Below are positions 1 through 64,000 of a stretch of DNA of 64,000 nt, one piece after another. The translations under genes and the position numbers were made by a program. Source of the DNA: Gemmatimonadales bacterium. Its GTDB lineage: Bacteria; Gemmatimonadota; Gemmatimonadetes; Gemmatimonadales; GWC2-71-9. The stretch covers positions 4,684 to 68,683 of the forward strand of contig JBIOXD010000005.1 in NCBI GenBank assembly GCA_044869265.1, read 5' to 3'. The notes under the pieces were generated by a model. That model made no database searches, had not been told where the DNA came from, and saw only the letters and a list, made by a program, of their open reading frames with translations. The stretch's first letter is position 1. Each line of letters begins with the position of its first letter.

Positions 1-1711
1 CCGCCTTGACCGCGTCGCTGAGCTGCTTCACCTGCTCCTCTCGGGCCGAAAGCGCCTTTTCCGCGAGCTCCGCTTCCCCTACCAGCGCTTCAGCGCGCTC
101 GGCTCTCGCCGCGAGCGCCGCAGCCTGTAGTGCTACGGGCTCGAGCCGCGTGAGCTCCGTGCGCACGGCGTTGTGACGCTCGGCGTCATACCCGCCGGCG
201 CGCGCCGCGACGCGCCGCTCGATCTCCTGCATGCGCTTGGCAAGGCCGGCCCGCTCCGTCTGCAGGCGGGCACGCTCGTCCGCCTGGGCGCGGAGCGCCC
301 CTTCGTGCTCGCTTGCCTGCCGGGTTTCCTCGCGCAACGCATCGCGCGCCGCCTCCGCCTGCGTCACGGCCGCTGGGGGTGCCGCCAGCTGCTCGATGCG
401 CTGCCGGAAGTACGTTCCGTCATCGATGATCGCCTGCAGCTGGCGAGCGAGCACGCCCAGGACCGCGGAGTGCTCAGTCCCCAGCGGCCGGCGGCACGTG
501 GGGCACTCGCCCTCGGGTCCCAGCTGCTCGATCTTGTCCCGTTGATCCTTCACCTCGTCGTATTGCTTGAGCAGCTCCGCACGACGCGTGCCCGCGTATT
601 CCTTCTCCCGCACCCACGCCGCCTGTTGCTCCCCGGCAACCTGATCGGCTGTCTCCAGCCGGTCGGTGAGCGCGCGCACCGCCGCCGTGGCTTTGACCAG
701 CGAGGCGTCGGCGTCAGCCAGCTTGGCAATGCGGCGATCCAGCACGTTGAGGTTGCGGGTGAGCTCGGTGACTTTCGCCTGGTCCTCACGGCGGGCCGCA
801 TCTTCGCGATGCAGCCGTTCGAGCGCCGCCAGCTCCGCTTTGAGCTTCGAAATCGGCGCGACCTCGGCGTCGAGCTTGCGCAGCTCCTCGCGCGCGCCCA
901 AGGTCTCCGCCAGCTCCTTGTCGAGCCGCTGGAATTCCTGACGCGCAACAACCACGCCCTGCTCGGCGACGCGCAAATCGCCGCCCAACGAGAGTGTGCG
1001 CTCGCGCCGCTCGACCCATTGCTGCCACCGCGGTTCTTCCTCGGCCAGCGCGTGCTGGGCCTTCGTTCGCTCCGCTGTCGCCCCGGTCGCGGCTTTGCGC
1101 GCATCGGTCAGTCGTACCTCCGCCGCCTTGCGCTCCTTCTCGAGCTCGGCTTGCGGCGGGAGTCCCGTCTCGAGACCGTCGACTTCGTGCGTGAGCGCGT
1201 TGCGCCGCTCGCGTACTCGTTCCTGGGCGATCGTGAGCTGCTCGTGCCGGAGCACGCGTGACAGGAATGCGGCCCGTTCGGGGCGCGTCGCGTCGGCCAG
1301 CACCGCGAGCTCTTTCTGACCGGTGAAATAGGTGTTGAAGAACTCGTCGTGCGTCATCCCCAGCACGCGCTGGAGCCGTGCCGTGACTTCCTTGATCGAA
1401 TTGGCGACCACGATGCCGTTTTCGTGCAGAGCCGCCTCGTTCAGCTTGCGCTCGACGGCGTACGTGCGGTTGCCGAGCGAGAACTCGAGCTCCACGCGCA
1501 TCGGCGCGCGAGCTTTCGCGCGCAGATTCCGAATCGAGTCCTTGTCGCCACGCGCGGCGGGGTTTCCGTAGATCGCCCAGGCAATCGCTTCGAGCAGCGA
1601 CGTCTTACCCGAGCCGTTGGGACCGATGACTCCGGTGATGCCGTCCCCGAAAGCGATCTCCGTATCGGCGTGCTGGCGGAAGTTGACGAGCCGCAGCCGG
1701 TGCAACCTCAC
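1..1711 (-). CDS. sbcC: SbcC/Rad50-family SMC-like ATPase; N-terminal part only, because the ORF runs off the left edge and is therefore absent from the ORF track
   Basis: Hand translation of the minus strand from GTG at 1711 gives VRLHRLRLVNFRQHADTEIAFGDGITGVIGPNGSGKTSLLEAI (Walker A GPNGSGKT). More than 450 aa of Ala/Glu/Arg/Leu-rich coiled coil follow, with a CPTC zinc-hook-like motif near nt 494-505. GTGA start/stop overlap with sbcD. Confidence 0.85.
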   Translation of the reverse strand, partial: MRLHRLRLVNFRQHADTEIAFGDGITGVIGPNGSGKTSLLEAIAWAIYGNPAARGDKDSIRNLRAKARAPMRVELEFSLGNRTYAVERKLNEAALHENGIVVANSIKEVTARLQRVLGMTHDEFFNTYFTGQKELAVLADATRPERAAFLSRVLRHEQLTIAQERVRERRNALTHEVDGLETGLPPQAELEKERKAAEVRLTDARKAATGATAERTKAQHALAEEEPRWQQWVERRERTLSLGGDLRVAEQGVVVARQEFQRLDKELAETLGAREELRKLDAEVAPISKLKAELAALERLHREDAARREDQAKVTELTRNLNVLDRRIAKLADADASLVKATAAVRALTDRLETADQVAGEQQAAWVREKEYAGTRRAELLKQYDEVKDQRDKIEQLGPEGECPTCRRPLGTEHSAVLGVLARQLQAIIDDGTYFRQRIEQLAAPPAAVTQAEAARDALREETRQASEHEGALRAQADERARLQTERAGLAKRMQEIERRVAARAGGYDAERHNAVRTELTRLEPVALQAAALAARAERAEALVGEAELAEKALSAREEQVKQLSDAVKA

Positions 1712-2913
1712 GCCGGACTCCCCGGAGTCTCTTCGGCACGCGCCGCCGCCTCGAGATACTCGACCCCGAGTTTGACGAAGGTCTCCCGGTTCAGCTCGGC
1801 GTCGAGCGGCCGGCGCCCGAGGAATTCGCGCACGGTCTCAGGAAGGCTTTGCCGCCGCGCACCAGGACCCGCTACGGAGCTCGTGCCACGGTTCAGCTGC
1901 GGGCGACGCAGATCGAGCTGGAAGTTGAGCGCCCGCGCCTTGTAGCTGCGGATTGCGGCGTGATCCAGGTCGCGGGCGACCGCGCGCTCCACGTCCCACG
2001 CCACGAGGCGCACGATTTGGTCGTCGATTTTCACCGACGCCACGCGTTCGGCGATCTGCGTATCCAGCTCTTTGGCGTTGAGACCCGCGCCTTGGATGAA
2101 CGGAAGATCGATGTGCCGCCGGACGGGGTCGATGGCGCGGAAGGTCACGCGCGCCCCCGATAACTCCACCAGGAGATATCCTTTGCCCGCGCGCCGCTTC
2201 TTTCCCTTCGCGGCGTCCTGGTCGTCCTGGAGCTGACCCCAAGGATTCGGCGGCAGATACTCGAGACTGCCGGCGTACCAGGCGTTGGCCGCGATCGACT
2301 GCGCGGTGTGGTAATGCCCAAGCGCGATGTAATCCCACTTCTCGGGAGCGAGAAGCTCGCGGGTGAGCTCGGCGCCGCCGTACTCCATGGTGCCACGCTG
2401 TTCCCCCAAGCCGCCGTAGACCCCATGCGCGACGAGGATGTTCAACGTAGGCCCACCAGGCTCGGGCCGGAGCGCGGGACGGTCGGCCTTGGCGAGCGCC
2501 TGCTGTGGAACCGCAAGCACCGCGCAGTCCAGTTTTGGCAACACGATGCGACGCGCTTCCTCAACCGCGATCTCGACGCCGAGCGCCTCGTACAGTCGCA
2601 GAATGGAGCCGGTCTCGGTGGATCGCGGCGTATCGTGCTCACCCGCAATGACCACAATCGGAGCATTCGGCAAGCCGGCGCGCAAGCGGTGCAGCTGCCG
2701 AAAACAGTACAGAATCGCGGCGTTGGTGGGGCGCACCGAGTGAAACAAGTCGCCGGCAATCACGATGAGGTCCGGCGTCTGCTCGAGGATGTCATCGACG
2801 GCGCGCTTGAACGCCTCGGCGACGTCGGCCTCGCGCTGATTCGCGCCCTTGGACGTTTGCCGATCGAACTGGCGAAAGCCGAGGTGCAGATCGGCGAGAT
2901 GGGCGAGCTTCAT
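1708..2913 (-). CDS. sbcD: Mre11/SbcD-family DNA repair exonuclease (calcineurin-like phosphoesterase)
   Basis: Internal ATG of track ORF 1708..3060. MKLAHLADLHLGFRQFDR...LIVIAGDLFH...GEHD...VAHG match metallophosphoesterase motifs. The upstream part of the track ORF overlaps the herA 3' end and is not used. Confidence 0.9.
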   Translation of the reverse strand: MKLAHLADLHLGFRQFDRQTSKGANQREADVAEAFKRAVDDILEQTPDLIVIAGDLFHSVRPTNAAILYCFRQLHRLRAGLPNAPIVVIAGEHDTPRSTETGSILRLYEALGVEIAVEEARRIVLPKLDCAVLAVPQQALAKADRPALRPEPGGPTLNILVAHGVYGGLGEQRGTMEYGGAELTRELLAPEKWDYIALGHYHTAQSIAANAWYAGSLEYLPPNPWGQLQDDQDAAKGKKRRAGKGYLLVELSGARVTFRAIDPVRRHIDLPFIQGAGLNAKELDTQIAERVASVKIDDQIVRLVAWDVERAVARDLDHAAIRSYKARALNFQLDLRRPQLNRGTSSVAGPGARRQSLPETVREFLGRRPLDAELNRETFVKLGVEYLEAAARAEETPGSPA

Positions 2914-2950
2914 TTTGCTCTTGGCCTGCGAAGGCGTCGAGGGAGACGCA

Positions 2951-4924
2951 TCAGTAGGGCTCGTCGCTGATCGCGTTAAGCGGCGGCACCGACTGATGCT
3001 CGCGCGGAACGCGTGCTTCCGACGTGACCCGGCTTCCGAGCGCCTTTCGGAAGTACGCAATCACGTCGTCGGGCCGAGTGCGCCGTACGGCAGCGAGTGC
3101 GCGCCGAACGTCCTCCGGCTCGCGATCGGCAATGAGGTCCTTCACCTGATTGGGCCGAACGCGCCGGTCGAGCTGGACGAGCTGGCGCACCACGGCGTCT
3201 TCGAACGGCACGTCGGCTGCGGGTGGGAAGCGCTCCACTCCATCACGGCCGCGCAGCACCGGTGGTTTCGGGAATCGCACGAAAATCGGCTGCGTGAAGT
3301 GTGGATGCCGCACCATGAGCTCGCCAATCGGGAGCGTCGCCAGCTTGCTCTTGGTGGCGGGGCTGAGCACCTGATACCCGGGCGTCGCAAGCTCGTCCAT
3401 GTCCATCCGGCCAAAGAGTTGCGTCCCCGCGTTGCCAACGACGCGGCGGTGTACCTGGGACCGAAACTGCTCGGCGCCGAACAGCACCAGCCCGAGGTAG
3501 CGCCCGCGCTCCGAAATATCGAGCAGCATCTTCTTCACGTAGGTCTCGGAGCCGTCGCCGGGCGCATACTTGTTGAGCTCATCGACGAACACGACGATCG
3601 CGTCGACACCCAGCTCGCGGCGCTCGAGCTGCTCCCGCAGCTTGGAGACCACGCGCGCGAACACGAGGTCCTGCCCCAACGGATCGACGTTCGCGATATC
3701 GACTACGTAGACCGTGCGGTCGGCGAATTCGTTCCACGGCAGGTCGCTGGACGGCCCGTCGTCGGTGACGAGTCCTTTGCAGCGCGTCGAGATGTTCAGC
3801 AGTCGATTACGAACCTTGCGCATCGTGGCGATGTGATGCGTGCGCCACGTGTCGCTGCGGCCGCCGGACGTGATCTCCAGGCCGTCGAAGATCGATCGGA
3901 ACAGATGATCGAGGTCGGCGAACGTCTGGACGCGGTGCGTACCGCCGAAGCCGTCGTCGAAGGTTCTGCCCAGCACGCGATCCCTGAGGAAGTCGATGAA
4001 CGCATCGGCTTTGGCGTCGATGTCGTCGCGGTTCAGCAGGACTTCGGCATAGTCGACGACCTCCTGCAGGCCCCAGGTGAGGGGCTCGACCGCCCCGATG
4101 AGATCGGCGTGGGTGCGCAGCGTGTTCAGATTGACACCGTCCGCTTTGAGCGGCGCGTAGTAGTGCACGCGCTCGAAGGGAGCGGCCGGGACACCCAGGC
4201 GTTGATACCGGTGTCGATCTTCGTCGCTCAAGTCGCCGGGCTGATCGAGAAAGCAGAGATCAGGACCTTTCACATTGAAGCAGACGGCGGCGATGCGGCC
4301 TTTGTGCGACGGGAAATGCGCGAAGATCGAGCCCAGCAGGAATTCGACCGCGCTCGTTTTCGTCGCAAGCCCCGAAACCCCTGAGATATTCAGGTGTGCG
4401 GCTTCCGGGCCGAGCAGGAAATCGGCGTCGAGGTAGACCGGCGCGTCACGGCCCGCGGACGTATACAACCCGACTGGGATAGCGGTTGGTGTCGCGGAAT
4501 ACAGGAACGCATCCATGCGAAGCGCCAGCGCAACATCGGCGTCGTCGGCGACGTACACCTGGCCGAGCGGGACCGGTTGCAACGGCTCTTCCGGCGTCTG
4601 CCGTAACACTGCGGCTGTCCAGTAGCGGATCTCTTGCCGCGTTGTCGGTGTCCCCGCCGCGCGGGTGGGATCGCCCTCCGCGCCGACCACATCGTGAAGC
4701 GGGGTGGCGAGATCGGAGTAAGCGAAGCCATCGGTCACCACGCCGTAGACCAGTCTTTCCGCTCCCTCCTCCGGGCTCCCTGCTCCAACCCTGACGATCG
4801 CACCAATTCCAATCGTTGTCTCAGTAGCCGTCCAGAAATGGAATTGATGGGGAGTCGAGGGTTTCAGCTCGGTCGCGACGACGCGACCAATCGGCGCGGG
4901 TTCCTGGCCGGAGCGCGCGATCAT
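2951..4924 (-). CDS. herA: HerA-like (DUF87/COG0433) ATPase
   Basis: Track ORF 2951..5032, start moved to the ATG that forms an ATGA overlap with the nurA stop. P-loop region LNISGVSGLATKTSAV (deviant), Walker B IVVFVDELNKYAP, then FGAEQ...VVGNAGTQLFGRM. Family assignment is by motif recognition only. Confidence 0.8.
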   Translation of the reverse strand: MIARSGQEPAPIGRVVATELKPSTPHQFHFWTATETTIGIGAIVRVGAGSPEEGAERLVYGVVTDGFAYSDLATPLHDVVGAEGDPTRAAGTPTTRQEIRYWTAAVLRQTPEEPLQPVPLGQVYVADDADVALALRMDAFLYSATPTAIPVGLYTSAGRDAPVYLDADFLLGPEAAHLNISGVSGLATKTSAVEFLLGSIFAHFPSHKGRIAAVCFNVKGPDLCFLDQPGDLSDEDRHRYQRLGVPAAPFERVHYYAPLKADGVNLNTLRTHADLIGAVEPLTWGLQEVVDYAEVLLNRDDIDAKADAFIDFLRDRVLGRTFDDGFGGTHRVQTFADLDHLFRSIFDGLEITSGGRSDTWRTHHIATMRKVRNRLLNISTRCKGLVTDDGPSSDLPWNEFADRTVYVVDIANVDPLGQDLVFARVVSKLREQLERRELGVDAIVVFVDELNKYAPGDGSETYVKKMLLDISERGRYLGLVLFGAEQFRSQVHRRVVGNAGTQLFGRMDMDELATPGYQVLSPATKSKLATLPIGELMVRHPHFTQPIFVRFPKPPVLRGRDGVERFPPAADVPFEDAVVRQLVQLDRRVRPNQVKDLIADREPEDVRRALAAVRRTRPDDVIAYFRKALGSRVTSEARVPREHQSVPPLNAISDEPY

Positions 4925-5925
4925 GTCCCCGTCTTGGGCAACCGTGACACTCGGCGCAGCTGGGGCTCGCGCGGGGCGAGGGCTCTCAGATATTCCTCCA
5001 CATTGTGTAAAGGATACAACAGCCGGTCCCACCGTGTCGCCGGTGTCGCGAGGGGCGCGCGCTCAGCCCAGAGCCAACCGCTCAACTCAGTCGCCCGCCC
5101 GACCGTGTTGGCGTCGGCGCGCGCCTCGACGCGCAGCAGCCCGTACAGCAGGTCGTTGCCTTCCCACGGCCAGAGCCGCACGTACCACGAGTACACTTCG
5201 GTGCGCGTGTGACCGCCGCGCACCGCAAAAACGCTTGTACGATTACCAGCCTGGAGCGTCAACGCGCGCTCAAGTCCCCGCCCCTCCAGAAACTGCGCTC
5301 CATGGCTCTTGATCACGCCGAGCGCGCGCGGATGCCGCGCGACCGCCGGCGAGCGCGACAGCAGGCCGTCCACGACAAGCCATTCGTCCGCCCGCATCGC
5401 TGTGATCCAGGACTCGGCGAGATCGCGCTCGATCGCGGCGCGTATCCGGCGGACGGTACTCTCGACCTGTTCCAGATAACGCACCGGTGACTCCACCAGA
5501 TCACCGGCCATGTGGTCGAGATCGGGAGCCGCTTGTTCCAGCCGCTGTCGCAAGTTCGCATGCATACGGTCAAGAGGAGCAATCGCGAACGCACGACTTC
5601 GCTCAGAGGTCGTGTGTAGCACTCCACGTGCGTCACGGCGCCGGATCGCTGCCGCGACGTAAGCATTGACGATCGGTGCGACGCCGTCATAGGCGACTAC
5701 ACTCCAGCGTTCGATCCCGGCGAGGAACGAGACTGCCGCAGGGACGCGGGCATCAGCGCGATCGGGCAGCGGGTGCGCCTGGAGCTCCGCATCCTCAACG
5801 AGATCCGCGCGATCGGTGTCGGTCTCCACGTCCGTCCCCCCCCTCGCCCCCCCTCCCGCAGCGGGAGAAGGAACGAACGCCGCTGGGACCGCGCCCGCCG
5901 CAATCAGATCGTGCCACCAGGTCAT
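4921..5925 (-). CDS. nurA: NurA-like nuclease
   Basis: Track ORF 4921..6135, start moved to MTWWHD (ATG at 5925, 2 nt after the methyltransferase stop). Motifs VVAYDGV, WLVVDGLL and GVIKSHGAQF resemble NurA DG/K[ST] motifs. Position immediately upstream of herA supports the call. Confidence 0.65.
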   Translation of the reverse strand: MTWWHDLIAAGAVPAAFVPSPAAGGGARGGTDVETDTDRADLVEDAELQAHPLPDRADARVPAAVSFLAGIERWSVVAYDGVAPIVNAYVAAAIRRRDARGVLHTTSERSRAFAIAPLDRMHANLRQRLEQAAPDLDHMAGDLVESPVRYLEQVESTVRRIRAAIERDLAESWITAMRADEWLVVDGLLSRSPAVARHPRALGVIKSHGAQFLEGRGLERALTLQAGNRTSVFAVRGGHTRTEVYSWYVRLWPWEGNDLLYGLLRVEARADANTVGRATELSGWLWAERAPLATPATRWDRLLYPLHNVEEYLRALAPREPQLRRVSRLPKTGT

Positions 5926-5927
5926 TC

Positions 5928-6560
5928 TCAGTTCCCCACTTTGACGCCCACGACGAGGCCATCGCGCACGGGGATAATCGTGGCCACGAGGCGCGGATCG
6001 CCGGCGGCCAATTCGTTGAATCGGCGCACGCCCGCGCCGCCGGCGGACTTGTCCTTGGGATCGACTGCGGCGCCGTGGAAGAAGGCGTTGTCGCATAACA
6101 GCAGACCGCCCTTCCGCAGCAACCGCATGCCCCAATTGAAATATCGGGGCAGCGGCTCCTTATCGGCATCGATGAACACCGCGTCAAATCCCGGCGACAA
6201 CGTGGGCAGGATGTCGAGCGCCGCTCCCTCGATCAGCCGAACGCGGTCCTGCAGGCCGGCCAATGCGAAGGCCTCGCGGGCGATCGCGGCGTGCTTCGAT
6301 TCTCGCTCGATGGTCGTGAGCGTACCGCCGGGAGCGAGCGCGCGCGCCAGCCAGACGCCGCTGTAGCCGCCCAGCGTGCCGACTTCGAGCACCTGTTTCG
6401 CCTGGATGAGCCGTAGCAGGAGATGCAGCAGCTTGCCCTCTTCAGGCGAAACGTTGATGGCTGGCAGCTTTTCCGACTGATGGCGCTCGCGGATCTTCGC
6501 GAGGACCGGGTCTTCAGCAGCGAACAGCTCGGTGACGTAGCGTTCGAATCGCTCGTCCAC
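5928..6560 (-). CDS. Class I SAM-dependent O-methyltransferase (family 3, YrrM/caffeoyl-CoA OMT-like)
   Basis: Track ORF 5928..6608 (GTG). It contains VLEVGTLGGYSGVWLA...AVFIDADK. I prefer the in-frame GTG at 6560, which gives a TAGTG stop/start overlap with the upstream gene. 6608 remains possible. Confidence 0.85.
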   Translation of the reverse strand: MDERFERYVTELFAAEDPVLAKIRERHQSEKLPAINVSPEEGKLLHLLLRLIQAKQVLEVGTLGGYSGVWLARALAPGGTLTTIERESKHAAIAREAFALAGLQDRVRLIEGAALDILPTLSPGFDAVFIDADKEPLPRYFNWGMRLLRKGGLLLCDNAFFHGAAVDPKDKSAGGAGVRRFNELAAGDPRLVATIIPVRDGLVVGVKVGN

Positions 6561-7075
6561 TACGCCGTAGCTTCGACGTTCGGGAAGGGGGGGACGTCCA
6601 GAAGCCACAGCCCCGCGATGCGCGATTGTTTATCGATCTCCACCAACAGATGATCACCGACGCGAACCACCGTCGCCGCACGCTGCCGGCCGACGCGGAT
6701 GTGGAACACCGATTCGTTGGGGTTCTTGTCGACCGTCAGCGCCGTATCGAGCTCCACGGCCTCGACGCTCGCCTTCGACCGCCGGTCCGGGAAAGTCACC
6801 TGCCCCTCTTTGATCGTATCGGGCGGCGCGAGCGACGCCACGGTGCGCACGTCCTCCGGCCAGGTCACCACGTCGAGGCCGCGCAGGGTGCCGCCCGCGA
6901 CGTCGATCACGACGAACGAGCCGTCACCGCCCTCGAGATCGACCGTCCCGTTCATGCCGTCGCCTTTCGGGCCGCCCTTGCAGGCAACGGTCAGAATGTC
7001 AGTCTCGGGGTCCCAGCGGTAGCTCACCTTTGGAAGTTTGCCGCTGAGAGGTGCGACGCGTGCTTCGAAGTGCAT
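6560..7075 (-). CDS. Hypothetical protein with two DUF2283-like halves
   Basis: Track ORF 6560..7231, start moved to MHFEAR (ATG at 7075). YRWDPETDILTV resembles the DUF2283 YD.E.D.LYI signature. The second half (VFHIRVG...LLVEIDKQSRIAGLWLLDVP) repeats the pattern. Confidence 0.55.
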   Translation of the reverse strand: MHFEARVAPLSGKLPKVSYRWDPETDILTVACKGGPKGDGMNGTVDLEGGDGSFVVIDVAGGTLRGLDVVTWPEDVRTVASLAPPDTIKEGQVTFPDRRSKASVEAVELDTALTVDKNPNESVFHIRVGRQRAATVVRVGDHLLVEIDKQSRIAGLWLLDVPPFPNVEATA

Positions 7076-7125
7076 GCGGTAACGTGCTTCCTGTGCGAGA
7101 TGAGGCTGCGTAATATAGCTGCACC

Positions 7126-8334
7126 ATGGAACGGCGCGAGTTTTTGACGGTCGCGGGCGGTGTGGTGATGGGAGCCACGGTTTATCCGACGGGCGGTCGG
7201 GCGATCGGGGGGGGGCGGTCACAATCGCCATCCCTCGGACCGGCAGTTTTCGAGGGCCGCGTTCAGCGCCTGCAGGAAGAACTCAAGACACGCAAGCTCG
7301 ATCTCCTCGTGACGGAACCGAGCACGAACTTCCAGTATTTCGCCGGCTACAATCCGGGGCGAAGTGAACGGCTCATTCTGTTGATGATTCCCGCGACGGG
7401 CACGCCGGCGCTCATTTGCCCGTCGTTCGAGGTCGAGCGGATCAAGCGTAACAGCGCGATCAGCGACGTGCGCGGGTGGGAAGAACACGAGGATCCATGG
7501 AAACTCGTGGACCGAGCGGGCGCTGAAATGAAACCGCCGCGCCGCCCCGGTGTGGCCGCGATCGAGCCCACGACGTCGTATCAGAGCTACTTGCGGCTGG
7601 ACGACAAGCTGGACGGCTGGCGGTTCACAAACGGTGGACCGGTGACCGAGCGGCTGCGGATCATCAAGAGTCCCGAGGAAATCGAGCTGATTCGCCGGGC
7701 AATCGCCGCGACGGAAGCGGCGATGGCCGCGACATTTTCGCAGCTCGCCGTCGGAATGACCGAGCGCGAAGTCGCACAGCTCCTCTCGCGCGAGATGGCG
7801 AGCCGCGGCTCACCAGGCGGCGGGCTCGTGCAATTCGGACCATCGAGCGCCCTGCCGCACGGCGGACCTTCGGCGGGACGCCTGCAGCGCGAGACCGTCG
7901 TGCTGATCGATTGCGGTTCGCGCGTCGAGGGCTATACCTCCGACGTCACGCGCACGATCTGGTTCGGTGATGCGCCATCAGAGGAATTCAAGAAGGTCTA
8001 CAACACGGTGCACGACGCGCAGACGGCGGCGCTCGAAATCGGAAAGCCCTTCACGACCCAGTGCCAGGAGCTGGACCGGGCGGCCCGGAAAGTGATCACC
8101 GACGCAGGCTATGGGCAGTTCTTCACCCATCGCCTCGGCCACGGAATGGGCATGGACGGCCATGAGGCACCCTACATGGTCGAAGGGAATGAGACGCGCA
8201 TCGAGCCGGGTATGGTGTTTACCGATGAGCCAGGGATCTATCAGCTGAACAAGTTCGGGGTGCGGATCGAGGATGACTGTGTGATGACCGAACAGGGGAT
8301 AGAAGTTCTCTCACACCGGCCGCCGAAACTCTAG
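7126..8334 (+). CDS. M24 family Xaa-Pro aminopeptidase with a Tat-type signal
   Basis: MERREFLTVAGGVVMGA twin-arginine leader. Creatinase/prolidase N-domain and HRLGHGMGMDGHE...DEPGIY...RIED metal ligand motifs. Confidence 0.9.
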   Translation: MERREFLTVAGGVVMGATVYPTGGRAIGGGRSQSPSLGPAVFEGRVQRLQEELKTRKLDLLVTEPSTNFQYFAGYNPGRSERLILLMIPATGTPALICPSFEVERIKRNSAISDVRGWEEHEDPWKLVDRAGAEMKPPRRPGVAAIEPTTSYQSYLRLDDKLDGWRFTNGGPVTERLRIIKSPEEIELIRRAIAATEAAMAATFSQLAVGMTEREVAQLLSREMASRGSPGGGLVQFGPSSALPHGGPSAGRLQRETVVLIDCGSRVEGYTSDVTRTIWFGDAPSEEFKKVYNTVHDAQTAALEIGKPFTTQCQELDRAARKVITDAGYGQFFTHRLGHGMGMDGHEAPYMVEGNETRIEPGMVFTDEPGIYQLNKFGVRIEDDCVMTEQGIEVLSHRPPKL

Positions 8335-8356
8335 CCACAGTGTTGCAGGGTGTTCT

Positions 8357-8506
8357 AACCCCGGGCGCAAGCCCGGGGTCAACAAAACGTCCGAACCCGG
8401 TTGCTTTGGCAATCAACAGCGGCGCAGCCACCTGCCTCGGCGACAGCCTCGGCAACCAACAGAGCCAGCCACCTGCCCTGTTGACCCCGGGCTGGCGCCC
8501 TGGGTC
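8357..8506. repeat. Two related GC-rich hairpins bracketing a duplicated ~24-nt segment in a convergent intergenic spacer
   Basis: Hairpin A is accccgggc-gcaa-gcccggggt (8358-8379). Hairpin B is gaccccgggc-tggc-gccctgggtc (8483-8506). The internal direct repeat caaNcaacag..gccagccacctgcc lies at about 8411-8436 and 8454-8477. Confidence 0.6.
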
Positions 8507-8521
8507 AGAAAACCTCAAACC

Positions 8522-9709
8522 CTAATCTCCAAGTTTCCTAGCAAATCCGACGATTCGATCCAGGGCCTGGCGAATCGAATCTGTCGCCGCCGCGTAAGAG
8601 AGTCGCACCCACCTATCGTCCCCAAAGGCCGCTCCGGGAACAAGCGCGACGCCGGTTTGCGTGATGAGTCTCGTGCAGAAGTCCGTTCCAGTGATGCTCC
8701 CAAACGAATCGACTCTAAAGAAGAAGTAGAACGCGCCGAGCGGGTCGACGAACTCGACCCCCGGCAGGTCCTGACGAAAACGGGCGACGACGATGTCGCG
8801 GCGCTTGCGAAACTCCGCGACCATCCGGTTGACGTCTTGCTCGACGCGCTCGTCGCCGAGCGCGGCTGCGGCAGCGAACTGTGCCGGGTGGTTCGCACCG
8901 GTAGTCGTGTGCGACTGCAACGCCGCCATCGCTTTCGCGATCTTGGCCGGCGCCAGCGCGAACCCGATGCGCCACCCTGTCATCGCGTACGTCTTGCTGA
9001 CGCCGGTGATGAGGACGACGCGCTCGAGCAAATCGTCGGGAAGATCGAGGAACGACGGCGCAGGCCCGGTACCGTAGTGGATACGGCGGTAGATCTCATC
9101 CGCGATCACCCAGACCTTGCGTGCCTTCGCCCACTGCGCGATCGCCCGGATCTCGGCATGCGTATAGACCGCGCCGGTCGGATTGCAGGGGGAGCAGAGA
9201 ATCAATCCGCTCGCTCCCGGCAGCATCCGCTCGAGGTCCTTGACGCTCGCTTTGAGGCTCCACTCCGGATCCCCCGTGACCATCACCGGGCGGGCACGGG
9301 TGAGATGGACGATCTGCGGATACGACACCCACGCCGGCGCGGGGATCGCGACGACATCTCCAGGACCGAACAGGGTGAAACAGGCGTTGAACAGCGATTG
9401 CTTGGAGCCATTGGACACAACAATGTGGTCCGCGTTGACCGGGCGGCCGCCCGACAGAAGCGATAGATGTGTGGCGGCCGCCGCGCGCAGCTCGAGAATT
9501 CCCTCGTTCGCGGAATAGTGCGTCTTACCGTCTTTGATCGCGCGAATGCCCGCCTCGGCGGGAACCGCCGGGGTCGGAAAATCGGGCTCACCCGCGCCGA
9601 GGTCGATCACATCCTCGCCCGCGGCCTTGCGGCGCTTGGCCTCGGCGGAGATGGCGATCGTGGCTGACGTCTCGAGGTGCTGCAGATTGGCGGACAGACC
9701 CTCAATCAT
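8522..9709 (-). CDS. Pyridoxal-phosphate-dependent aminotransferase, class I (aspartate aminotransferase-like)
   Basis: SKTYAMTGWRIGF Lys-PLP motif and overall class I fold signature. ATGA overlap with the upstream peptidase gene. Confidence 0.9.
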   Translation of the reverse strand: MIEGLSANLQHLETSATIAISAEAKRRKAAGEDVIDLGAGEPDFPTPAVPAEAGIRAIKDGKTHYSANEGILELRAAAATHLSLLSGGRPVNADHIVVSNGSKQSLFNACFTLFGPGDVVAIPAPAWVSYPQIVHLTRARPVMVTGDPEWSLKASVKDLERMLPGASGLILCSPCNPTGAVYTHAEIRAIAQWAKARKVWVIADEIYRRIHYGTGPAPSFLDLPDDLLERVVLITGVSKTYAMTGWRIGFALAPAKIAKAMAALQSHTTTGANHPAQFAAAAALGDERVEQDVNRMVAEFRKRRDIVVARFRQDLPGVEFVDPLGAFYFFFRVDSFGSITGTDFCTRLITQTGVALVPGAAFGDDRWVRLSYAAATDSIRQALDRIVGFARKLGD

Positions 9710-10878
9710 CGCGGAATCGCTCCATGGCGTTTCAGGATCGTGATCGTGGAGTCCACCGGCAGGGGCCGCACAACGCCACGATAGCCCCGAACCGTCTCGG
9801 CCCGCAATAAGGAATTGTCGATTGCCTCTTCAGTGGCGTCGATGACGGCTTGGAATAATCCGGACATCGCGTCGTTGCGGACGAGCGCGACGGTGTCCGT
9901 CTGGCGGTCGACGGCGGACGAGGTCGGGCGAGGGCGGGCCGTGGAGAACGCGATGACATAGTCCCCGCTGCCGTTGCTCATCGAGCTACCGGTGCGCGCG
10001 AGGCCCGCGAGCGCGCGACTCGCAAGGCGACGCAACCGGAGATGATCCAGCGGGGCGTCGGTCGCGACGACGATGATGATGGACCCGTCGCCGTGTTGTG
10101 GCGCGGGCGGCGCGGGCGGCGCGGGCGGAGCGGGCTGCGCCCCTGCCTTTATCTCGATCGGCACACCACCGATGCGCAGGTTCCCACCGTAATTCGTCTG
10201 CACCAGCACCCCCACAGTCCAACCGCCCTGCTGCTGGACGAGCTTCCGGCTCGAAGTGCCAATCCCCCCCTTCCATCCGAAGGCGACCGTTCCCCGTCCC
10301 GCACCGACCGCGCCTTCCGCCACCGGTCCGTCGGCGGCTCCACGAATCGCGCTGAGCACGTCGGCTTCGGTAATGGGGCGCGCGCGGATGTTGTTCAGGT
10401 AGCCGTCGTTCGTCTCGGCGACCACGGGGTTTGCCGAGCGCACGTCCTCGTTATTCGGGAGGCCGAGTAGCCATGTGAGTACGGCGTCGGCCGCGCGCGG
10501 CACGCACAGCGTGCACGTGAGCACGATCGGTGATTCCAGCTCTCCCAGCTCGTTCACCTGCGTGGAGCCGGCGAGTTTGCCGAACCCGTTCCCCACGACG
10601 ATTGCCGCGGGCACCTTCTCACGGAACGGATTGCCGCCGTGTGGCAGAATTGCGGTGATGCCCGTATTGATCGAATCGCCGCGCGCGATTGTTGTATGAC
10701 CCACGCGCACACCGGCGACATCGGTGATTGCGTTCAGAGGACCTGGAGGGATGGAGCCGATGATGATGCCGATGTCGCGGGCGCGGGGCCGTGGATTCTG
10801 AGCTGGTAGAGAGAAGCTGAGTCCCAGCAGGAATCCACACGCTAAAGCGTGGGCGCCGAACCTTGGATCGGTTGCCAT
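9706..10878 (-). CDS. P1/S58 (DmpA/BapA-like) self-processing aminopeptidase, secreted
   Basis: Track ORF 9706..11082, start moved to MATDPRFGAHALACGFLLGLSF (signal peptide). GITAILPHGG, GGIGTSS and the DGSIIIVVATDAPL processing-site motif. Confidence 0.85.
   Translation of the reverse strand: MATDPRFGAHALACGFLLGLSFSLPAQNPRPRARDIGIIIGSIPPGPLNAITDVAGVRVGHTTIARGDSINTGITAILPHGGNPFREKVPAAIVVGNGFGKLAGSTQVNELGELESPIVLTCTLCVPRAADAVLTWLLGLPNNEDVRSANPVVAETNDGYLNNIRARPITEADVLSAIRGAADGPVAEGAVGAGRGTVAFGWKGGIGTSSRKLVQQQGGWTVGVLVQTNYGGNLRIGGVPIEIKAGAQPAPPAPPAPPAPQHGDGSIIIVVATDAPLDHLRLRRLASRALAGLARTGSSMSNGSGDYVIAFSTARPRPTSSAVDRQTDTVALVRNDAMSGLFQAVIDATEEAIDNSLLRAETVRGYRGVVRPLPVDSTITILKRHGAIPR
10101..10136. 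repeat. 9-nt tandem repeat x4 (gcgcgggcg-type) inside the S58 peptidase CDS
   Basis: gcgcgggcg gcgcgggcg gcgcgggcg gagcgggct on the plus strand encodes PAPPAPPAPPAP on the minus strand. Confidence 0.85.
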
Positions 10879-10964
10879 TCTCCGTCCGGGAAAGTACCAT
10901 CCTCCAACACGAATCGCATTTGACAATCGAGGCGCGTGTGAAGGGTGAACGGAGTCGGCACACA

Positions 10965-12146
10965 ATGTTCGTAGTGCCCCCCGCGCTCGAGCGGGTGGGT
11001 AAGGCGTGGGAGCTGATCGATTCCCGCGCAGTCGTGGTTTGTGCTGACTATGAGCACGCCAGCCTCTGGGCCGACGCCGCACCGCCCGAATACCGCGCTC
11101 ACCCTGTCACAGGCCTCACCCGCACCGCAGCTCTTCTTAAGGAAGGCCGGGTCGGTCTCCTCGCAGGCTCCGCGGCGGATCTCGCGGCACTCGTCGCGCG
11201 TGCCGCGCTCAAGCTGGAAACCGTCGAGACGATCGTGATCGCCTGGCCGGAGAGTTTCGCCGATCAGTTGGACGCGCTGCTGGCCGAGGCCCCAAACGCC
11301 CGTCGTGTAATTCTGAGCTGGAATCCGCCGGCGCTTTCCGAGTTTCTCGAGCGCCACGGCCGTCGCGCCGAAGTCATCGGCGACATGCCGCTCGATCCAG
11401 ACGGGAAGCCACTGGGCCCCGTGGGGTCCGCGCAGTACGCGGTGATCACGTCACAGCGTCGCGATAGCGCCGTGCGGGAGGTGCTGGACACCCTGCGGGC
11501 CACGCGGCCGTACGTCTGGCGCGGTGGCGACCTCACACCGCCGCAGGATGCTGATGTCCTGGTGGCAGCGGCGCTGCCGTCCCGCACTGAGATGCAGGCG
11601 CTGATCGCGCCGGGAATTCAAGCGGTCGCGCTCGTTCTCGCCGCCCAAGTGCCGTATCTCAGATCGATTGCCGCGCTCACTCCATTGCCTCTCAGTGCAG
11701 CGGTGGACCGCGCACAGGATCGTGGCGCCGCATTGCGCGCGCTGATCGCGGAACGCCTGGCGCGTGGCGATGTGGATGCGGAGCTGGCGATGTTGGCGCC
11801 GCTGTTCGAAGCGCACGACGCCGCGCTCGTCGCCGGAGCACTCCTCGCTCTTCAACGAGACACGACAAACGAGAAACAGGAAGCGGACACGCCGCCGACG
11901 CAAAGCCCCGGCTGGGTCCGACTGTTTGTCACCGCAGGCACCAAGGATCGGGCAAGCGCAAGGGACCTGGTTGGAGCATTGATCAAGGAAGCCGGCTTGC
12001 AGAAAGGGCAGATCGGCAAGATCGACGTGCGGGAAACATTTTCGCTGGTCGATGTCGCGCCAGGCGTCGCTGAGCAGGCCGCGCGGCGACTCTCCGGGGT
12101 GTCGATCCGCGGACGACGCGTCACCGCACGTCCTGATCGCGCCTAA
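10965..12146 (+). CDS. DbpA-type RNA-binding domain protein with a degenerate DEAD-box helicase-like core
   Basis: Track ORF 10863..12146, start moved to MFVVPP. The C-terminus WVRLFVTAGTKDRASARDLVGALIKEAGLQKGQIGKIDVRETFSLVDV is a DbpA/CsdA-type RBD. The N-terminal two thirds align in order with helicase motifs but lack the P-loop and DEAD box. Confidence 0.7.
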   Translation: MFVVPPALERVGKAWELIDSRAVVVCADYEHASLWADAAPPEYRAHPVTGLTRTAALLKEGRVGLLAGSAADLAALVARAALKLETVETIVIAWPESFADQLDALLAEAPNARRVILSWNPPALSEFLERHGRRAEVIGDMPLDPDGKPLGPVGSAQYAVITSQRRDSAVREVLDTLRATRPYVWRGGDLTPPQDADVLVAAALPSRTEMQALIAPGIQAVALVLAAQVPYLRSIAALTPLPLSAAVDRAQDRGAALRALIAERLARGDVDAELAMLAPLFEAHDAALVAGALLALQRDTTNEKQEADTPPTQSPGWVRLFVTAGTKDRASARDLVGALIKEAGLQKGQIGKIDVRETFSLVDVAPGVAEQAARRLSGVSIRGRRVTARPDRA

Positions 12147-12182
12147 AGAAAAATGGGCAGTCCCAGCGGGACGGCCCATTTG
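12147..12182. terminator. Bidirectional intrinsic terminator between convergent genes
   Basis: aaatgggc (12151-58) pairs perfectly with gcccattt (12174-81). Inner stem gtccc/gggac with loop agc. A-run on the 5' side and T-run on the 3' side. Confidence 0.6.
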
Positions 12183-12203
12183 ACCGACGGCGGACGTTGG
12201 CGG

Positions 12204-12494
12204 CTACTTCTTGTTGTTCACCGCGAGCTTGAGCTGCTTCCCCGCACGGAACGCCGGCGCGATCGACGCCTTGATCTGAATGACGCCACCCGTCTTCGGA
12301 TTGCGTCCCATTCTCGCGGCGCGCTTGCGCGCTTCGAAGTTGCCGAACCCGGTGATCTGCACCTTCGAGCCCTTCTTCAATTCGACAGCGATGATGCCCT
12401 TGTCGTCGAAGAGCGCTTCGATCGTGCGCGTGGCATCAGCCTTCGACATCTTGGTGCGCATGGCCAGGGCGGCGGTGAGTTCAGCCTTGTTCAC
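12204..12494 (-). CDS. hup: HU family DNA-binding protein
   Basis: Track ORF 12204..12737, start moved to the GTG preceded by aaaggag. MNKAELTAALA...ITGFGNFEARKRAARMGRNPKTGGVIQIKAS is canonical HU. Confidence 0.9.
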   Translation of the reverse strand: MNKAELTAALAMRTKMSKADATRTIEALFDDKGIIAVELKKGSKVQITGFGNFEARKRAARMGRNPKTGGVIQIKASIAPAFRAGKQLKLAVNNKK

Positions 12495-12590
12495 AGCGAT
12501 CTCCTTTGGGCAGGTGGGCGCGAAAAACCCGCATGAATGCTGGCGAACAGTAGGGTATCCCCCAAAAAACCGCAAGATTCCGCCACTTTC

Positions 12591-12619
12591 TTGACCCCCG
12601 CCCTTCAGGGCACTACAGT
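12591..12619 (+). promoter_or_regulatory. Candidate sigma70-type promoter for tdk
   Basis: TTGACC (12591-96), 17-nt spacer, TACAGT (12614-19). The tdk ATG lies only 8 nt downstream, which implies a leaderless or near-leaderless mRNA. Confidence 0.3.
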
Positions 12620-12627
12620 GAGCCCCC

Positions 12628-13233
12628 ATGTTCCAAGCCACGCGCCCCGGATGGATCGAGGTCATTTCAGGCGTCATGTTCAGTGGTAAGTCGGAGGAGC
12701 TCATCCGGCGCGTGCGCCGCGCGGTCATCGCCCGCAAGCGCGTGCAAGTCTTTAAATCGCACCTAGATGCGCGTTACGCCGGACTGTTCTCCGTTTCGTC
12801 GCATGATGGGGTCACCGTCGAAGCCGAGCCTGTCGACTCCGCCGAGGAAATCGCGCGCCGGCTGCGGCCCGATATCGAAGTCGTGGCCGTTGACGAAGCC
12901 CAATTTCTCGACGACGGTATCGTCGAAACCGCAAACCGTCTCGCAAACGATGGCGTACGCGTTATCCTCGCAGGCACCGATGTCGATTTTCGCGGACTCC
13001 CCTTCGGCCCGATGCCGACGCTCATGTGCATAGCCGAAGTCGTGGACAAGTTCCAGGCGATCTGCGTGGTGTGCGGCGGCTCGGCGACGCGCAATCAACG
13101 ACTCGTGAACGGCAAACCGGCGCCGTGGGATAGTCCGACGATCATGGTGGGGGGCAGGGAGAGCTATGAAGCTCGCTGCAGACACTGTCACCGCGTTCCC
13201 AGGCAGGACGAGGATCAGACCGCACTACTGTGA
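12628..13233 (+). CDS. tdk: Thymidine kinase
   Basis: GVMFSGKSEELIRR P-loop and a C-terminal CxxC...CxxC zinc ribbon (CVVCG...CRHCH). Confidence 0.95.
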   Translation: MFQATRPGWIEVISGVMFSGKSEELIRRVRRAVIARKRVQVFKSHLDARYAGLFSVSSHDGVTVEAEPVDSAEEIARRLRPDIEVVAVDEAQFLDDGIVETANRLANDGVRVILAGTDVDFRGLPFGPMPTLMCIAEVVDKFQAICVVCGGSATRNQRLVNGKPAPWDSPTIMVGGRESYEARCRHCHRVPRQDEDQTALL

Positions 13234-13306
13234 GCCGTGCGCCGTGCGCCGTGCGCTGGAAATCGACGTGCAGTCCTGCGCACGGCGAACGGCCTACGGC
13301 GCACGC
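13230..13306. repeat. Heptamer-arm hairpin element (GTGMGCC family), copy 1
   Basis: Left arm gtgagcc gtgcgcc gtgcgcc gtgcgc (13230-56). Right arm gcgcac ggcgaac ggcctac ggcgcac gcc (13278-306). The arms are about 85 percent complementary. The tdk TGA lies in the first heptamer. Confidence 0.8.
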
Positions 13307-13308
13307 CT

Positions 13309-14292
13309 TTGTTAAACGTCGCCCTCACCGGAAACATCGCCGCCGGCAAATCGACGGTCGTCGAGCTCTTCAAGAAATGGGGAGCGACAATCATCGACGC
13401 CGATGCGCTCACTCGTGAAGCGCAGTCACCCGGGAGCGCAGTCCTCGCCGCCATCGCGAAGCGGTTTGGCGCAGACGTGCTCGCTCCCGACGGCAGCCTC
13501 GACCGCGCCGGCCTGCGCGGGAAGGTCATGGGCGATGATCGCGCGCTCAAGGCGCTCAATGCGATCGTGCATCCCGCCGTGCAGCGCCGTCGCACCGAGC
13601 TCCAACAGATCGCGGGCGAACGAGGCGACGCGATCGTGGTCAACGACATCCCACTGCTGTTCGAAGTGCTCGATCCAACGCAGTTCGACGCCGTGGTGCT
13701 CGTCGACGCGCCGGTTTCGATTCGGCGCACGCGACTGCGCACGCTGCGCGCGCTCTCAAATGAAGACGCCGACCGCATGATCGCCGCGCAGATGCCTGCC
13801 GAGCGCAAGCGGGCGCAAAGCCAATACATCGTTGAGAACGCCGGCACCACCGCTGAGCTGGAACAGCGGGCGCTGGCGGTGTTTGCCGAGCTGCGCAAAC
13901 GCGCGGCGCGGGCGGGCGTACGCAGCGAGGCGCCCAGTCAAAGGCTGCTCCTGTGCGCTGCCGACGGGAAAGACACCTCGGTAGCGCTGGATGCGATCGA
14001 CCGACGTTATACCGATGCCGGGATGCGGGTCGAGCGGGTAACGGTGAAGGGATTGGCCAAAGCGCTGCGCGAGGAAACGCCGCTTTCAATCGTGGCAACG
14101 GCCGCGGCCGGCGATAATGCTCGCGAGGCGTGGGAGTCGGCAGTACCGCCGCGGCCATGCCGCTTGTACCACATCTCTCCCGATCCCGATCCCGTCGCCG
14201 TGCGGCTCGATCTGCGGCCGTGGGGTCATGAAAGAATCGTGTTGAGTGAAGAGGACGGCGCGGGGCTGGCGCCCCGAGCCGACCTGTTGTAG
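13309..14292 (+). CDS. coaE: Dephospho-CoA kinase with a ~130-150 aa C-terminal extension of unknown function
   Basis: Track ORF 13237..14292. I prefer the TTG at 13309, which gives MLNVALTGNIAAGKST (CoaE proteins start right at the P-loop). The first 24 track codons are read-through of the heptamer hairpin. Confidence 0.85.
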   Translation: MLNVALTGNIAAGKSTVVELFKKWGATIIDADALTREAQSPGSAVLAAIAKRFGADVLAPDGSLDRAGLRGKVMGDDRALKALNAIVHPAVQRRRTELQQIAGERGDAIVVNDIPLLFEVLDPTQFDAVVLVDAPVSIRRTRLRTLRALSNEDADRMIAAQMPAERKRAQSQYIVENAGTTAELEQRALAVFAELRKRAARAGVRSEAPSQRLLLCAADGKDTSVALDAIDRRYTDAGMRVERVTVKGLAKALREETPLSIVATAAAGDNAREAWESAVPPRPCRLYHISPDPDPVAVRLDLRPWGHERIVLSEEDGAGLAPRADLL

Positions 14293-14303
14293 GCTCCCGT
14301 CCC

Positions 14304-14693
14304 ATGTCCAGCATCCCGAACGAGCTTCGCTTTACAGCCGATCACGAGTGGGTACGGGAGAGCGCCGATCCGCAGGTCGTCGAAGTTGGTATCACCGACT
14401 ACGCGCAGGGCGAGCTGGGCGACGTCGTGTTCGTGGAGTTGCCCAAGACCGGCGCGAGCTACACGCAAAAAGCCGTCTTCGGAACGATTGAAGCGGTGAA
14501 AGCGGTCTCGGAGCTGTACGCGCCGGTCGGCGGGACCATTCTCGAGACAAACAAGGCCCTCGAGCAGGATCCCGCCCTGGTCAACCGCGATCCCTACGGC
14601 CAGGGCTGGATGATCAAAGTGAAGATCACGAACGCCAAAGAATTGGAGGGGCTGCTCCGCGCGGATGCGTATGCGAAGCATATCGGAGAGTGA
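14304..14693 (+). CDS. gcvH: Glycine cleavage system H protein
   Basis: Lipoyl-attachment motif FGTIEAVKAVSELYAPV. Confidence 0.95.
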   Translation: MSSIPNELRFTADHEWVRESADPQVVEVGITDYAQGELGDVVFVELPKTGASYTQKAVFGTIEAVKAVSELYAPVGGTILETNKALEQDPALVNRDPYGQGWMIKVKITNAKELEGLLRADAYAKHIGE

Positions 14694-14711
14694 AAGCGAC
14701 ACTACACGGAC

Positions 14712-17636
14712 ATGCCCGTTGTCCTAGATCCGTCCCATTTTCATAAGATGGCCATCGAACGCGACCTCTTTCACGAACGACATGTCGGCCCCTCCGCCGA
14801 GGAGCAGGCCGCCATGCTGGCCGCGCTCGGCTACGAGTCGCTCGAGAGTTTCATCGACGCGGTCGTCCCGGCAGATATCCGCTTGCGCCAGCCGCTTCGC
14901 ATCCCGGACGCGATCACCGAGCAGGAGGCGCTCGAGCAGCTGCGACTGCTCGCCGCGCAAAACCAGGTCTTCCGGTCCTACCTGGGCATGGGCTATCACG
15001 ACTGTTTCACGCCGACCGTCATTCTGCGGAACGTGTTGGAAAATCCCGGCTGGTATACCGCCTACACCCCCTATCAGGCGGAGATCGCGCAGGGACGGCT
15101 CGAGGCGTTGCTGAACTTCCAGACGATGGTGTCGGATCTCACGGGCCTCGAGATCGCGAATGCTTCGCTGCTCGACGAAGGCACGGCGGCCGCCGAAGCG
15201 ATGCATCTCACCGAAGCGGTGTCAAAGCACGAGGGCCGGCTCAGCTACCTCGTGGATGCGAACTGCCATCCCCAGACGATTGCCGTGGTGCGCACCCGCG
15301 CCGCCGCGCGTGGCCTCGAGACCGTTGTCGCCGATCCCGCACAGTTCGATTTCAAGAAGGGCAATGTGATCGGCGGGTTGGTACAGTACCCAGCGACCGA
15401 CGGCGCCATTCGCAATTTCCGGTCGCTGTGTGAAGCCGCCCACTCGGCGGGTGCGCTCGTGACGGTGGCAACGGACTTGCTCGCGCTCACGTTGCTGACG
15501 CCGCCGGGCGAGTGGGGTGCGGACATCGCCGTCGGGAACTCGCAACGGTTTGGCGTGCCGCTCGGCTACGGCGGTCCGCACGCGGCGTTCTTCGCGACCC
15601 GGGATGAGTACAAGCGCCACCTGCCCGGACGGATCATCGGCGTCTCCAAGGATCGGGCCGGCCGCACCGGCCTGCGCATGGCCCTCCAGACACGCGAACA
15701 ACACATTCGACGCGAGAAAGCAACGAGCAACGTATGCACGGCCCAGGTGTTACTGGCCGTGGTCGCGGCGATGTACGCGGTATACCACGGAGCCGACGGA
15801 CTGCGCCGCATTGCCAGGCGCGTTCACGCGCGCACGGCGGCGCTTGCCACGGCTCTCGATAAGCTCGGCTACAAGCTTGTTTACCCGGAGTTCTTCGACA
15901 CGCTGGCAGTCGAAGTGCCGGCGGAATCTCTGCCGCGGATCATCACCGCGGCCCGCGCCAAGCAAATCAACCTGCGCACGCTGTCACAGACGCGGATTGG
16001 CGTGGCGTTCGATGAAACAGTGACGGAGTCGGATGTTCTCCACGTCGTTGCCGCTTTCGCCACTGGGATTGATGGCGGCGCGCGGCGTAGCGGGGGCGCG
16101 TCGCTCGCAACCGACAAGTCCTTCCTGCCCGAATCGCTGATTCGGACCACCCCGTTCTGCACGCATCCCGTCTTCAACACGCACCACTCTGAGACCGAGA
16201 TGCTGCGGTATCTGAAGCGGCTCGAGGATCGCGACCTCTCGCTCACGTCCGCGATGATCCCGCTCGGCTCGTGCACGATGAAGCTCAATGCCACAACGGA
16301 AATGATTCCGATCACCTGGCGCGGCTTCGGCAGGCTGCATCCATTCGCCCCGCGCGAGCAGGCGCAGGGCTACGCGACGCTGTTCGGCCAGCTCGAGGAA
16401 TGGCTCGCGGAGATCACCGGCTTCGCCAGGGTTTCATTGCAGCCCAACGCGGGCTCTCAGGGCGAGTTCGCGGGACTGCTCGTAATTCGGAAATACCACG
16501 AGCATCGCGGTGAGACGCATCGCACGACGTGCCTGATTCCTCAATCGGCGCACGGCACGAACCCGGCGAGCGCCGTGATGGCGGGGCTGGGGGTCGTGGT
16601 GGTGAAGACGGACGCCCAGGGCAACATCGACGTCGCCGATCTCGAGGCCAAAGCCAAAGAGCACCGCGACACCCTCGGCGCACTGATGGTCACATATCCC
16701 TCGACCCATGGGGTGTTCGAGGCGTCGATCAAGAAGATCTGCCGGATCGTGCACGAAAACGGCGGTCAGGTATACATGGACGGGGCGAACATGAATGCGC
16801 AGGTCGGCTTGTGCCGGCCGGGCGACATCGGCGCCGACGTCTGTCATCTCAACCTGCACAAGACGTTCTGTATCCCGCACGGGGGGGGCGGTCCCGGCAT
16901 GGGCCCGATCGGCGTCGCCGAGCACCTGGTGCGCCATCTGCCGACGCATCCGGTCATCGATGTCGGCATTCCCCTCGCGGACAGTGCCGGAACGGTGTCC
17001 GCCGGTCCCTGGGGCAGTCCCTCCATTCTGCCGATTTCCTGGGCGTACATCGCGATGATGGGACGCGAAGGAATCACGCTCGCGACCAAGGTCGCGATCC
17101 TCAGCGCCAACTACATCGCGCGCCGGCTGCTCGAGGGCGAGCACTACGATCTCCTGTACGCGGGCCAGCACGGCCTTGTCGCACACGAATGCATCATCGA
17201 TACGCGCCCCTTCAAGAGCTCGGCAGGGGTCGATGTGGAGGACATCGCCAAGCGGCTGATCGACTACGGATTCCATCCGCCGACGGTCTCGTTCCCGGTC
17301 GCGGGCACCTTGATGGTCGAGCCCACCGAGAGCGAGCCCAAGGTCGAGCTCGATCGTTTCATCGATGCGCTGATTGCGATTCGTGAAGAGATTCGCGAGA
17401 TCGAGACCGGCGAGGCCGATCGCGAGAACAACCTGCTCAAGCATGCGCCACACCCGCTGGCCGACCTGCTCGTCGACAACTGGGATCGCCCCTATTCTCG
17501 CGAGCGAGCCGGTTTCCCGACTGCTGCCACGCGCGAGCACAAGGTCTGGCCGCCGGTGAGCCGGATCGATGCGGCGTTCGGCGATCGGAACCTGGTATGC
17601 ACCTGTCCGCCGGTGGAGGCGTACGCTACTGTCTGA
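14712..17636 (+). CDS. gcvP: Glycine dehydrogenase (decarboxylating), single-chain P protein
   Basis: 974 aa with full-length GcvP similarity ([19 protein letters not shown] region). An alternative ATG lies at 14748. Confidence 0.95.
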
Positions 17637-18405
17637 CCGTCGGAGTGTTGGACAGTCGGACTGGCACCTGCTGATTGATCCGGTGGGACGATCGGGCGAC
17701 TACAACATGTCGACCGATGTTGATCTCCTCGTCGAGTCTGCGCGAACGGGCGCTCGGTACCTGCGTTTATACCGGTGGGATCCGCCCGCACTCTCGGTCG
17801 GTCGCAATCAACCATTCAGCGCCGCTGCCCATCCGGACGTCGCTGTTGTGCGGCGGCCAACCGGTGGGAAGGCAGTTTGGCACGAGCATGAGGTCACGTA
17901 CGCGGTGGCGGCGCCAATTGCAGCGTTTGGTTCGCTTCGAAAGGCCTACTGCGAAATCCACACCCGGCTTGTCCGAGCCCTGCGGTCGTTGGGTGTCGAA
18001 GCGCATCTGGCCTCGCACCGTCCGACAGTCCGACCCCTTCGCTCTGCTCAGGGCTGGCTGTCCGACGGTCCGGCTTCTTGCTTCGCAACGTCCGTAGGCG
18101 GGGAGATCCTGGTCGGTGGCCGGAAGCTCGTGGGGTCCGCCCAGGTGCGACGGGGCGATGCTTTCCTGCAGCATGGCTCCATTCTCCTGGCGGGATCTCA
18201 GCAAAAGGTGGCTGCCGACACCGGGGAAACGACACTCGACGCGGTGCTCGGCCGAGCTGTGACGTTCGACGAAATCACGACGGCCATTATCGAAAATTGG
18301 GACGCGAGTTTCAGACCCTCCAACCGTCAGATCCCTTTGCCTCGCTCAGGGCAAGCAGTCGGCCCGCCAGACGGGCGGTCGGTTGCATCCATCGCCCCGG
18401 GGTGA
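17569..18405 (+). CDS. Lipoate-protein ligase / octanoyltransferase family protein (BPL_LplA_LipB domain)
   Basis: [23 protein letters not shown]...[18 protein letters not shown]...[10 protein letters not shown]. The only canonical in-frame start upstream of the conserved WHLLID strand is the ATG at 17569, a 68-nt overlap with gcvP. The ATG at 17707 would truncate the domain. Confidence 0.8.
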
Positions 18406-18406
18406 A

Positions 18407-20077
18407 ATGTTAACCGCCATGCCCAGGCGCTATGAGTTGCTCTCCATCCTCCTTATCGTCGCCGCGCTCGGTGCATGCGAGCGCCGCAAGCTTTGCACGG
18501 CCCCCGACTGCGGAACTCTCGTCGACGCCGCCATTGGTGAGCCCGCCACGCTCCTGCCGGCATCAACGGAAGACATCACCGCGCGCGACGTGGCCGAGCA
18601 GCTGTTCTTGAAGCTGGCGGACGTGGGGATGTCCCTGAATACGGTGGGCGACGAGGATTTTCAGCCTGTACTCGCACAGCGATGGGAGTGGGACGGTCCT
18701 TCCACGCTCGTCTTTCACATCGACCCGCGCGCACGCTGGCACGATGGGCAGCCGGTCACCGCGGTCGACGTCGCGTTCACGTTCGATGCCTACACGGACT
18801 CCGCTGTCGCGTCGCCCTTTCGCGCGCAGCTCCGGCGCATCTCCAGCGTCACCGCCCGCGACTCTCTGACGGCCGTGTTCCGTTTCCGCGAGCGCTACCC
18901 GGAAATGTTCTACGACGCCGTATACCACATGCGCGTGCTGCCGGCGCATCTGCTGCGGTCGGTTCCGCGCGACCAGTGGCGGACGGCGCCGTTCGGCCGC
19001 CAGCCCATCGGCGACGGCCCGTACCGCTTCGTGAGCTGGCAGGCCGGGCAGGCCATCGAGCTGCAATCCGACACGACGTTTTTCCTCGCCCGGCCGGGAA
19101 TTCGCCGGTTGATTTGGCGCTTTACACCAGATCCCGGTGTGGCCGTGACGCAGCTGGTCGCCGATCAGGCGGATGTGCGCGAACAGCTGATCACCCCCGA
19201 GCTCATCGAGCGAGCCCGTGGGGCGCAGCAGGTCAAGCTGTACCCCTACCCGGGGAACACCTACACCTATGTCTCGTTCAACTTGCGGGCCAACGGCGAC
19301 ACGGCGAAACCGCATCCCATCTTCAGCGAGCGCGAGGTCCGGCGGGCGCTGACGATGGCGGTGGACCGGGCAAGCCTGGTGAAGAGCACGCTGGGCGACG
19401 TCGGCAGGGTGCCACCTGGACCGATGTCTTCGCTGCTCTGGATCTGGGATCCGGAAATCCGCCAACTCCCCTACGACACGGCGCAGGCGTCGCGGCAGCT
19501 GAACGCCCGCGGCTGGCGCGATCACGATAGCGACGGCATGCGCGACCGCGATGGACAACCGCTCACGTTCCGCATCGTCGTGCCCTCGACGAGCCAGCTG
19601 CGTCGTCAGTACGCGCGATTGCTGCAGGAGCAGTTCCGGCGCATCGGTGTCCAGGTCGAGATTGATGAGCTCGATCCGCGTGCCCTTACCCAGCGACTCG
19701 TCAGCGGAAACTTCGACGCGGCCATCCTGTCGCGGTCCAACGACCCGTCTCCGAGCTCCGGGATCTCGCAGACGTGGACGAGTGCAGGGATCGGCGGCTC
19801 GAACTACGGCCGTTACAGCAGCCCCGAGTTCGACCGGCTCGTGGATCGCGCGATCGCGGCGCAGTCGCGCGACCAATCCAAGCAGCTGTGGCGCGCGGCG
19901 ATCGAAACGATCAACGCCGATGCTCCCGCCATTTTTCTCTACGCACTCGGCAACGTGGCGGGCATCCACAACCGGGTCGACAACGTGCAGATTCGCCCCG
20001 ATTCCTGGGCGTCGCTGCTGCGCACCTGGCGCATCCCTCACGACCGGCAGATCGACCGAGACCGCGTGGAGCGATAG
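18407..20077 (+). CDS. ABC transporter substrate-binding lipoprotein, family 5 (peptide/nickel)
   Basis: Start moved to MLTAMPRRYELLSILLIVAALGAC (lipobox). SBP_bac_5-like throughout. Confidence 0.9.
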   Translation: MLTAMPRRYELLSILLIVAALGACERRKLCTAPDCGTLVDAAIGEPATLLPASTEDITARDVAEQLFLKLADVGMSLNTVGDEDFQPVLAQRWEWDGPSTLVFHIDPRARWHDGQPVTAVDVAFTFDAYTDSAVASPFRAQLRRISSVTARDSLTAVFRFRERYPEMFYDAVYHMRVLPAHLLRSVPRDQWRTAPFGRQPIGDGPYRFVSWQAGQAIELQSDTTFFLARPGIRRLIWRFTPDPGVAVTQLVADQADVREQLITPELIERARGAQQVKLYPYPGNTYTYVSFNLRANGDTAKPHPIFSEREVRRALTMAVDRASLVKSTLGDVGRVPPGPMSSLLWIWDPEIRQLPYDTAQASRQLNARGWRDHDSDGMRDRDGQPLTFRIVVPSTSQLRRQYARLLQEQFRRIGVQVEIDELDPRALTQRLVSGNFDAAILSRSNDPSPSSGISQTWTSAGIGGSNYGRYSSPEFDRLVDRAIAAQSRDQSKQLWRAAIETINADAPAIFLYALGNVAGIHNRVDNVQIRPDSWASLLRTWRIPHDRQIDRDRVER

Positions 20078-21076
20078 ATGATGGCGTGGCTGCTGCGGCG
20101 CCTCGTGGCGTCCGTTGCCATCATTTTCGCGGTTGTCACCTTTGTCTTCGTCCTGATTCACCTCGCCCCGGGGGAGCCCTGCTTCGCGGGCGGGGAAAAC
20201 TTCACCGACCCCGAGATTTGCCGGCTCCTGGTTCGTCAATTCGGTCTCGACCAGCCGATTCTCGTCCAGTACTGGCGTTATCTGGTGGAGCTCGTACAGG
20301 GCAATCTCGGCTACTCGTTCGCGCTGCATCGTCCGGTGGGCGACGCGATCGCCGATGCGGTGCCCTTCACCCTGCAGCTCGCCGGCACCGCGCTGTTACT
20401 CGACTTCACGCTCGGCCTCGGACTGGGCATCTACCAGGCCCTGCGCGCGAACCGCCTGCCGGATGTCGTGCTGGGCAACGCCACGCTGTTCGTCTACTCG
20501 CTGCCGACGTTCTGGCTCGCGCTGATCCTGCTGTTGCTGTTCGGCGAGAAGCTGCGCCTCTTTCCGGTGGGCGGAGCGAGCGATCCGATTCTCTGCCCGA
20601 CGGTCGATTCACTCTATTGCCTGATCGATCGCATCTGGCATCTGGCGCTTCCCGCCGCCACCCTGGGTCTCGTCGGCGCCGCCGGCACGGCGCGATTTCA
20701 GCGGGCCGCGATGCTGGAGATCGCCCAGCAAGACTTCGTGCGCACCGCGCGCGCCAAAGGGCTGCCGGAACCCCGCGTGGTGCTCCGCCACCAGCTCCGC
20801 AACGCGCTGCTGTCCTTTATCACCCGGTTCGGTCTGACCTTTCCGTTCCTCCTGACCGGCGCGGTCCTGGTCGAGACGATCTTTGCGCTGCCGGGCATGG
20901 GGCGGCTCACGGTCGATGCGATTCTGCAACGCGATTACGCCGTCGTCACGGCCACCGCGCTGATAGCCAGCGCCATGGTCGTGACGGGCAGCTTGATCGC
21001 CGACATCCTCCTCGCCCTCGCCGATCCACGGATCCGGGTGCACGAGGATCGTGCCCTCGACATCGCAACGGCATGA
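20078..21076 (+). CDS. ABC transporter permease (OppB/DppB-like)
   Basis: Multi-TM protein with the EAA-loop region FVRTARAKGL. Confidence 0.9.
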   Translation: MMAWLLRRLVASVAIIFAVVTFVFVLIHLAPGEPCFAGGENFTDPEICRLLVRQFGLDQPILVQYWRYLVELVQGNLGYSFALHRPVGDAIADAVPFTLQLAGTALLLDFTLGLGLGIYQALRANRLPDVVLGNATLFVYSLPTFWLALILLLLFGEKLRLFPVGGASDPILCPTVDSLYCLIDRIWHLALPAATLGLVGAAGTARFQRAAMLEIAQQDFVRTARAKGLPEPRVVLRHQLRNALLSFITRFGLTFPFLLTGAVLVETIFALPGMGRLTVDAILQRDYAVVTATALIASAMVVTGSLIADILLALADPRIRVHEDRALDIATA

Positions 21077-21999
21077 CGTTCGCCTCCTGGCTCGCCCTCG
21101 TGATCGCGATCGTGGTCGCGGCGGAGACCGTGCGCTGGCTGCGCCAGCGGGCGCTGTCAAATGAGCATTGGCGGCGCTTCTTCCGGCATCCCACGGCGGC
21201 CTGGGGCTGCGGCATCCTGACGTTTCTCGTGATCATCGCGATCGCCGCGCCGCTGGTCGCGCCGCTCGATCCCGTCGTGCAACCCGATCCCGTCCGCCTG
21301 CAGAACCATCCGCCCTCACTGACATTCCTGATGGGGACCGATGTCTTCAGTCGCGACGTGTGGAGCCGGTTCGCGTACGGCGCGCGCATTTCGCTCGGCA
21401 TCGGCGCGCTCGGCGCGTTGATCGCGGTCGCGCTCGGCTCGCTCGTTGGCGCGGTCGCGGGCTATTATCGCCGTTGGGTCGACGGTATGCTGATGCGCCT
21501 GGTCGACATCGGCCTCGCCCTTCCCCGCATTTTCATCCTGCTCATGGCCGTCGCCTTGTGGGACCGCCTGCCGTTCGCGTGGCTGGCGTTCGTCATTGGG
21601 CTCACGTCGTGGTTCGGCACCAGCCGCCTGGTTCGCGCGGAAGTGCTCGGGCTGCGCGAGCGAGAGTTCGTCGTGGCGGCGCGCGCTCTGGGCGCGCGCT
21701 CCAGCCGCGTTATCTTTGGCCACGTTCTGCCCAATGCCGCGGCGCCGATCATCGTGTCGGCCGCCCTCAGCGTCGGGAACGTGCTTCTGCTCGAGGCGTC
21801 CTTGTCTTTCCTCGGCATCGGCGTGGCCCCCCCGCGGCCCAGTTGGGGCAACATGATCGCGGACGGCGCGCTGAGCCTGTACACCGCGCCCTGGACCACA
21901 CTCTTTGCGGGCCTCGCCATTTCTTTGGTCGTCATGTCACTGAACGCCGTCGCCGACGGGTTGCGGGATGCTCTCGATCCGCGTGAGGAAAGCTCCTGA
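21073..21999 (+). CDS. ABC transporter permease (OppC/DppC-like)
   Basis: C-terminal part of track ORF 19774..21999, start at [10 protein letters not shown] (ATGA overlap). Contains [11 protein letters not shown]. Confidence 0.9.
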
Positions 22000-22004
22000 A
22001 CGCC

Positions 22005-22997
22005 TTGCTCCGCGTGCGCGATCTCAAGACCTATTTCGTCACCGAGCACGGACGCGGCACGGCGCGCGCCGTCGACGAGGTATCCTTCGACCTGTATCCC
22101 GGCGAGACGCTGGGCATCGTGGGGGAGTCGGGCTGCGGCAAGACGGTCACTTCCCTGTCGATCCTGCGGCTCGTACCCGAGCCACCCGGCCACATCCTCC
22201 CGGGCTCGCTCATCGAATTCGAGGGCCGGAATCTCCTGGCGATTGCGCCGCGCGAGCTGCGGAGCATTCGCGGCAATCAGATCGCGATGATCTTCCAGGA
22301 GCCCATGACGTCGCTGAACCCCGTCTTCACCGTAGGGGACCAGATCGCGGAAGCGGCAATCATCCACCAGCGCCTCTCGCGTGGAGCCGCGCGGGCGCGG
22401 GCCATCGAGATGCTCAAGCTGGTTGGCATCCCCGATCCGGAGCAGCGTGTGGACGATTACCCGCACCAGCTCTCGGGAGGAATGCGCCAGCGCGTGATGA
22501 TCGCGATGGCCCTCGTCTGCCATCCCAAGGTCCTCATCGCGGACGAGCCGACCACCGCGCTCGATGTGACGATTCAGGCTCAGATTCTCGAGCTGCTCGA
22601 CCGGTTGCAAAAAGAGCTCGGGATGGCCGTGTTGCTCATTACTCATGACCTGGGCGTCGTCGCCGGCCACACCGACCGAGTGGTGGTGATGTACGCGGGA
22701 CGCGTCGTGGAGACGGCGCCCACGACGGAGCTGTTCGAGCACCCCACGCATCCGTACACGGAAGGGCTGCTCGCGGCGGTGCCGCGCGTGAATGCGCCGC
22801 GCTCGCGCCTGCATGCCATACCGGGTCAGGTGCCCGCGGCGACTGCCTGGCCGGTCGGGTGCCGATTCCATCCGCGCTGTCCCTATGCCTGGGACAAATG
22901 CGTCGGCCAGGAACCGCCGCTCCTGGACGCCGGGGACGGCCACACCGCGCGCTGCTGGCTCGTGACCGAACCGGAACGCCGTCAAGGAACACGATGA
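22005..22997 (+). CDS. ABC transporter ATP-binding protein (OppD/DppD-like)
   Basis: [27 protein letters not shown] and the C-terminal oligopeptide ATPase Cys motif. Confidence 0.9.
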
Positions 22998-24013
22998 GCA
23001 CGTCCGGCCCGGGCTCCAGGCCCCAGGCCCCAGGCCCGTTGGTCGACGTGCGCGACCTGGTCAAGCACTACGCCAGCGAGCGCCGCTGGTTCGGCCTGGG
23101 CCGGCCACGCGCGCCGGTGCGTGCCGTGGACGGCGTGTCGTTCACGATACCGTCCGGACAAACCCTCGGGCTGGTCGGCGAGTCTGGTTCGGGTAAAACA
23201 ACGGTGGGCCGCACGCTGCTGCGGCTGCAGGAAGCCACGAGCGGCGCAGTGCTGTTTGAAGGGGTCGACGTATTCGCGCTCGACGCCCCGCGGTTGCGCG
23301 CGCTGCGCCGCCGCATGCAGATCGTCTTTCAAGATCCGTACAGCTCGCTGAATCCGCGTATGACCGTGCAGGAAACGCTTCAGGAGCCGCTCGAGATTCA
23401 TGGCTTAGCGGGGACGGTCACCGCGTTGCTGGACGAGGTTGGACTCGACGCCGCATTCGCGAACCGCTACCCGCACGAACTGTCGGGAGGCCAGCGCCAG
23501 CGCGTCGGCATCGCGCGCGCGCTCTCGGTCGAGCCGCGGTTCGTCGTCTGCGACGAGCCCGTCAGCGCGCTCGACGTCTCGGTCCAGGCTCAGGTCCTGA
23601 ACCTACTGGCCGACCTCCAGGCGCGGCGCCGTCTCACGTACCTGTTCATCGCGCACGATCTCGCCGTGGTGCGGCACATCGCCGACGAAGTCGCGGTCAT
23701 GTATCTCGGGAAGATCGTCGAGCGTGCGCCTGCCGCGGAGATCTATGCGATGCCGCGGCATCCGTACACGCGTGCCTTGCTGTCAGCCGTGCCCGAGCCC
23801 GATCCCCGCGCAACGAAGACTCGCATCGTGCTCAGCGGCGACATGCCATCGCCGGCGACGCCGCCGCCCGGATGTCCCTTTCACCCGCGCTGCCCGCACC
23901 CCCTGAAGAGTGACCGATGCCGCGTTGAAGTGCCGCCGTTGAGGGAGGTGCCGGGCGGGAGTAGGCACCTCGCAGCGTGTCACTATGCTGAGCAGCCCAT
24001 GGAAGGCGGCTAG
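22994..24013 (+). CDS. ABC transporter ATP-binding protein (OppF/DppF-like)
   Basis: Start at MSTSGPG (ATGA overlap). [28 protein letters not shown]. Confidence 0.9.
23016..23036. repeat. CCAGGCC heptamer x3 at the 5' end of the oppF-like CDS
   Basis: ccaggcc ccaggcc ccaggcc, perfect copies, encoding part of SRPQAPGP. Confidence 0.75.
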
Positions 24014-24024
24014 CGTCTTGGGAA

Positions 24025-25368
24025 TTAGCGGATACTGCCCATCAGCTTTCTGATCTGCGGCGTCAACACCAACAAGATTACGGACGCCGCGATCGTCACC
24101 AGCGCCACCCGACCGAACAGGTCCGGCAGCGGCAATCGATCGAAGAATCCCGCTACCCACCCGGCAAGCTTATTGCCCACCGCAATAGACAGGAACCAGA
24201 GACCCATCATCGCGCCGGCGATTCGGTATGGGGCAAGCTTGGTGACGATCGACAGACCCACTGGACTCAGGCACAGCTCACCGATCGTGTGCACGAAATA
24301 GACGCCGACGAGCCACCAGGGACTCACGAGCACGCCCTGCCCCTGCGCCATCTTCGCGGCCGGCACGAGGATCGCGAATCCCAGCCCGGCAAGGAGGAGT
24401 CCGAACGCGAACTTTACCGGGCTCGAGGGCTGGCGCGGGCCGAGCCGGATCCACAACCAGGCGAGCAACGGCGCCAGCCCGAAGATCATGAACATCGAGT
24501 TCAGGGACTGAAACCATGTGGACGGGAAGCTGAAGCCGAACATATGGGTGTCCGTCAGCCGGTCCGCAAACAGATTGAGACTCGAGCCTGCCTGCTCGAA
24601 CGCCGCCCAGAAAATTGTCGAGAACACGAACAGCACCGCGATGGCGACCACGCGTTTCCATTCGTCCGGCGTAAAGTGCCACCATGGCTCCGTGCTCGCG
24701 GCCGCTGCGGGCCGGGTTTCGGATTGCCCCAGCCGTTCGAGCGCCGGAAGGAGTCGGCGTTTGCCCGCGACGTACTGAATCAAGCCCAGTGTCATGCCGA
24801 TACCGGCGCACCCGAAGCCGATGTGCCAATCGACGCGTTGCCCCAGCGTGCCGACGATCAGCGGGGCCAGAAACGCCCCCAGATTGATCCCCATGTAGAA
24901 GATCGAGAAGCCCGCGTCGCGCCGCGCATCGGCTGGGTCGTACAGCGATCCGACCAGCGTGCTGACGTTGGGCTTCAGCAGGCCGGTCCCGATGACGATC
25001 AGCACCAGACCGAGGTAGAACGTCGTGAGCGACGGAAAAGCCATGCTGAAATGGCCCAGCGCAATGATGATTCCACCCCACAGGACGCTGCGATACTGGC
25101 CGAGCCAGCGGTCGGCGATGATGCCGCCGGGGATGGCCGCCGCGTAGACGCCGAAGGTGTACCAGCCGTAGATCGATGCCGCGCGCTCGGTGGAAAATCC
25201 GAGCCCGCCGCTCGCCGCCGCCGCCGTCATGTAGAGAATCAGGAGTGCACGGAGGCCGTAGAAGCTGAAGCGCTCCCACATTTCCGTGAAAAACAGCGTC
25301 GAAAGCCCGCGCGGATGACCGAACCAGCCGCGATCGGTCAGCGAGCTATAGGCAGCCGGTTGCGTCAT
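24025..25368 (-). CDS. POT/PTR2 family proton-dependent peptide transporter
   Basis: Start moved to MTQPAAYS. The [21 protein letters not shown] signature is typical of DtpT-like transporters. Confidence 0.9.
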
Positions 25369-25378
25369 GCCGGTCCTT

Positions 25379-25774
25379 TCAATCGAAGAGGTCGTCCTGT
25401 TGCGCGGGGTCGGGATGTTCGGACGGTCGGAGCAGCGCCCCCATCCGCGCTTCCCACTTTTCGACGTCGAAGTGGTGCTCGTTCTGAAGCGCGCGGCGGA
25501 GCACGGGTGAGAACTCGTGGAACGCTTCCAGCAGCTCGCGCGTCGCTTCACGGAGCGATTCCAGCCGGAAACTGTCGTCGGTTGCGCCCATGTCTTCCAG
25601 GATGCTCTGCTCCGTGCGCGACGCGACGATCGGCTCCGCCTGGCCCTCGATGAAGACGTTGGTCCGTTGCCCCGGACCGCGCCCTTCCTCGATCGGCATC
25701 AACCCGAGAATGCGGTCTGAGCGCCAGTACTTTCCATATCCCAGAAAGACCATGCGGCCGCGTTTCACGTCCAT
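25379..25774 (-). CDS. Hypothetical protein (weak RemA/DUF370-like N-terminus)
   Basis: Start moved to [30 protein letters not shown], which loosely parallels RemA INIGFGN..ANR...IVSPE. No firm assignment. Confidence 0.5.
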
Positions 25775-25786
25775 GAGACCTCCAGC

Positions 25787-25873
25787 GTGCGCCGTGCGCC
25801 GTGAGCCGTGAGCCGTGAGCCGGACCGCACAGCGGGGCAGATTCCCGGCGCACGGCTTACGGCGCACGGCGAC
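25787..25873. repeat. Heptamer-arm hairpin element (GTGMGCC family), copy 2
   Basis: Left arm gtgcgcc x2 plus gtgagcc x3 (25787-821). Right arm ggcgcac ggcttac ggcgcac ggcgac (25848-73). The right arm overlaps the last codons and TAA of the DUF1028 gene. Confidence 0.8.
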
Positions 25874-26867
25874 CGCTTTTTCTGTTCTTGCGAATATCAT
25901 CCAGCACCACCCGGTCAATCTTCCCATCCATTCTCACGCGCACGTCGTAGTTCTCCCAGTACATGAAATTCGCGAGCGCGGTGAGGAACGCCTCGTTCAG
26001 CGACGGCTGCGGCGCGGCTAGCCACTTTTGCGGCTGGTTTTTCGGCTCGGCGACGAGGATGGCTTCCAACTCCCGCTGCAGGGCCGGCGTGATCGCGATC
26101 AGATCGGCGGAATCGGTTGTGAAGAAGTAGAGTTTGTGCAGCTCATACAGTCGCTGCAGCTCCTTGATAGGGTCGGGGGCGTCGTAGACCCGAATGTCGA
26201 TGTAGCGATCGGTGGTGCCCAGGTAGCCCGCGTTGGCACGGACGACGAGCAGCGCTGCCGACTGCATCCCACGCTTGTCGCCGCCCCCTGCCTGCCCCGC
26301 CACGAGCGCCGCAAGCAAACGATCGGCCAGCGACCCCCGCGCCCGCTCGAACGTCTCGGCCATGTTCCGGACGGTGGCATCCGAGACCATGATGTTGGCC
26401 TGGGCCGCGTAATTGCGGCCGGTGATCATTTTGCCTTTGCCGCCCGTCTGCCCATCCGTCCCGCCGCCCGTGCGCCCACCCGCCCAGTCGAACGTCGAAT
26501 CCCCCGTCCAGCTCGCTGCATTGCCACGCGCATCCACCATGCCGACCTGTCGCTGTGATGGGCGCTCATCCCCGCGCATGATGACGCGCATCGCTTCCGG
26601 CGCCGTCGCGCCGCGCGCAATGAGCTCGAGTCCCTTTTCGCCATAGTCCGTGTTGCTGAGCGATTGCGTCGCGACGGCGCCGACGCCGGCGCGCGCCCAC
26701 GGGACGAGACCGCCGACATTCGGGAATTTCGATTGCACCGCAACGCCGAGGTCGCCGGTGACGGAATCGTAGGCGACGATGCTGTAGGTGTGAGCGCGTT
26801 TCAGAAAATCAGGTGGGGGAGGCTGTGGAGGCTGCTGGAGGTGCTGCAGCAGAACTAACAGGAGCAC
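25857..26867 (-). CDS. DUF1028 family (Ntn-hydrolase-like) protein with a C-terminal helical domain
   Basis: HTYSIVAYDSVTGDLGVAVQSKFPNVG matches the DUF1028 N-terminal signature. Confidence 0.8.
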   Translation of the reverse strand: MLLLVLLQHLQQPPQPPPPDFLKRAHTYSIVAYDSVTGDLGVAVQSKFPNVGGLVPWARAGVGAVATQSLSNTDYGEKGLELIARGATAPEAMRVIMRGDERPSQRQVGMVDARGNAASWTGDSTFDWAGGRTGGGTDGQTGGKGKMITGRNYAAQANIMVSDATVRNMAETFERARGSLADRLLAALVAGQAGGGDKRGMQSAALLVVRANAGYLGTTDRYIDIRVYDAPDPIKELQRLYELHKLYFFTTDSADLIAITPALQRELEAILVAEPKNQPQKWLAAPQPSLNEAFLTALANFMYWENYDVRVRMDGKIDRVVLDDIRKNRKSGRRAP

Positions 26868-26872
26868 GGTCG

Positions 26873-27442
26873 CTAGTCCTTTCTCATTTTCTTCTTGAGC
26901 TCCTCGAGCTGTCGCGTCGCCTCCGCCTCACGCGCGGCACGGTCCATGTCGGACTTGAGCAGCTCGTCCTGAAGATCCATTCCAGGACGCGCCCCGCCCG
27001 CACTTTGTACGTCACGCCACGCCCGCTCGGAGCTGCGGTCCCCTTCCATCACCGGCCGGTCTCGCTCGGCGCTCGTGAGCTGCGCTTGCATATCCTCCAA
27101 CTCGCGCTCGGCCAGCGCGAGCTCTTCACGCTGCGCGGCCAGCTTTCGCTCGAGCACTGCGACGCGTTCGCGATGCTTGGCGGTGAAGCGCTCGGCTACT
27201 GCAACGGTTTCGTGATCCTGGATCTCGCCCGCAAGCCGGCCGCGCCGCTCAGCATCCGCAAGGCGCTGGCGTTCCAGTGCGAGCTCTCGGTCAGTACGGG
27301 CGACGGCATCCGCGATTTCGCCGACGGCGACTTTGGCGTCGACGACGGCTTCACGCATCTGGCGCGCGAGCGCGCGCAGGTCGGCAGGACCTGCGGCCGC
27401 ATCCAGGGCAGCGCGGAACGCGTCCCGCAGGCGCTCGAACAA
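26873..27442 (-). CDS. PspA/IM30-like coiled-coil protein
   Basis: Track ORF 26873..27538 overlaps the upstream gene. The TTG at 27442 is preceded by aaaaaggggggg and gives MFERLRDAFRAALDAAAGPADL, parallel to PspA [22 protein letters not shown]. Confidence 0.6.
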   Translation of the reverse strand: MFERLRDAFRAALDAAAGPADLRALARQMREAVVDAKVAVGEIADAVARTDRELALERQRLADAERRGRLAGEIQDHETVAVAERFTAKHRERVAVLERKLAAQREELALAERELEDMQAQLTSAERDRPVMEGDRSSERAWRDVQSAGGARPGMDLQDELLKSDMDRAAREAEATRQLEELKKKMRKD

Positions 27443-27462
27443 GGCCCCCCCTTTTTCCTCGC

Positions 27463-27627
27463 TCAGCTCTTCCGGATCGTCTTCGCGAAGAACGGGGAGA
27501 GAACGGGTTCGACGGCGCGCGACGAGCACTTGGGGCACACCGGACGGCGCGAGCCATGCTGGGCCATCGACTCCGTGCGCGCGAAGTGCTCGTCACACTT
27601 CGTACAGCGATACTCGTAGAGGGGCAT
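27463..27627 (-). CDS. FmdB family zinc-ribbon protein
   Basis: MPLYEYRCTKCDEHF...CPKCSS is the classic FmdB/CxxC-CxxC small protein. Internal start of track ORF 27463..27897. Confidence 0.75.
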   Translation of the reverse strand: MPLYEYRCTKCDEHFARTESMAQHGSRRPVCPKCSSRAVEPVLSPFFAKTIRKS

Positions 27628-27680
27628 AGTGTAGGAAACTCTATTCCACGGGAAAACCACGGTCAAGTTGACGCATTTCC

Positions 27681-28226
27681 GTGCGCCCACAAATTGCGGG
27701 GGTGTCCGGGAGCCTCTTGAGATCCGGCAGTCTCGCGTGGCCGCTGCTGCTCGCGGCCACGGCTTGCGGCGGGGGACTGCAACCCGAGCCGATCTGCGGC
27801 GCCGCGCTGATCGGGGTGTGCGGCACCATTCGGTTCCGAGGCACGATCCCCGATAGCACCGACAACGTCTTCGTCGCCGCGTACGCCAGCTTTCCACTGA
27901 CCTGCACCGAGCTCATCGCCAATCGCCAGCCCTTCATTCCCGGTTCGGTGCCGTACACCGACTCAGTCGCCGATTACAGTGTGGCCCTCGATCCGCGGAC
28001 GTACGCGTGGGTACTGGCCGTGTGGAAGAAGGTCGGCACTCTGACGTTGACTCCCGCGGATACGGCGCTGCTCCGCGTGGCGGGCTACTACCGCAATCCG
28101 GCTGACAGTACGCTGCCCGGCGTCGTGACCGTTCCCGACGGGTCCGCCGCCTCCAACATCGACTTCCGGGTGGAGTTCGACAGCCTCCGTCCTGCGACTG
28201 ACTTCGTCACATGCACCGCGCGCTAG
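27681..28226 (+). CDS. Hypothetical lipoprotein
   Basis: LAWPLLLAATACGGG lipobox. Start uncertain: GTG at 27681 or 27702, or TTG at 27717. Confidence 0.55.
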   Translation: MRPQIAGVSGSLLRSGSLAWPLLLAATACGGGLQPEPICGAALIGVCGTIRFRGTIPDSTDNVFVAAYASFPLTCTELIANRQPFIPGSVPYTDSVADYSVALDPRTYAWVLAVWKKVGTLTLTPADTALLRVAGYYRNPADSTLPGVVTVPDGSAASNIDFRVEFDSLRPATDFVTCTAR

Positions 28227-30421
28227 CCACGCTCGTGTGTATCGGCGCGTCGATCGCCCCGCTCGGAGGGGTTGCGGCGCAGGGAGTCCTGCGTGGCACG
28301 GTGCGCAGCGTCTCGGGGACGTCCATTAGCGGCGCCATGGTCGGGATCGCCGGCAGCACGCTCTATACGCAGACCGACGCCGACGGCCGGTACCGTCTCT
28401 CCGCCGTGCCCGCCGGCGAAATACGGCTGCGCGCCGCCGCGATCGGGTATAGCCCGGCGGCAACCGTCGTCACCCTCGCCGGCGGCGACTCCGCGACCGC
28501 CGACTTCACGCTCGAGCCATCACCGCTCGAGCTGACACCAGTCGATGTGGTGAGCACGAAACTTCCGCAGTTCGGCGATCACCCCGCGACGAGCGTCGCT
28601 CAGGTCAGCCCCGAAGAGATCGATCGCCGTGCTGTGAATACGATCGACGAGGCCGTCGACAAGGAGCCGGGGATTCAGTTCCTCAATGGACAAATTAACA
28701 TCAGAGGCTCGACCGGTTACGTGCAGGGACTCAACTCGCGCGTCCTCTTCCTGGTGGACGGCGTGCCGATGAATCAGGGCGATCGCGGCGGGATCAATTG
28801 GGATCTCGTCCCCGTCGATCACATCGAGCGTGCCGACATCCTCAAAGGCGCCGGTTCTTCGCTGTACGGCTCCGCAGCCCTGGGCGGCGTGGTCAATGTG
28901 ACGACACGCGACGTGCCGGCGGGCCTGCATGCGCGGGTGCGACTCACCGGAGGCATCTTCGCCGATCCGCCGCACCCCGTCTGGGGATTCCGCGACAAGC
29001 CGGGGCTGCAGGGGGGCGGCGACGGCATGATCTCCTACGGAACCGAGATCTTCGGCGCAAGCGTCACCGGTGGAGCCCGTCACTCCGACGGCTACCGGGA
29101 GCACGACAGTCAGAACCATTGGCAGATGGCCGCCAAGAGCCGTTGGCAGGCATCACCCAAAACGCGCGTCGACGTCAGCGGTGCCTGGGCCGACGATCGC
29201 TACGACACGCCCCTCAGCTGGTGCACGCAGGGCGAATGCGACGACATGGGCCAGGCTTACCAGCCGTTCAAGGTCGATACTGGCGGGCGCGCACCGTGGA
29301 CCCATTCGCGCAAGGGCTACGTCGCCGCGCAGGCGCGCACCGTTGTCTCGGAACGATTCGCCTGGCATGCCCGCGCCTCGTGGTTTCGGACAGACTTCTT
29401 CGATCAGCGCCGCGACACTTCGGAGTTCGGCATCTCCAACCGCGTTGGCGCAGAGGTCCGCGTCGAGGCACATCCCGATTCGACCCGCTCCGTGCTCGTC
29501 GGCGGAGAGGCGACTCTCTCCGACGTGACGAGCGACGTGTTCCAGAACCACTCACAATCGGAATACTCGGCATACGCCGAGGTAGAACAGCCCCTGAGCC
29601 GCCTGGCCAGGGGGAGCGCGCGACTCAAGGCCGGCGCGCGAATCGATTTTCTCGCGGTCGATGGCGGCTCGCTGACCGCCGTGGTCAGCCCGCGTCTGGG
29701 TGGCTCGTTTCCGGTAGGATCGCAGGGTGCGGCGGTGCGCGCCTCCGTCGGACGCGGGTTCCGCGCCCCGTCGCTCGCGGAGCGATTCGTCGATCTGGTG
29801 GCGCCGGAGTTCGGACTGCGCGTCGTTCCCAATCCCGGCCTGCGCCCCGAAACAGCGTGGTCATTCGAACTCGGCGGCCGCAGCGCGCCTTTCCTGGGCA
29901 TCATGCGTGTCGACGGCGCGCTGTTCTGGACCGAGGCGAGGGATCTGATCGAACCGACGCTCATCGTGACGACGGGTGGGCCCGTCATTCAGCTGCAGAA
30001 CGTGGCGGAGGCGCGCATCGCCGGCGTGGACGCGACTCTGCTCGCGGCGATTGATCGTCTCACCACCTCGCTCAGCTACACGTATCTCCACACGCAACGC
30101 CGCGTCCCCGGTTCGGCGAACGCTCCGCTCGCGTACCGTCCGGGACATCAGGTGAAGCTGAGCGCCGACTATTCCCTCGGCAGCGCCAATCTGGGCGCCG
30201 ACTTCCGCCATGCGAGCCGGCCCGAGCGCATCGAGCTGGAGGGCTTTGTCGACCCGCGGCGCGTCCCGATGAATGTCCTGGATCTGCGCGCTCAATGGAC
30301 GCGTGGACCGCTCGAGCTGCGGCTCCTGCTCGCAAATGCCCTGAATTACGTCTACAATCTCGTGCCACAAACCCTGGCGCCGGTGCGGACGACCACGCTC
30401 ACGGCTGTTTGGTCGCATTAG
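28211..30421 (+). CDS. TonB-dependent receptor with an N-terminal carboxypeptidase-regulatory-like domain
   Basis: GVLRGTVRSVSG...GRYRLSAVPAGEIRLRA (CarbopepD_reg), the plug region DILKGAGSSLYGSAALGGVVNV, and a terminal aromatic residue pattern. Confidence 0.9.
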   Translation: MHRALATLVCIGASIAPLGGVAAQGVLRGTVRSVSGTSISGAMVGIAGSTLYTQTDADGRYRLSAVPAGEIRLRAAAIGYSPAATVVTLAGGDSATADFTLEPSPLELTPVDVVSTKLPQFGDHPATSVAQVSPEEIDRRAVNTIDEAVDKEPGIQFLNGQINIRGSTGYVQGLNSRVLFLVDGVPMNQGDRGGINWDLVPVDHIERADILKGAGSSLYGSAALGGVVNVTTRDVPAGLHARVRLTGGIFADPPHPVWGFRDKPGLQGGGDGMISYGTEIFGASVTGGARHSDGYREHDSQNHWQMAAKSRWQASPKTRVDVSGAWADDRYDTPLSWCTQGECDDMGQAYQPFKVDTGGRAPWTHSRKGYVAAQARTVVSERFAWHARASWFRTDFFDQRRDTSEFGISNRVGAEVRVEAHPDSTRSVLVGGEATLSDVTSDVFQNHSQSEYSAYAEVEQPLSRLARGSARLKAGARIDFLAVDGGSLTAVVSPRLGGSFPVGSQGAAVRASVGRGFRAPSLAERFVDLVAPEFGLRVVPNPGLRPETAWSFELGGRSAPFLGIMRVDGALFWTEARDLIEPTLIVTTGGPVIQLQNVAEARIAGVDATLLAAIDRLTTSLSYTYLHTQRRVPGSANAPLAYRPGHQVKLSADYSLGSANLGADFRHASRPERIELEGFVDPRRVPMNVLDLRAQWTRGPLELRLLLANALNYVYNLVPQTLAPVRTTTLTAVWSH

Positions 30422-30438
30422 CGTTAGATTGCAGTCCC

Positions 30439-30936
30439 ATGAATCCGCGGATTCTTATCCTGGTCTTCGCAGTCACCGCCTGTGGAGGAGGGGGAGGCTC
30501 CGGCGCCGGCTCTCCGACATGTGGCATCGCAGCCATTGCCGGTCCCGCCTTGATCGTGAATCAGCTCAGCAATCCGCGCGCGGCGCTCACGGATCCACCG
30601 CGTGGCGTCCCGGATTCCCTCCCGACAGTCATTATCCTGCCGAAGTCCCGCGAAAACGGAGCGGTCATCGTCACCCGCGACGCCGCCGGGAAAGTCTCGA
30701 TGCTCTATCGAGGACCCGGTTTTCCGTCGCGTGGCTACGGACTGCTCGTCGTGGACGACACCTCGCAGCGGGCAATGGGTGTGATGGTCCTCGATCAGGA
30801 AGAGCCGCAACGTCAACCCGCCATCGGATCGATCGTGGGCGGCGGGGCCGCCCTCAATCTGTACGCCGTGCGCGTCGACTGGGCGAGCGTGAGCAATCCG
30901 CGTTGCCCGCTGTTCGGTCCTCCCACGACTTCGTGA
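30439..30936 (+). CDS. Hypothetical lipoprotein
   Basis: Start moved to MNPRILILVFAVTACGGGGG (lipobox). Confidence 0.55.
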   Translation: MNPRILILVFAVTACGGGGGSGAGSPTCGIAAIAGPALIVNQLSNPRAALTDPPRGVPDSLPTVIILPKSRENGAVIVTRDAAGKVSMLYRGPGFPSRGYGLLVVDDTSQRAMGVMVLDQEEPQRQPAIGSIVGGGAALNLYAVRVDWASVSNPRCPLFGPPTTS

Positions 30937-30940
30937 CCCC

Positions 30941-31630
30941 GTGACCCCCCCCGCCGTGGCGGTCACGGCGCCGCGCCGCCTGGTGGACGGCCGCGAACGG
31001 GTCACGCTCAACACAGCGTATGTGCGGGCGCTCGAGAACGTGGGCCTGGTGCCCCTGGCCGTTCCGACGATGCTCGCGCCCGACCATGCGGCCGCCGCAC
31101 TCACCGGCGTGCGGGGCTTGGTACTCACCGGCGGCGAGGACGTGGCGCCCGAGCGGTACGGAGCGGTGCCGCACCCGCGCCTGGGAGCGATCGATCCCTC
31201 GCGCGACGCCGCCGAGGTGGCCCTGATCGGTGCCGCGCGACAGCGCCGACTGCCGATCCTCGCGATCTGCCGTGGGATCCAAATCCTCAACGTCGCGCTC
31301 GGCGGGACACTCTATCAGGATCTCGAGAGCGAGCGTCCGGGTCCCGTGCCCCACAGCGACGAGACGGCGCGTCATGAGGTTCGCGTCGCGGCGGGGTCGT
31401 TGTTGGAGCGCACGCTGGGCGTGCGCTCCGCAACCGTCAACAGCCGGCATCACCAGGCCATTCGCGATCTCGCCCCCACCTTGAAGGCGGTCGCCTGGGC
31501 GGAAGACGGCGTGATCGAAGCGGCGGAACTCGATAGCGCGCGCGATCCCTGGATCGTGGCCGTGCAGTGGCACCCGGAAGACCTCACGGAGCGCGCGTTG
31601 TTCGAGGGCTTCGCGCGGGCGGTCGCATGA
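30941..31630 (+). CDS. Gamma-glutamyl-GABA hydrolase-like class I glutamine amidotransferase (peptidase C26)
   Basis: ILAICRGIQILNVALGGTLYQD (nucleophile Cys) and VQWHPE. Confidence 0.9.
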   Translation: MTPPAVAVTAPRRLVDGRERVTLNTAYVRALENVGLVPLAVPTMLAPDHAAAALTGVRGLVLTGGEDVAPERYGAVPHPRLGAIDPSRDAAEVALIGAARQRRLPILAICRGIQILNVALGGTLYQDLESERPGPVPHSDETARHEVRVAAGSLLERTLGVRSATVNSRHHQAIRDLAPTLKAVAWAEDGVIEAAELDSARDPWIVAVQWHPEDLTERALFEGFARAVA

Positions 31631-32064
31631 CGACGGTCACCCACGACTTCCCGTCGATGGCGTGGGTCGATGCGTACGGCGCGGCGATCAACGCGAGCGA
31701 AGCCTATCGCAGCGCGTCCACCGAATGGACGCACGGCTCCGTCGCGCTGGTCATGCCCGCGCAACCCCATATCGGTGTGCCCGAAGACGTCGGGATCTGG
31801 CTCGATCTCGACCGCGGCAGCTGTCGCGCAGCCAAGCTGGTGTCGCGTGACGAAGCCCAGCGCGCGCCGTTTGTGCTCACCGCCGAGTACAAGCATTGGA
31901 AGGCAATCATCAAGAAAGAGCTGGGGCCCATCGCCGGGATCATGCAGCGAAAAGTGGCGCTGCAGGGCTCCTTGCCGATCGTCGTTCGCTTCATCAAGTC
32001 GGCGGAAGCGCTGGTTGATGCCGCGACGCGTGTCCCGACTCGATTCCTCGACGAAGCACGGTGA
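31627..32064 (+). CDS. SCP2 sterol-binding domain protein
   Basis: Start MTTVTHDF (ATGA overlap). WKAIIKKELGPIAGIMQRKVALQGSL fits the SCP2 C-terminal pattern. Confidence 0.7.
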   Translation: MTTVTHDFPSMAWVDAYGAAINASEAYRSASTEWTHGSVALVMPAQPHIGVPEDVGIWLDLDRGSCRAAKLVSRDEAQRAPFVLTAEYKHWKAIIKKELGPIAGIMQRKVALQGSLPIVVRFIKSAEALVDAATRVPTRFLDEAR

Positions 32065-34037
32065 AAGCGCTCTCGGTCGCCGAGGCCCTCAGTTGTTTTA
32101 CCAGTCTGTCGCACGAGCTGGCCGGCGCGTTTCGACCCACCTCGATCATCGAGATCGTGGCGCGCACATTGACCGAGCACCTCGGCCCCGTCCGCCTCTC
32201 CGTGATGTTGCTCGACCCGGATACGAACCGGCTGAACGTCACCTACCACAACGGTCCGAGAGCCGCGACGACCGACGAACCGCTGCTGCAGCTCGCGCTG
32301 CGGCGTGGTCCGCTCGTCTTCCCGGATCGTGTCGCCGTCCGGGCCGCCGAGCTGGGAGTGACCGTGAATCATCCGGCGCCGGCGAGCTGGCTCGGCGCGC
32401 CGATCGTCGCCGTTTCACACCCCATCGGCGCCGTCGCCATGGAAGGCGACCGGGCCAATGCACTGGACGACTCCGCGCTGCAGTTCACGCGTGCCGTCCT
32501 GGCCCAGGCCGGCATTGCGCTCGAAAACGCGCGTCTCGTGGAACTGCTCTCGAGCGGAAAGCGCGAGTGGGAGCAGACCGTGGACGCGTTCAACCAGGCC
32601 ATCTGCTACGTGGATCCCGAGGGGATCGTCCGACGCGCGAATCGCGTTTTCGCCGAGCTCATCAAGCTGCCGGTTACAGCGATCACGGGACGTTCCTGGC
32701 TCACGCTGCTTCCGCCCGGGTGGGCGGATCCTGTCGCTCGGGTGCTGGCAACCCCCGGTTCCACCCCCGAGGCCACCCCCAGCGAGCTGCGCCTTGGCGA
32801 TCGCACGCTCCTCGTCACCGCGATTCCCACCGAAGAGCCAGGAGCTGCGGTACTGCTGTTCGAGGATCAGACCGAAAAGCGCCGGTTGCAAGAGCAGCTG
32901 CTGCAGTCCGAAAAGATGTCCGCGATCGGGCAATTGATCGCCGGAGTAGCGCACGACCTCAACAATCCGCTGGCGTCGGTGGTGGGGTTCAGTGATCTGC
33001 TTGGGGAAGCCGCCGACGTGCCGCCCCGCCTTGCGGAACCCCTCGCCGTGATTCGCCAGGAGGCCGAGCGCGCTTCCGCGATTGTGCGCAACCTGCTGTC
33101 GTTCGCCCGCCGCCAGGAAGGCGAGCGGCAGCTCCAGTCAATCCGCCCGATCATCGAATCGACGCATCAGCTCCTGAAGAATCAGCTGATGTCGGCGCAC
33201 ATCGAGCTGAGTCTGGAGTTCGAGCCCGGCTTGCCGCAGGTCGAGGTGCATGCCAATCAAATCAAGCAGGTGTTCTTGAACATCATCAACAACTCCGCCC
33301 AGGCCATCGAGAGTACGCGGGCACGAGAAGGTGAGGGCCGGATCGAGATCGTCACGAAATGCGAGCCCGATGGGCTCTCCGTGAACATCTCGGACAATGG
33401 ACCGGGGATCCCCGAGGACATCGCGCAGCGTGTGTTCGAGCCGTTCTTCAGTACCAAGTCGGAGGGTGAAGGAACGGGACTGGGACTGTCGATCTGTTTG
33501 GGCATCGTGAAGGAGCATGGCGGGAACATCCGAGTGGATCCCGGCGGGGCCGGGAGCGGGCGCGGCGCCACGTTCAGTGTCGAGCTGCCCACCGGCAGCC
33601 GCTCGGAACTAAGTCGGTCCGACCACTCGGTGTCCGCGAATCCGGCGCCGCCCGAACGGGTGGAGCGCCTTCGGGTACTCGTGGTGGATGACGAGCCGCA
33701 CATCCTTCACTATATGCAGGCCACCCTGGAGAGCTGGGGTCATGAGGTCGCCGTCGCACGCGATGGCAGCCAGGCGTTGAAGCGCGCGCTCACGCAACCA
33801 TTCGATCTCATCATTTGCGATCTCCGGATGCCCCGTCTCGGCGGGCGCGAGATGTTTCAGACACTCGCCCGCATGCATCCGACGGTGGCCGATCGCATCA
33901 TTTTTGCCACGGGCGACACGGTCCGCGGCGATACGCTGCAATTCCTCGAAGAGCTGGGCCGCCCCTTCCTGCAGAAGCCCTTCAAACTCGATGCGCTGCG
34001 CCGCGTGCTCGCCGGGGTCGTGAAAGTCCCCGCCTAG
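32061..34037 (+). CDS. Hybrid sensor histidine kinase (GAF-PAS-HisKA-HATPase-REC)
   Basis: H-box AGVAHDLNNPL, N/G boxes NNSAQA...DNGPGI...GTGLGLS, and a C-terminal receiver VLVVDDEP...ICDLRMP. GTGA overlap start. Confidence 0.9.
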   Translation: MKALSVAEALSCFTSLSHELAGAFRPTSIIEIVARTLTEHLGPVRLSVMLLDPDTNRLNVTYHNGPRAATTDEPLLQLALRRGPLVFPDRVAVRAAELGVTVNHPAPASWLGAPIVAVSHPIGAVAMEGDRANALDDSALQFTRAVLAQAGIALENARLVELLSSGKREWEQTVDAFNQAICYVDPEGIVRRANRVFAELIKLPVTAITGRSWLTLLPPGWADPVARVLATPGSTPEATPSELRLGDRTLLVTAIPTEEPGAAVLLFEDQTEKRRLQEQLLQSEKMSAIGQLIAGVAHDLNNPLASVVGFSDLLGEAADVPPRLAEPLAVIRQEAERASAIVRNLLSFARRQEGERQLQSIRPIIESTHQLLKNQLMSAHIELSLEFEPGLPQVEVHANQIKQVFLNIINNSAQAIESTRAREGEGRIEIVTKCEPDGLSVNISDNGPGIPEDIAQRVFEPFFSTKSEGEGTGLGLSICLGIVKEHGGNIRVDPGGAGSGRGATFSVELPTGSRSELSRSDHSVSANPAPPERVERLRVLVVDDEPHILHYMQATLESWGHEVAVARDGSQALKRALTQPFDLIICDLRMPRLGGREMFQTLARMHPTVADRIIFATGDTVRGDTLQFLEELGRPFLQKPFKLDALRRVLAGVVKVPA

Positions 34038-34054
34038 CGGTCGCGGGAGGCTCG

Positions 34055-35086
34055 ATGCGGGTGTTGCATGTCGACTCCGGCCGCGAATGGCGCGGTGGTC
34101 AACAACAGGTGTGGCTGCTCTGCCGCGAGCTCGCGAGACATGCCGACGTGGAGCAGACCCTCGTCACGAGACTGGGCAGCGAGCTGGCGCGGCGCGTCGC
34201 CGCCGACGGCGGCCAGGTCCAGGGGACCGCGTGGGAGATCGGCCTCGACCCGCGCGCCTGGTGGCAGCTGCGGCGGGCGATCTTCTCGTTTCAACCCGAC
34301 GTGATCCACGCCCACGACAGCCACGCGCTGACACTGGCGGCGACCGTCGCGATGGATCGGACGCTGATCGCGACTCGCCGCGTGGACTTTCACGTGGGGC
34401 GGTTCGGGGCGTGGCGGCGGCCCGACCGCATCATCGCCGTGTCGGCGGCGGTGAAGCAGGTGCTCACCAGCGACGGCATCGCACCCGATGCGGTAGTCGT
34501 CATTCCGGATGGCATCGATCCGGAAGAGGTGCGCGCGGCCTCCACTCCGCCACTCGGGATTCGTCGACAGCTGAGACTCAAGGAAAACAGTCCGCTCGCG
34601 GTGAATGCCGCAGCACTGGTCGATCACAAAGACCAGCGCACGCTGGTGCGCGCGGCTGACCACGCGCGGACCCGCGAGCCCGGCCTTCATTGGGTCATCG
34701 CGGGTGACGGCCCGCTGCGCGGAGCCCTGCACGCCGAGATCACGCAACTCAGGCTCGCTGATCGCGTGCACCTCGTGGGATACATCGATCGGGTGGACGC
34801 GCTCATCACCGAAGCCAGTGTGTTCGTCTTGTCGTCGAAAGAAGAGGGATTCGGCAGCGTGCTTCTCAACGCGCTCGCCCTCGGCCGGCCCATTGTCGCG
34901 ACCGCCGCGGGCGGGATTCCGGAGGTGCTTCCGGCCGAGGTGCTCGTGCCGGTCGGCGCGTCGGAAGCGTTGGCCCACCGGGTGGTGGAAGCGCTCCACC
35001 GCCCTATGGTGCTCCCATTCCCCCCGCGCTTCACCGCCAACGCGGTGGCGGGTCAAGTCTTGGAAGTCTACAAGGCACTCTCCTAG
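34055..35086 (+). CDS. Glycosyltransferase family 4 (GT-B)
   Basis: Start MRVLHVDSG, preceded by gggagg. C-terminal SSKEEGFGSVLLNALALGRPIVATAAGGIPE. Confidence 0.85.
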   Translation: MRVLHVDSGREWRGGQQQVWLLCRELARHADVEQTLVTRLGSELARRVAADGGQVQGTAWEIGLDPRAWWQLRRAIFSFQPDVIHAHDSHALTLAATVAMDRTLIATRRVDFHVGRFGAWRRPDRIIAVSAAVKQVLTSDGIAPDAVVVIPDGIDPEEVRAASTPPLGIRRQLRLKENSPLAVNAAALVDHKDQRTLVRAADHARTREPGLHWVIAGDGPLRGALHAEITQLRLADRVHLVGYIDRVDALITEASVFVLSSKEEGFGSVLLNALALGRPIVATAAGGIPEVLPAEVLVPVGASEALAHRVVEALHRPMVLPFPPRFTANAVAGQVLEVYKALS

Positions 35087-35097
35087 ATTGCAGGGCC

Positions 35098-36663
35098 ATG
35101 ATCTACGTCTGCATTCCGGTCCATAACGAGGCGAGCACGGTCGGACTCGTGCTCTGGAAGGTCCGTCAGGTCTTCACGGCGTTCGAGCGAGAATACCAGA
35201 TCATCGCCTGTGACGATGCCTCGACCGACCACACCGGGGAGGTCCTGGCGTCGTATGCCCGGGTCCTGCCCCTGACGGTCATCAAGCACAGCCGGCGTGA
35301 GGGGTACGCACGCACGTTGGAAGAGCTGCTGCGCGTCGCTTTGCAGCGGACCGACCGGCCCAAGCGCGACTGTGCGATCACGCTGCACGCGGACTTCATG
35401 CACGCGCCGGAAACCATGGAGGAGATGGTCAAGCGCATTGAATCCGGGTCGGATCTGGTGGTGGCGGAGCAGAACCGCGCCACGGTCGGCTCCAGGGAGC
35501 GCACTTGGCCCGAGCGCTGGGTGCGGCAGTGGGCCCCGCGCCTGTTGCGAGTGGGTGGCGTCGTGAAAGACTCCGTCTCCGGCTTCATCGCGCTGCGGCT
35601 GATTGTGCTGCGTCAGGCTACCCGAGGTGGAGCTGCCGAGCCCGCGTTGCTTACAACCGAGGGGTGGGCGGCGAATGCCGAGCTGCTCGCCCGCCTCAAT
35701 GTCCACGCGCGCCGCCTGGAGGTCGTCGCCAGCACCGCCCGTTACGACCTCAAGCAGCGGCCATCCCGCGCCAAGCCGTGGCAACAGCTGCTGTCGGCGT
35801 GGCGGTCGCGCGCGCTCATCGATGCCGCCCGGAAAGGCTCGGCGGTGACCCTGTTGGCGCTCCTCGTGGGAGGACAGACACTCGTGGCCCAGGACTCCGT
35901 CTGCACCGGGGTGGTCGTCGGCTCCTCGAGCACACCCAGCCCGGCCGCCGTCGCGGTGCTCCCGATCATCAAGCCAGCCCCGGCGGTGACATTTCCCATC
36001 GGCGAGCGGCTGACCTTCAGCGCGAGGTACGGGATATTCAGCATCGGCAGCGCCACGATGGAGGTCATGGGAGTCGACACCGTGCGTCAGACCGAGGCCG
36101 TCCATTTCCGATTCCGGCTGACCGGCGGCGCGCTCGGGTATTCTCTCGATCAAACGATGGAGTCGTGGGTGGGACTTTACGATTTCCGCTCGCGGCGCTA
36201 CACGTCCGTCCAGATCGAGCGAGGCAAGCATCGGGAGCGCGGCTACGAGATCTACCCCGATTCCGGCTTCTATCGGGAAGCCGGACGCGATACGACATTC
36301 GCCACGGTGCCGGACCCACTCGACGACGCCTCATTTCTGTATTGGGTTCGGACCTTGCCGCTCGAGGTCGGGAAGAAGTACGAATACGCGCGCTATTTCC
36401 GGCCGGACCGGAACCCGGTCATTATCGAAGTGGTGGGCCGCGACCGCGTCAGCGTCGCCGGTAAGAAGTGGCGCGCGATCGTCGTGCGCCCCAGAATTCC
36501 CCAGGGCCGGGGCATCTTCGCCGAGAAGTCGGAGACCCGCATCTGGCTGTCGGACGACACGCAGCGAATCGTGCTCGGAATTCAGTCGAACTTCTCGTTC
36601 GGTACGGTGACGCTCAAGCTCAAGGACTACGTCGTCCCGGGAGGAGGAGCAGAACAGCGATGA
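35098..36663 (+). CDS. Fusion protein: N-terminal GT2 glycosyltransferase (DPM1-like), TM linker, C-terminal DUF3108-like domain
   Basis: IPVHNEASTV...ACDDASTD (GT2). C-terminal GERLTFSARYGIFSIGSATMEV...TRIWLSDDTQRIVLGIQ resembles DUF3108. Confidence 0.8.
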   Translation: MIYVCIPVHNEASTVGLVLWKVRQVFTAFEREYQIIACDDASTDHTGEVLASYARVLPLTVIKHSRREGYARTLEELLRVALQRTDRPKRDCAITLHADFMHAPETMEEMVKRIESGSDLVVAEQNRATVGSRERTWPERWVRQWAPRLLRVGGVVKDSVSGFIALRLIVLRQATRGGAAEPALLTTEGWAANAELLARLNVHARRLEVVASTARYDLKQRPSRAKPWQQLLSAWRSRALIDAARKGSAVTLLALLVGGQTLVAQDSVCTGVVVGSSSTPSPAAVAVLPIIKPAPAVTFPIGERLTFSARYGIFSIGSATMEVMGVDTVRQTEAVHFRFRLTGGALGYSLDQTMESWVGLYDFRSRRYTSVQIERGKHRERGYEIYPDSGFYREAGRDTTFATVPDPLDDASFLYWVRTLPLEVGKKYEYARYFRPDRNPVIIEVVGRDRVSVAGKKWRAIVVRPRIPQGRGIFAEKSETRIWLSDDTQRIVLGIQSNFSFGTVTLKLKDYVVPGGGAEQR

Positions 36664-37619
36664 CCGAGTACCGCGAAGCCGACTTCTCCCGCCTCAAGAC
36701 AGTCCCGATTGCCAATCGCCCCAACAAAGTTGACGCCTCCCTCCTCGCAAAGCCGCCGCTCCCCTCCGACCGGTCTTTCAACGCATTCGTCGACGCGCTG
36801 CCGTCGATTCTCGCCGCGCAAGACCTGCGCTACGTGGTCGATCAGATCGTGGCCGCGGCTGGACGGCGCGGGATCCTCGCGATGTTGGGCGGGCACGTGA
36901 TCAAGGTCGGGCTCGGCCCTTTGCTGATTGCATTGATGCGACGTCGCGCGATCACGATGGTGGCGATGAACGGCAGCGCGGCGATCCACGACTTCGAGCT
37001 GGCTGCCTATGGGGGAACGAGCGAGGACGTGGCAGCGGGCCTGGGCGACGGGACCTTCGGAATGGCGGAAGAGACGGGACGGGAGATGAACGCCGCGCTC
37101 GTACGCGGCGCCAAGGGTCAGCAGGGAGCGGGCGAGGCGCTCGCCGACTACCTGGGCGCGCGGCAGGATCTCCCGGGGCGCGACGTCTCCGTGCTGCTCG
37201 CGTGTGCCTCGCTCGGGGTCCCCGTCACGGTACACGCGGCGATCGGCGCAGAAATCATCCATCAGCATCCGGCAAGCGACGGTGGCGTACTCGGCGCCAC
37301 GAGTCACCGCGATTTCAAGCGCCTGGCGGGGGCACTGCCGGATCTGGACGACGGCGGCGTCGTGCTCAACCTTGGCAGCGCTGTCGTCATGCCCGAAGTG
37401 TTCCTCAAAGCTCTGACCATCGCGCGCAACCTCAATGGTGGACGTCCCAAAAACTTCACTGCGTGCGACTGCGATATGCAGCGGCATTATCGACCGCGGG
37501 TCAACGTCGTCGAGCGCCCCACGCTCGCCGGTGGGCGCGGCATTCAGCTGACCGGACATCACGAGATTCTGGTTCCGTTGCTGGCGTGGTCAGTGCTGGC
37601 GCGCCTGGAATCGCGATAG
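36660..37619 (+). CDS. Conserved hypothetical protein; possible deoxyhypusine-synthase-like Rossmann fold (weak)
   Basis: Start MTEYREADF (ATGA overlap). ILAMLGGHVIKVGLGPLLIALMRRRAITMVAMNGSAAIHDFE loosely resembles the DHS pattern. Product call is low confidence. Confidence 0.6.
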   Translation: MTEYREADFSRLKTVPIANRPNKVDASLLAKPPLPSDRSFNAFVDALPSILAAQDLRYVVDQIVAAAGRRGILAMLGGHVIKVGLGPLLIALMRRRAITMVAMNGSAAIHDFELAAYGGTSEDVAAGLGDGTFGMAEETGREMNAALVRGAKGQQGAGEALADYLGARQDLPGRDVSVLLACASLGVPVTVHAAIGAEIIHQHPASDGGVLGATSHRDFKRLAGALPDLDDGGVVLNLGSAVVMPEVFLKALTIARNLNGGRPKNFTACDCDMQRHYRPRVNVVERPTLAGGRGIQLTGHHEILVPLLAWSVLARLESR

Positions 37620-37645
37620 GGGTGCGGCATCCGCGCGCCTACCTC

Positions 37646-38113
37646 ATGATGAGCCCATACCTCATGATGACCATTGCGACCATCCTGGCTGGCTCCAGTG
37701 CATGTGTGAAACGGACCGTCAAGCCGCGTGAGGCCATGGCCGTGACGAGCACGACCGGAGGACCGGGTGGCGCGGAGGCGGTCGTCCGCCTGGCAATCGC
37801 GCTCGACGCGAGCGGCGACCGAAAAGCCGATACGCTGTATGCCGCGGAAGCCATTGTGATCGAGAATTCGCGCGTGCGACTCGCGGCCCCGCGCTTTGCG
37901 GGAATCACCAGCGGCGCCGGCCGCGTGACGGTGACGGCGGCGTCCGAGAATGTCGAAGGGCGATTCGCGTGGGTGTTAGTGGACTACAACTGGATCCACC
38001 CAGCCGAGCGTCGCATCGAGCCCGGCCGGGCAACCTTCATCTGTGAACGACGGGGAGAGAACTGGAAGATCGTGCATGCTCATTCCAGCCAGCCTCTCCC
38101 ATGGGAGCCTTAA
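37646..38113 (+). CDS. NTF2-like (SnoaL/DUF4440-type) lipoprotein
   Basis: Start MMSPYLMMTIATILAGSSAC. C-terminal RFAWVLVDYNWIHP...ATFICERRGENWKIVHAH. Confidence 0.6.
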   Translation: MMSPYLMMTIATILAGSSACVKRTVKPREAMAVTSTTGGPGGAEAVVRLAIALDASGDRKADTLYAAEAIVIENSRVRLAAPRFAGITSGAGRVTVTAASENVEGRFAWVLVDYNWIHPAERRIEPGRATFICERRGENWKIVHAHSSQPLPWEP

Positions 38114-38331
38114 GACGCGTCGGCGGGTCGACCCTTGATCATGTCGCGGACGCGATCGGCCGTGGACGGGCTGATGATACGCAGCGCGATGTAGAAGAAG
38201 AAGCCGATGACCGCGAGCGTGAGGACCGTAGTCGCGAGGCCGAACAGGATGCCAGCCATCCCAAAGATCAGCTTGAGAGCGATCCAGGCAACGACGGCGA
38301 GCAGCGCGAACCCGAGAATGCTCCGGAACAT
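38110..38331 (-). CDS. Small two-TM membrane protein
   Basis: 73 aa with two hydrophobic helices (ILGFALLAVVAWIALKLIF; VLTLAVIGFFFYIALRII). Confidence 0.6.
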   Translation of the reverse strand: MFRSILGFALLAVVAWIALKLIFGMAGILFGLATTVLTLAVIGFFFYIALRIISPSTADRVRDMIKGRPADAS

Positions 38332-38374
38332 GATACCCTCCGTGGTGTCCGGTGCGTGTGCAGCGTACGCCTAA

Positions 38375-39481
38375 ATGTCGCACAAAGTTTCGTCCTGTGA
38401 AGTGTTGGTCGCGGGTGGCGGAATCATCGGCGCTGCCTGCGCCCGCGCCGCGGCTCTGCGCGGGCTGCGCGTCATCATTTGCGACCCAGGCCCCGATCCC
38501 ACGGCCGCTTCGGCCGCGTCTGCCGGCATTCTGGCTCCCCAAATCGAAAGCACCGATGAGAGCCTGCGGGCCTTGGGACTGCGTGCCCGTGAGCTCTACG
38601 ACACGCTTGCCGCGAGCCTGGCGGAAACGACCGAAATCGACATCGGGCTGTGGCGGGACGGCGTCGCCTCACTGGCGTTCACGGACGCGGAGGCTGAGCG
38701 GTTACGCGATGCGGTCGCGCATCAGCGCCAAGCCGGGCTCAGGTGCGACTGGCTCGAAGCCACCGATGTTGCAGAGCGGTTTCCCGCGGCCGCGCAGTGC
38801 GTGGGCGCGCTCTTTGCCCCCGAGGACGGCGCAGTCGACGCGCCCGCGCTGACACGCGCGCTCCGGGCCGATGCCAAGCGCCTCGGGGTGCAGACCCTGA
38901 AGTCACGCGTGAACCGCATCAAGACGATTCTTGGACGTGCAACCGGCGTAGACATTCCAGCGGGCAAGATCAAAGCGGAGCATGTCGTCATCGCGGCCGG
39001 CGCGTGGTCGCCGCAAATCGATCACCTGCCCCGGCACCTTCCGGTAGTGCCCGTACGAGGACAGATGGCGTCTGCGCCCTGGCCCGCAGAAATGCCGCGC
39101 ACCGTGCTGTATTACGACCACGCCTACGTCCTCGCCCGCCACGGTGAGGCTCTGTTCGGCAGCACCATGGAGCACGTTGGTTTCCAGGGCGGCGTCACGG
39201 AGTCCGGCATCGCACAAATCGTGGCAGCCGCACAGCGCCTGGTACCCAGCCTGCCGGCGACCCCAACGCGGACCTGGTCGGGGCTTCGACCGCTGACTCC
39301 CGATGGCCGGCCGATCGTGGGGCCCGATCCCGAAGTGCGTGGCTTATGGTATGCGACCGGGCACGGCCGCAACGGCGTCCTCCTCGCCGGCCTCACCGGC
39401 GAGATCATCGCAAGCCTGATTACTACCGGCACGTCCGAGATAGAGATTGCCTCCCTCGCCCCGGAGCGCTTTAGTTCATAG
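38375..39481 (+). CDS. thiO: FAD-dependent oxidoreductase, glycine oxidase ThiO-like
   Basis: VLVAGGGIIGAACA dinucleotide fold and DAO family architecture, ending GHGRNGVLLAG. Confidence 0.8.
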   Translation: MSHKVSSCEVLVAGGGIIGAACARAAALRGLRVIICDPGPDPTAASAASAGILAPQIESTDESLRALGLRARELYDTLAASLAETTEIDIGLWRDGVASLAFTDAEAERLRDAVAHQRQAGLRCDWLEATDVAERFPAAAQCVGALFAPEDGAVDAPALTRALRADAKRLGVQTLKSRVNRIKTILGRATGVDIPAGKIKAEHVVIAAGAWSPQIDHLPRHLPVVPVRGQMASAPWPAEMPRTVLYYDHAYVLARHGEALFGSTMEHVGFQGGVTESGIAQIVAAAQRLVPSLPATPTRTWSGLRPLTPDGRPIVGPDPEVRGLWYATGHGRNGVLLAGLTGEIIASLITTGTSEIEIASLAPERFSS

Positions 39482-40483
39482 ATGTTTCGCAGTTGTGCTT
39501 TCTGTAATACGGCGTTCGACGGTGATGGCGGACCCTCTGGTCTCGGCGTCGGACGCCGGATCGCCTTCGATGAGTGGAAGGGCCGTTTGTGGGTCGTTTG
39601 CCCGCGCTGCAGCCGCTGGAATCTCACTCCATTCGATGATCGCCTCGAGCGTATCGAGGCCGTTGCCCGCGCGGCAGAGGCGGGGCGGATTGCGGGCTCC
39701 ACCGACCAAGTCGCGCTGATCCGGTGGGAGCGGTACGACTTCGTACGCGTCGGAAAGCCACCTCGTGTCGAGCTGGCGACGTGGCGCTACGGCGAGCGGC
39801 TGCGCAACCGCCAGCGGGAGCGAATGAAGGTCGTGGTGCCACTGACGGTCGCTGCCATCGGCCTGGGCATCGTCGCAAACGTGGCCGCGGGCGGCGGCTT
39901 CGGCGTCATCGTCTGGAATATCCATCGCGCGGTCGACTGGGTGTACCTGCGCATTGTCGGCAGCCGCAGGGTCTCGTTGATTGAGTCACCCATCTGCGCG
40001 CGGTGCGGCAGCATCATGGAGTTGCGGGCGCGTCACGTGCAGTACGCGCGCGTAGTACCCGACACTCACGCCGACATGGGCGTCCTGCTGAGCTGCCCGC
40101 GCTGCCACCAAGAAGGCGCACAACTTACCGGCATCGAAGCGGTCCAAGTACTCCGCCAGGGCCTCACGTACCTGAACCTCGTCCGCGGAGGCCGGCGTCG
40201 TGCCGAAGACGCAGCGCGCGAGGTCGACAGGATTGGCGGTCCCGATCGGTTACTTCGCGATGTCGCGCAACGTGAGTTGACGCTGCGCTCTCTGCGCCCG
40301 GAGCGTGGCCTCGCGTTTGAAATGGCCGTCGACGAGCGGGCAGAGGTGGAAGAACTCGAACAGCAGTGGCGGGAGGCCGAGGAAATCGCGGATATCGCCG
40401 ATGGGACACTGGGGAGCTCGACGGACGTCGAAAATGAGTTGCGGCGGTTAAAGAATCGGCAAGGAGATCAACCGTCCGGTTGA
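39482..40483 (+). CDS. Hypothetical membrane protein with two CxxC...CxxC zinc ribbons and an acidic C-terminal coil
   Basis: CAFCN..(30)..CPRCS; TM VVVPLTVAAIGLGIVANVAAGGGFGVIVW; CARCG..(37)..CPRCH. The ATG directly abuts the thiO TAG. Confidence 0.65.
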   Translation: MFRSCAFCNTAFDGDGGPSGLGVGRRIAFDEWKGRLWVVCPRCSRWNLTPFDDRLERIEAVARAAEAGRIAGSTDQVALIRWERYDFVRVGKPPRVELATWRYGERLRNRQRERMKVVVPLTVAAIGLGIVANVAAGGGFGVIVWNIHRAVDWVYLRIVGSRRVSLIESPICARCGSIMELRARHVQYARVVPDTHADMGVLLSCPRCHQEGAQLTGIEAVQVLRQGLTYLNLVRGGRRRAEDAAREVDRIGGPDRLLRDVAQRELTLRSLRPERGLAFEMAVDERAEVEELEQQWREAEEIADIADGTLGSSTDVENELRRLKNRQGDQPSG

Positions 40484-40529
40484 AATTTGACCTACCCCGG
40501 CCATTAAGCTCCCGCTATCTTCGAGTTCC

Positions 40530-41438
40530 ATGGCAGCTCCGCTCGTTCAGATCCTCCCTCCAGCGTCCCGCCACCCGGTCGAGCCCCGTAAGCCATCGTG
40601 GCTGAAGGTCAAAGCGCCCGGCGGGCCGAACTATGTGGCCCTCAAGCACATGATGCGCGATCTCAAGCTGCACACCGTGTGCGAGGAGGCTCACTGCCCC
40701 AATATCGGCGAATGCTGGGAACACCACGCCGCGACATTCATGATCCTCGGCGACGTGTGCACCCGGAACTGCGCGTACTGCGCCGTAGCGCACGGCACCC
40801 CAGCGCCCCTCGACGTCGCGGAACCGCTCCGGCTTGCCGATGCCGTCGCGCAGATGGGACTCAAGCACGTCGTGATCACAAGTGTGGATCGCGATGACCT
40901 GCCGAACGGGGGCGCCGAGATATTCGCCGCATGTATCGCGGAAATCCGTCGCCGACTCCCGCAGACGTCGATCGAAGTGCTGATTCCGGACTTCAAGGGC
41001 AATCCCGACGCGCTGCGCATCGTCGTCGATGCACGACCCGACATTCTCAATCACAATCTCGAGACGATCGCGCGCCTGTATCGCATCGCGCGGCCGGGTG
41101 GGCGGTACCCGCGAGCATTGGACCTGCTCAGACGCGCGAAGGACATGAACCCAGCGCTGCTGACCAAGTCGGGGCTGATCTGCGGCCTGGGCGAGGAGTG
41201 GGATGAGCTGCTCGCATCGATCCGCGACCTGCGCGCGCAGCACGTCGACATCATCACGCTCGGTCAGTACCTCCGGCCGTCCGATCAGCATCTTCCAATC
41301 GCACGCTGGTACACGCCCGAAGAATTCGCCGAGCTGAAGCGGTACGGAATGTCGCTGGGATTTCGCCACGTGGAGTCCGGCCCGCTGGTTCGCTCGAGCT
41401 ATCACGCCTGGGAGCAGATCGAGGCAGCCACTACATGA
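40530..41438 (+). CDS. lipA: Lipoyl synthase
   Basis: CEEAHCPNIGEC and CTRNCAYC radical-SAM clusters. Confidence 0.95.
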   Translation: MAAPLVQILPPASRHPVEPRKPSWLKVKAPGGPNYVALKHMMRDLKLHTVCEEAHCPNIGECWEHHAATFMILGDVCTRNCAYCAVAHGTPAPLDVAEPLRLADAVAQMGLKHVVITSVDRDDLPNGGAEIFAACIAEIRRRLPQTSIEVLIPDFKGNPDALRIVVDARPDILNHNLETIARLYRIARPGGRYPRALDLLRRAKDMNPALLTKSGLICGLGEEWDELLASIRDLRAQHVDIITLGQYLRPSDQHLPIARWYTPEEFAELKRYGMSLGFRHVESGPLVRSSYHAWEQIEAATT

Positions 41439-42430
41439 CCGCGACCGCCAGACCCCCGAAAGACACCGTGAACGCCGAGGTGCAGCTCAAGATGCTGCGC
41501 CAGATGCTGCTCATCCGTCGCTTCGAGGAGAAAGCAGCCGAGGCGTACGCGCTCGGGAAGATCGGCGGATTCTGCCACCTCTACATCGGCCAGGAAGCCG
41601 TAGCCGTCGGTGCGCTTGCGGCACTGCGCGACGACGACTACGTCATCTGCTCCTACCGCGAGCATGGTCAGGCGCTGGTCAAAGGGATCTCGCCGAACGC
41701 GGTCATGGCCGAGCTGTTCGGGAAGGCCACTGGGTGCTCGAAGGGCAAGGGCGGCTCCATGCACCTCTTCGACGCCAAGCGCGGGTTCATGGGTGGCCAC
41801 GGTATTGTCGGCGGCCATATCCCGTTGGGCGCAGGGCTCGCCTTCGCGAGCAAGTATCAGGGACAAGACCGGGTCTGCGTCTGTTTCTTTGGCGAAGCGG
41901 CGGTCAACATCGGTGCGTTCCACGAAACGCTGAACATGGCCTCAGTGTGGAAACTGCCGGTGATTTTCCTCTGTGAGAACAATCGCTACGGGATGGGCAC
42001 GGCGTTCGAGCGGGTGGCGGCGGTAACGGACATCGTCGAGCACGCCTGCAGTTACGACATGGCCGCGGAGCTGGTTGACGGTATGAACGCGCTCACGGTG
42101 TACGAGGCGACGCGGCGCGCGGTAGAACGGGCGCGCAAGCACAGTCACCCCACCCTGCTCGAGGTCCGCACGTACCGGTACATGGGCCACTCGATGTCCG
42201 ATCCCCTGCACGGCGTTTACCGCACCAAAGACGAGGTAGAGGAACAGAAGGCCCGTGATCCGATCACCCACCTTGCCGGGAAGCTCAAGGAGGAAGGCGC
42301 AATCGATCAGGCAGGGCTCGACGCGATGGACGCCGAAGTCCTGTCCGAAGTCGAGGAAGCGGTGAAGTTCGCCGATGAGAGCCCGGACCCGGAGCCGGAC
42401 GAGCTGTTCACCGACGTGCTGGCGGAGTAA
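41435..42430 (+). CDS. pdhA: Pyruvate dehydrogenase E1 alpha subunit
   Basis: TPP-binding E1 alpha pattern (GFCHLYIGQEA, YRYMGHSMSDP). Confidence 0.95.
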   Translation: MTATARPPKDTVNAEVQLKMLRQMLLIRRFEEKAAEAYALGKIGGFCHLYIGQEAVAVGALAALRDDDYVICSYREHGQALVKGISPNAVMAELFGKATGCSKGKGGSMHLFDAKRGFMGGHGIVGGHIPLGAGLAFASKYQGQDRVCVCFFGEAAVNIGAFHETLNMASVWKLPVIFLCENNRYGMGTAFERVAAVTDIVEHACSYDMAAELVDGMNALTVYEATRRAVERARKHSHPTLLEVRTYRYMGHSMSDPLHGVYRTKDEVEEQKARDPITHLAGKLKEEGAIDQAGLDAMDAEVLSEVEEAVKFADESPDPEPDELFTDVLAE

Positions 42431-42432
42431 CG

Positions 42433-43416
42433 ATGGCCACCCTCACCTACCGGGACGCGCTCAATCAAGCGCTGCGCGAGGAGATGCAGCGCGATCCCAA
42501 CGTATTCCTGATGGGCGAAGAAGTCGGGGTCTACCAGGGCGCGTACAAGGTGAGTCGCGGGTTGCTCGAAGAGTTCGGGCCGCAGCGCATCGTCGACACG
42601 CCGATCGCTGAGCTCGGGTTTACGGGAATCGGGGTCGGGGCTGCGATGGGAGGGATCCGGCCCGTCATCGAATTCATGACATGGAACTTCGCCGTGCTGG
42701 CCTTGGACCAGATCGTCAATTCGGCAGCGAAAATGTTGTACATGTCGGGCGGCCAAATCCCCATGCCCATCGTTTTCCGCGGTCCCAATGGGGCCGCCCT
42801 GCAGCTGGCGTCACAGCACTCGCAAGCCTGGGAGGGCTGGCTGACACACATTCCAGGCCTGAAAGTCGTCGCCCCGGCGACGCCCGCCGACGCGAAAGGC
42901 CTGCTCAAGTCGGCCATCCGGGACAACAACCCCGTGATCGTGCTCGAAGGTGAAATGCTGTACAACATGAAGGGCGACGTCCCCGACGGCGAGCATCTCG
43001 TGCCGATCGGCAAGGCCGAGATCAAGCGCGAAGGGTCGGACGTCACGCTCGTGTGTCACTCCAAGACGCTATCAGTCGCGCTGAAGGCGGCCGAGCAGTT
43101 GGCGGAGCAAGACATCTCCGCCGAAGTCCTGGATTTACGCTCGCTCCGCCCGATGGATGAGGCGGCGATTCTCGAATCGGTTCGAAAGACCAATCGTGCC
43201 GTCGTCGTCGAGGAGGGCTGGCCGTACGTCGGCGTCGGTGCGCAGGTCGTGGACATCATTCAGCGAGATGCTTTCGACGACCTCGATGCGCCGGTACAGC
43301 GCGTCACGCAAGCGGACGTGCCGATGCCGTACAACAAGCTGCTCGAGCGCGCTGCCAAGGCGTCTCCGGAAAAAGTCGTGGCCGCGGCTCGTCGCGTTCT
43401 TTACTTGGACTCGTAG
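42433..43416 (+). CDS. pdhB: Pyruvate dehydrogenase E1 beta subunit
   Basis: Transketolase-like pyrimidine and C-terminal domains. Confidence 0.95.
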   Translation: MATLTYRDALNQALREEMQRDPNVFLMGEEVGVYQGAYKVSRGLLEEFGPQRIVDTPIAELGFTGIGVGAAMGGIRPVIEFMTWNFAVLALDQIVNSAAKMLYMSGGQIPMPIVFRGPNGAALQLASQHSQAWEGWLTHIPGLKVVAPATPADAKGLLKSAIRDNNPVIVLEGEMLYNMKGDVPDGEHLVPIGKAEIKREGSDVTLVCHSKTLSVALKAAEQLAEQDISAEVLDLRSLRPMDEAAILESVRKTNRAVVVEEGWPYVGVGAQVVDIIQRDAFDDLDAPVQRVTQADVPMPYNKLLERAAKASPEKVVAAARRVLYLDS

Positions 43417-43427
43417 GCGCTTAGCCC

Positions 43428-44741
43428 ATGGCTACAAAAGTCCACATGGAAGCCCTGTCGCCCACGATGGAAGAGGGGCGCCTCGTAAAGTGGACTAAGA
43501 AGGAAGGCGACGCGGTGAAGTCGGGCGACACACTGGCCGAAGTCGAGACGGATAAGGCAGTGATGGAGCTCGTGGCGCGAACCGACGGTCAACTCCTCAA
43601 GGTCTTGGTGCAGGAGGGGACTACGGTACCCGTCGGGAATATCGTGGCGTGGATTGGGAAGCCTGGCGAGAAGGTTAACGGAGATGGGGCGGGCGCGCCG
43701 GCGGCGAAGAGTGCATCACGGCCCGAACAGCGTGCGCCGTCCACCGTGCGCAGTGCGCCGGAACCCGCTTCAAAACCAACAGCTGCCGCAAAGGCCACCT
43801 CTGCCCCCGCCCCGGCTCCTGCACCGCGTGCTCCGGCTGCGGCACCCGGCGACGCAACGCGGGTCAAGGCATCCCCGCTAGCTCGCCGAATTGCGAGGGA
43901 CGCGGGTGTGGACCTGAAGCTGGTCCAAGGATCGGGTCCCGGCGGGCGAGTCATCAAGCGTGATGTCGAGGGGGCCCCAGCGGCAGCAGCATCGGCACCT
44001 GCATCCGCGCCTGCACCTGCAGTCCCGCGCACGGCGTACGGCGCACCGCGCACGCCTTATGAAGACGTCCCCCTCACCCAGATCCGAAAGACCATCGCCA
44101 AACGGCTCGCGGCATCGATCGGCCCCATCCCGCACTTCTTCCTCACCTCCGAAGTCGACATGGAGCGGGCGGCGGAGGCCCGTGAGGCACTCAACAAGCA
44201 ACTGGGCGAAGAGGGCGGCAAGATCTTTTTCAACGACATCATCATCAAGGCGGTCGCGCTCGCCCTGGTGCAGCATCGCGCGTGCAACGCCTGGTTCCAG
44301 GACGATCATATCCGCTACTGGAACGAGGTCCACATCGGGATGGCCGTCGCGATCGAGGATGGCTTGATCACACCGGTGATTCGCAACGCCGACATGAAAT
44401 CGCTGCGGGAGATCGGCGCGGAAGCCCGTGAGCTGGCGGGCAGAGCGCGCACCCGGCGCCTCAAGCCGGAAGAGTACACCGGCGCGACGTTCAGCGTCTC
44501 GAACCTCGGCATGTTCGATATCGATCAGTTCACGGCCGTGATCAACCCCCCCGAAGCGGGGATCGTCGCGATCGGCAGCATCGTCCCCAAAGCCGTTCCC
44601 GACGGCGAGCGCGTCATGGTGCGGCGCCGGATGCGGCTGACGATGAGCTGCGACCACCGCGTGATCGACGGGGCGACGGGCGCCGTCTTCCTGAAAACGC
44701 TGAAGCAGATGCTGGAGAATCCGCTGGCAATGGTGCTATAA
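43428..44741 (+). CDS. pdhC: Dihydrolipoamide acetyltransferase (E2)
   Basis: Lipoyl domain EVETDKAVMEL, Ala/Pro linker, PSBD, and the catalytic DHRVIDG. Confidence 0.95.
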   Translation: MATKVHMEALSPTMEEGRLVKWTKKEGDAVKSGDTLAEVETDKAVMELVARTDGQLLKVLVQEGTTVPVGNIVAWIGKPGEKVNGDGAGAPAAKSASRPEQRAPSTVRSAPEPASKPTAAAKATSAPAPAPAPRAPAAAPGDATRVKASPLARRIARDAGVDLKLVQGSGPGGRVIKRDVEGAPAAAASAPASAPAPAVPRTAYGAPRTPYEDVPLTQIRKTIAKRLAASIGPIPHFFLTSEVDMERAAEAREALNKQLGEEGGKIFFNDIIIKAVALALVQHRACNAWFQDDHIRYWNEVHIGMAVAIEDGLITPVIRNADMKSLREIGAEARELAGRARTRRLKPEEYTGATFSVSNLGMFDIDQFTAVINPPEAGIVAIGSIVPKAVPDGERVMVRRRMRLTMSCDHRVIDGATGAVFLKTLKQMLENPLAMVL

Positions 44742-44808
44742 CGTTGGACCGTTGGACGGTCGGACGGTTGGACGGTACCACACGGTCCAACGGTCCAACA
44801 TTCCAACG
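44742..44808. repeat. Octamer-arm hairpin element
   Basis: Left arm cgttggac cgttggac ggtcggac ggttggac. Loop ggtaccacac. Right arm ggtccaac ggtccaac attccaac. It fills the E2-lpdA spacer. Confidence 0.85.
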
Positions 44809-44832
44809 CACTCTCGGACAAGGAACCAGATC

Positions 44833-46224
44833 TTGGCACAGTCCTTCGATGTCATTGTCCTCGGCGGCGGGCCCGCAGGCTACGTCGGCGCGATTCGCTG
44901 CGCGCAGCTCGGTCTCGCGACCGCGGTGATCGAGCAGGAGAAACTGGGCGGCGTCTGCGTCAACATCGGCTGCATTCCCACAAAGGCGCTGCTGCACTCC
45001 GCCTACCTCGCCCATCTCCTGAAGGAGTCGAAGGACTTTGGCGTGGAGGCCGGTGCCGTAAAGACGGATTACGGCGTCGCCATGAAACGCTCACGCCGGG
45101 TCGCCGATCAGAACTCCAAGGGCGTCGAGTTCCTGATGAAGAAGCACAAGATCACGGTGGTCAAAGGCACGGGGGTACTGCAGCCCGGCAAAAAGGTGAA
45201 GGTCGGCAACGACGTGCATGAAGCCAAAAAGGCGGTCGTCATAGCGACCGGCTCACGCGTCAAGGGCATTCCCCAGATTGGCCTCGAGATCAACAAGACG
45301 ACCGTCATTTCCTCGGACGAAGCGCTCCTGATGGAGCGGATCCCGGAGACGCTGGCGATCATCGGCGCCGGCGCGGTCGGCATGGAATTCGCCGACATCT
45401 TCTCGGCGTTCGGCGTGAAAGTGACGCTCATCGAAGCCCTGCCGCGCATTCTCCCGATCGAAGACGCCGAATCCTCCGACACCCTCGCCAAGAGCTACCG
45501 CAAGCGCGGGATCGAGGTCATCGCCGGGGCCAAAGTAACCAAAGCCACCGTCGCCAAGGACAAGGTGACGCTCGACGTGGAAGCCGGCGGCGAGAAGAAG
45601 CAGGTCGTGGCGGCCGCGGTGCTCATGGCCGCGGGGCGCGCAGTGAACACCGAAAACATCGGCCTCAAAGAGTGCGGCATCCAGCTCACAGACCGCGGGT
45701 TCATCAAAGTCGATAAGAACCTGCAGACCACGGCGCCCGGCTATTACGCCATCGGTGATGTGGCTGGCCCGCCGATGCTGGCGCACAAGGGGAGCCGTGA
45801 AGGGGTGATAGTGGCCGAGCTGCTGGGCGGCCAAAAACCGCATCCGATCAAGTACGACAATGTGCCCAGCGTGACGTACTGCCATCCCGAGGTTGCGAGC
45901 ATCGGGCTGACCGAAGATCAGTGTAAAGAGAAGAAGCTGGACTACGTGGCGGGGAAATTTCCCTTCTCCGCCAATGGGCGCGCGCGCGGCACCGGCGAGA
46001 CCGAGGGGTTCGTCAAGATTCTGCGCGACAAGAAGTATGGGGAGATCTTGGGCGCGCACATCGTCGGGGCGCACGCCTCCGAGATGATCCACGAGCTGGC
46101 GGTGGCGCGGGAGAACGAGTATACCGTCGAGGAAGTCGACCTGGCCATTCATGCGCACCCCACCATGTCCGAAGCGGTCGCGGAGGCCGCACTCGATTCG
46201 CTCGGACGCGCCCTGAACATTTGA
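44833..46224 (+). CDS. lpdA: Dihydrolipoyl dehydrogenase (E3)
   Basis: Track ORF 44752..46224 begins inside the octamer hairpin. I prefer the TTG at 44833, giving MAQSFDVIVLGGGPAGY. Redox-active CVNIGCIPTK. Confidence 0.93.
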   Translation: MAQSFDVIVLGGGPAGYVGAIRCAQLGLATAVIEQEKLGGVCVNIGCIPTKALLHSAYLAHLLKESKDFGVEAGAVKTDYGVAMKRSRRVADQNSKGVEFLMKKHKITVVKGTGVLQPGKKVKVGNDVHEAKKAVVIATGSRVKGIPQIGLEINKTTVISSDEALLMERIPETLAIIGAGAVGMEFADIFSAFGVKVTLIEALPRILPIEDAESSDTLAKSYRKRGIEVIAGAKVTKATVAKDKVTLDVEAGGEKKQVVAAAVLMAAGRAVNTENIGLKECGIQLTDRGFIKVDKNLQTTAPGYYAIGDVAGPPMLAHKGSREGVIVAELLGGQKPHPIKYDNVPSVTYCHPEVASIGLTEDQCKEKKLDYVAGKFPFSANGRARGTGETEGFVKILRDKKYGEILGAHIVGAHASEMIHELAVARENEYTVEEVDLAIHAHPTMSEAVAEAALDSLGRALNI

Positions 46225-46643
46225 ACGACGACGCGCCGAAGGACCCGCTCGCGATCGGTCTGGGCTCGCTCGGTGGCGGAGCCGGGTTCGGCAGTGCGTT
46301 CATGACCATCTCACAGATCGCGCTCCGCCTGCTCCAGGATCAGTTCGAGCGAATTGGATACCAGATACTGACTGCCGGTGTGATCGCCGCGGTGGGAGTC
46401 GGGGGTGCCTACGGCTGGTATCGCAGCTTCGACTTGGACAACGTCTGGCAGCGTGGGGTGATTGCGGTGCTCGCCTCCGTCGGTGCGCTCCTGATCGGAT
46501 TCATGGCAGCTCCCCTGGATGGACTCTTCGGAATCGCCGGCATGCTCGTTTGGCTGGCGCTCAACATCGCGTTCGGTGTCGCCTCCGCTCGATGGGCCAT
46601 GAAAGGCAGGGGGAAAGAGGGAAGCGGGACGGGTGTGGCATGA
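46221..46643 (+). CDS. Hypothetical membrane protein
   Basis: Three predicted TM helices. TTGA overlap with lpdA and ATGA overlap with lipB suggest it is translated. Confidence 0.55.
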   Translation: MNDDAPKDPLAIGLGSLGGGAGFGSAFMTISQIALRLLQDQFERIGYQILTAGVIAAVGVGGAYGWYRSFDLDNVWQRGVIAVLASVGALLIGFMAAPLDGLFGIAGMLVWLALNIAFGVASARWAMKGRGKEGSGTGVA

Positions 46644-47359
46644 GCTCACTTGAAATCGTCGAAGCGGGACTCGTCCCGTACGGGGAAGCTCTGGAGTGGC
46701 AACGCCGGCTCGCCGACGATCGGATTGGCGGACGACTCTCACATGATGTGTTGCTGTTGGTGGAGCACCCTCCCGTCGTAACCCTTGGGCGCAACTCGAA
46801 GGCCGCACATCTCCTGCGCCCCGCTGGGATCGATGTGTTCGAGGTTGAACGAGGCGGGGACGTGACGTTTCATGGGCCCGGCCAGCTCGTCGGATATCCC
46901 ATCCTTGACTTGAATGGCTACAAGCGGGACCTGCACTGGTACCTGCGCACGCTAGAGCAAGCGTTGATCGACGGACTTGGCCTGCTCGGGCTTCCCGCGG
47001 AACGCAATCCCGGATACACCGGCGTGTGGACGCGCGGGAAGAAGATTGCGAGCATTGGCATTCACGTGAAGCAGTGGGTGACATGGCACGGGTTCGCGCT
47101 CAACGTCAGCACCGATCTCGAGGATTTCGACCGAATCGTTCCCTGCGGCATTCAGGGTGTGGTGATGACATCCGTGGAACGGGAGACGTGCAACGGGCAA
47201 CGTGCAACGGGAGACGAGAAACGGGAAACGGTGTGGCGGGAGAGTGTCGCGGCGGTCATTCGAGGATTTCAAAGCGCCTTTGCCGTGAATCCCATTCCGA
47301 AGAATGGACCCCGTGAGTCACTGCGCTTAAGCGCAGCGTCGGATCGGGCCCACGCTTAA
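46640..47359 (+). CDS. lipB: Octanoyltransferase LipB, with an in-frame heptamer-array insertion near the C-terminus
   Basis: Start MSSLEIVEAG. VLLLVEHPPVVTLGR, RGGDVTFHGPGQLVGYPI, GIHVKQWVTWHGFALN. Confidence 0.9.
   Translation: MSSLEIVEAGLVPYGEALEWQRRLADDRIGGRLSHDVLLLVEHPPVVTLGRNSKAAHLLRPAGIDVFEVERGGDVTFHGPGQLVGYPILDLNGYKRDLHWYLRTLEQALIDGLGLLGLPAERNPGYTGVWTRGKKIASIGIHVKQWVTWHGFALNVSTDLEDFDRIVPCGIQGVVMTSVERETCNGQRATGDEKRETVWRESVAAVIRGFQSAFAVNPIPKNGPRESLRLSAASDRAHA
47174..47229. repeat. Eight direct tandem heptamers (GNGNAAC type) inside lipB
   Basis: gtggaac gggagac gtgcaac gggcaac gtgcaac gggagac gagaaac gggaaac. I found no inverted arm. Confidence 0.8.
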
Positions 47360-47366
47360 GCGTGGG
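47291..47366. repeat. Three consecutive short palindromes, two of them CTTAAG-centred
   Basis: ccattc-cgaa-gaatgg (47291-306), ctgcgc-ttaa-gcgcag (47321-36), cccacgc-ttaa-gcgtggg (47349-66). Confidence 0.75.
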
Positions 47367-47985
47367 TAATCCAAGGGTTCCCCCGGGCCAAGTCGTCACC
47401 ACCAAATGGCCGGTGCTCCACTACGGCGACGTCCCCACTGTCGACACGTCGAAATGGACGTTCACGGTGTCGGGGCTGGTCGAGCGCCCCTTCTCGCTCT
47501 CGTACGACGAATTCCTCGCGCTGCCGCAGGAGACCGTCCAGTGCGACATCCACTGCGTCACAACGTGGAGCCGGCTCGACAATGCGTTTGAGGGGGTTCC
47601 CGTGCGGGTACTGCTCGAACGGGCGGGCGTGAAGCCGGCCGCGGGGTACTGCCTGGTCGTCGCCGAGCAGGGGTTCACGACGAATCTACCGTTGTCCGAC
47701 CTGAATCGACCCGAGAATCTCGTTGCGCTGAAGTGGGCGGGAGAGTGGCTGACACCGGAGCACGGCTGGCCGGCGCGGCTCCTCGTGCCACATCTGTACT
47801 TCTGGAAGAGCGCGAAGTGGGTGCGCGGGTTCGAGCTACTGGATGAGGACCTGCCTGGCTTCTGGGAGCAGAACGGTTATCACATGCGCGGTGATCCGTG
47901 GAAAGAAGAACGGTACGGCGGCCGTGGGCTCACTCAGCACGAGATCAACAAGTTTCGCAACGCGAGTAAGCGGATCGCGAAGTAG
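47362..47985 (+). CDS. Sulfite-oxidase-like molybdopterin oxidoreductase domain protein
   Basis: FTVSGLVERPFSLSYDEFLALP...CDIHCVTTWS...GWPARLLVPHLYFWKSAKWV. GTG start inside the last palindrome. Confidence 0.85.
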   Translation: MGNPRVPPGQVVTTKWPVLHYGDVPTVDTSKWTFTVSGLVERPFSLSYDEFLALPQETVQCDIHCVTTWSRLDNAFEGVPVRVLLERAGVKPAAGYCLVVAEQGFTTNLPLSDLNRPENLVALKWAGEWLTPEHGWPARLLVPHLYFWKSAKWVRGFELLDEDLPGFWEQNGYHMRGDPWKEERYGGRGLTQHEINKFRNASKRIAK

Positions 47986-47986
47986 G

Positions 47987-49321
47987 TCAATGAGCGTCGT
48001 TCCCCAGTAGGTCGTAGAACTTGCTGAACACGTCGATGCCGTCCCACAGCTGTTTCAGTTCGAGTTTTTCATTCGGAGCATGCAACCGATCGTCGGGTAA
48101 CCCGATGCCGGTGAGAATCACCGGCGCGCCCGCGGAGGCGAGAGCAGGAACCACTGGAATCGAGCCGCCCGCGCGCGCAGGCACGGTCCCCCGGCCGAGC
48201 ACCGACTTGAACGCTTCGTCGAGCTTCTGGAACGACGCGTCATTCAGCTTGATCTCCGCGGGATCGGCGCCGTGCAGAAACCGCACAGTCGCGGTCACAT
48301 ACTTCGGCGCGAAGCGTTTGACCGCGGCGGCGAGCTGCCGCTCCACCGCCTTGAGCTTCTGATTGGGCACGAGGCGCATACTGACCTTCGCGGTCGCTTC
48401 AGCGGGGATGACGGTTTTTGCCCCTTCGCCCGTGAATCCTCCCAGAATGCCGTGAATCTCGAAGGTCGGGAGCGCCCACAGGCGTTCGAGCACGGAGTAC
48501 CTCTTCAGCCCCACCAGCCCTTTCCCCTGGACACGCTTCTCGAGGAAGTCCTTTTCCTTGAAGGGCAGCTTCTTCCACGCCGCGAGCTCGGCTTTCGACG
48601 GTCGCTTCACGGCGCCGTAGAAGCCCGGAATGTTGATCTGCCCGTCGTCGCTCTTGAGCCGCGTCAGGAGGCGGCACAGCTCTTCGTGCGCGTTCGGCGC
48701 CGCACCGCCGTACTCGCCGGAATGCAGATCGGTCTTCGAGGTGCGAACCGTGATTTCGGCATAACATAAGCCGCGCAGCGTCGTGTAGACCGCGGGCCAT
48801 CCCGGTGCCACATACGACATGTCCGCAACCAGCACTGCGTCGGCGGCCACGCGCTGCGGCTCGCGTTTCAGCAGATCGAACAGCACCTTGGAGCCGAATT
48901 CTTCTTCCCCTTCGATGAGAAAGCGAAAGTTCACGGCCGGCTTTCCGCGCGCGTCGATGGCCTTCAGGAGGCAGAAGACTTGTCCCTTATCATCGGCGGC
49001 ACCGCGCGCATAGAGCCGTCCATCGCGCACGGTCGGCTCGAACGGCGGCGTCGTCCACTCGCCGAGCGGATCGGGCGGTTGCACATCGTAATGGCCGTAG
49101 AGCAACAGCGTAGGCGCGCCGGGGACCTCAGGGCCTTCACCCCACACCACGGGGTGTGTTTCGCTGCCGAGGAAGTCGACATTGCGGCAGGCAAGTCGAC
49201 GTAATTCCGCCGCCACCCAGTCGGCAGCACGGCGGCAATCCTGATTGTGCACGGGGAGCGTCGAGACTGACGGAATGCGAAGAAACTCGCTCAGCTCGCG
49301 CAGCAAACGATCTCGATCCAT
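47987..49321 (-). CDS. M20 family dipeptidase
   Basis: Start moved to MDRDRLLRELSEFLRIPSVS. LLLYGHYDVQP, GRGAADDKGQ, EGEEE. Confidence 0.9.
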   Translation of the reverse strand: MDRDRLLRELSEFLRIPSVSTLPVHNQDCRRAADWVAAELRRLACRNVDFLGSETHPVVWGEGPEVPGAPTLLLYGHYDVQPPDPLGEWTTPPFEPTVRDGRLYARGAADDKGQVFCLLKAIDARGKPAVNFRFLIEGEEEFGSKVLFDLLKREPQRVAADAVLVADMSYVAPGWPAVYTTLRGLCYAEITVRTSKTDLHSGEYGGAAPNAHEELCRLLTRLKSDDGQINIPGFYGAVKRPSKAELAAWKKLPFKEKDFLEKRVQGKGLVGLKRYSVLERLWALPTFEIHGILGGFTGEGAKTVIPAEATAKVSMRLVPNQKLKAVERQLAAAVKRFAPKYVTATVRFLHGADPAEIKLNDASFQKLDEAFKSVLGRGTVPARAGGSIPVVPALASAGAPVILTGIGLPDDRLHAPNEKLELKQLWDGIDVFSKFYDLLGNDAH

Positions 49322-49391
49322 CGCGGCAGAAATGTAGAGATCGAAGTCGCGGCTAGCCAGCGACAGGGCCCCGGGTAGATTTGAGCTTCGC

Positions 49392-50519
49392 ATGCGCACC
49401 ACCGCATCCTACGACCTCTTTCCCGACGCCCGCAGCGAACGCGCGCTGGCGCGTGCTCGCTGGCTGGCGCGCGAAGGAAGATTGAAGGATGCGCAGACCG
49501 CCTACGACGACCTGCTGGCAGCGAAACCGGAACTGAAGGCGTGCTGGGCTGAATACTTCGAGCTGCTGCGCATAGGGGGGTTGAGGGAAGAAGCGCTCGA
49601 GCTCGCGAATCGCGCGCGGGCCGTGTTCGGCGAGACGGGGTTCTCGTACACCTTGCGTGGTGCGGCGCTGACCGAGTTGGAGCGCTATCCCGAGGCGTTG
49701 GCGGAACTTGAGCGCGCCGTCGAAGTCGATCCAGACTTGGCGCTCGTCTGGCACGAGCTGGGCTACGCCGCCTACAAGATTGGCGACCGCAATCGAGCGC
49801 TGTTGGCGCTGGACCGGGCGTTTGCCCTCGAGCCCCACACCGACACGCTGCGGCTGCGCGGGCAGGTGCTGCGTGAGGCGGGACGCTATCAGGCCGCGGA
49901 AGTGGCATTCGAAGGGGCGGCGCAGGCAGCCGACCACCCGGAGCAGCGCCTGGACGCTGAACGGCAGATCTTGGCGACGCGCCGGTACGCTTCATACGCC
50001 CCACGACGGCCCGAAGACCTCACGGCGGCCGAGCGCTGGTTCGCGGATACGGGGACTGTCGTCCTCGCTTCCACACCGGGCCCGGTGGCACCGAGCGATG
50101 AGACGCTCGCTGCGACGTTCGCCGAAGTCGCCGCCAATGCGGGCTGGCACTTCGGTCAGGTCATATTGCTCGGTCCGGAATTCCCCGCGTGCAACGATCT
50201 CGTCGATCGCATGGGCGCCCCGCTCGTCACGCCTTCGGCATTCGATCCAACCGTCTGCCCGTTGATCGTCGCAATTCGGCCGATGTTGGCCGACAAGACG
50301 TGGACCGGCATCGTCGGGCGCCTTGCCGATCAGTCGGCGGGACTGGTGCTCGCGATGGAGCACCCCGCCGAGGAGTGGGCGGGAACGACGGTCGACGTGG
50401 CCGGTGTCCTGACCGATGCCGGCAAACGGCGGGAGCGCGCGCCCAATCCCACCCAGGCGCTCAACGACGCAACAAATCCGAGCTCGCGATTGGCTGGGCG
50501 TCGCTTACGTCCGCTCTGA
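49392..50519 (+). CDS. TPR repeat protein with a C-terminal domain of unknown function
   Basis: Several TPR-like A..Y...L...P periodicities in the N-terminal 200 aa. Confidence 0.8.
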   Translation: MRTTASYDLFPDARSERALARARWLAREGRLKDAQTAYDDLLAAKPELKACWAEYFELLRIGGLREEALELANRARAVFGETGFSYTLRGAALTELERYPEALAELERAVEVDPDLALVWHELGYAAYKIGDRNRALLALDRAFALEPHTDTLRLRGQVLREAGRYQAAEVAFEGAAQAADHPEQRLDAERQILATRRYASYAPRRPEDLTAAERWFADTGTVVLASTPGPVAPSDETLAATFAEVAANAGWHFGQVILLGPEFPACNDLVDRMGAPLVTPSAFDPTVCPLIVAIRPMLADKTWTGIVGRLADQSAGLVLAMEHPAEEWAGTTVDVAGVLTDAGKRRERAPNPTQALNDATNPSSRLAGRRLRPL

Positions 50520-50521
50520 TT

Positions 50522-50596
50522 CCACACCCTAAAGGGTGCGCTCGGCAAGCATTGTCCTTAAGGACAGTGTCTGCCGAGCACAGGCTTTAGCCTGTC
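50522..50596. repeat. Modular palindromic intergenic element, copy 1
   Basis: cacaccc-taaa-gggtg; the gctcggca...tgccgagc outer stem enclosing ttgtcc-ttaa-ggacag; then acaggc-ttta-gcctgt. Confidence 0.8.
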
Positions 50597-50614
50597 CATT
50601 TCGTCAACGAGACC

Positions 50615-51892
50615 ATGACATCAGGCGAACCATCGCAACGCCCCAGCCGGGCGCCCATGTCGGGCCGGGCAATCGTCCAGAACCAGTTCGAACGGGCGGC
50701 CGATCTCATCAACCTCGAAGCGTACATGCGGAAGATCCTCATGTCGCCATTCCGCGAGGTTCAGGTCGAGGTACCCGTGCGCATGGACGATGGCCGCATC
50801 GAGGTGTTCACCGGCTACCGCATCCAGCACAACGGGGCGCGGGGGCCCTGCAAGGGCGGCATCCGCTACCATCCAGAGGCCGATCACGACGAGGTGCTCG
50901 GCCTCGCGGCCATCATGACGTGGAAGACCGCCCTGATGGACATCCCGTTCGGCGGCGCCAAAGGCGGCGTCACGGTGGATCCCAAGAAACTCTCCAAGCT
51001 CGAGTTGGAGCGCCTCACCCGGCGCTTCACGCAGCGCATCGCGATCGTCCTGGGTCCCTACCGCGACATCCCCGCCCCGGACGTCAATACGAATGCGCAG
51101 GTGATGGCGTGGATTCTCGATGAATACTCCAGCCGGCAGGGCTACAGCCCCGCTGTCGTCACCGGCAAGCCCGTCGCCCTGGGAGGCTCCCTGGGGCGCG
51201 AGGAAGCGACCGGCCGGGGTGTCATGTACGTGATGCAGGAGTACTCGCGCGACTTCGGCGTCAGCCTCAAGGGCGGCCGCGTCGTCATTCAAGGATTCGG
51301 GAATGTGGGCAGCCATCTCGCCCGGCTGCTCGACAGCGAGGCGGGCGCGAAAGTCGTCGCGGTGAGCGACGTATCAGGCGGCATTTACAACGACACCGGG
51401 CTCGACATCCCGGGGCTGTTGGCACACTCCGCTCAGGGCAAGCCGGTATCGGAGTGGTCAGGCGGAAAGCGCATCACCAACGACGAGCTCTGGACGATCC
51501 CGTGCGAATGGCTCGTGCCGGCGGCGCTCGGCGGCGTCATCACCAAGGAAGCCAACGCCACAACGGTCGACTGCAAGGTCGTGGTCGAGGGCGCCAATGA
51601 GCCCACGACACCGACCGCCGATCGGATTCTCGAACAGCGCGGCATTGCGGTGATCCCCGACTTTCTCGCCAACGCCGGCGGCGTCACGGTCAGCTACTAT
51701 GAGTGGGCCCAGAATCTTCAGCAGTATCGATGGACTCACGAGCAAGTCAATCGGGAGCTCAAGGCCACCATCACGAAGGCCTACGCATCGGTGCGGGATC
51801 TGGCGCGCGAGAAGAAAGTGACGTTTCGAACCGCAGCCTACGGTATCGCTCTCCAGCGCGTCGCGGATGCTGAGCGACTGCGTGGAAACTAG
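50615..51892 (+). CDS. gdh: Glu/Leu/Phe/Val dehydrogenase (glutamate dehydrogenase)
   Basis: GPCKGGIRYHP, the catalytic region PFGGAKGG, and the NAD(P) fold IQGFGNVG. Confidence 0.95.
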   Translation: MTSGEPSQRPSRAPMSGRAIVQNQFERAADLINLEAYMRKILMSPFREVQVEVPVRMDDGRIEVFTGYRIQHNGARGPCKGGIRYHPEADHDEVLGLAAIMTWKTALMDIPFGGAKGGVTVDPKKLSKLELERLTRRFTQRIAIVLGPYRDIPAPDVNTNAQVMAWILDEYSSRQGYSPAVVTGKPVALGGSLGREEATGRGVMYVMQEYSRDFGVSLKGGRVVIQGFGNVGSHLARLLDSEAGAKVVAVSDVSGGIYNDTGLDIPGLLAHSAQGKPVSEWSGGKRITNDELWTIPCEWLVPAALGGVITKEANATTVDCKVVVEGANEPTTPTADRILEQRGIAVIPDFLANAGGVTVSYYEWAQNLQQYRWTHEQVNRELKATITKAYASVRDLAREKKVTFRTAAYGIALQRVADAERLRGN

Positions 51893-51897
51893 GCCGG

Positions 51898-52078
51898 TCA
51901 AAAAACGAAGGCGGCGGTCGGGCGGTCGATGCTAGCTCCAGCGCTAACGGCGGCTCTTCGGGCTTGGGAAGTCAACCCGTACAAGTTCATCACGCGGGCA
52001 TGTCCTGGTGACCTTGTACACGGCGATGGTAAGGTCATCGCATGCTTTCCACGCATGCAGTCTCTCGTAGGGCATCAT
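51898..52078 (-). pseudogene. Frameshifted, 3'-truncated four-helix-bundle (23S rRNA IVS-type) protein gene
   Basis: Hand translation gives MMPYERLHAWKACDDLTIAVYKVTRTCPRDE, then a one-base shift to LYGLTSQARRAAVSAGASI. It then runs into the GACCGCC repeat and stops. This matches the N-terminal half of the family (..W..A..L...IY..T..FP..E.YGLTSQ.RRAAVS...NIAEG). Local GC is visibly lower. Confidence 0.7.
51910..51927. repeat. GACCGCC-type repeat, inverted copy (left arm)
   Basis: ggcggcggtcgggcggtc is the reverse complement of gaccgcccgaccgccgcc. Confidence 0.8.
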
Positions 52079-52137
52079 GAGACGAACCTGTCGAATTGTA
52101 GACTACGGACGGCACCCTATTTATGCTGGCAGAATCA

Positions 52138-52223
52138 TTTGACCGCCGCATGGGCAGTTGACCCGTCCGACCGCCGCCGTTGCATTTGACCGCCCGACCG
52201 CCGCAGTCGCAGTTTGACCGCCC
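52138..52223. repeat. GACCGCC-type repeat array (right arm)
   Basis: tttgaccgccgca..ttgacccgtccgaccgccgcc..tttgaccgcccgaccgccgcag..tttgaccgccc. Confidence 0.8.
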
Positions 52224-53338
52224 TATTCATTCATTCCCGCACGTGAGTACAGCGCTCGGTAGGGATCGCGATCCGGTTGGGTAAAGACGCGAATCTGTAT
52301 TGCTCTCACAGTCTCGGCGATATCCGTGTTGTTCTGCAGGTAAATCTCATCGAACAGATTCAAATCCATCCGGTACAGCCGCTCCGCGACGACGACGGCG
52401 TTGTTGAGCGGTGCCTGGGCGAACCAGCGCCAATCGTACGTCTCCAGCGACTGCCCTACGGCCCCACGAAACTGTTCGCGCGCCCAGCCAAACAAGATCT
52501 CGCGCACTTGCTCGAGGCGGTGTGCCGTGAGGGGTTCGCTGTAGGCGGAATCGAGTCGCCGGGCGAGCTCCGCATAGAACACATCGAGCGTGCGCTCGTC
52601 GCGCCACCGAGCCGCCGCCCGGCGGGCATCAACCGTGTCGCTCCGCGAGCGAAAGAAGGCCTCCGCACCGCGGTACCCGACAAAGCTCGCAAAGCTTTCG
52701 TTGAAGGGCGTCTGGCTTTTCACGTAGAGGGTGTTGTGGGCCAGCTCGTGGATCACCGTCGCAACGAGCTCCATGGTGTCGCGGCTCATCGCGGTCGAGA
52801 ACAAGGGATCGCTGAGATAGCCGAGCGTCGAGAAGGCGCCGGATGTGCGCAGAAACACATCCAGCCCCTGTTGCTCGAGGCCGCGCGCTTCGCGGCGCGC
52901 GTACGAGGCCTTGAAGAATCCTTTGTACGGGACGACGCCGACGATCGGGTACCGCCACGTGACCTCGCGCAATCGCTCGCGCCGGCTGGCCGAGAGCACC
53001 AGCAGCAAGGTGTCCCGGCCCACATCGACATAGCTCGTATAGGTCTTTCCCACCGCGAGACCGAGCGAGTCGCCGGCAAAGGTGCGGGCGGCCTGCACCA
53101 GCCGGAGGCGCTGGCGCAGCGGCGCCGGGGTCGCCGAATCGGCGATGAGCTTTTCGATCGACCGCCTTCGCAACAGCAACCGAGCCTCTTCGATGCCCGC
53201 GCGCGCGATGTACCGCGCGTCGGCGCTGATCAGCAGGAGGAAAGCGATCGCGCCAAAGGCCGCGCCGGCCGCGATCGCGGCGACCCGCTTGAGCAGACGT
53301 CCCCAGCGAGGCCGGGCGCGCTCGACTAGGGCGTCCAC
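52223..53338 (-). CDS. Predicted zinc aminopeptidase (COG4324/DUF2265-like, HExxH)
   Basis: VIHELAHNTLYV...FNESFASFVG. There is no ATG near the TM anchor; the GTG at 53338 (VDALVERARPRW...) is my preferred start. Confidence 0.75.
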   Translation of the reverse strand: MDALVERARPRWGRLLKRVAAIAAGAAFGAIAFLLLISADARYIARAGIEEARLLLRRRSIEKLIADSATPAPLRQRLRLVQAARTFAGDSLGLAVGKTYTSYVDVGRDTLLLVLSASRRERLREVTWRYPIVGVVPYKGFFKASYARREARGLEQQGLDVFLRTSGAFSTLGYLSDPLFSTAMSRDTMELVATVIHELAHNTLYVKSQTPFNESFASFVGYRGAEAFFRSRSDTVDARRAAARWRDERTLDVFYAELARRLDSAYSEPLTAHRLEQVREILFGWAREQFRGAVGQSLETYDWRWFAQAPLNNAVVVAERLYRMDLNLFDEIYLQNNTDIAETVRAIQIRVFTQPDRDPYRALYSRAGMNE

Positions 53339-54288
53339 CGCAGCCCCACCCGGTGCGTCCCCCCCATCAGGTCGTAGGACCGGAATGCGTAATCCATCGC
53401 GAGCCGGCCGAGCACTACTCCGCCGCCGAATGTCCAGGGAGACGCGTCCGTGATCGCCGGACGCGTGGAGAAACCGACTCGCCCCACGATACCCACGCCG
53501 CTCGCCACCACACCGGCTTCGAGCCCCTGGATGAGGACCGCACTCTGATCCCTCGTCCACTGCCCTTCGAGCGTCGTGAGGAGACGATACGTGCCCTGTG
53601 GATCCGTATAGTTGAGGGTCAAACCCGCGCGCGTGCGGCGCGGCAACAACGCGCCCGCTCCCAGATCGCCGCCGAGATTCTGGACGCTCACACCAAAGGC
53701 CATGATATCGAACACAGCGACCGCCACGCCGATATCGCCGGCCCAGGCATCGCTCATTTCGGCCCCGATCTGCTGGCGGTTGTACTTGCCCGTCACGCCC
53801 AGCGCAGCGAATCCGCGGCGGTACACGAGAGAAGTGACCGCGAGCGCCTCGTAGGGGTGGAACGACGCGCCGGTGGGCATTCCGCGCCGACCGCCGGTCG
53901 CAGGGTCCGGCACGATCTCAGCCTCGGTCCCGTAATCGAGCGCCTGCGCCCCGACGCCCCAAGTGAAGCGCGAGACCCGCAGCGCCATCGCCGCGGTGGA
54001 AATAGCCGTTCCTTCGAGATACGGCTCGTACGAACCCTCGAGACCGAGGTGGCGAATCGTCGCGATGCCCGCGGGATTGGCGAACAGAGCACCGGCGTCA
54101 CCGACGAGAGCAGCGCCCGCGCCGCCCATCGCCGCGGCCCGCGTCGAGCCGGAGAGTGCGGTGAGGATCGACCCTTCGCTCTGCGCGGGCACAGTGGCCC
54201 CCGGCCACGCAATCAGGAGTAGCACCGTGATAGTCGTGACCGCCCGACCGCCGCAGGTGCCTTTTGACCGCGTGACCGCCGATTTCAT
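53326..54288 (-). CDS. PorV/PorQ-like outer-membrane beta-barrel protein
   Basis: Signal peptide, then STRAAAMGGAGAALVGDAGALFANPAGIA and alternating beta-strand pattern to the C-terminal RVGLRWTP. ATGA overlap with the upstream gene. Confidence 0.7.
   Translation of the reverse strand: MKSAVTRSKGTCGGRAVTTITVLLLIAWPGATVPAQSEGSILTALSGSTRAAAMGGAGAALVGDAGALFANPAGIATIRHLGLEGSYEPYLEGTAISTAAMALRVSRFTWGVGAQALDYGTEAEIVPDPATGGRRGMPTGASFHPYEALAVTSLVYRRGFAALGVTGKYNRQQIGAEMSDAWAGDIGVAVAVFDIMAFGVSVQNLGGDLGAGALLPRRTRAGLTLNYTDPQGTYRLLTTLEGQWTRDQSAVLIQGLEAGVVASGVGIVGRVGFSTRPAITDASPWTFGGGVVLGRLAMDYAFRSYDLMGGTHRVGLRWTP
54236..54281. repeat. GACCGCC-type repeat, direct copy inside the 5' end of the PorV-like CDS
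   Basis: gtgaccgcccgaccgccgcaggtgccttttgaccgcgtgaccgccg. It shares the 19-mer gaccgcccgaccgccgcag with 52188-52206. Confidence 0.8.
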
Positions 54289-55958
54289 TGCAGTCGAATC
54301 ACATTCAACCGCGGAACATATGACGAGTTTATCAGCGCACCGGTCGGTGTCGTGAGGTGCAGCGTGAACCCGGGGTCACCGCCGGGTTGCGTTGCGCGGA
54401 CGTAGACTCCCGAGCCCGCACGCAGCGTGTCGCCGACATCCATGTCCCGGCCCACGCTCACCGGGGGAATGAGCGGATAGGTGTTCACGAACAGAGTCGG
54501 CCGTTGCGTGTGCAGCGACGAGAACACGGCGTGTAAGGCCCAGGAATTGTATTGCAGCTCGGCGGGCGCGGCGCCGTTGTCGGTCATCCAATTCGCCAGC
54601 GCCCAGCGACTCACGGTCGTGGCGAACGGTGTTCCGGTGGCGGCTGCGATGTTTTGCGCACCGGTGTTCGCCGTCCCAACCAGCGCCCTGGTCAGGGCGT
54701 TCCACGCGGTGCTCGTCGAGGCCGACGCGTGGTGGTCCACCACATAGCGGACGAAGAGCCACGCGGCCCCGCGCTCCGCGAGGGTCCCGAGGCCCGCGGT
54801 CGGCAGCAGGAAATGGCTCTGAGTGGAATCGAGATACTTGTAGGCGTTAAACAGATTGCCGACATGGAACCGGCATTCGGTCGTACCGACCGTGCAATCC
54901 GCCAGTCTGGCGTCGGGGGTCGCTGCGTAACTGCGGCCGGCGAGCTCCTCGGCATAGTGTGAGAATCCCTCGTTCAGCCAGAGCACCTCGCCGCTACCGC
55001 CACGGACCAGCACGTGCTGGTTGAAGCTGATCATATGCTGGAACTCGTGCACAAACGTGATCGGAAGGAACGCCTGAATCTCCTGAACCGTATGCTGGCA
55101 GCTCAGCGTTCCGGACGGGTCTGCCACCACGGAATAGAAGATCTCCCCTTTGTTGGAGCGAGGGTCGCTCTGGAACACGGGATCCAGGTCGGCGCCAAAA
55201 AAGAATCCCGCGACGAATCCGCTCTGTTGGCACTCGGTGGCCGTGACCAACTTGTTCACGACGTTGGTCATGAGCACTAGCACTACCTGATTGTTGTCGA
55301 TGTCCGATTCGACCCCAAAAGCGGCCGTGTCGACCCCGTAGAGACGCTGATCGAACACCTTGGCGATACTGTCCAGCGCGGTCGAGTCGAGCCCGCCGGC
55401 GGGTGCCAGCGTATCGACATAGATCGCGACCTTGGTCTTGAGCGCGCGCACTCTCGCGCCCACGCGATCAAACCGCGAGCAGTCGACTTTGGCGCAGACC
55501 TGGAACGTGCGAAGGCTATTCGGCGCCGGTGGCACCGCCGGGCTTGCTTGCGGTGCGGCGCCGCGCTCCGGCATGAATCCCCAGGAGCGCCGCTCGTCGC
55601 CCATCCTCAGGAAGGTGTGAAACCGCTCGGCGCTCGCTGCCGCGATACCGGTTCGTGCGACTGGCGGTGCGAGAACGACCGGCTGGATGGTATCGCCGCC
55701 GAGATGAAAGGCCGACTTCTGCCCTGGCGTTCCCGTCGCGAGTTGCGGGACGACGAGGTATTCCGCGGCCGAACCGGTGGCAGGAAACATGGCGCAGCCC
55801 TCATTGGCGCCGAGATCGAGCGACACGTATTCGAAGAGGGCGAGATTGACGGGCATCCCGCCCCCTGCCGGACACGGCTTGATGCTGGGGTCGGTGCCCC
55901 CGCTACACGCGAGTAACGAGACTGTCGCGGTCAGCGACCAGAGCGGTTTGCGGAGCAT
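54285..55958 (-). CDS. Gluzincin-type metalloprotease lipoprotein
   Basis: Start moved to MLRKPLWSLTATVSLLACSGG. HEFQH, then NEGFSHYAEE about 20 aa downstream. Confidence 0.7.
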   Translation of the reverse strand: MLRKPLWSLTATVSLLACSGGTDPSIKPCPAGGGMPVNLALFEYVSLDLGANEGCAMFPATGSAAEYLVVPQLATGTPGQKSAFHLGGDTIQPVVLAPPVARTGIAAASAERFHTFLRMGDERRSWGFMPERGAAPQASPAVPPAPNSLRTFQVCAKVDCSRFDRVGARVRALKTKVAIYVDTLAPAGGLDSTALDSIAKVFDQRLYGVDTAAFGVESDIDNNQVVLVLMTNVVNKLVTATECQQSGFVAGFFFGADLDPVFQSDPRSNKGEIFYSVVADPSGTLSCQHTVQEIQAFLPITFVHEFQHMISFNQHVLVRGGSGEVLWLNEGFSHYAEELAGRSYAATPDARLADCTVGTTECRFHVGNLFNAYKYLDSTQSHFLLPTAGLGTLAERGAAWLFVRYVVDHHASASTSTAWNALTRALVGTANTGAQNIAAATGTPFATTVSRWALANWMTDNGAAPAELQYNSWALHAVFSSLHTQRPTLFVNTYPLIPPVSVGRDMDVGDTLRAGSGVYVRATQPGGDPGFTLHLTTPTGALINSSYVPRLNVIRLQ

Positions 55959-57318
55959 CCAGTTCCCCCCGTCGTTCCGTGACTTCACCAGTGCGCCGCA
56001 ACGCCCATTGGAAGCAGATCGGACCCACCAACGCATGACATCCGATCATGGCCACGAGCAGCGCTTCCAACGAGACATTCCATTCCGGAAACGCACTGCG
56101 TAGCACGGCGGCGAGTGTGATGGCCATCCCGCCCTGGGATACCAAGCCGAGCCAGCCGTATCTACTCACATCGGCGCTGACGGGGGACTCGCCTCGCCGG
56201 CTTCGTCCAGCCAGTTGAAGCCCCCAGCGCAATCCATTGATCCGCAGGGCAACAAGCAGAATTGCCCATGGCCACAGCTTCAGCTCATCGAGTGAATTGA
56301 AACTGAGCGCTGCCCCCGCGAGTGCAAAAAATACGACATTGACCGGAACCGCGCACCGTTCAAGCTCACCATTGAGCCCCTCGTGCGCGGCCGGGGCCGC
56401 GCTCCGCAGCGTAAACCCGGCTGTGAGACCTATCACAACGGCGCCGAGTCCGGTCAACCGGACAATCTGAGCAATAATGAAAGCAAGCCCAAGAAGCAGC
56501 CACGCGACGCGCATGTTCCCGGCCAACCAAGCGCCCGGTGCCGAACCGGGGCGGAGGTACTGGGCAAGCGCGAGACCGAGCGCGGCGCCTGTCCCGACGG
56601 ATCCGACCAGATGCACCAGCGCCCGCACCGCACTTCCCGGCACGACTGCACCATCGCTGGCCACCACGCTCGCGATTGCCAGGACGACAATGATCCACGC
56701 CGCAGCCACGAGGGTTTGCACGATCGAGACGTCGAGCACGGTCCGTGACAACGGCCCACGAGATTGGGCATCGACGTCTCGAATCACCGCCCACGTGATC
56801 GTAGGAGACGCGGTCGCGGCGAAGGCGCCAAGCACGAGCGCCACGACGAGGGCATCGCGAAATGGCTGGTGCGCAGTCAGAGGAAACCAGGGACTGACCG
56901 TGAGTGTGACAAGCGTAACCAGAAGGAATGGGACGGCCGTGGCGCCCGCGGTCACACGCAGCAGTGCGCCTCGACTCTGTCCGCGGAATGCATCGATCGT
57001 GAGCATCGATCCGGCGGCGAACGCCAGGACCGCCAACGCACTGGTGGAAATGACGCTCAAGGCTTGCAGCTCGTCGACGCGAATCAGACCCAGCCATGGT
57101 GGTCCCGCGACGAAGCCGGTGAGCAGATAGCCGACGATGCGCGGCAACCGGATTCGTTGCGCGAGCGTCCCTCCGACATAGGCCGCCAGCAACAGCAGGC
57201 CGAGCGATAAAGTGGCGCGGGCCTCGACCGGCAACTGTCCGCCCGTCCCCATGGCGCGAGCGAATCGCTGGAGGATCGCGGTGACGACGAATGTGACTGC
57301 GAGCAACAGCCATTGCAT
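55903..57318 (-). CDS. Cation:proton antiporter (CPA family Na+/H+ exchanger)
   Basis: C-terminal 471 aa of track ORF 55903..59103, start MQWLLLAVTF. About 12 TM segments. The upstream 595 codons of the track ORF are antisense to dnaE. Confidence 0.85.
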   Translation of the reverse strand: MQWLLLAVTFVVTAILQRFARAMGTGGQLPVEARATLSLGLLLLAAYVGGTLAQRIRLPRIVGYLLTGFVAGPPWLGLIRVDELQALSVISTSALAVLAFAAGSMLTIDAFRGQSRGALLRVTAGATAVPFLLVTLVTLTVSPWFPLTAHQPFRDALVVALVLGAFAATASPTITWAVIRDVDAQSRGPLSRTVLDVSIVQTLVAAAWIIVVLAIASVVASDGAVVPGSAVRALVHLVGSVGTGAALGLALAQYLRPGSAPGAWLAGNMRVAWLLLGLAFIIAQIVRLTGLGAVVIGLTAGFTLRSAAPAAHEGLNGELERCAVPVNVVFFALAGAALSFNSLDELKLWPWAILLVALRINGLRWGLQLAGRSRRGESPVSADVSRYGWLGLVSQGGMAITLAAVLRSAFPEWNVSLEALLVAMIGCHALVGPICFQWALRRTGEVTERRGELDAPQTALVADRDSLVTRV

Positions 57319-57354
57319 GAGCGCGCAAGATACGGCAGATTCAGCGGCGTAACC

Positions 57355-60300
57355 ATGCCGTTCGTTCATCTCCACACCCACACTGAGTACTCTCTCCTCG
57401 ACGGCGCGAACCGGATCCCGGATCTGCTGGATCGGGTGCAGGCGCTGGGCATGGATTCGCTGGCTATCACCGATCACGGCAACCTGTACGGCGCGTGGTC
57501 GTTCTACGCCGAAGCCAAAGCGCGAAAAATCCGGCCCATCCTGGGGTTCGAGGCGTACCTCGCGTTCGGGAGCCGGCATGCACGCGAGAAGCCGTCTCCG
57601 GACGCGCCGGGCGGTGCGCCGTACTCTCACCTGGTACTGCTCGCCAAGAACCGGACCGGCTATCAGAATCTGATCAAGCTCTCGTCCATTGGGTTTCTCG
57701 AGGGCTATTACCGCCGGCCGCGCATCGACAAGGAGGTATTGGAGCAGCACCACGACGGTATTGTGGGGCTCGCCGCATGCCTCTCGGGCGAGATCGCGTT
57801 GTATCTGCGGCAGGGGAACTACGAAGCCGCCAAGGCGAGCGCCGAGTGGTTTGCCCGCACGTTTGGGCCGAACGGCTTCTGGCTCGAGGTTCAAAACCAC
57901 GGCCTGCCCGAAGAGAAGCTCGTCACGGAAGGGATGTTCCGTCTCGCCGCCGAGCTGGGCCTGCCGCTCGCCGCGACCAACGACGCCCATTATCTGAAGC
58001 GGGAAGACGCCGAAGCGCACGATGTGCTGCTGGCGATCGGCACGGGCAAGGACCTCGACGACCCGAAACGCTTTCGCTTCTTCGGCCAGGAAAGCTACGT
58101 CAAGTCGGAAAAGGAGATGCGCGAGCTGTTCGGCCAGCGGGCGGACGTGCTGACCGAAACCGCACGCGTCGCAGAGCTGTGCGAGTTCGATTTCGAGAAG
58201 CGCTATTTCCTGCCGCAGTATCCCCGCCCCGCGGAGTTCGCGACGGACCGCGACCTGCTGGTGCATTTGGCACGCAAGGGCGCGACCGAACGCTATGGCG
58301 ATCCACTGCCCGCCGCCGTCGAGCAGCGGCTCGAGTACGAGCTCGACGTCGTTACCAGAACGGGCTACGCGGGCTATTTCCTGATCGTGTACGATTTGAT
58401 CAAGGCTGCGCGCGATCGCGGCATTCCGGTGGGACCGGGGCGCGGCTCGGCGGCCGGCTCGCTGATCGCCTACGCGCTGCGCATCACCAACGTCGACCCG
58501 CTCCAGTTCGATCTCCTGTTCGAGCGCTTCCTCAACCCCGAGCGCATCTCGATGCCGGATATCGATCTCGATTTCTGTTTCGAGCGGCGCGGTGAGGTGC
58601 TCGAGTACGCACGGGAGCGGTACGGCCGCGGGTCGGTCGGCCAGATCATCACCTTTGGGACGCTCAAGGCGCGTGCCGCGTTTCGCGATGTCGCGCGAAC
58701 GTTGCGGGTCGAAATGGGCGACGTGGAGCGGCTCACCAAGCTGATCCCATCCGGCCCCGCGTTCAGCGTATCGCTGGCGGAAGCGCGCGAGAAGGTGCCA
58801 GAGGTCAAAGCCGCCGCCGCGCAGGACGAGCGCATCGGCAAAGTGCTGGATCTGGGAGCCAGGATCGAGGGACTCGCGCGGCACGCCTCCGTCCACGCCG
58901 CCGGAGTTGTGATCGCGCCAGGACCGCTCACCGATTACGTCCCGGTCTGCACGGCCCCCGACTCCAAGACCGACGCCGACGCGATCATCACGCAGTACGA
59001 CATGATCGGGCTCGAGCAGGTCGGCATGCTGAAGATCGACCTGCTCGGTCTCAAGACGCTGACCGTGCTGCATGATGCCGCAAACATGGTTCGGGAGCGG
59101 CACGGCGTCACGATCGATCTCGAGCGCCCCGATCTCGACGATCCCAAGGTGTACGCATTGCTCCGGTCGGGCCGGACCGCCGGCATCTTCCAGTTTGAAT
59201 CACCGCTCGCGACCGATTGTCTGCGAAACATGAAATGCGACCGCTTCGACGACCTGGTCGCGACGAACGCCCTGCTTCGCCCCGGGCCGCTCGATACCGG
59301 GATGCATCTCGTATTCATCAACCGGAAGCTGGGCCGCGAGAAGGTCCGCTATCCGCTTCCAGCGCTCGAGGAGATTCTCGCGCCGACGTATGGCGTGATC
59401 GTCTACCAGGAGCAGGTGATGCGCATCGCCAGCGCGTTGGCCGGCTATTCGCTCGCCGAAGCCGACGTGCTGCGCAAGGCGGTCGGGAAGAAGATCAAGG
59501 AGCTGATCCAGGAAGAGCTCGCCAACTTCGTAAAGCGCGCGATCACCCGCGGTCACGACAAACGCACGGTCGAGGAAATCGCCGCGCAGATCGAGACGTT
59601 CGGCCGGTACGGTTTCAACAAGTCGCACTCGGTCGCGTACTCGATCCTGTCCTACCAGACCGGCTGGTTCAAGACGCACTACCCCGCCGAGTTCATGGCC
59701 GCGCTGTTGTCGTCGGAAATCGGCAACACCGATCGGGTGGTGCAGTACATCAACGAGGCGCGCGAGCTTGGGCTTCAGGTCCTGGCGCCGGACGTCAACG
59801 AGTCGGGTTACAAGTTTACGGTCGTAGGCGAACAGCGGATTCGCTTTGGACTCGGCGCCGTCCGCAATGTCGGGGAGGGCGCAATCGCTTCAATCATTGC
59901 GGGTCGAAAGGACGGGCCCTACCGATCGCTCGTGGAGTTGTGCGACCGCATCGACTTGCGGCTGTGCAACAAGCGGGTGATCGAATCGTTGATCGATGCA
60001 GGCGCATGCGATTCGCTGGGAGGCGAACGGTCCCAGCTCGTTGCTGCTCTCGATCATGCCTTCAGCGAAGCGCAGGTCCGCCAGCAGGAGCGTTTTTCCG
60101 GGCAGCACGCGCTCTTTGGAGCCGAGGCCCCAACCCCGAGCCCCGAGGCCCAGCTTCCGGATATCCCCCCCTGGAGCGAGCACGAGCGCCTGACGCGCGA
60201 AAAGGCCGTGCTCGGCTTCTTCATCTCCGGGCACCCCCTCGCCAAGTACCACACGGAGGTAGAGCTTTTCGGGACGCGCACGACCGCCACGCTGGGGATG

Positions 60301-60834
60301 TGGAGCGAGCAGAAGGTGACCATCCCGGCGGTCGTCACTGTGGTGAAGCGGCAAATTTCGAAGAAGTCCGGCGCCGAATATGCGCGCCTCACACTGGAGG
60401 ATTTCCACGGGTCAGCGGAGGCGCTGGTATTTCCGGAGTCGTGGGCCAAGCTCAACGGCGTGATTCGCGCCGATGGCGCCTACCTCCTCACCGGCGGTTA
60501 TATCGCGCGCGACCGCGGTGAGGAACAGGCGCCATTTATTGTCGATGCGGTCCGCCTGCTCGACGATTTGAAACCGGCTGGTGCGATCGGTCTCGCGCTC
60601 CGCTGGACGATGAGCCGGCGACCCGATCCCGAGACCGCGCGTGCGATTGCCGCGCTGTGTGCGGCCCATCCGGGGCCGACCCCGGTGTTCCTCGAGTGGA
60701 CCGGGGGCAACGGCTCCGGCAGTGAGACGGTGCGGTTGCGCAGTCGCTCGTTCCGGGTGGATGCGGCCGACGATCTGCTGGCGGCATTACGGGAGATTGT
60801 TGGTCCCGATGGGGTGACGTTGGTACGGGCGTGA
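57355..60834 (+). CDS. dnaE: DNA polymerase III alpha subunit
   Basis: Start MPFVHLHTHTEYSLLDG (PHP domain). PDIDLDF, the KSHSVAYS finger region, and the OB fold. Confidence 0.97.
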   Translation: MPFVHLHTHTEYSLLDGANRIPDLLDRVQALGMDSLAITDHGNLYGAWSFYAEAKARKIRPILGFEAYLAFGSRHAREKPSPDAPGGAPYSHLVLLAKNRTGYQNLIKLSSIGFLEGYYRRPRIDKEVLEQHHDGIVGLAACLSGEIALYLRQGNYEAAKASAEWFARTFGPNGFWLEVQNHGLPEEKLVTEGMFRLAAELGLPLAATNDAHYLKREDAEAHDVLLAIGTGKDLDDPKRFRFFGQESYVKSEKEMRELFGQRADVLTETARVAELCEFDFEKRYFLPQYPRPAEFATDRDLLVHLARKGATERYGDPLPAAVEQRLEYELDVVTRTGYAGYFLIVYDLIKAARDRGIPVGPGRGSAAGSLIAYALRITNVDPLQFDLLFERFLNPERISMPDIDLDFCFERRGEVLEYARERYGRGSVGQIITFGTLKARAAFRDVARTLRVEMGDVERLTKLIPSGPAFSVSLAEAREKVPEVKAAAAQDERIGKVLDLGARIEGLARHASVHAAGVVIAPGPLTDYVPVCTAPDSKTDADAIITQYDMIGLEQVGMLKIDLLGLKTLTVLHDAANMVRERHGVTIDLERPDLDDPKVYALLRSGRTAGIFQFESPLATDCLRNMKCDRFDDLVATNALLRPGPLDTGMHLVFINRKLGREKVRYPLPALEEILAPTYGVIVYQEQVMRIASALAGYSLAEADVLRKAVGKKIKELIQEELANFVKRAITRGHDKRTVEEIAAQIETFGRYGFNKSHSVAYSILSYQTGWFKTHYPAEFMAALLSSEIGNTDRVVQYINEARELGLQVLAPDVNESGYKFTVVGEQRIRFGLGAVRNVGEGAIASIIAGRKDGPYRSLVELCDRIDLRLCNKRVIESLIDAGACDSLGGERSQLVAALDHAFSEAQVRQQERFSGQHALFGAEAPTPSPEAQLPDIPPWSEHERLTREKAVLGFFISGHPLAKYHTEVELFGTRTTATLGMWSEQKVTIPAVVTVVKRQISKKSGAEYARLTLEDFHGSAEALVFPESWAKLNGVIRADGAYLLTGGYIARDRGEEQAPFIVDAVRLLDDLKPAGAIGLALRWTMSRRPDPETARAIAALCAAHPGPTPVFLEWTGGNGSGSETVRLRSRSFRVDAADDLLAALREIVGPDGVTLVRA
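60123..60150. repeat. C-rich heptamers x4 inside the dnaE linker
   Basis: cgaggcc ccaaccc cgagccc cgaggcc encodes EAPTPSPEAQ. Same unit type as the right arm at 62099-62134. Confidence 0.7.
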
Positions 60835-60846
60835 GGTTTCCCAGGC

Positions 60847-60890
60847 TGTCCTTTAGGACAACGTCTGCCGAGCACACCCTTTAGGGTGTG
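60847..60890. repeat. Modular palindromic intergenic element, copy 2
   Basis: tgtcc-ttt-aggaca, then acgtctgccgagc, then acaccc-ttt-agggtgt. Confidence 0.8.
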
Positions 60891-60919
60891 AAAAACAATA
60901 CGTCGAACCATAGACCTTG

Positions 60920-61876
60920 ATGGCGACATATACCCTGGATTTCGAACGCCCACTGCTCGAGCTGGAAAAACAGATCGAGGAGCTGAAGCGCGTCGCCGGC
61001 GAAAAACCCGATTTCGCGAAGAATATCAAGCCGCTGGAAGACCAGCTGGCCGCGCTGCGCGTCGAGATCTACCGCAATTTGACCCCGATGCAGCGGGTGC
61101 AGGTCGCCCGGCACCCCCGGCGTCCCTATCCGCTCGACTACGTCAACACGGTCTTCACTGATTTCGTCGAGCTCCACGGTGACCGCCTCTACCGCGACGA
61201 TCCGGCGATTGTCGGCGGCTGGGCGCGGCTGGACGGCACCAGCGTGATGGTGATCGGCCATCAGAAGGGTCGCGACACCAAGGACAACCTCTATCGCAAC
61301 TTCGGAATGGCCCATCCCGAGGGCTACCGCAAGGCGATGCGGCTGATGCGCCTTGCCGCCAAATTCGGCGCCCCCGTCGTCACGCTTGTCGATACGCCCG
61401 GCGCGTACCCGGGCCTCGGCGCGGAAGAGCGCGGCCAAGCCGAGGCGATCGCGAGCAGTCTGATCGAAATGGCGTCGCTGCAAACCCCGATCATTACTGC
61501 GGTCATCGGCGAAGGCGGCTCGGGCGGGGCGCTCGCGGTCGGGCTCGCCGATCGTGTGTTGATGCTCGAGAACTCGGTGTATTCCGTGATCTCGCCGGAA
61601 GGTTGTGCCGCGATTCTATGGAAGGATGCCAGCCAGCGTGAGCGCGCCGCGGAGGCTCTCAAGATTACCGCCCAAGACCTGCTCAACCTGGGCGTGATCG
61701 ACGAGATCATTCCCGAGCCGGCGGGCGGCGCACACTCGGACCCCGAAGCCGCGGCCGCGGCGCTCGGCGACGCCCTGCAGCGGCATCTCGGTCAACTGCG
61801 CAAATACCGGGTCGACAAGCTCCTCAAACGCCGGGAAGAAAAGTACCTTTCCATGGGTGCGCTGACCGAGAAGTGA
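60920..61876 (+). CDS. accA: Acetyl-CoA carboxylase carboxyltransferase alpha subunit
   Basis: [16 protein letters not shown]...GAYPG..AEERGQ. The track start at 60917 is a TTG one codon upstream. Confidence 0.95.
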
Positions 61877-61877
61877 T

Positions 61878-62744
61878 TTGACGCATGTCTTGGAAGTCCG
61901 GTTCAAAGGGAACCGGCGCGAATATTTCAGCTGGCCGTCCGAAGACGCTCTCCGCGTTGACGATGGCGTCATCGTAGAGGTCGAGCGCGGGCAGGACTTT
62001 GGCGTGGTCTCCGCTGTGGGGGCCGTCGCTGCGAAGAAGTGCGAGCGCTGTGGTAACTGTGGGGCCTCGGGCCTGGGGCCTGGGGACTCGGGCAGTTCCC
62101 AGGCCCAAGGCCCCAGCCCCGAGGCCCTCAGGCCAGTTCTTCGCAAGGCCACTGACGAAGACCGCAAGACCGCCACACAGCTGCGCGAAAACGACGAAGA
62201 AGTGCGCCGCGTTGTGCGCGATCGCGTCCGCCAGCATTCCCTCCCGATGAAAGTCTCCGACGCCGAATGGCAGTGGGACAAGCGCAAGCTGACGATCTAT
62301 TTCACCGCCGAGCAGCGCGTGGACTTCCGGGCGCTGGTGCGCGACCTGGCCGGCTTGTTCCGCACGCGCATCGAGCTGCGGCAGATCGGCGCGCGCGACG
62401 AGGCCCGGCGCCTCGATGGCATCGGCCGCTGCGGCCGGCAGCTCTGCATCTCGAGCTGGCTGCCGGAAGGACGGCCCGTCAGCCTGTCGCTCGCCAAGGC
62501 GCAAGGGCTGTCGCTCAATCCCGTGCAGATCTCCGGTCCCTGCGGGCGGCTGTTATGCTGCCTGCACTACGAGCACGATTTCTACGTGGAGCAGCGCAAG
62601 CGCTTTCCCAAAGAAGGGAAAACGGTCCGCACGTCCGAGGGGATCGAGCGCGTCGTGTCGGTCGACATCTTTCGCGAACGCGTGATGCTCCGTTCCGACG
62701 CCGGGACGACGCGCGTCGTCACACTCGAACAGCTGCACGCGTAG
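61878..62744 (+). CDS. PSP1 domain protein (YaaT/RicT-like)
   Basis: VRFKGNRREYF, and the PSP1 core FRTRIELRQIGARDEARRLDGIGRCGRQLC...GPCGRLLCCL. Confidence 0.9.
   Translation: MTHVLEVRFKGNRREYFSWPSEDALRVDDGVIVEVERGQDFGVVSAVGAVAAKKCERCGNCGASGLGPGDSGSSQAQGPSPEALRPVLRKATDEDRKTATQLRENDEEVRRVVRDRVRQHSLPMKVSDAEWQWDKRKLTIYFTAEQRVDFRALVRDLAGLFRTRIELRQIGARDEARRLDGIGRCGRQLCISSWLPEGRPVSLSLAKAQGLSLNPVQISGPCGRLLCCLHYEHDFYVEQRKRFPKEGKTVRTSEGIERVVSVDIFRERVMLRSDAGTTRVVTLEQLHA
62061..62134. repeat. G-rich/C-rich heptamer-arm hairpin inserted in frame in the PSP1 gene
   Basis: Left arm ggggcct cgggcct ggggcct ggggact cgggcag. Loop ttc. Right arm ccaggcc caaggcc ccagccc cgaggcc ctcaggcc. Confidence 0.85.
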
Positions 62745-64000
62745 TGACGGGTTCGAAGTACTATCTCACCACGGCGATCGACTACTCCAATGGCGATCCG
62801 CATCTGGGACACGCGCTCGAGAAGGTCGGCGCGGACTGCATCGCCCGCTATCGGCGCCTGTGCGGCGATGAGGTGCAGTTCCTCATGGGGATGGATGAGC
62901 ACAGTCAGTCCGTCATCCAAGCGGCCGCGCGCGCGCGCGTCAGCCCGCGCGAATGGGTCGATCGCATGGCACAGACGTTCGCCGACTACTGGCGCCGGCT
63001 CGAATGCAGCAACGACGACTGGATTCGCACCACCGAGCCGCGTCACGGGCGCGGCGTGGTGGCACTCCTCGAGCGTATCCAGCAGCGCCGGCCCGACGAT
63101 CTCTACGTCGCCGACTACGAAGGGCTGTACTGCACCGGCTGCGAGGAATTCAAGCAGCCGGCGCAGATAGCCGACGGCCGTTGCATCGAGCATCCCACCC
63201 TCGAGCTGATACAAACCAGGGAACGGAATCACTTCTTCCGGCTCAGCGCCTACGGCCGGCAGCTGCTCCAGCTCATCGAGAGCAACGAATTCCGTGTCGA
63301 ACCCGCGATCCGGCGGAACGAGGTCGTGCGGCTGATCGAGGATGGATTGCAGGACGTTTCTATTTCGCGCCAGCGGCAGCAGTGGGGTATTCCCTTCCCC
63401 GGCGATCCCGAGCAGACGGTCTACGTCTGGTTCGACGCACTCATCAATTACCTCTCGGCGACCGGCTTCCCCGAGCCCGGCTATGAGCGCCTCTGGCCGG
63501 CGGACCTGCATGTCGTCGGCAAAGGCATCACGCGCTTCCATTGTGTGATCTGGCCGGCCATGCTGCTCGCCGCGGGGCTCGAGCTCCCGACGCTCGTCTG
63601 GGCTCACGGCTACGTGCAGTGGGAAGGCGCGAAGATGAGCAAGACGGCCGGCACCGCGGTGAGCCTGGGCGCCGCGATCGAGCGCTACGGCGCCGATGCG
63701 CTCCGCTACTTCCTGCTACGTGAAGTCGGATTCGAAAACGACGGCAATTTCAGCTGGGACCGCTTTGATGCGCGCTACACCGCCGATCTCGCCGACACAT
63801 TTGGCAATCTCATGTCGCGATCGCTCTCCATGATCCACCGGTACCGTGGGGGCATCGTCCCTGATGACAATGCAGCCGATTCGTCACTCGAACGCGCCGG
63901 GCAGGAGACGGTCCGTTCCTATGCGGCAGCAATGGACGCCTTGGACCTGCAACAAGGGGCCGCGCTGATAATCGAGCTTGCCTCTCGCGCGAATCGGTAC
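62744..64000 (+). CDS. metG: Methionyl-tRNA synthetase; N-terminal part only, because the ORF runs off the right edge and is absent from the ORF track
   Basis: Hand translation from GTG at 62744 (TAGTG overlap) gives VTGSKYYLTTAIDYSNGDPHLGHALEKV (HIGH-type motif) and KMSKTAG (KMSKS motif). Confidence 0.9.
   Translation, partial: MTGSKYYLTTAIDYSNGDPHLGHALEKVGADCIARYRRLCGDEVQFLMGMDEHSQSVIQAAARARVSPREWVDRMAQTFADYWRRLECSNDDWIRTTEPRHGRGVVALLERIQQRRPDDLYVADYEGLYCTGCEEFKQPAQIADGRCIEHPTLELIQTRERNHFFRLSAYGRQLLQLIESNEFRVEPAIRRNEVVRLIEDGLQDVSISRQRQQWGIPFPGDPEQTVYVWFDALINYLSATGFPEPGYERLWPADLHVVGKGITRFHCVIWPAMLLAAGLELPTLVWAHGYVQWEGAKMSKTAGTAVSLGAAIERYGADALRYFLLREVGFENDGNFSWDRFDARYTADLADTFGNLMSRSLSMIHRYRGGIVPDDNAADSSLERAGQETVRSYAAAMDALDLQQGAALIIELASRANRY

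Follow-up and report, generated by a model that had tools for sequence, protein, structure and literature searches.

The 330-nt spacer between the gdh and aminopeptidase genes in the analysed stretch of Gemmatimonadales DNA (64,000 nt, hereafter the window) is, almost beyond doubt, what recent decay has left of a roughly 620-nt cassette that filled the exact space between both stop codons. The cassette carried a gene of the four-helix-bundle family PF05635/TIGR02436 ('23S rRNA IVS protein', hereafter IVP) between inverted arms of short tandem repeats. The locus itself is an ordinary pseudogene remnant, but its architecture is not ordinary. Our analysis shows that the design known from the intervening sequences (IVSs) of 23S rRNA serves this gene family as its general packaging beyond rRNA and across phyla, and that the package is a unit of gain, loss and inversion. 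The whole explanation, which combines a cassette remnant, an RNA closing stem and a DNA instability linked to the arms, is given a probability of about 0.6.

The PF05635/TIGR02436 family is very large, was first known from inserts in rRNA genes and is often misannotated as 'S23 ribosomal protein'. To our knowledge, its function is not known, and the 23S rRNA IVS is the sole context in which it has been studied, the DGR relative Avd aside. In the 23S rRNA IVS of Coxiella burnetii, three or four tandem GACAGAT heptamers lie ahead of the S23p ORF, the copy number of the heptamer varies between strains, and an RNase III site is located at the first heptamer repeat (PMC4990558). ORF-carrying 23S rRNA IVSs are also listed for Leptospira, Brucella and Xanthomonas (PMC4990558).

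Materials and methods

Orthologous gdh loci (89 in total) comprised the window, eight MAG/ENA loci and 80 metagenome contigs. The spacer was classifiable in 83 of these loci, in which both gene ends could be placed. A protein search with a 50-aa fragment returned 12 short matches and gave loci L001–L005; this search says little on the family because the candidate set was small. One genome per species was scanned with an IVP alignment, which yielded 80 loci. The scan retrieved a large subfamily, marked by the motif ELYGLTSQ-RRAA, and the claim of generality is confined to it. In the arm test, the 250 nt downstream of each ORF were reverse-complemented and aligned to the 300 nt upstream, and identical intervals shifted by 1.5–2.3 kb were used as control positions.

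Results

Spacer and inverted repeat at the gdh–aminopeptidase locus

The convergent gdh gene (PF00208/PF02812) and the minus-strand aminopeptidase gene (PF10023) enclose a spacer of 330 nt at 51893–52222. The spacer extends from the gdh stop codon TAG (51890–51892, plus strand) to the cta at 52223–52225, which is the aminopeptidase stop codon on the minus strand, and its length agrees with that given by the sequence-only reading, an earlier reading of the same DNA. A perfect inverted repeat had also been described there. The repeat is present but not perfect: the reverse complement of 51910–51927 matches 52188–52205 at 17 of 18 bases. When extended, the inverted repeat has 38-nt arms (51890–51927 and 52188–52225) that are 84% complementary and include both stop codons, with the gdh stop at the outermost pairing position, opposite the aminopeptidase stop. 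According to a search of the whole window, it is the longest inverted repeat with arms at most 800 nt apart. The exact 15-mer GACCGCCSSACCGCC occurs three times in the 64 kb, once in each arm and at 54238. Another inverted repeat, at 43732/44027 (275 nt between arms), was rejected as an element; it is coding and corresponds to the Ala/Pro linker and subunit-binding domain of an E2 acyltransferase. The spacer may be the longest non-coding gap of the window, as the sequence-only reading held; a crude ORF filter left uncovered stretches of the window larger than the spacer, and the one that was checked (46225–47316) holds genes.

Read on the minus strand, the region consists of three 27–28-nt units of GGCGGTC type, a 62-nt leader, IVP codons 1–51 and 1.3 inverted units. 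The upstream arm in the IVP sense (52141–52222, minus strand) had been described as four GACCGCC-type units. It is instead made of three tandem compound units of 27–28 nt (52141–52223, TRF score 92), which together hold five exact GACCGCC heptamers and one degenerate copy; on the plus strand, the unit reads GACCGCCGC-N8-9-TTGACCGCCC. The leader, from the upstream arm to the start codon, occupies 52079–52140 (minus strand) and has an almost identical counterpart in the intact copy L086 described below. The IVP pseudogene, with codons 1–51, follows at 51928–52078 (minus strand, ATG at 52078–52076). The downstream arm (51893–51927, minus strand) is one further compound unit, inverted, with an extra octamer: the 27-nt unit is located at 51893–51919 (minus strand GACCGCCGCCTTCGTTTTTTGACCGGC) and the octamer GACCGCCC at 51920–51927, and the deletion junction lies at 51927/51928.

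The lower GC content between the arms was confirmed (0.52–0.57, compared with 0.62–0.69 in the flanks). In the predicted folds of both strands, the arms close the spacer (z = −6.2 and −6.9). The arrangement of an IVS, with inverted ends forming a stem and an IVP ORF in the loop, is found here in the 38-nt inverted repeat and its predicted closing stem. The cassette is not an insertion in a 23S or 16S rRNA gene: its flanks are gdh and the aminopeptidase, and Rfam gave no match in the whole window at the gathering threshold or in the spacer at E ≤ 1. A tRNA scan also gave no match.

The decayed IVP gene and its intact counterpart

The minus-strand ORF from 52078 reads MMPYERLHAWKACDDLTIAVYKVTRTCPRDEL and, after a one-base shift, YGLTSQARRAAVSAGASI, before it meets the arm. 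The repaired ORF (59 residues) scored 43.1 bits against PF05635 (cut-off 33.8) and 38.8 bits against TIGR02436 (cut-off 24), and these scores bear out the earlier proposal of a decayed four-helix-bundle cargo of IVS type. The repaired ORF covers positions 1–47 of the 106 positions of the PF05635 profile. The window copy lacks a complete four-helix reading frame and is a pseudogene of the family.

A soil-metagenome contig (Ga0075418_10022386, L086) is almost base-for-base identical to the window in this region and carries an intact cassette of 617 nt. This cassette comprises five upstream units, the same leader as in the window, a 116-codon ORF and two downstream units. Three lesions distinguish the window copy from it: one extra T at 51983/51984, which shifts the frame; a deletion of 230 nt that starts at codon 51, reaches into the first downstream unit and removes codons 52–116; and the reduction of the upstream units by two, from five to three. 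The one-base frameshift after PRDE(L) and the truncation at the left arm, both recognised in the sequence-only reading, were verified against this copy.

The intact IVP of L086 scored 102.9 bits against PF05635 and 99 bits against TIGR02436. It matched the four-helix-bundle protein XCC0516 (PDB 2gsc; E = 8e-22), which is pentameric (cited in PMC10053308 and PMC4990558), and gave a weak match to the PHROG family 'Avd protein of DGR' (E = 5e-5). The pI of the intact allele is 9.6. The arms close the whole element in the predicted fold of the intact cassette (z = −6.1), and a scan for sigma-70-type consensus sites found no promoter of this type in it. A second IVP copy was not detected in the window with an HMM built from 75 family members, and the PADLOC defence models gave no match.

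The same locus in relatives

Cassette states differ widely among the 83 classifiable loci. An intact cassette is present in 27 of them, with the IVP on the strand opposite gdh in 16 and on the gdh strand in 11 (spacers of 535–691 nt in both groups). Five loci carry a decayed cassette, with spacers of 388, 330, 278, 212 and 55 nt, and these copies (L101, the window, L004, L143 and L142) have a different deletion in each case; the 55-nt copy in L142 is an arms-only remnant. The remaining 51 loci are empty (spacer −7 to +6 nt), their stop codons overlap as CTAG or TTAG, and the hairpin is absent. Hence, gain and loss of the arms follow those of the gene, the cassette occurs in either orientation, and decay proceeds via deletions that end in or near an arm. 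Because the arms are present or absent together with the gene among the 83 loci, they belong to the cassette and are not a pre-existing terminator. The proximal upstream unit travels with the IVP gene in both orientations.

The IVP ORF is uninterrupted in 27 of the 27 filled loci, and its dN/dS is approximately 0.04, compared with 0.025 for the adjacent gdh segment. Judged from these substitution patterns, the IVP gene is under purifying selection and appears to be functional. The window and L004 share 22 N-terminal codons, which have ten synonymous and zero non-synonymous differences. The closest species-level genome is a Gemmatimonadales MAG (L009; amino-acid identity of 96.7% for gdh and 93.5% for the aminopeptidase), and its copy is intact, with six units upstream and one downstream. 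The gdh product of the window itself had no exact match on look-up.

Intact, decayed and empty states are thoroughly interspersed on a neighbour-joining tree of the flanks, and the cassette does not share the history of its flanks. Some pairs of loci have IVP genes that are 94% identical and flanks that are 82–87% identical, and one such pair has opposite cassette orientations; conversely, other pairs have flanks that are 93–94% identical and IVP genes that are only 65–77% identical. The two flanks correlate poorly with each other (r = 0.2), and the patchy distribution can therefore be explained by homologous recombination among related strains. Such allele exchange is enough to account for the pattern, and active transposition is not claimed. 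Comparison of filled and empty alleles revealed no target-site duplication, and the few arm-adjacent bases are different in the two allele classes. No transposase or recombinase is encoded in the cassette, and a search for recently transposed copies, with high IVP identity and unrelated flanks, found no near-identical ones, the best case reaching 80%. With locus-specific ends, no target duplication, no transposase and no near-identical copies elsewhere, the cassette does not conform to a transposon of the IS or MITE type.

IVP loci across phyla

The best 30 or so of the 80 scan loci belong to Gemmatimonadota. The other loci were distributed among Desulfobacterota, Omnitrophota, Elusimicrobiota, Bacteroidota, Verrucomicrobiota, Chloroflexota, Pseudomonadota, Acidobacteriota, Synergistota, Planctomycetota, Abditibacteriota, Nitrospirota, Methylomirabilota and two candidate phyla. 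Inverted arms with 3 to more than 20 tandem copies of a 7–10-nt unit were found at most IVP loci. An inverted-repeat score of at least 30 was reached by 58 of 73 IVP loci and by 1 of 275 control positions (Fisher p = 1e-50), and several IVP loci below this threshold still have recognisable arms. The prediction that intact copies elsewhere would be flanked by inverted short-repeat arms thus holds, both at the same locus in relatives and in at least 14 phyla. In these phyla, at least 14 in number, the data point to the IVS architecture as the normal form in which the sampled subfamily is packaged outside rRNA. Conserved 23S rRNA motifs were absent from loci L001–L165, and these copies are therefore all non-rRNA.

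The arm unit is locus-specific (for example GGCGGTAG, GGGAAGTC, TGACGGG, GGGTGAT, TAGATGT, GAAGGTA and TAAGCYN) and also differs between paralogues within one genome. Arm periods are mostly 7, 8 and 10 nt and multiples of these. The downstream arm starts at a median of 6 nt past the stop codon, and the median length of the leader is 61 nt. The 5' arm has more G than C in 52 of 61 loci, which is true of both strands; this G-rich-first polarity does not identify the transcribed strand because an inverted repeat shows it from either strand. An arm copy number fixed at five, as the pentamer might suggest, was rejected, as copies range from about 3 to 29. Many of the Gemmatimonadales copies are positioned at the 3' end of a gene or in a gap between convergent genes. 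Cultured examples include NPUN_RS34290 on plasmid pNPUN01 of Nostoc punctiforme, which is bracketed by GGGTGTG/A and CTACACC heptamers, and a plasmid copy in Nostoc PCC 7120, which has five CTCTGCC repeats downstream and an upstream side cut by an IS element.

When about 0.9 Mb was searched blindly for inverted pairs of tandem arrays, the loop lengths showed two peaks, one below 100 nt and one at 360–550 nt. An IVP gene had already been assigned to most pairs of the upper peak. Among the unlinked pairs in or near this peak that were checked, four hold further IVP copies (L021, L080, L081 and L001), and one (L020) encloses a pseudopilin-like gene instead. No convincing reverse-transcriptase motif (YxDD-type ORF) was found beside the IVP copies without clear arms.

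Discussion

Proposed mechanism and alternative explanations

We infer that the likeliest mechanism is an IVS-like closing RNA stem, accompanied by DNA-level instability of the arms. A transcript reading in from the upstream gene would pair its G/purine-rich 5' array with its C/pyrimidine-rich 3' array, and this pairing would tolerate register shifts because both arrays are tandem repeats. The long stem would close off the cassette in the manner of the 23S rRNA IVS stem, where RNase III cuts, and the IVP message would thereby be separated from the host message. The cassette could thus sit harmlessly at gene ends or at the tips of rRNA helices. At the DNA level, the inverted tandem arrays probably destabilise the cassette, with gain and loss of units, inversion and deletions that end in an arm. 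The window pseudogene is the product of one arm-ending deletion, a frameshift and the loss of two units. The architecture, its conservation alongside the gene and its instability as DNA are established by the data.

Several observations favour the RNA stem. The predicted folds of the two window strands and of L086 are closed by the arms (z = −6.1 to −6.9), and the downstream arm is placed tightly at the stop codon. The lack of a promoter-like site in the cassette fits expression by read-through from the upstream gene. The Coxiella IVS provides an experimental precedent, and by analogy RNase III may also process cassettes outside rRNA. Other findings speak against the stem or are neutral. Mismatches between aligned arms comprise 150 G:U and 113 A:C pairs (p = 0.026), a weak excess that is not significant per locus, and approximately 17% of the aligned arm positions are unpaired. 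At the gdh locus, complementarity between the arms does not extend to the variable A-rich spacers of the 28-nt units. The conserved feature is the array of GGCGGTC blocks, not exact pairing, and a protein-binding array would fit equally well. We would put the chance that the arms act by closing an RNA stem at roughly even.

The arms may instead act on DNA, as iteron-like or terminal-inverted-repeat-like arrays that are bound by a protein for insertion, inversion, excision or maintenance. Either the IVP pentamer, which is basic, or a host protein (IHF/HU, for example) would bind them; the IVP cassettes would represent the autonomous form of the element, and the cargo-less phased hairpins the non-autonomous form. 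Such an element would agree with the polymorphism of presence, absence and orientation at one site, interspersed on the flank tree, with the decoupling of IVP and flank histories in both directions, with the proximal upstream unit that accompanies the gene in either orientation, with the conservation of a motif rather than of exact pairing, and with the basic nature of the IVP (pI 9.6). The paired tandem sites of Geobacter metallireducens, which were proposed to be regulator-binding and which IS110-family elements adjoin, point in the same direction (PMC2700814). However, the cassette has neither a transposase nor a recombinase, filled sites show no target-site duplication, and near-identical copies at unrelated sites were not found (best identity 80%). 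There is also no common terminal sequence, because paralogues in one genome differ in their arm units, and recombination among related strains can explain the patchiness without transposition, given the flank correlation of 0.2. On balance, we regard a DNA-level element as rather doubtful.

It is improbable that the arms are a host structure, namely a bidirectional terminator or 3'-end stabiliser in whose loop the IVP gene has lodged as a passenger. The arms do adjoin both stop codons, the downstream units carry a C-rich half-stem with a T-run behind it, a single terminator-like site was detected, and many Gemmatimonadales copies occupy gene 3' ends or the space between convergent genes. Nevertheless, this single site equals the number expected in shuffled sequence, and the loop of the hairpin holds a gene. 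The 51 relatives with overlapping stop codons (CTAG/TTAG) have neither spacer nor hairpin, and gdh and the aminopeptidase therefore do not need such a structure. Moreover, the arms appear and disappear with the gene, and the same IVP architecture occurs in other contexts, in other phyla and inside rRNA. A chance origin, in which a low-complexity GC-rich spacer happens to contain a spurious ORF, has practically no probability. Short repeats and ORFs are common in GC-rich genomes, but this inverted repeat is the longest local one in the window, and the HMM scores exceed the curated cut-offs. The reading is refuted by the intact orthologue, which differs by three lesions only, and by the outcome of the control test (58/73 versus 1/275). 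The closing RNA stem with unstable DNA arms is our preferred reading of the cassette.

Comparison with known repeat systems

The short tandemly repeated repetitive (STRR) heptamers of heterocystous cyanobacteria, reportedly described by Mazel et al. in 1990, are said to form dispersed repeat families. They resemble the IVP arms in being intergenic tandem heptamers, and the four-helix-bundle genes of Nostoc punctiforme and PCC 7120 are flanked by heptamer arrays. We know of no link between STRRs and the four-helix-bundle gene family. The Correia/NEMIS and REP/BIME elements are small inverted-repeat elements at gene ends, whose transcripts fold into hairpins, and Correia transcripts are cut by RNase III. 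These elements are high-copy, share their sequence and carry no ORF, and Correia elements have a TA duplication. In contrast, the IVP arms are locus-specific tandem arrays around a conserved gene, and a target duplication was not seen.

The parallel with the rRNA IVSs, which had been drawn from the sequence alone, extends to details: in Coxiella, tandem heptamers precede S23p, and RNase III cuts at the first repeat. The window cassette and the 23S rRNA IVSs share a PF05635 cargo, an ORF enclosed in the loop between inverted, stem-forming ends, and a tendency of this ORF to decay. However, the window cassette lies between two protein-coding genes and not in helix 45 of 23S rRNA, and its arms are much longer arrays with a compound unit of 27–28 nt. 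The gene at the gdh locus is also under strong purifying selection, whereas the S23p of Coxiella was judged dispensable (PMC4990558). The homology of IVP and Avd, the DGR accessory protein, is stated in PMC10053308; both are small basic four-helix-bundle proteins with remote sequence similarity. Unlike a DGR, the window cassette holds a single ORF, and its neighbours are identified housekeeping genes. Because these neighbours are gdh and the aminopeptidase, there is no adjacent reverse transcriptase and no room for a pair of template and variable repeats.

In the genome report on Geobacter metallireducens, 24 + 21 + 8 'paired sites on opposite strands' are described (Aklujkar et al. 2009, PMC2700814). 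Each site has 3–5 tandem hepta- or octanucleotide repeats and is read there as the binding site of an unidentified global regulator, and IS110-family elements adjoin some of the pairs (PMC2700814). The likeness to the IVP arms lies in opposite-strand pairs of 3–5 tandem repeats of 7–9 nt, at variable distance and mostly at gene ends. The Geobacter sites differ in being multicopy families, with one consensus per class, that are read as IHF/HU-type binding sites. In contrast, the IVP loci each have their own unit and a defined cargo, and the Geobacter text, as consulted, states no link to four-helix-bundle genes. A survey of the open literature found no general link between such arrays and four-helix-bundle genes.

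Packaging of this kind would make the 23S rRNA IVSs one special case of a general cassette, and would offer a candidate common explanation for the short tandem arrays of Coxiella, Geobacter and cyanobacteria. Two questions now make the function of the protein testable, namely whether it binds its own arms and whether the arms are cut by RNase III. Annotators could recognise cassettes and their remnants and would not read the arms as terminators, regulator sites or assembly artefacts.

Cargo-less hairpins

Four phased-repeat hairpins are located elsewhere in the window: at 13230–13304 (period 7 nt, loop 13 nt), 25784–25877 (period 7 nt, loop 24 nt), 44740–44802 (period 8 nt, loop 21 nt) and 62062–62134 (period 7 nt, loop 4–6 nt). 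The sequence-only reading had suggested that such hairpins are cargo-less relatives of IVS-like elements. This kinship is plausible: the traits shared by hairpins and cassettes speak for it, and comparisons of sites and units speak against it. Hairpins and cassettes are similar in period, polarity and build, and the orthologous locus L142 has decayed to a 55-nt remnant that consists of arms only. The window arm unit is found again 2 kb away, at a site that in relatives is occupied by octamer hairpins, and the IVP arms of L025 share a decamer with a hairpin 3 kb away. On the other side, no relative has a compact cargo-less hairpin at the gdh–aminopeptidase site, and the window hairpins lie between co-directional genes or at gene 5' ends, not between convergent genes. 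The unit similarity between cargo-less hairpins and nearby IVP arms was not significant (n = 7, p = 0.10), and only L025 shares a decamer.

A broader proposal is that IVP cassettes and cargo-less phased hairpins form one superfamily of autonomous and non-autonomous members, in which the IVP pentamer would act in trans to recognise or propagate tandem-repeat hairpins. We consider this superfamily unlikely. If true, it would explain the locus-specific 7–10-nt hairpins at rRNA helix tips (IVSs with or without an ORF), at gene 3' ends and in operon spacers, as well as the in-frame hairpins within signal-peptide and prepilin-leader coding regions. The cyanobacterial STRRs and the Geobacter paired sites might be covered too.

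The recurrence 2 kb away is a solo array of the window arm unit type at 54236–54282 (minus strand), which contains the same 17-mer GACCGCCCGACCGCCGC. It sits in the 5' part of an outer-membrane-type ORF (53326–54288), in the region coding for the signal peptide. The counterpart site holds an IVP gene in none of the 44 relatives compared, which also speaks against the kinship of hairpins and cassettes. The counterpart measures 48–144 nt in these 44 relatives, a multiple of three in 43 of them, and is usually a very stable in-frame hairpin of octamer repeats (−50 to −78 kcal/mol). The octamer units, such as GGCGGTTR, GACGGCCK and GACGGGCT, differ between close relatives, and the arms stay complementary.

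Octamer-repeat hairpin in a signal-peptide coding segment

On the minus strand of the window, an octamer-repeat hairpin at 54236-54282 was located at the start of the ORF 53326-54288, which encodes an outer-membrane-type protein with orthologues among the comparison loci L007-L165, and the hairpin itself makes up the signal-peptide coding segment of this ORF. Within the signal peptide, the Arg-rich N-region is encoded by the 5′ arm, the hydrophobic core by the loop and the C-region by the 3′ arm. The orthologous segments varied in length from 48 to 144 nt and were in frame in 43 of the 44 relatives. Complementarity of the arms was kept although close relatives have different units, and the predicted folds of these octamer hairpins reached down to −50 to −78 kcal/mol. 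Short, hairpin-free alleles of the segment were present in four loci (L165, L147, L163 and L087).

Cargo-less hairpins and other repeats in the window

Four compact hairpins were detected in the window at 13230-13304, 25784-25877, 44740-44802 and 62062-62134, each with 3-5 tandem heptamers or octamers per arm and a loop of 4-24 nt, and they were positioned at the 5′ ends of genes or between co-directional genes. The heptamer AACGGGA was repeated in tandem 7.7 times at 47173-47231, an array that was additionally scored with periods of 14 and 28. It falls towards the C-terminal end of a long ORF (46550-47359) that includes LipB-like (octanoyltransferase) sequence. A second convergent-gene spacer of approximately 187 nt contained a 36-nt inverted repeat (8349-8514, 89% complementary). 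Each of its arms forms a small GC hairpin of its own (CCCCGGGC-GCAA-GCCCGGGG), and the repeat is not of the tandem-repeat arm type.

Arrays, cargo and neighbours of IVP cassettes in the comparison loci

Extreme arrays were seen at three IVP (four-helix-bundle protein) genes. The arms around one of these genes carried 20-29 octamer copies (L074 1871-2859, an Abditibacteriales MAG). Upstream of the other two, seven successive ATCAGCC arrays were spaced approximately 100 nt apart in a Terriglobales MAG (L054 2362-2965), and a 17-copy TCGGGGG array lay 1 kb away in L001 (3790-3909). In Nostoc punctiforme pNPUN01 (L168), additional GGGTGTR heptamer arrays (985-1018 and 1272-1305) occurred at two places, one within the annotated four-helix-bundle ORF, towards its 3′ end, and the other 150 nt past the downstream arm, thereby suggesting nested or repeated hairpins.

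Locus L020 (632-1044) is an example of phased arms with a different cargo, in which GGCGGTAC-type arms surround a small pseudopilin-like gene in place of the IVP gene; its product has a prepilin-type N-terminus (...GTTLLELLVVLVILG), and the leader peptide is encoded by the 5′ arm. On the 419-kb contig of L001, two IVP cassettes flank a 339-residue ORF (5430-6449) with no Pfam match.

Three otherwise full-length IVP genes (L001 5001-5400, L001 6664-7180 and L005 189-560) were each interrupted by one in-frame stop (TAG, TAA and TAA, respectively), and all three stops fell in the same mid-protein stretch of approximately 15 codons. These stops may reflect decay or the way in which short database hits were chosen.

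In four more distant Gemmatimonadota loci (L022, L031, L033 and L037), a glutamate dehydrogenase gene was located 1-1.7 kb from an IVP cassette. It is a different gene, 38-44% identical to that of the window, and its proximity could be a coincidence or a synteny remnant.

Follow-up and report, generated by a model that had tools for sequence, protein, structure and literature searches.

In the window (the whole stretch of 64,000 nucleotides that was analysed, with a GC content of 65%), a ricT gene directly follows accA and carries in its reading frame a pair of tandem arrays of 74 nt, which on inspection of the sequence consists of five G-rich heptamers, the triplet ttc and five C-rich heptamers (Table 1). 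The initial annotation had described a heptamer hairpin inside a PSP1/RicT-like gene, and the letters are exactly as described there. By its sequence, the host protein is RicT/YaaT; it matched the model NF041131 RicT_YaaT_fam (1.2e-72, 243.9 bits, cut-off 70) and, at residues 86-170, the PF04468 PSP1 domain (1.6e-32, 112 bits, cut-off 27), and 120 homologues with 80-96% identity are labelled RicT/YaaT by their own sources. On its 3' side, the element is flanked by cagttcttcgcaagg.

Table 1. Features of ricT and its heptamer element, in window positions.
Feature	Position	Strand	Remarks
ricT (yaaT/PSP1-family), 288 aa	61878..62744	+	ORF list; TTG start 1 nt past the accA stop
Codons of Cys motif C55-E-R-C58-G-N-C61	62040..62060	+	directly 5' of the repeat
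Tandem array pair	62061..62134		74 nt
Codon span of the element	62061..62135	+	75 nt = 25 codons; residues 62-86, GASGLGPGDSGSSQAQGPSPEALRP
G-rich arm, ggggcct cgggcct ggggcct ggggact cgggcag	62061..62095	+	encodes GASGLGPGDSGS
3-base spacer ttc between the arms	62096..62098	+	sequence
C-rich arm, ccaggcc caaggcc ccagccc cgaggcc ctcaggcc	62099..62134	+	encodes QAQGPSPEALR(P)
Period-7 array, GGGCCTC	62062..62093		4.6 copies; Tandem Repeats Finder
Period-7 array, CCCAGGC	62098..62134		5.1 copies; Tandem Repeats Finder
Best inverted repeat	62062..62091 / 62098..62127		arms of 30 nt, 87% complementary, spacing 6 nt
Predicted loop, cagtt	about 62093..62097		predicted fold
Canonical G3+N1-7 x4 motif	62061..62085	+	
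Canonical G3+N1-7 x4 motif	62104..62127	-	

The inverted repeat ranked in the top three among the close inverted repeats of the window. For the RNA of the segment 62055-62140, a folding energy of -62 kcal/mol was predicted, compared with -45.0 ± 3.9 kcal/mol for dinucleotide shuffles (z = -4.4), and 0 of 200 such shuffles were as stable as the native hairpin. G4Hunter maxima over 25 nt were +1.76 and -1.64 at the element; as about 25 further regions of the window exceeded 1.5, this score is unexceptional by itself. Of the structures initially proposed, the hairpin agrees with the predicted fold, and the G4/i-motif part, to which the canonical motifs and the G4Hunter scores pertain, stands as sequence potential only. 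The element is a GC-rich stem without a U-tract, and the region 61700-62900 contained neither an intrinsic terminator nor a promoter. Membership in a known RNA family was rejected on the basis of an Rfam scan (E<=1), which returned sub-threshold, generic GC-rich miRNA-precursor hairpins with 17-29 bits, compared with gathering thresholds of 50-110.

A solved RicT structure for placing the insert was sought in the PDB and yielded no match; AlphaFold2 was run on alignment A2 for this purpose. The model had a pLDDT below 50 at residues 60-81 and lacked secondary structure at residues 59-85, such that the linker encoded by the repeat is predicted to be disordered. In 20 diverse RicT homologues with 40-50% identity, a gap of about 24 residues lies exactly at the element, and in most of the best 150 cluster representatives residue 83 of the query aligns with residue 59 or thereabouts. 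Together with the predicted disorder, this agrees with the original suggestion that the linker joining the N-terminal beta region to the PSP1 core tolerates an insertion in the reading frame; the alignment placed the indel precisely at these codons, and among the 20 homologues distant lineages had no similar linker of the same length. The expected 20-25 additional residues were recovered as a total, part of which belongs to a phylum-specific Cys motif, KC.RC..C, and not to the repeat: compared with the closest relatives devoid of a hairpin, the hairpin form is longer by 15-16 residues, and about 9 residues are replaced. KC.RC..C or KC...C..C was found in all 160 Gemmatimonadota ricT loci fetched, with C55 invariant and C58 and C61 nearly so in 41 sequences, and is missing from 19 of the 20 aligned distant homologues, the other one (P0152) having a partial KC.

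Across the 160 Gemmatimonadota loci, the RicT linker spans 25-65 residues. At least 19 independent assemblies have the insertion with the frame preserved, most of them at 25-26 codons, and length variants kept the frame as well (an additional 7 residues in P0106, i.e. 21 nt or three units; deletions in L082, L087 and L113). Orthologous hairpins at the same codons were present in L001, L002, L015, L081-L125 and G007, which stem from independent assemblies of different projects. Within the genus, the ricT hairpin occurred in G000 (the genome of the window), G001, G002, G003 and G007 and was missing in G010, G049, G057 and G065. On a tree of the remaining gene the carriers did not form a clade (delta lnL 150, AU p = 0.00015), with the reservations that the group for the AU test was chosen only after inspection of the tree and that trees of a protein with 260 residues, taken from metagenome contigs, are noisy. 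A single vertical origin with the carriers as one clade was ruled out by this test. Sites associated with the linker type were limited to residues 61-105; hairpin-bearing and hairpin-free ricT alleles circulate in one genus, unlinked to the remaining gene. The short form is unlikely to stem from repeated loss, given that the short linkers share homology with each other and with the outgroup linkers of the '...PAPRAIVR' type.

The element had been regarded as a singular feature of ricT, which did not hold up: heptamer-array hairpins form a family that is spread over the genome, of which the element is one copy and several others lie in frame in other genes. G000 contains 250 arrays of period 7, compared with 27, 105, 42 and 43 arrays of periods 5, 6, 8 and 9, respectively. 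The commonest unit, AGGCCCC/GGGGCCT, accounted for 69 arrays, which lie at 57 loci; GGGGCCTx3, when as many as 2 mismatches were allowed, had 172 matches in G000 (reversed control, 0), 51 in G001 and 0-1 in most of the phylum. The G-rich arm of the ricT element matched this pattern with 1 mismatch (G000:C5:66744-66764). In all 27 inverted array pairs of G000 the G-rich arm leads, as it does in the ricT copy, and 156 of the 250 arrays have 4-5 units, with a detection floor of 4. Several abundant heptamer families of G000 (ACGGCGC, AATGATC, ACCACGC) have no G-tracts and share the same period and architecture.

About 46 of the 250 arrays (about 18%) lie inside ORFs that show a coding signature to either side of the array, according to a crude GC3-based caller rather than a gene finder; with this caller, arrays are under-represented in coding DNA. 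Pfam-confirmed hosts include the E2 acyltransferase, with the array between the E3-binding and catalytic domains, MutL, with the array between DNA_mis_repair and MutL_C, an FtsX permease, hydantoinase B and Nnr; dnaE and lipB, both within the window, also carry arrays. The ricT arms mirror the family of their own genome: G000 and G001 have GGGGCCT and lack GGGGCTC, and G002 has GGGGCTN. In the mutL linker of congeners, the unit differs on both arms; this site has five different units in one genus (GGGGCCT, GGTGTCA, CGGCTAT and CNTCAGC among them), with complementarity, position and reading frame unchanged.

Among 16 ricT orthologues, identity at codon positions 1/2/3 was 0.74/0.77/0.71 in the linker versus 0.93/0.95/0.66 over the remaining codons of the gene, and the residue identity of the linker was 0.60. 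Judged from these values, all three linker codon positions appear to drift at about the synonymous rate; as the linker identity of 0.71-0.77 is slightly above that of third positions elsewhere (0.66), a weak constraint is possible. Stem mismatches comprised 40 G·U and 43 A·C, with no preference for G·U, and on this ratio of 40 to 43 selection on a sense mRNA hairpin was rejected as the main force. Short-linker orthologues were structurally unremarkable (z about 0). Double-sided pair changes numbered 11, compared with 6.3 ± 1.4 in shuffles, of which 0 of 500 reached 11, and with 0-3 in slid registers. If an ancestral perfect palindrome had simply decayed neutrally, the codon-position data would be accounted for but not this excess; arm-to-arm conversion was therefore added to the explanation. 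The covariation of the ricT arms and the complementary replacement of the mutL arms would fit selection for the hairpin, be it as DNA or as RNA, as well as a conversion mechanism.

As the joint best explanation, to which we assign a probability of roughly 0.7, the element is an in-frame, tolerated copy of the genome-wide heptamer hairpin repeat, with renewal at the DNA level and a peptide that is not under selection. This copy, with some 4-5 tandem 7-nt units per arm, the G-rich arm 5' and GGGGCCT as the dominant unit, would have settled in the sole part of RicT that tolerates nearly anything, namely the disordered linker leading from the N-terminal beta domain and the Cys motif to the PSP1 core. 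Its persistence there would be due to a length of 75 nt, which is divisible by three, and to a unit free of stop codons in all frames, and its translation would yield a Gly/Ser/Pro-rich spacer whose sequence is free of selection. The hairpin form probably originated in one Gemmatimonadales genus, on a short ancestral linker of the C-[SGN]-Q-E-S-S-P-A-P-R-A-I-V-R type, and would later have been exchanged among lineages by recombination, or lost. Arm complementarity would be upheld by a DNA-level process, not by selection on mRNA folding; for the renewal of the arms we infer slippage within the arrays combined with arm-to-arm templated repair or conversion, a process that would act on arrays genome-wide. 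We likewise infer that a RicT-specific function is absent: as the element is one copy of a genome-wide hairpin family, there is little reason left to expect such a role. Neither a function of the hairpin in mRNA nor one as a G4 has support.

The frame kept in the independent assemblies, mostly at 25-26 codons, the frame-preserving length variants and the predicted, linker-like disorder are also what a useful peptide might show, i.e. a longer Gly/Ser/Pro-rich spacer that tunes how far the Cys-motif domain lies from the PSP1 core, or contacts with RicA/RicF, the repeat being no more than the way in which this spacer came about. We consider this unlikely in view of the residue identity of only 0.60 and the codon positions drifting alike, the linker range of 25-65 residues across the phylum, the four congeners without the insertion and the intermixing of carriers and non-carriers on the tree. 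Still lower odds are given to a functional mRNA structure, which would slow the ribosome after emergence of the C-x2-C-x2-C motif to allow co-translational metal/Fe-S binding or domain folding, or would serve as an RNase processing or stability site in the accA-ricT-metG transcript. It would account for a hairpin of such stability (-62 kcal/mol, z = -4.4) directly 3' of the Cys-motif codons, for different strong hairpins at this site in several lineages and for arm covariation above that of shuffles. However, many close and distant orthologues, including G010, G049, G057 and G065, have the Cys motif together with short, unstructured linkers (z about 0), a G·U to A·C ratio of 40 to 43 is unexpected under sense-RNA selection, the region 61700-62900 lacks a U-tract terminator and the scan an Rfam family, and hairpins of this kind are also present in unrelated genes and in intergenic DNA.

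The element might also be a G-quadruplex/i-motif switch, at the DNA or RNA level, of the kind proposed for the Xanthomonas/Nostoc GGGNATC repeats; it would then act locally on transcription, replication or genome stability. In PMC4692102, related repeats show the same unit bias and are accompanied by CD evidence. For the ricT element, such a switch appears improbable. Canonical four-tract motifs on both strands, the G4Hunter maxima (+1.76/-1.64) and the genome-wide preference for 4-5 units, the count needed for a G4, are in its favour; but each G-rich arm adjoins its complement and a 30-bp hairpin or duplex therefore competes, an equal G4Hunter score is attained at some 25 further sites of the window, and the mutL congeners swap GGGGCCT for the G4-incompetent GGTGTCA and CGGCTAT. 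Since the abundant G-tract-free families share period and architecture, G4 formation cannot account for the heptamer class. That a repeat was collapsed or mis-joined into ricT during assembly or binning is scarcely credible: heptamer arrays are indeed frequent at contig ends of this draft genome (C6:28-64, C9:1-28, C15:43439-43474, C21:137897-137935), but the element belongs to an intact ORF and is at least 2 kb away from the end of the window, and orthologous hairpins occupy the same codons in many independent assemblies of different projects.

Cyanobacterial STRR heptamers are related known repeats, and to our knowledge heptamer arrays have lacked an explanation ever since the first accounts of these STRRs and of the Xanthomonas GGGAATC repeats. 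Going by its sequence, the ricT element is a tandem-heptamer kin of the Xanthomonas/Nostoc-type repeats that belongs to a different sequence family. The available text of Rehm et al., 2015 (PMC4692102) describes G-rich heptamer repeats, GGGAATC in Xanthomonas and GGGGA(C/T)T in Nostoc, in convergent inverted pairs; as far as this text goes, they have in common with the arrays of G000 the units of 7 nt that stand in tandem and include a G3-4 tract, the preference for about four units, hundreds of dispersed copies, the under-representation in coding DNA, an inverted array often nearby and G4-capable sequence. The G-arm-first order and the replacement of units on both arms between congeners were not found in the searched passages of that paper. 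Unlike the Xanthomonas/Nostoc repeats, the ricT copy belongs to Gemmatimonadota, has the unit GGGGCCT/CGGGCCT instead of GGGNATC or GGGGA(C/T)T, and is translated as an in-frame part of a conserved gene; the class in G000 moreover includes several units without a G-tract.

Rickettsia palindromic elements (RPEs), a subject of Ogata and colleagues in 2000, are reportedly selfish palindromic repeats residing in frame in protein-coding genes. Hairpins of the ricT type resemble them as dispersed palindromes in conserved ORFs that leave the frame intact, add a peptide at a structurally permissive place and vary in presence among related genomes. Correspondingly, G000 has in-frame palindromes in ricT, mutL, E2, FtsX and others, at sites that appear permissive (pLDDT below 50 and hypervariable linker length in ricT; a position between Pfam domains for the E2 and MutL copies). 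RPEs differ in being 100-150 bp long, with family-specific sequences instead of tandem heptamers, and the ricT element, at 74 nt, is shorter; a sequence relation is not expected. The host here is a soil bacterium that is free-living and has a high GC content. REP elements, which are mobilised by RAYT (Y1) transposases, are like the heptamer hairpins short, GC-rich, hairpin-forming, dispersed and chiefly intergenic; the heptamer hairpins, in contrast, have no conserved non-repeat core and do not lie beside Y1-transposase genes. G000 has five PF01797 (Y1-transposase) genes, whose flanks contain palindromes of other families (GACCCCGGGC..., GTCCTAAAGGAC..., CCCACTCTAAAGAGTGGG) and no heptamer arrays; mobilisation in the manner of RAYT/REP was rejected, as other palindromes flank all five.

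For RicT itself the insert is of little consequence and marks a permissive linker; alignments, domain models and structure predictions that include RicT from Gemmatimonadota should mask or disregard it. Its wider value is that of a clean, datable case of a genome-wide repeat colonising housekeeping genes, which in mutL extends to both arms being repeatedly exchanged for new heptamers with the frame unbroken. The ricT and mutL cases thereby make the origin of the arrays and the lasting complementarity of their arms directly testable by comparative genomics, and in a cultured relative also by recoding experiments.

A further, rather doubtful reading is that an undescribed DNA process, polar and limited in length, writes or rewrites both hairpin arms at fixed sites, including those in reading frames; the ricT and mutL linkers would then be recurrent targets whose arms are renewed to the currently active unit, and the conserved object would be the hairpin, not the peptide. 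The hairpins would in that case be more than inert remnants. This reading would be compatible with the 27 of 27 pairs with the G-rich arm first, the lineage-specific burst of GGGGCCT, the match of the ricT arms to the family of their own genome, the five mutL units and the covariation of the ricT arms.

When the DNA of the short and hairpin forms was aligned, there was a hint that the short form corresponds to the loop and the start of the C-rich arm, in sequences whose shortness and low complexity do not allow growth in place to be told from insertion. That the array grew from a GGGGCCT seed in the Cys-Gly-Ala-Cys codons (TGC GGG GCC TGY) is a weak speculation; such a seed is present in some orthologues, but the last Cys codon intervenes before the array, and the query is without it. 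In other lineages (L023, L057, L064, L142-160, L092, L150), unrelated palindromes occupy the same ricT site, with at least two unrelated families taken up at the same codons in different lineages, and one unrelated family from this site is also dispersed in G000.

The initial annotation had described an in-frame heptamer hairpin within a PSP1/RicT-like gene, and this was borne out by the sequence, by Tandem Repeats Finder (two period-7 arrays), by inverted-repeat search and by RNA folding. The top inverted repeat pairs two arms of 30 nt with 87% complementarity at a spacing of 6 nt, and ranks within the top three close inverted repeats of the 64-kb window; folded as RNA, the segment reached -62 kcal/mol, with z = -4.4 relative to dinucleotide shuffles. 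A hairpin of GTG(C/A)GCC heptamers is the other close inverted repeat at the top of that ranking. The host ORF was identified as RicT/YaaT (NF041131, 243.9 bits at a cut-off of 70; PSP1, 1.6e-32), with accA on one side, metG on the other and dnaE further upstream, and the element encodes its residues 62-86, GASGLGPGDSGSSQAQGPSPEALRP. The proposed G4 potential was confirmed by canonical G4 motifs on each strand and by G4Hunter scores of +1.76 and -1.64, values that some 25 further regions of the GC-rich window also attain.

Searching 1.84 billion cluster representatives paired query residue ~83 with residue ~59 in most RicT homologues of ~45% identity, and the alignment of orthologues that had been suggested (20 RicT homologues) showed ~24 residues to be missing from them precisely between the N-terminal beta region and a conserved motif, 'LR.AT'. 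Across 160 ricT loci fetched from Gemmatimonadota genomes and metagenomes, the distance from a conserved Cys motif (KC.RC..C or KC...C..C) to 'I[VL]R.AT.ED' was 25-65 residues (query, 45). The nearest hairpin-less relatives have a C-[SGN]-Q-E-[ST]-S-P-A-P-R-A-I-V-R linker, 15-16 residues shorter, so that the expected excess of ~20-25 residues over distant RicT was recovered in length but is partly the Cys motif of the phylum, the remainder being repeat. In an AlphaFold2 prediction (41-sequence alignment), pLDDT was <50 at residues 60-81 and secondary structure was absent at 59-85; the PDB held no RicT structure. Together, the gap, the predicted disorder and the variable linker length uphold the proposal of a tolerated insertion: the element is genuine and was inserted in frame into a linker that is disordered and hypervariable, an assembly artefact being ruled out by the orthologous hairpin in many independent assemblies. 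The three-Cys motif, directly before the linker, was present in all 160 loci, with its third Cys lost in one (L085), and absent from distant RicT homologues; it may provide extra ligands for a metal or an Fe-S cluster.

The orthologous hairpin (GSGLG.RDSG..E..AP.PEPL) was found in 19 of the 160 loci, besides partial forms in L113 and L127. All carrier hairpins fold strongly (-41 to -79 kcal/mol across 69-78 nt), while their heptamer units vary (GGGGCCT, GGGGCTC, GGGACTC, GGGATTC, GGGGTTC), and frame-preserving length variants occur, with three additional units (+7 residues) in the homologue P0106 and deletions in L082, L087, L113 and P0045. In an alignment of 16 distinct carrier sequences without significant gaps, identity at codon positions 1/2/3 was 0.74/0.77/0.71 in the linker versus 0.93/0.95/0.66 in the rest of ricT; judged by these values, the linker peptide is unconstrained and its DNA changes at roughly the rate of synonymous sites. 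Mismatched stem cells in the fixed register comprised 40 G·U versus 43 A·C, giving no sign of a preference for wobble pairs in the sense RNA, and RNAalifold yielded essentially no covariation energy across the carriers. An explicit count over the full 33-pair stem found 11 pairs changed on both sides versus 6.3 +/- 1.4 in shuffles (0/500 reached 11), with 0-3 such pairs in slid registers. These four results point to arm complementarity being kept at the DNA level rather than via selection on mRNA folding, and arm-to-arm conversion or re-templating would be the process that maintains it.

A parallel is offered by mutL, where inverted arrays of differing units flank a conserved PLELF at the same linker position in congeners (loci L195-L201). 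The left and right arms are (GGGGCCT)4 and (AGGCCCC)4 in the window's own genome (G000), (GGTGTCA)4 and (TGACACC)4 in G007, G003 and G010, (CGGCTAT)3 and (CCGATAG)4 in G002 and G049, (CNTCAGC)4 and (GCTGACG)4 in G001, and GGGAATC and GGCTCCC in G076. Position, architecture and reading frame stay constant while the unit changes, so both arms were exchanged together with the frame intact, and hence the linker peptide was replaced too. This process, holding arms complementary and swapping units at fixed sites, is of some interest. G000 and G001 have GGGGCCT, with zero matches to GGGGCTC, and G002 has GGGGCTN, suggesting, in a sample of three or four genomes too small for more, that the ricT arms resemble the dominant unit of their own genome.

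G000 (4.05 Mb, 139 contigs, 65% GC; Gemmatimonadales as judged by names of homologues) contains 250 period-7 tandem arrays, most with 4-5 units, compared with 27, 105, 42 and 43 of periods 5, 6, 8 and 9. AGGCCCC/GGGGCCT is the commonest unit (69 arrays, 57 loci); further families are ACCACGC, ACGGCGC, AAACGGG and AATGATC. Allowing up to 2 mismatches, GGGGCCTx3 matched 172 times in G000, 51 in G001 (the closest ricT relative), 12, 6 and 7 in three congeners, but 0-1 in almost every one of 80 further genomes drawn from across the phylum; GGGGCCT has therefore undergone a recent burst specific to this lineage. The G-rich arm lies 5' in 27/27 inverted array pairs, a strict polarity of some interest that the ricT copy shares. 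A crude GC3-based caller, rather than a gene finder, placed about 46 of the 250 arrays inside long ORFs that show a coding signature to either side of the array. Pfam hosts besides MutL include an E2 acyltransferase (array between the E3-binding and catalytic domains), an FtsX-type permease, hydantoinase B and Nnr. The single arm in dnaE represents half of an element from the family to which the C-rich arm of ricT belongs, and for the lipB array no inverted partner was seen. Arrays frequently fall at contig ends and probably limit assembly of this genome.

Coordinates of repeats and associated genes (window positions, or contig:position in G000)
Feature	Position	Strand	Details
ricT	61878-62744	+	
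ricT hairpin	62061-62134		ggggcct cgggcct ggggcct ggggact cgggcag / ttc / ccaggcc caaggcc ccagccc cgaggcc ctcaggcc
Period-7 arrays of ricT hairpin	62062-62093; 62098-62134		
RicT three-Cys motif	62040-62060		
dnaE	57313-60834	+	
dnaE C-rich arm	60119-60158		in frame; GAGGCCC CAACCCC GAGCCCC GAGGCCC; encodes EAPTPSPEAQ
lipB array	47174-47229	+	eight direct GNGNAAC units, in frame near LipB C-terminus; encodes TCNGQRATGDEKRET
GTG(C/A)GCC hairpin	13230-13304		31-nt arms, 84% complementary
mutL arrays	C27:32926-33040		G-array and C-array flanking PLELF, between DNA_mis_repair and MutL_C (Pfam)
C-first palindrome family, example copies	C20:11050; C21:41219; C56:9060; C137:18556		
Intact Y1 genes	C38:4501-4836; C139:3865-4206; C127:41883-42224; C15:35025-35363		IS200/RAYT-like
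Y1-flanking palindrome in window	50524-50595		GTCCTAAAGGACA with CTGCCGAGCACAGGC

The repeat class of G000 matches in kind the G-rich heptamer repeats of Xanthomonas and Nostoc, for which Rehm et al. (2015; PMC4692102) describe a preference for four units, convergent inverted pairs, under-representation in coding DNA and G4 formation in vitro; no account of such repeats from Gemmatimonadota turned up in our literature search. The ricT element is assigned to this known kind of SSR. The best explanation for it is a tolerated copy from the genome-wide family of G-first heptamer-array hairpins, and it behaves like the in-frame palindromes of Rickettsia. A ricT-specific RNA or G4 function found no support; the peptide shows no constraint and the element is missing from congeners. 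No Rfam family, terminator or promoter was found at the element. Short-linker orthologues have no unusual structure (z about 0), so RicT can do without a hairpin.

Among members of the genus, G000, G001, G002, G003 and G007 have the hairpin and G010, G049, G057 and G065 lack it, G076 having a small unrelated palindrome. In a tree built on the remainder of RicT, carriers are scattered among short-linker forms; constraining them to a single clade lowers the log-likelihood by 150 units (AU p = 0.00015), with the caveat that this group was defined only once the tree was known. Variable sites are associated with linker type only at residues 61-105. Homology is clear among the hairpin alleles, which share boundaries and unit number and have similar loops; the short-linker alleles are homologous to each other and to outgroups. 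The simplest reading is that recombination between closely related lineages exchanges two allele classes, with recurrent formation of hairpin alleles as a possible, less simple account; hairpin-plus and hairpin-minus alleles circulating inside one genus are of some interest.

The linker site is a recurrent landing pad. Different strong hairpins occupy the same codons in other lineages (L023; L150, -110 kcal/mol, z -7.5; L058), and a further, large set of loci (L057, L064, L142-L160, L092) has a C-first palindrome there, CCTCACCCCC..CCCCCTCTCCG-nnn-CGGAGAGGGGG..GGGGGTGAGG. The latter family is also dispersed in G000 as CTCACCCCC..CCCCCTCTCCG-loop-CGGAGAGGGGG..GGGGGTGAG (16 strict-core copies); the lineages with it in the ricT linker are other Gemmatimonadales. 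A link of the heptamer arrays with Y1/RAYT transposases was rejected, as all five Y1 genes of G000 are flanked by other palindromes. Each of the four intact genes is flanked by its own family (GACCCCGGGCGCAAGCCCGGGGTC; GTCCTAAAGGACA with CTGCCGAGCACAGGC; CCCACTCTAAAGAGTGGG), the second of which recurs in the window.
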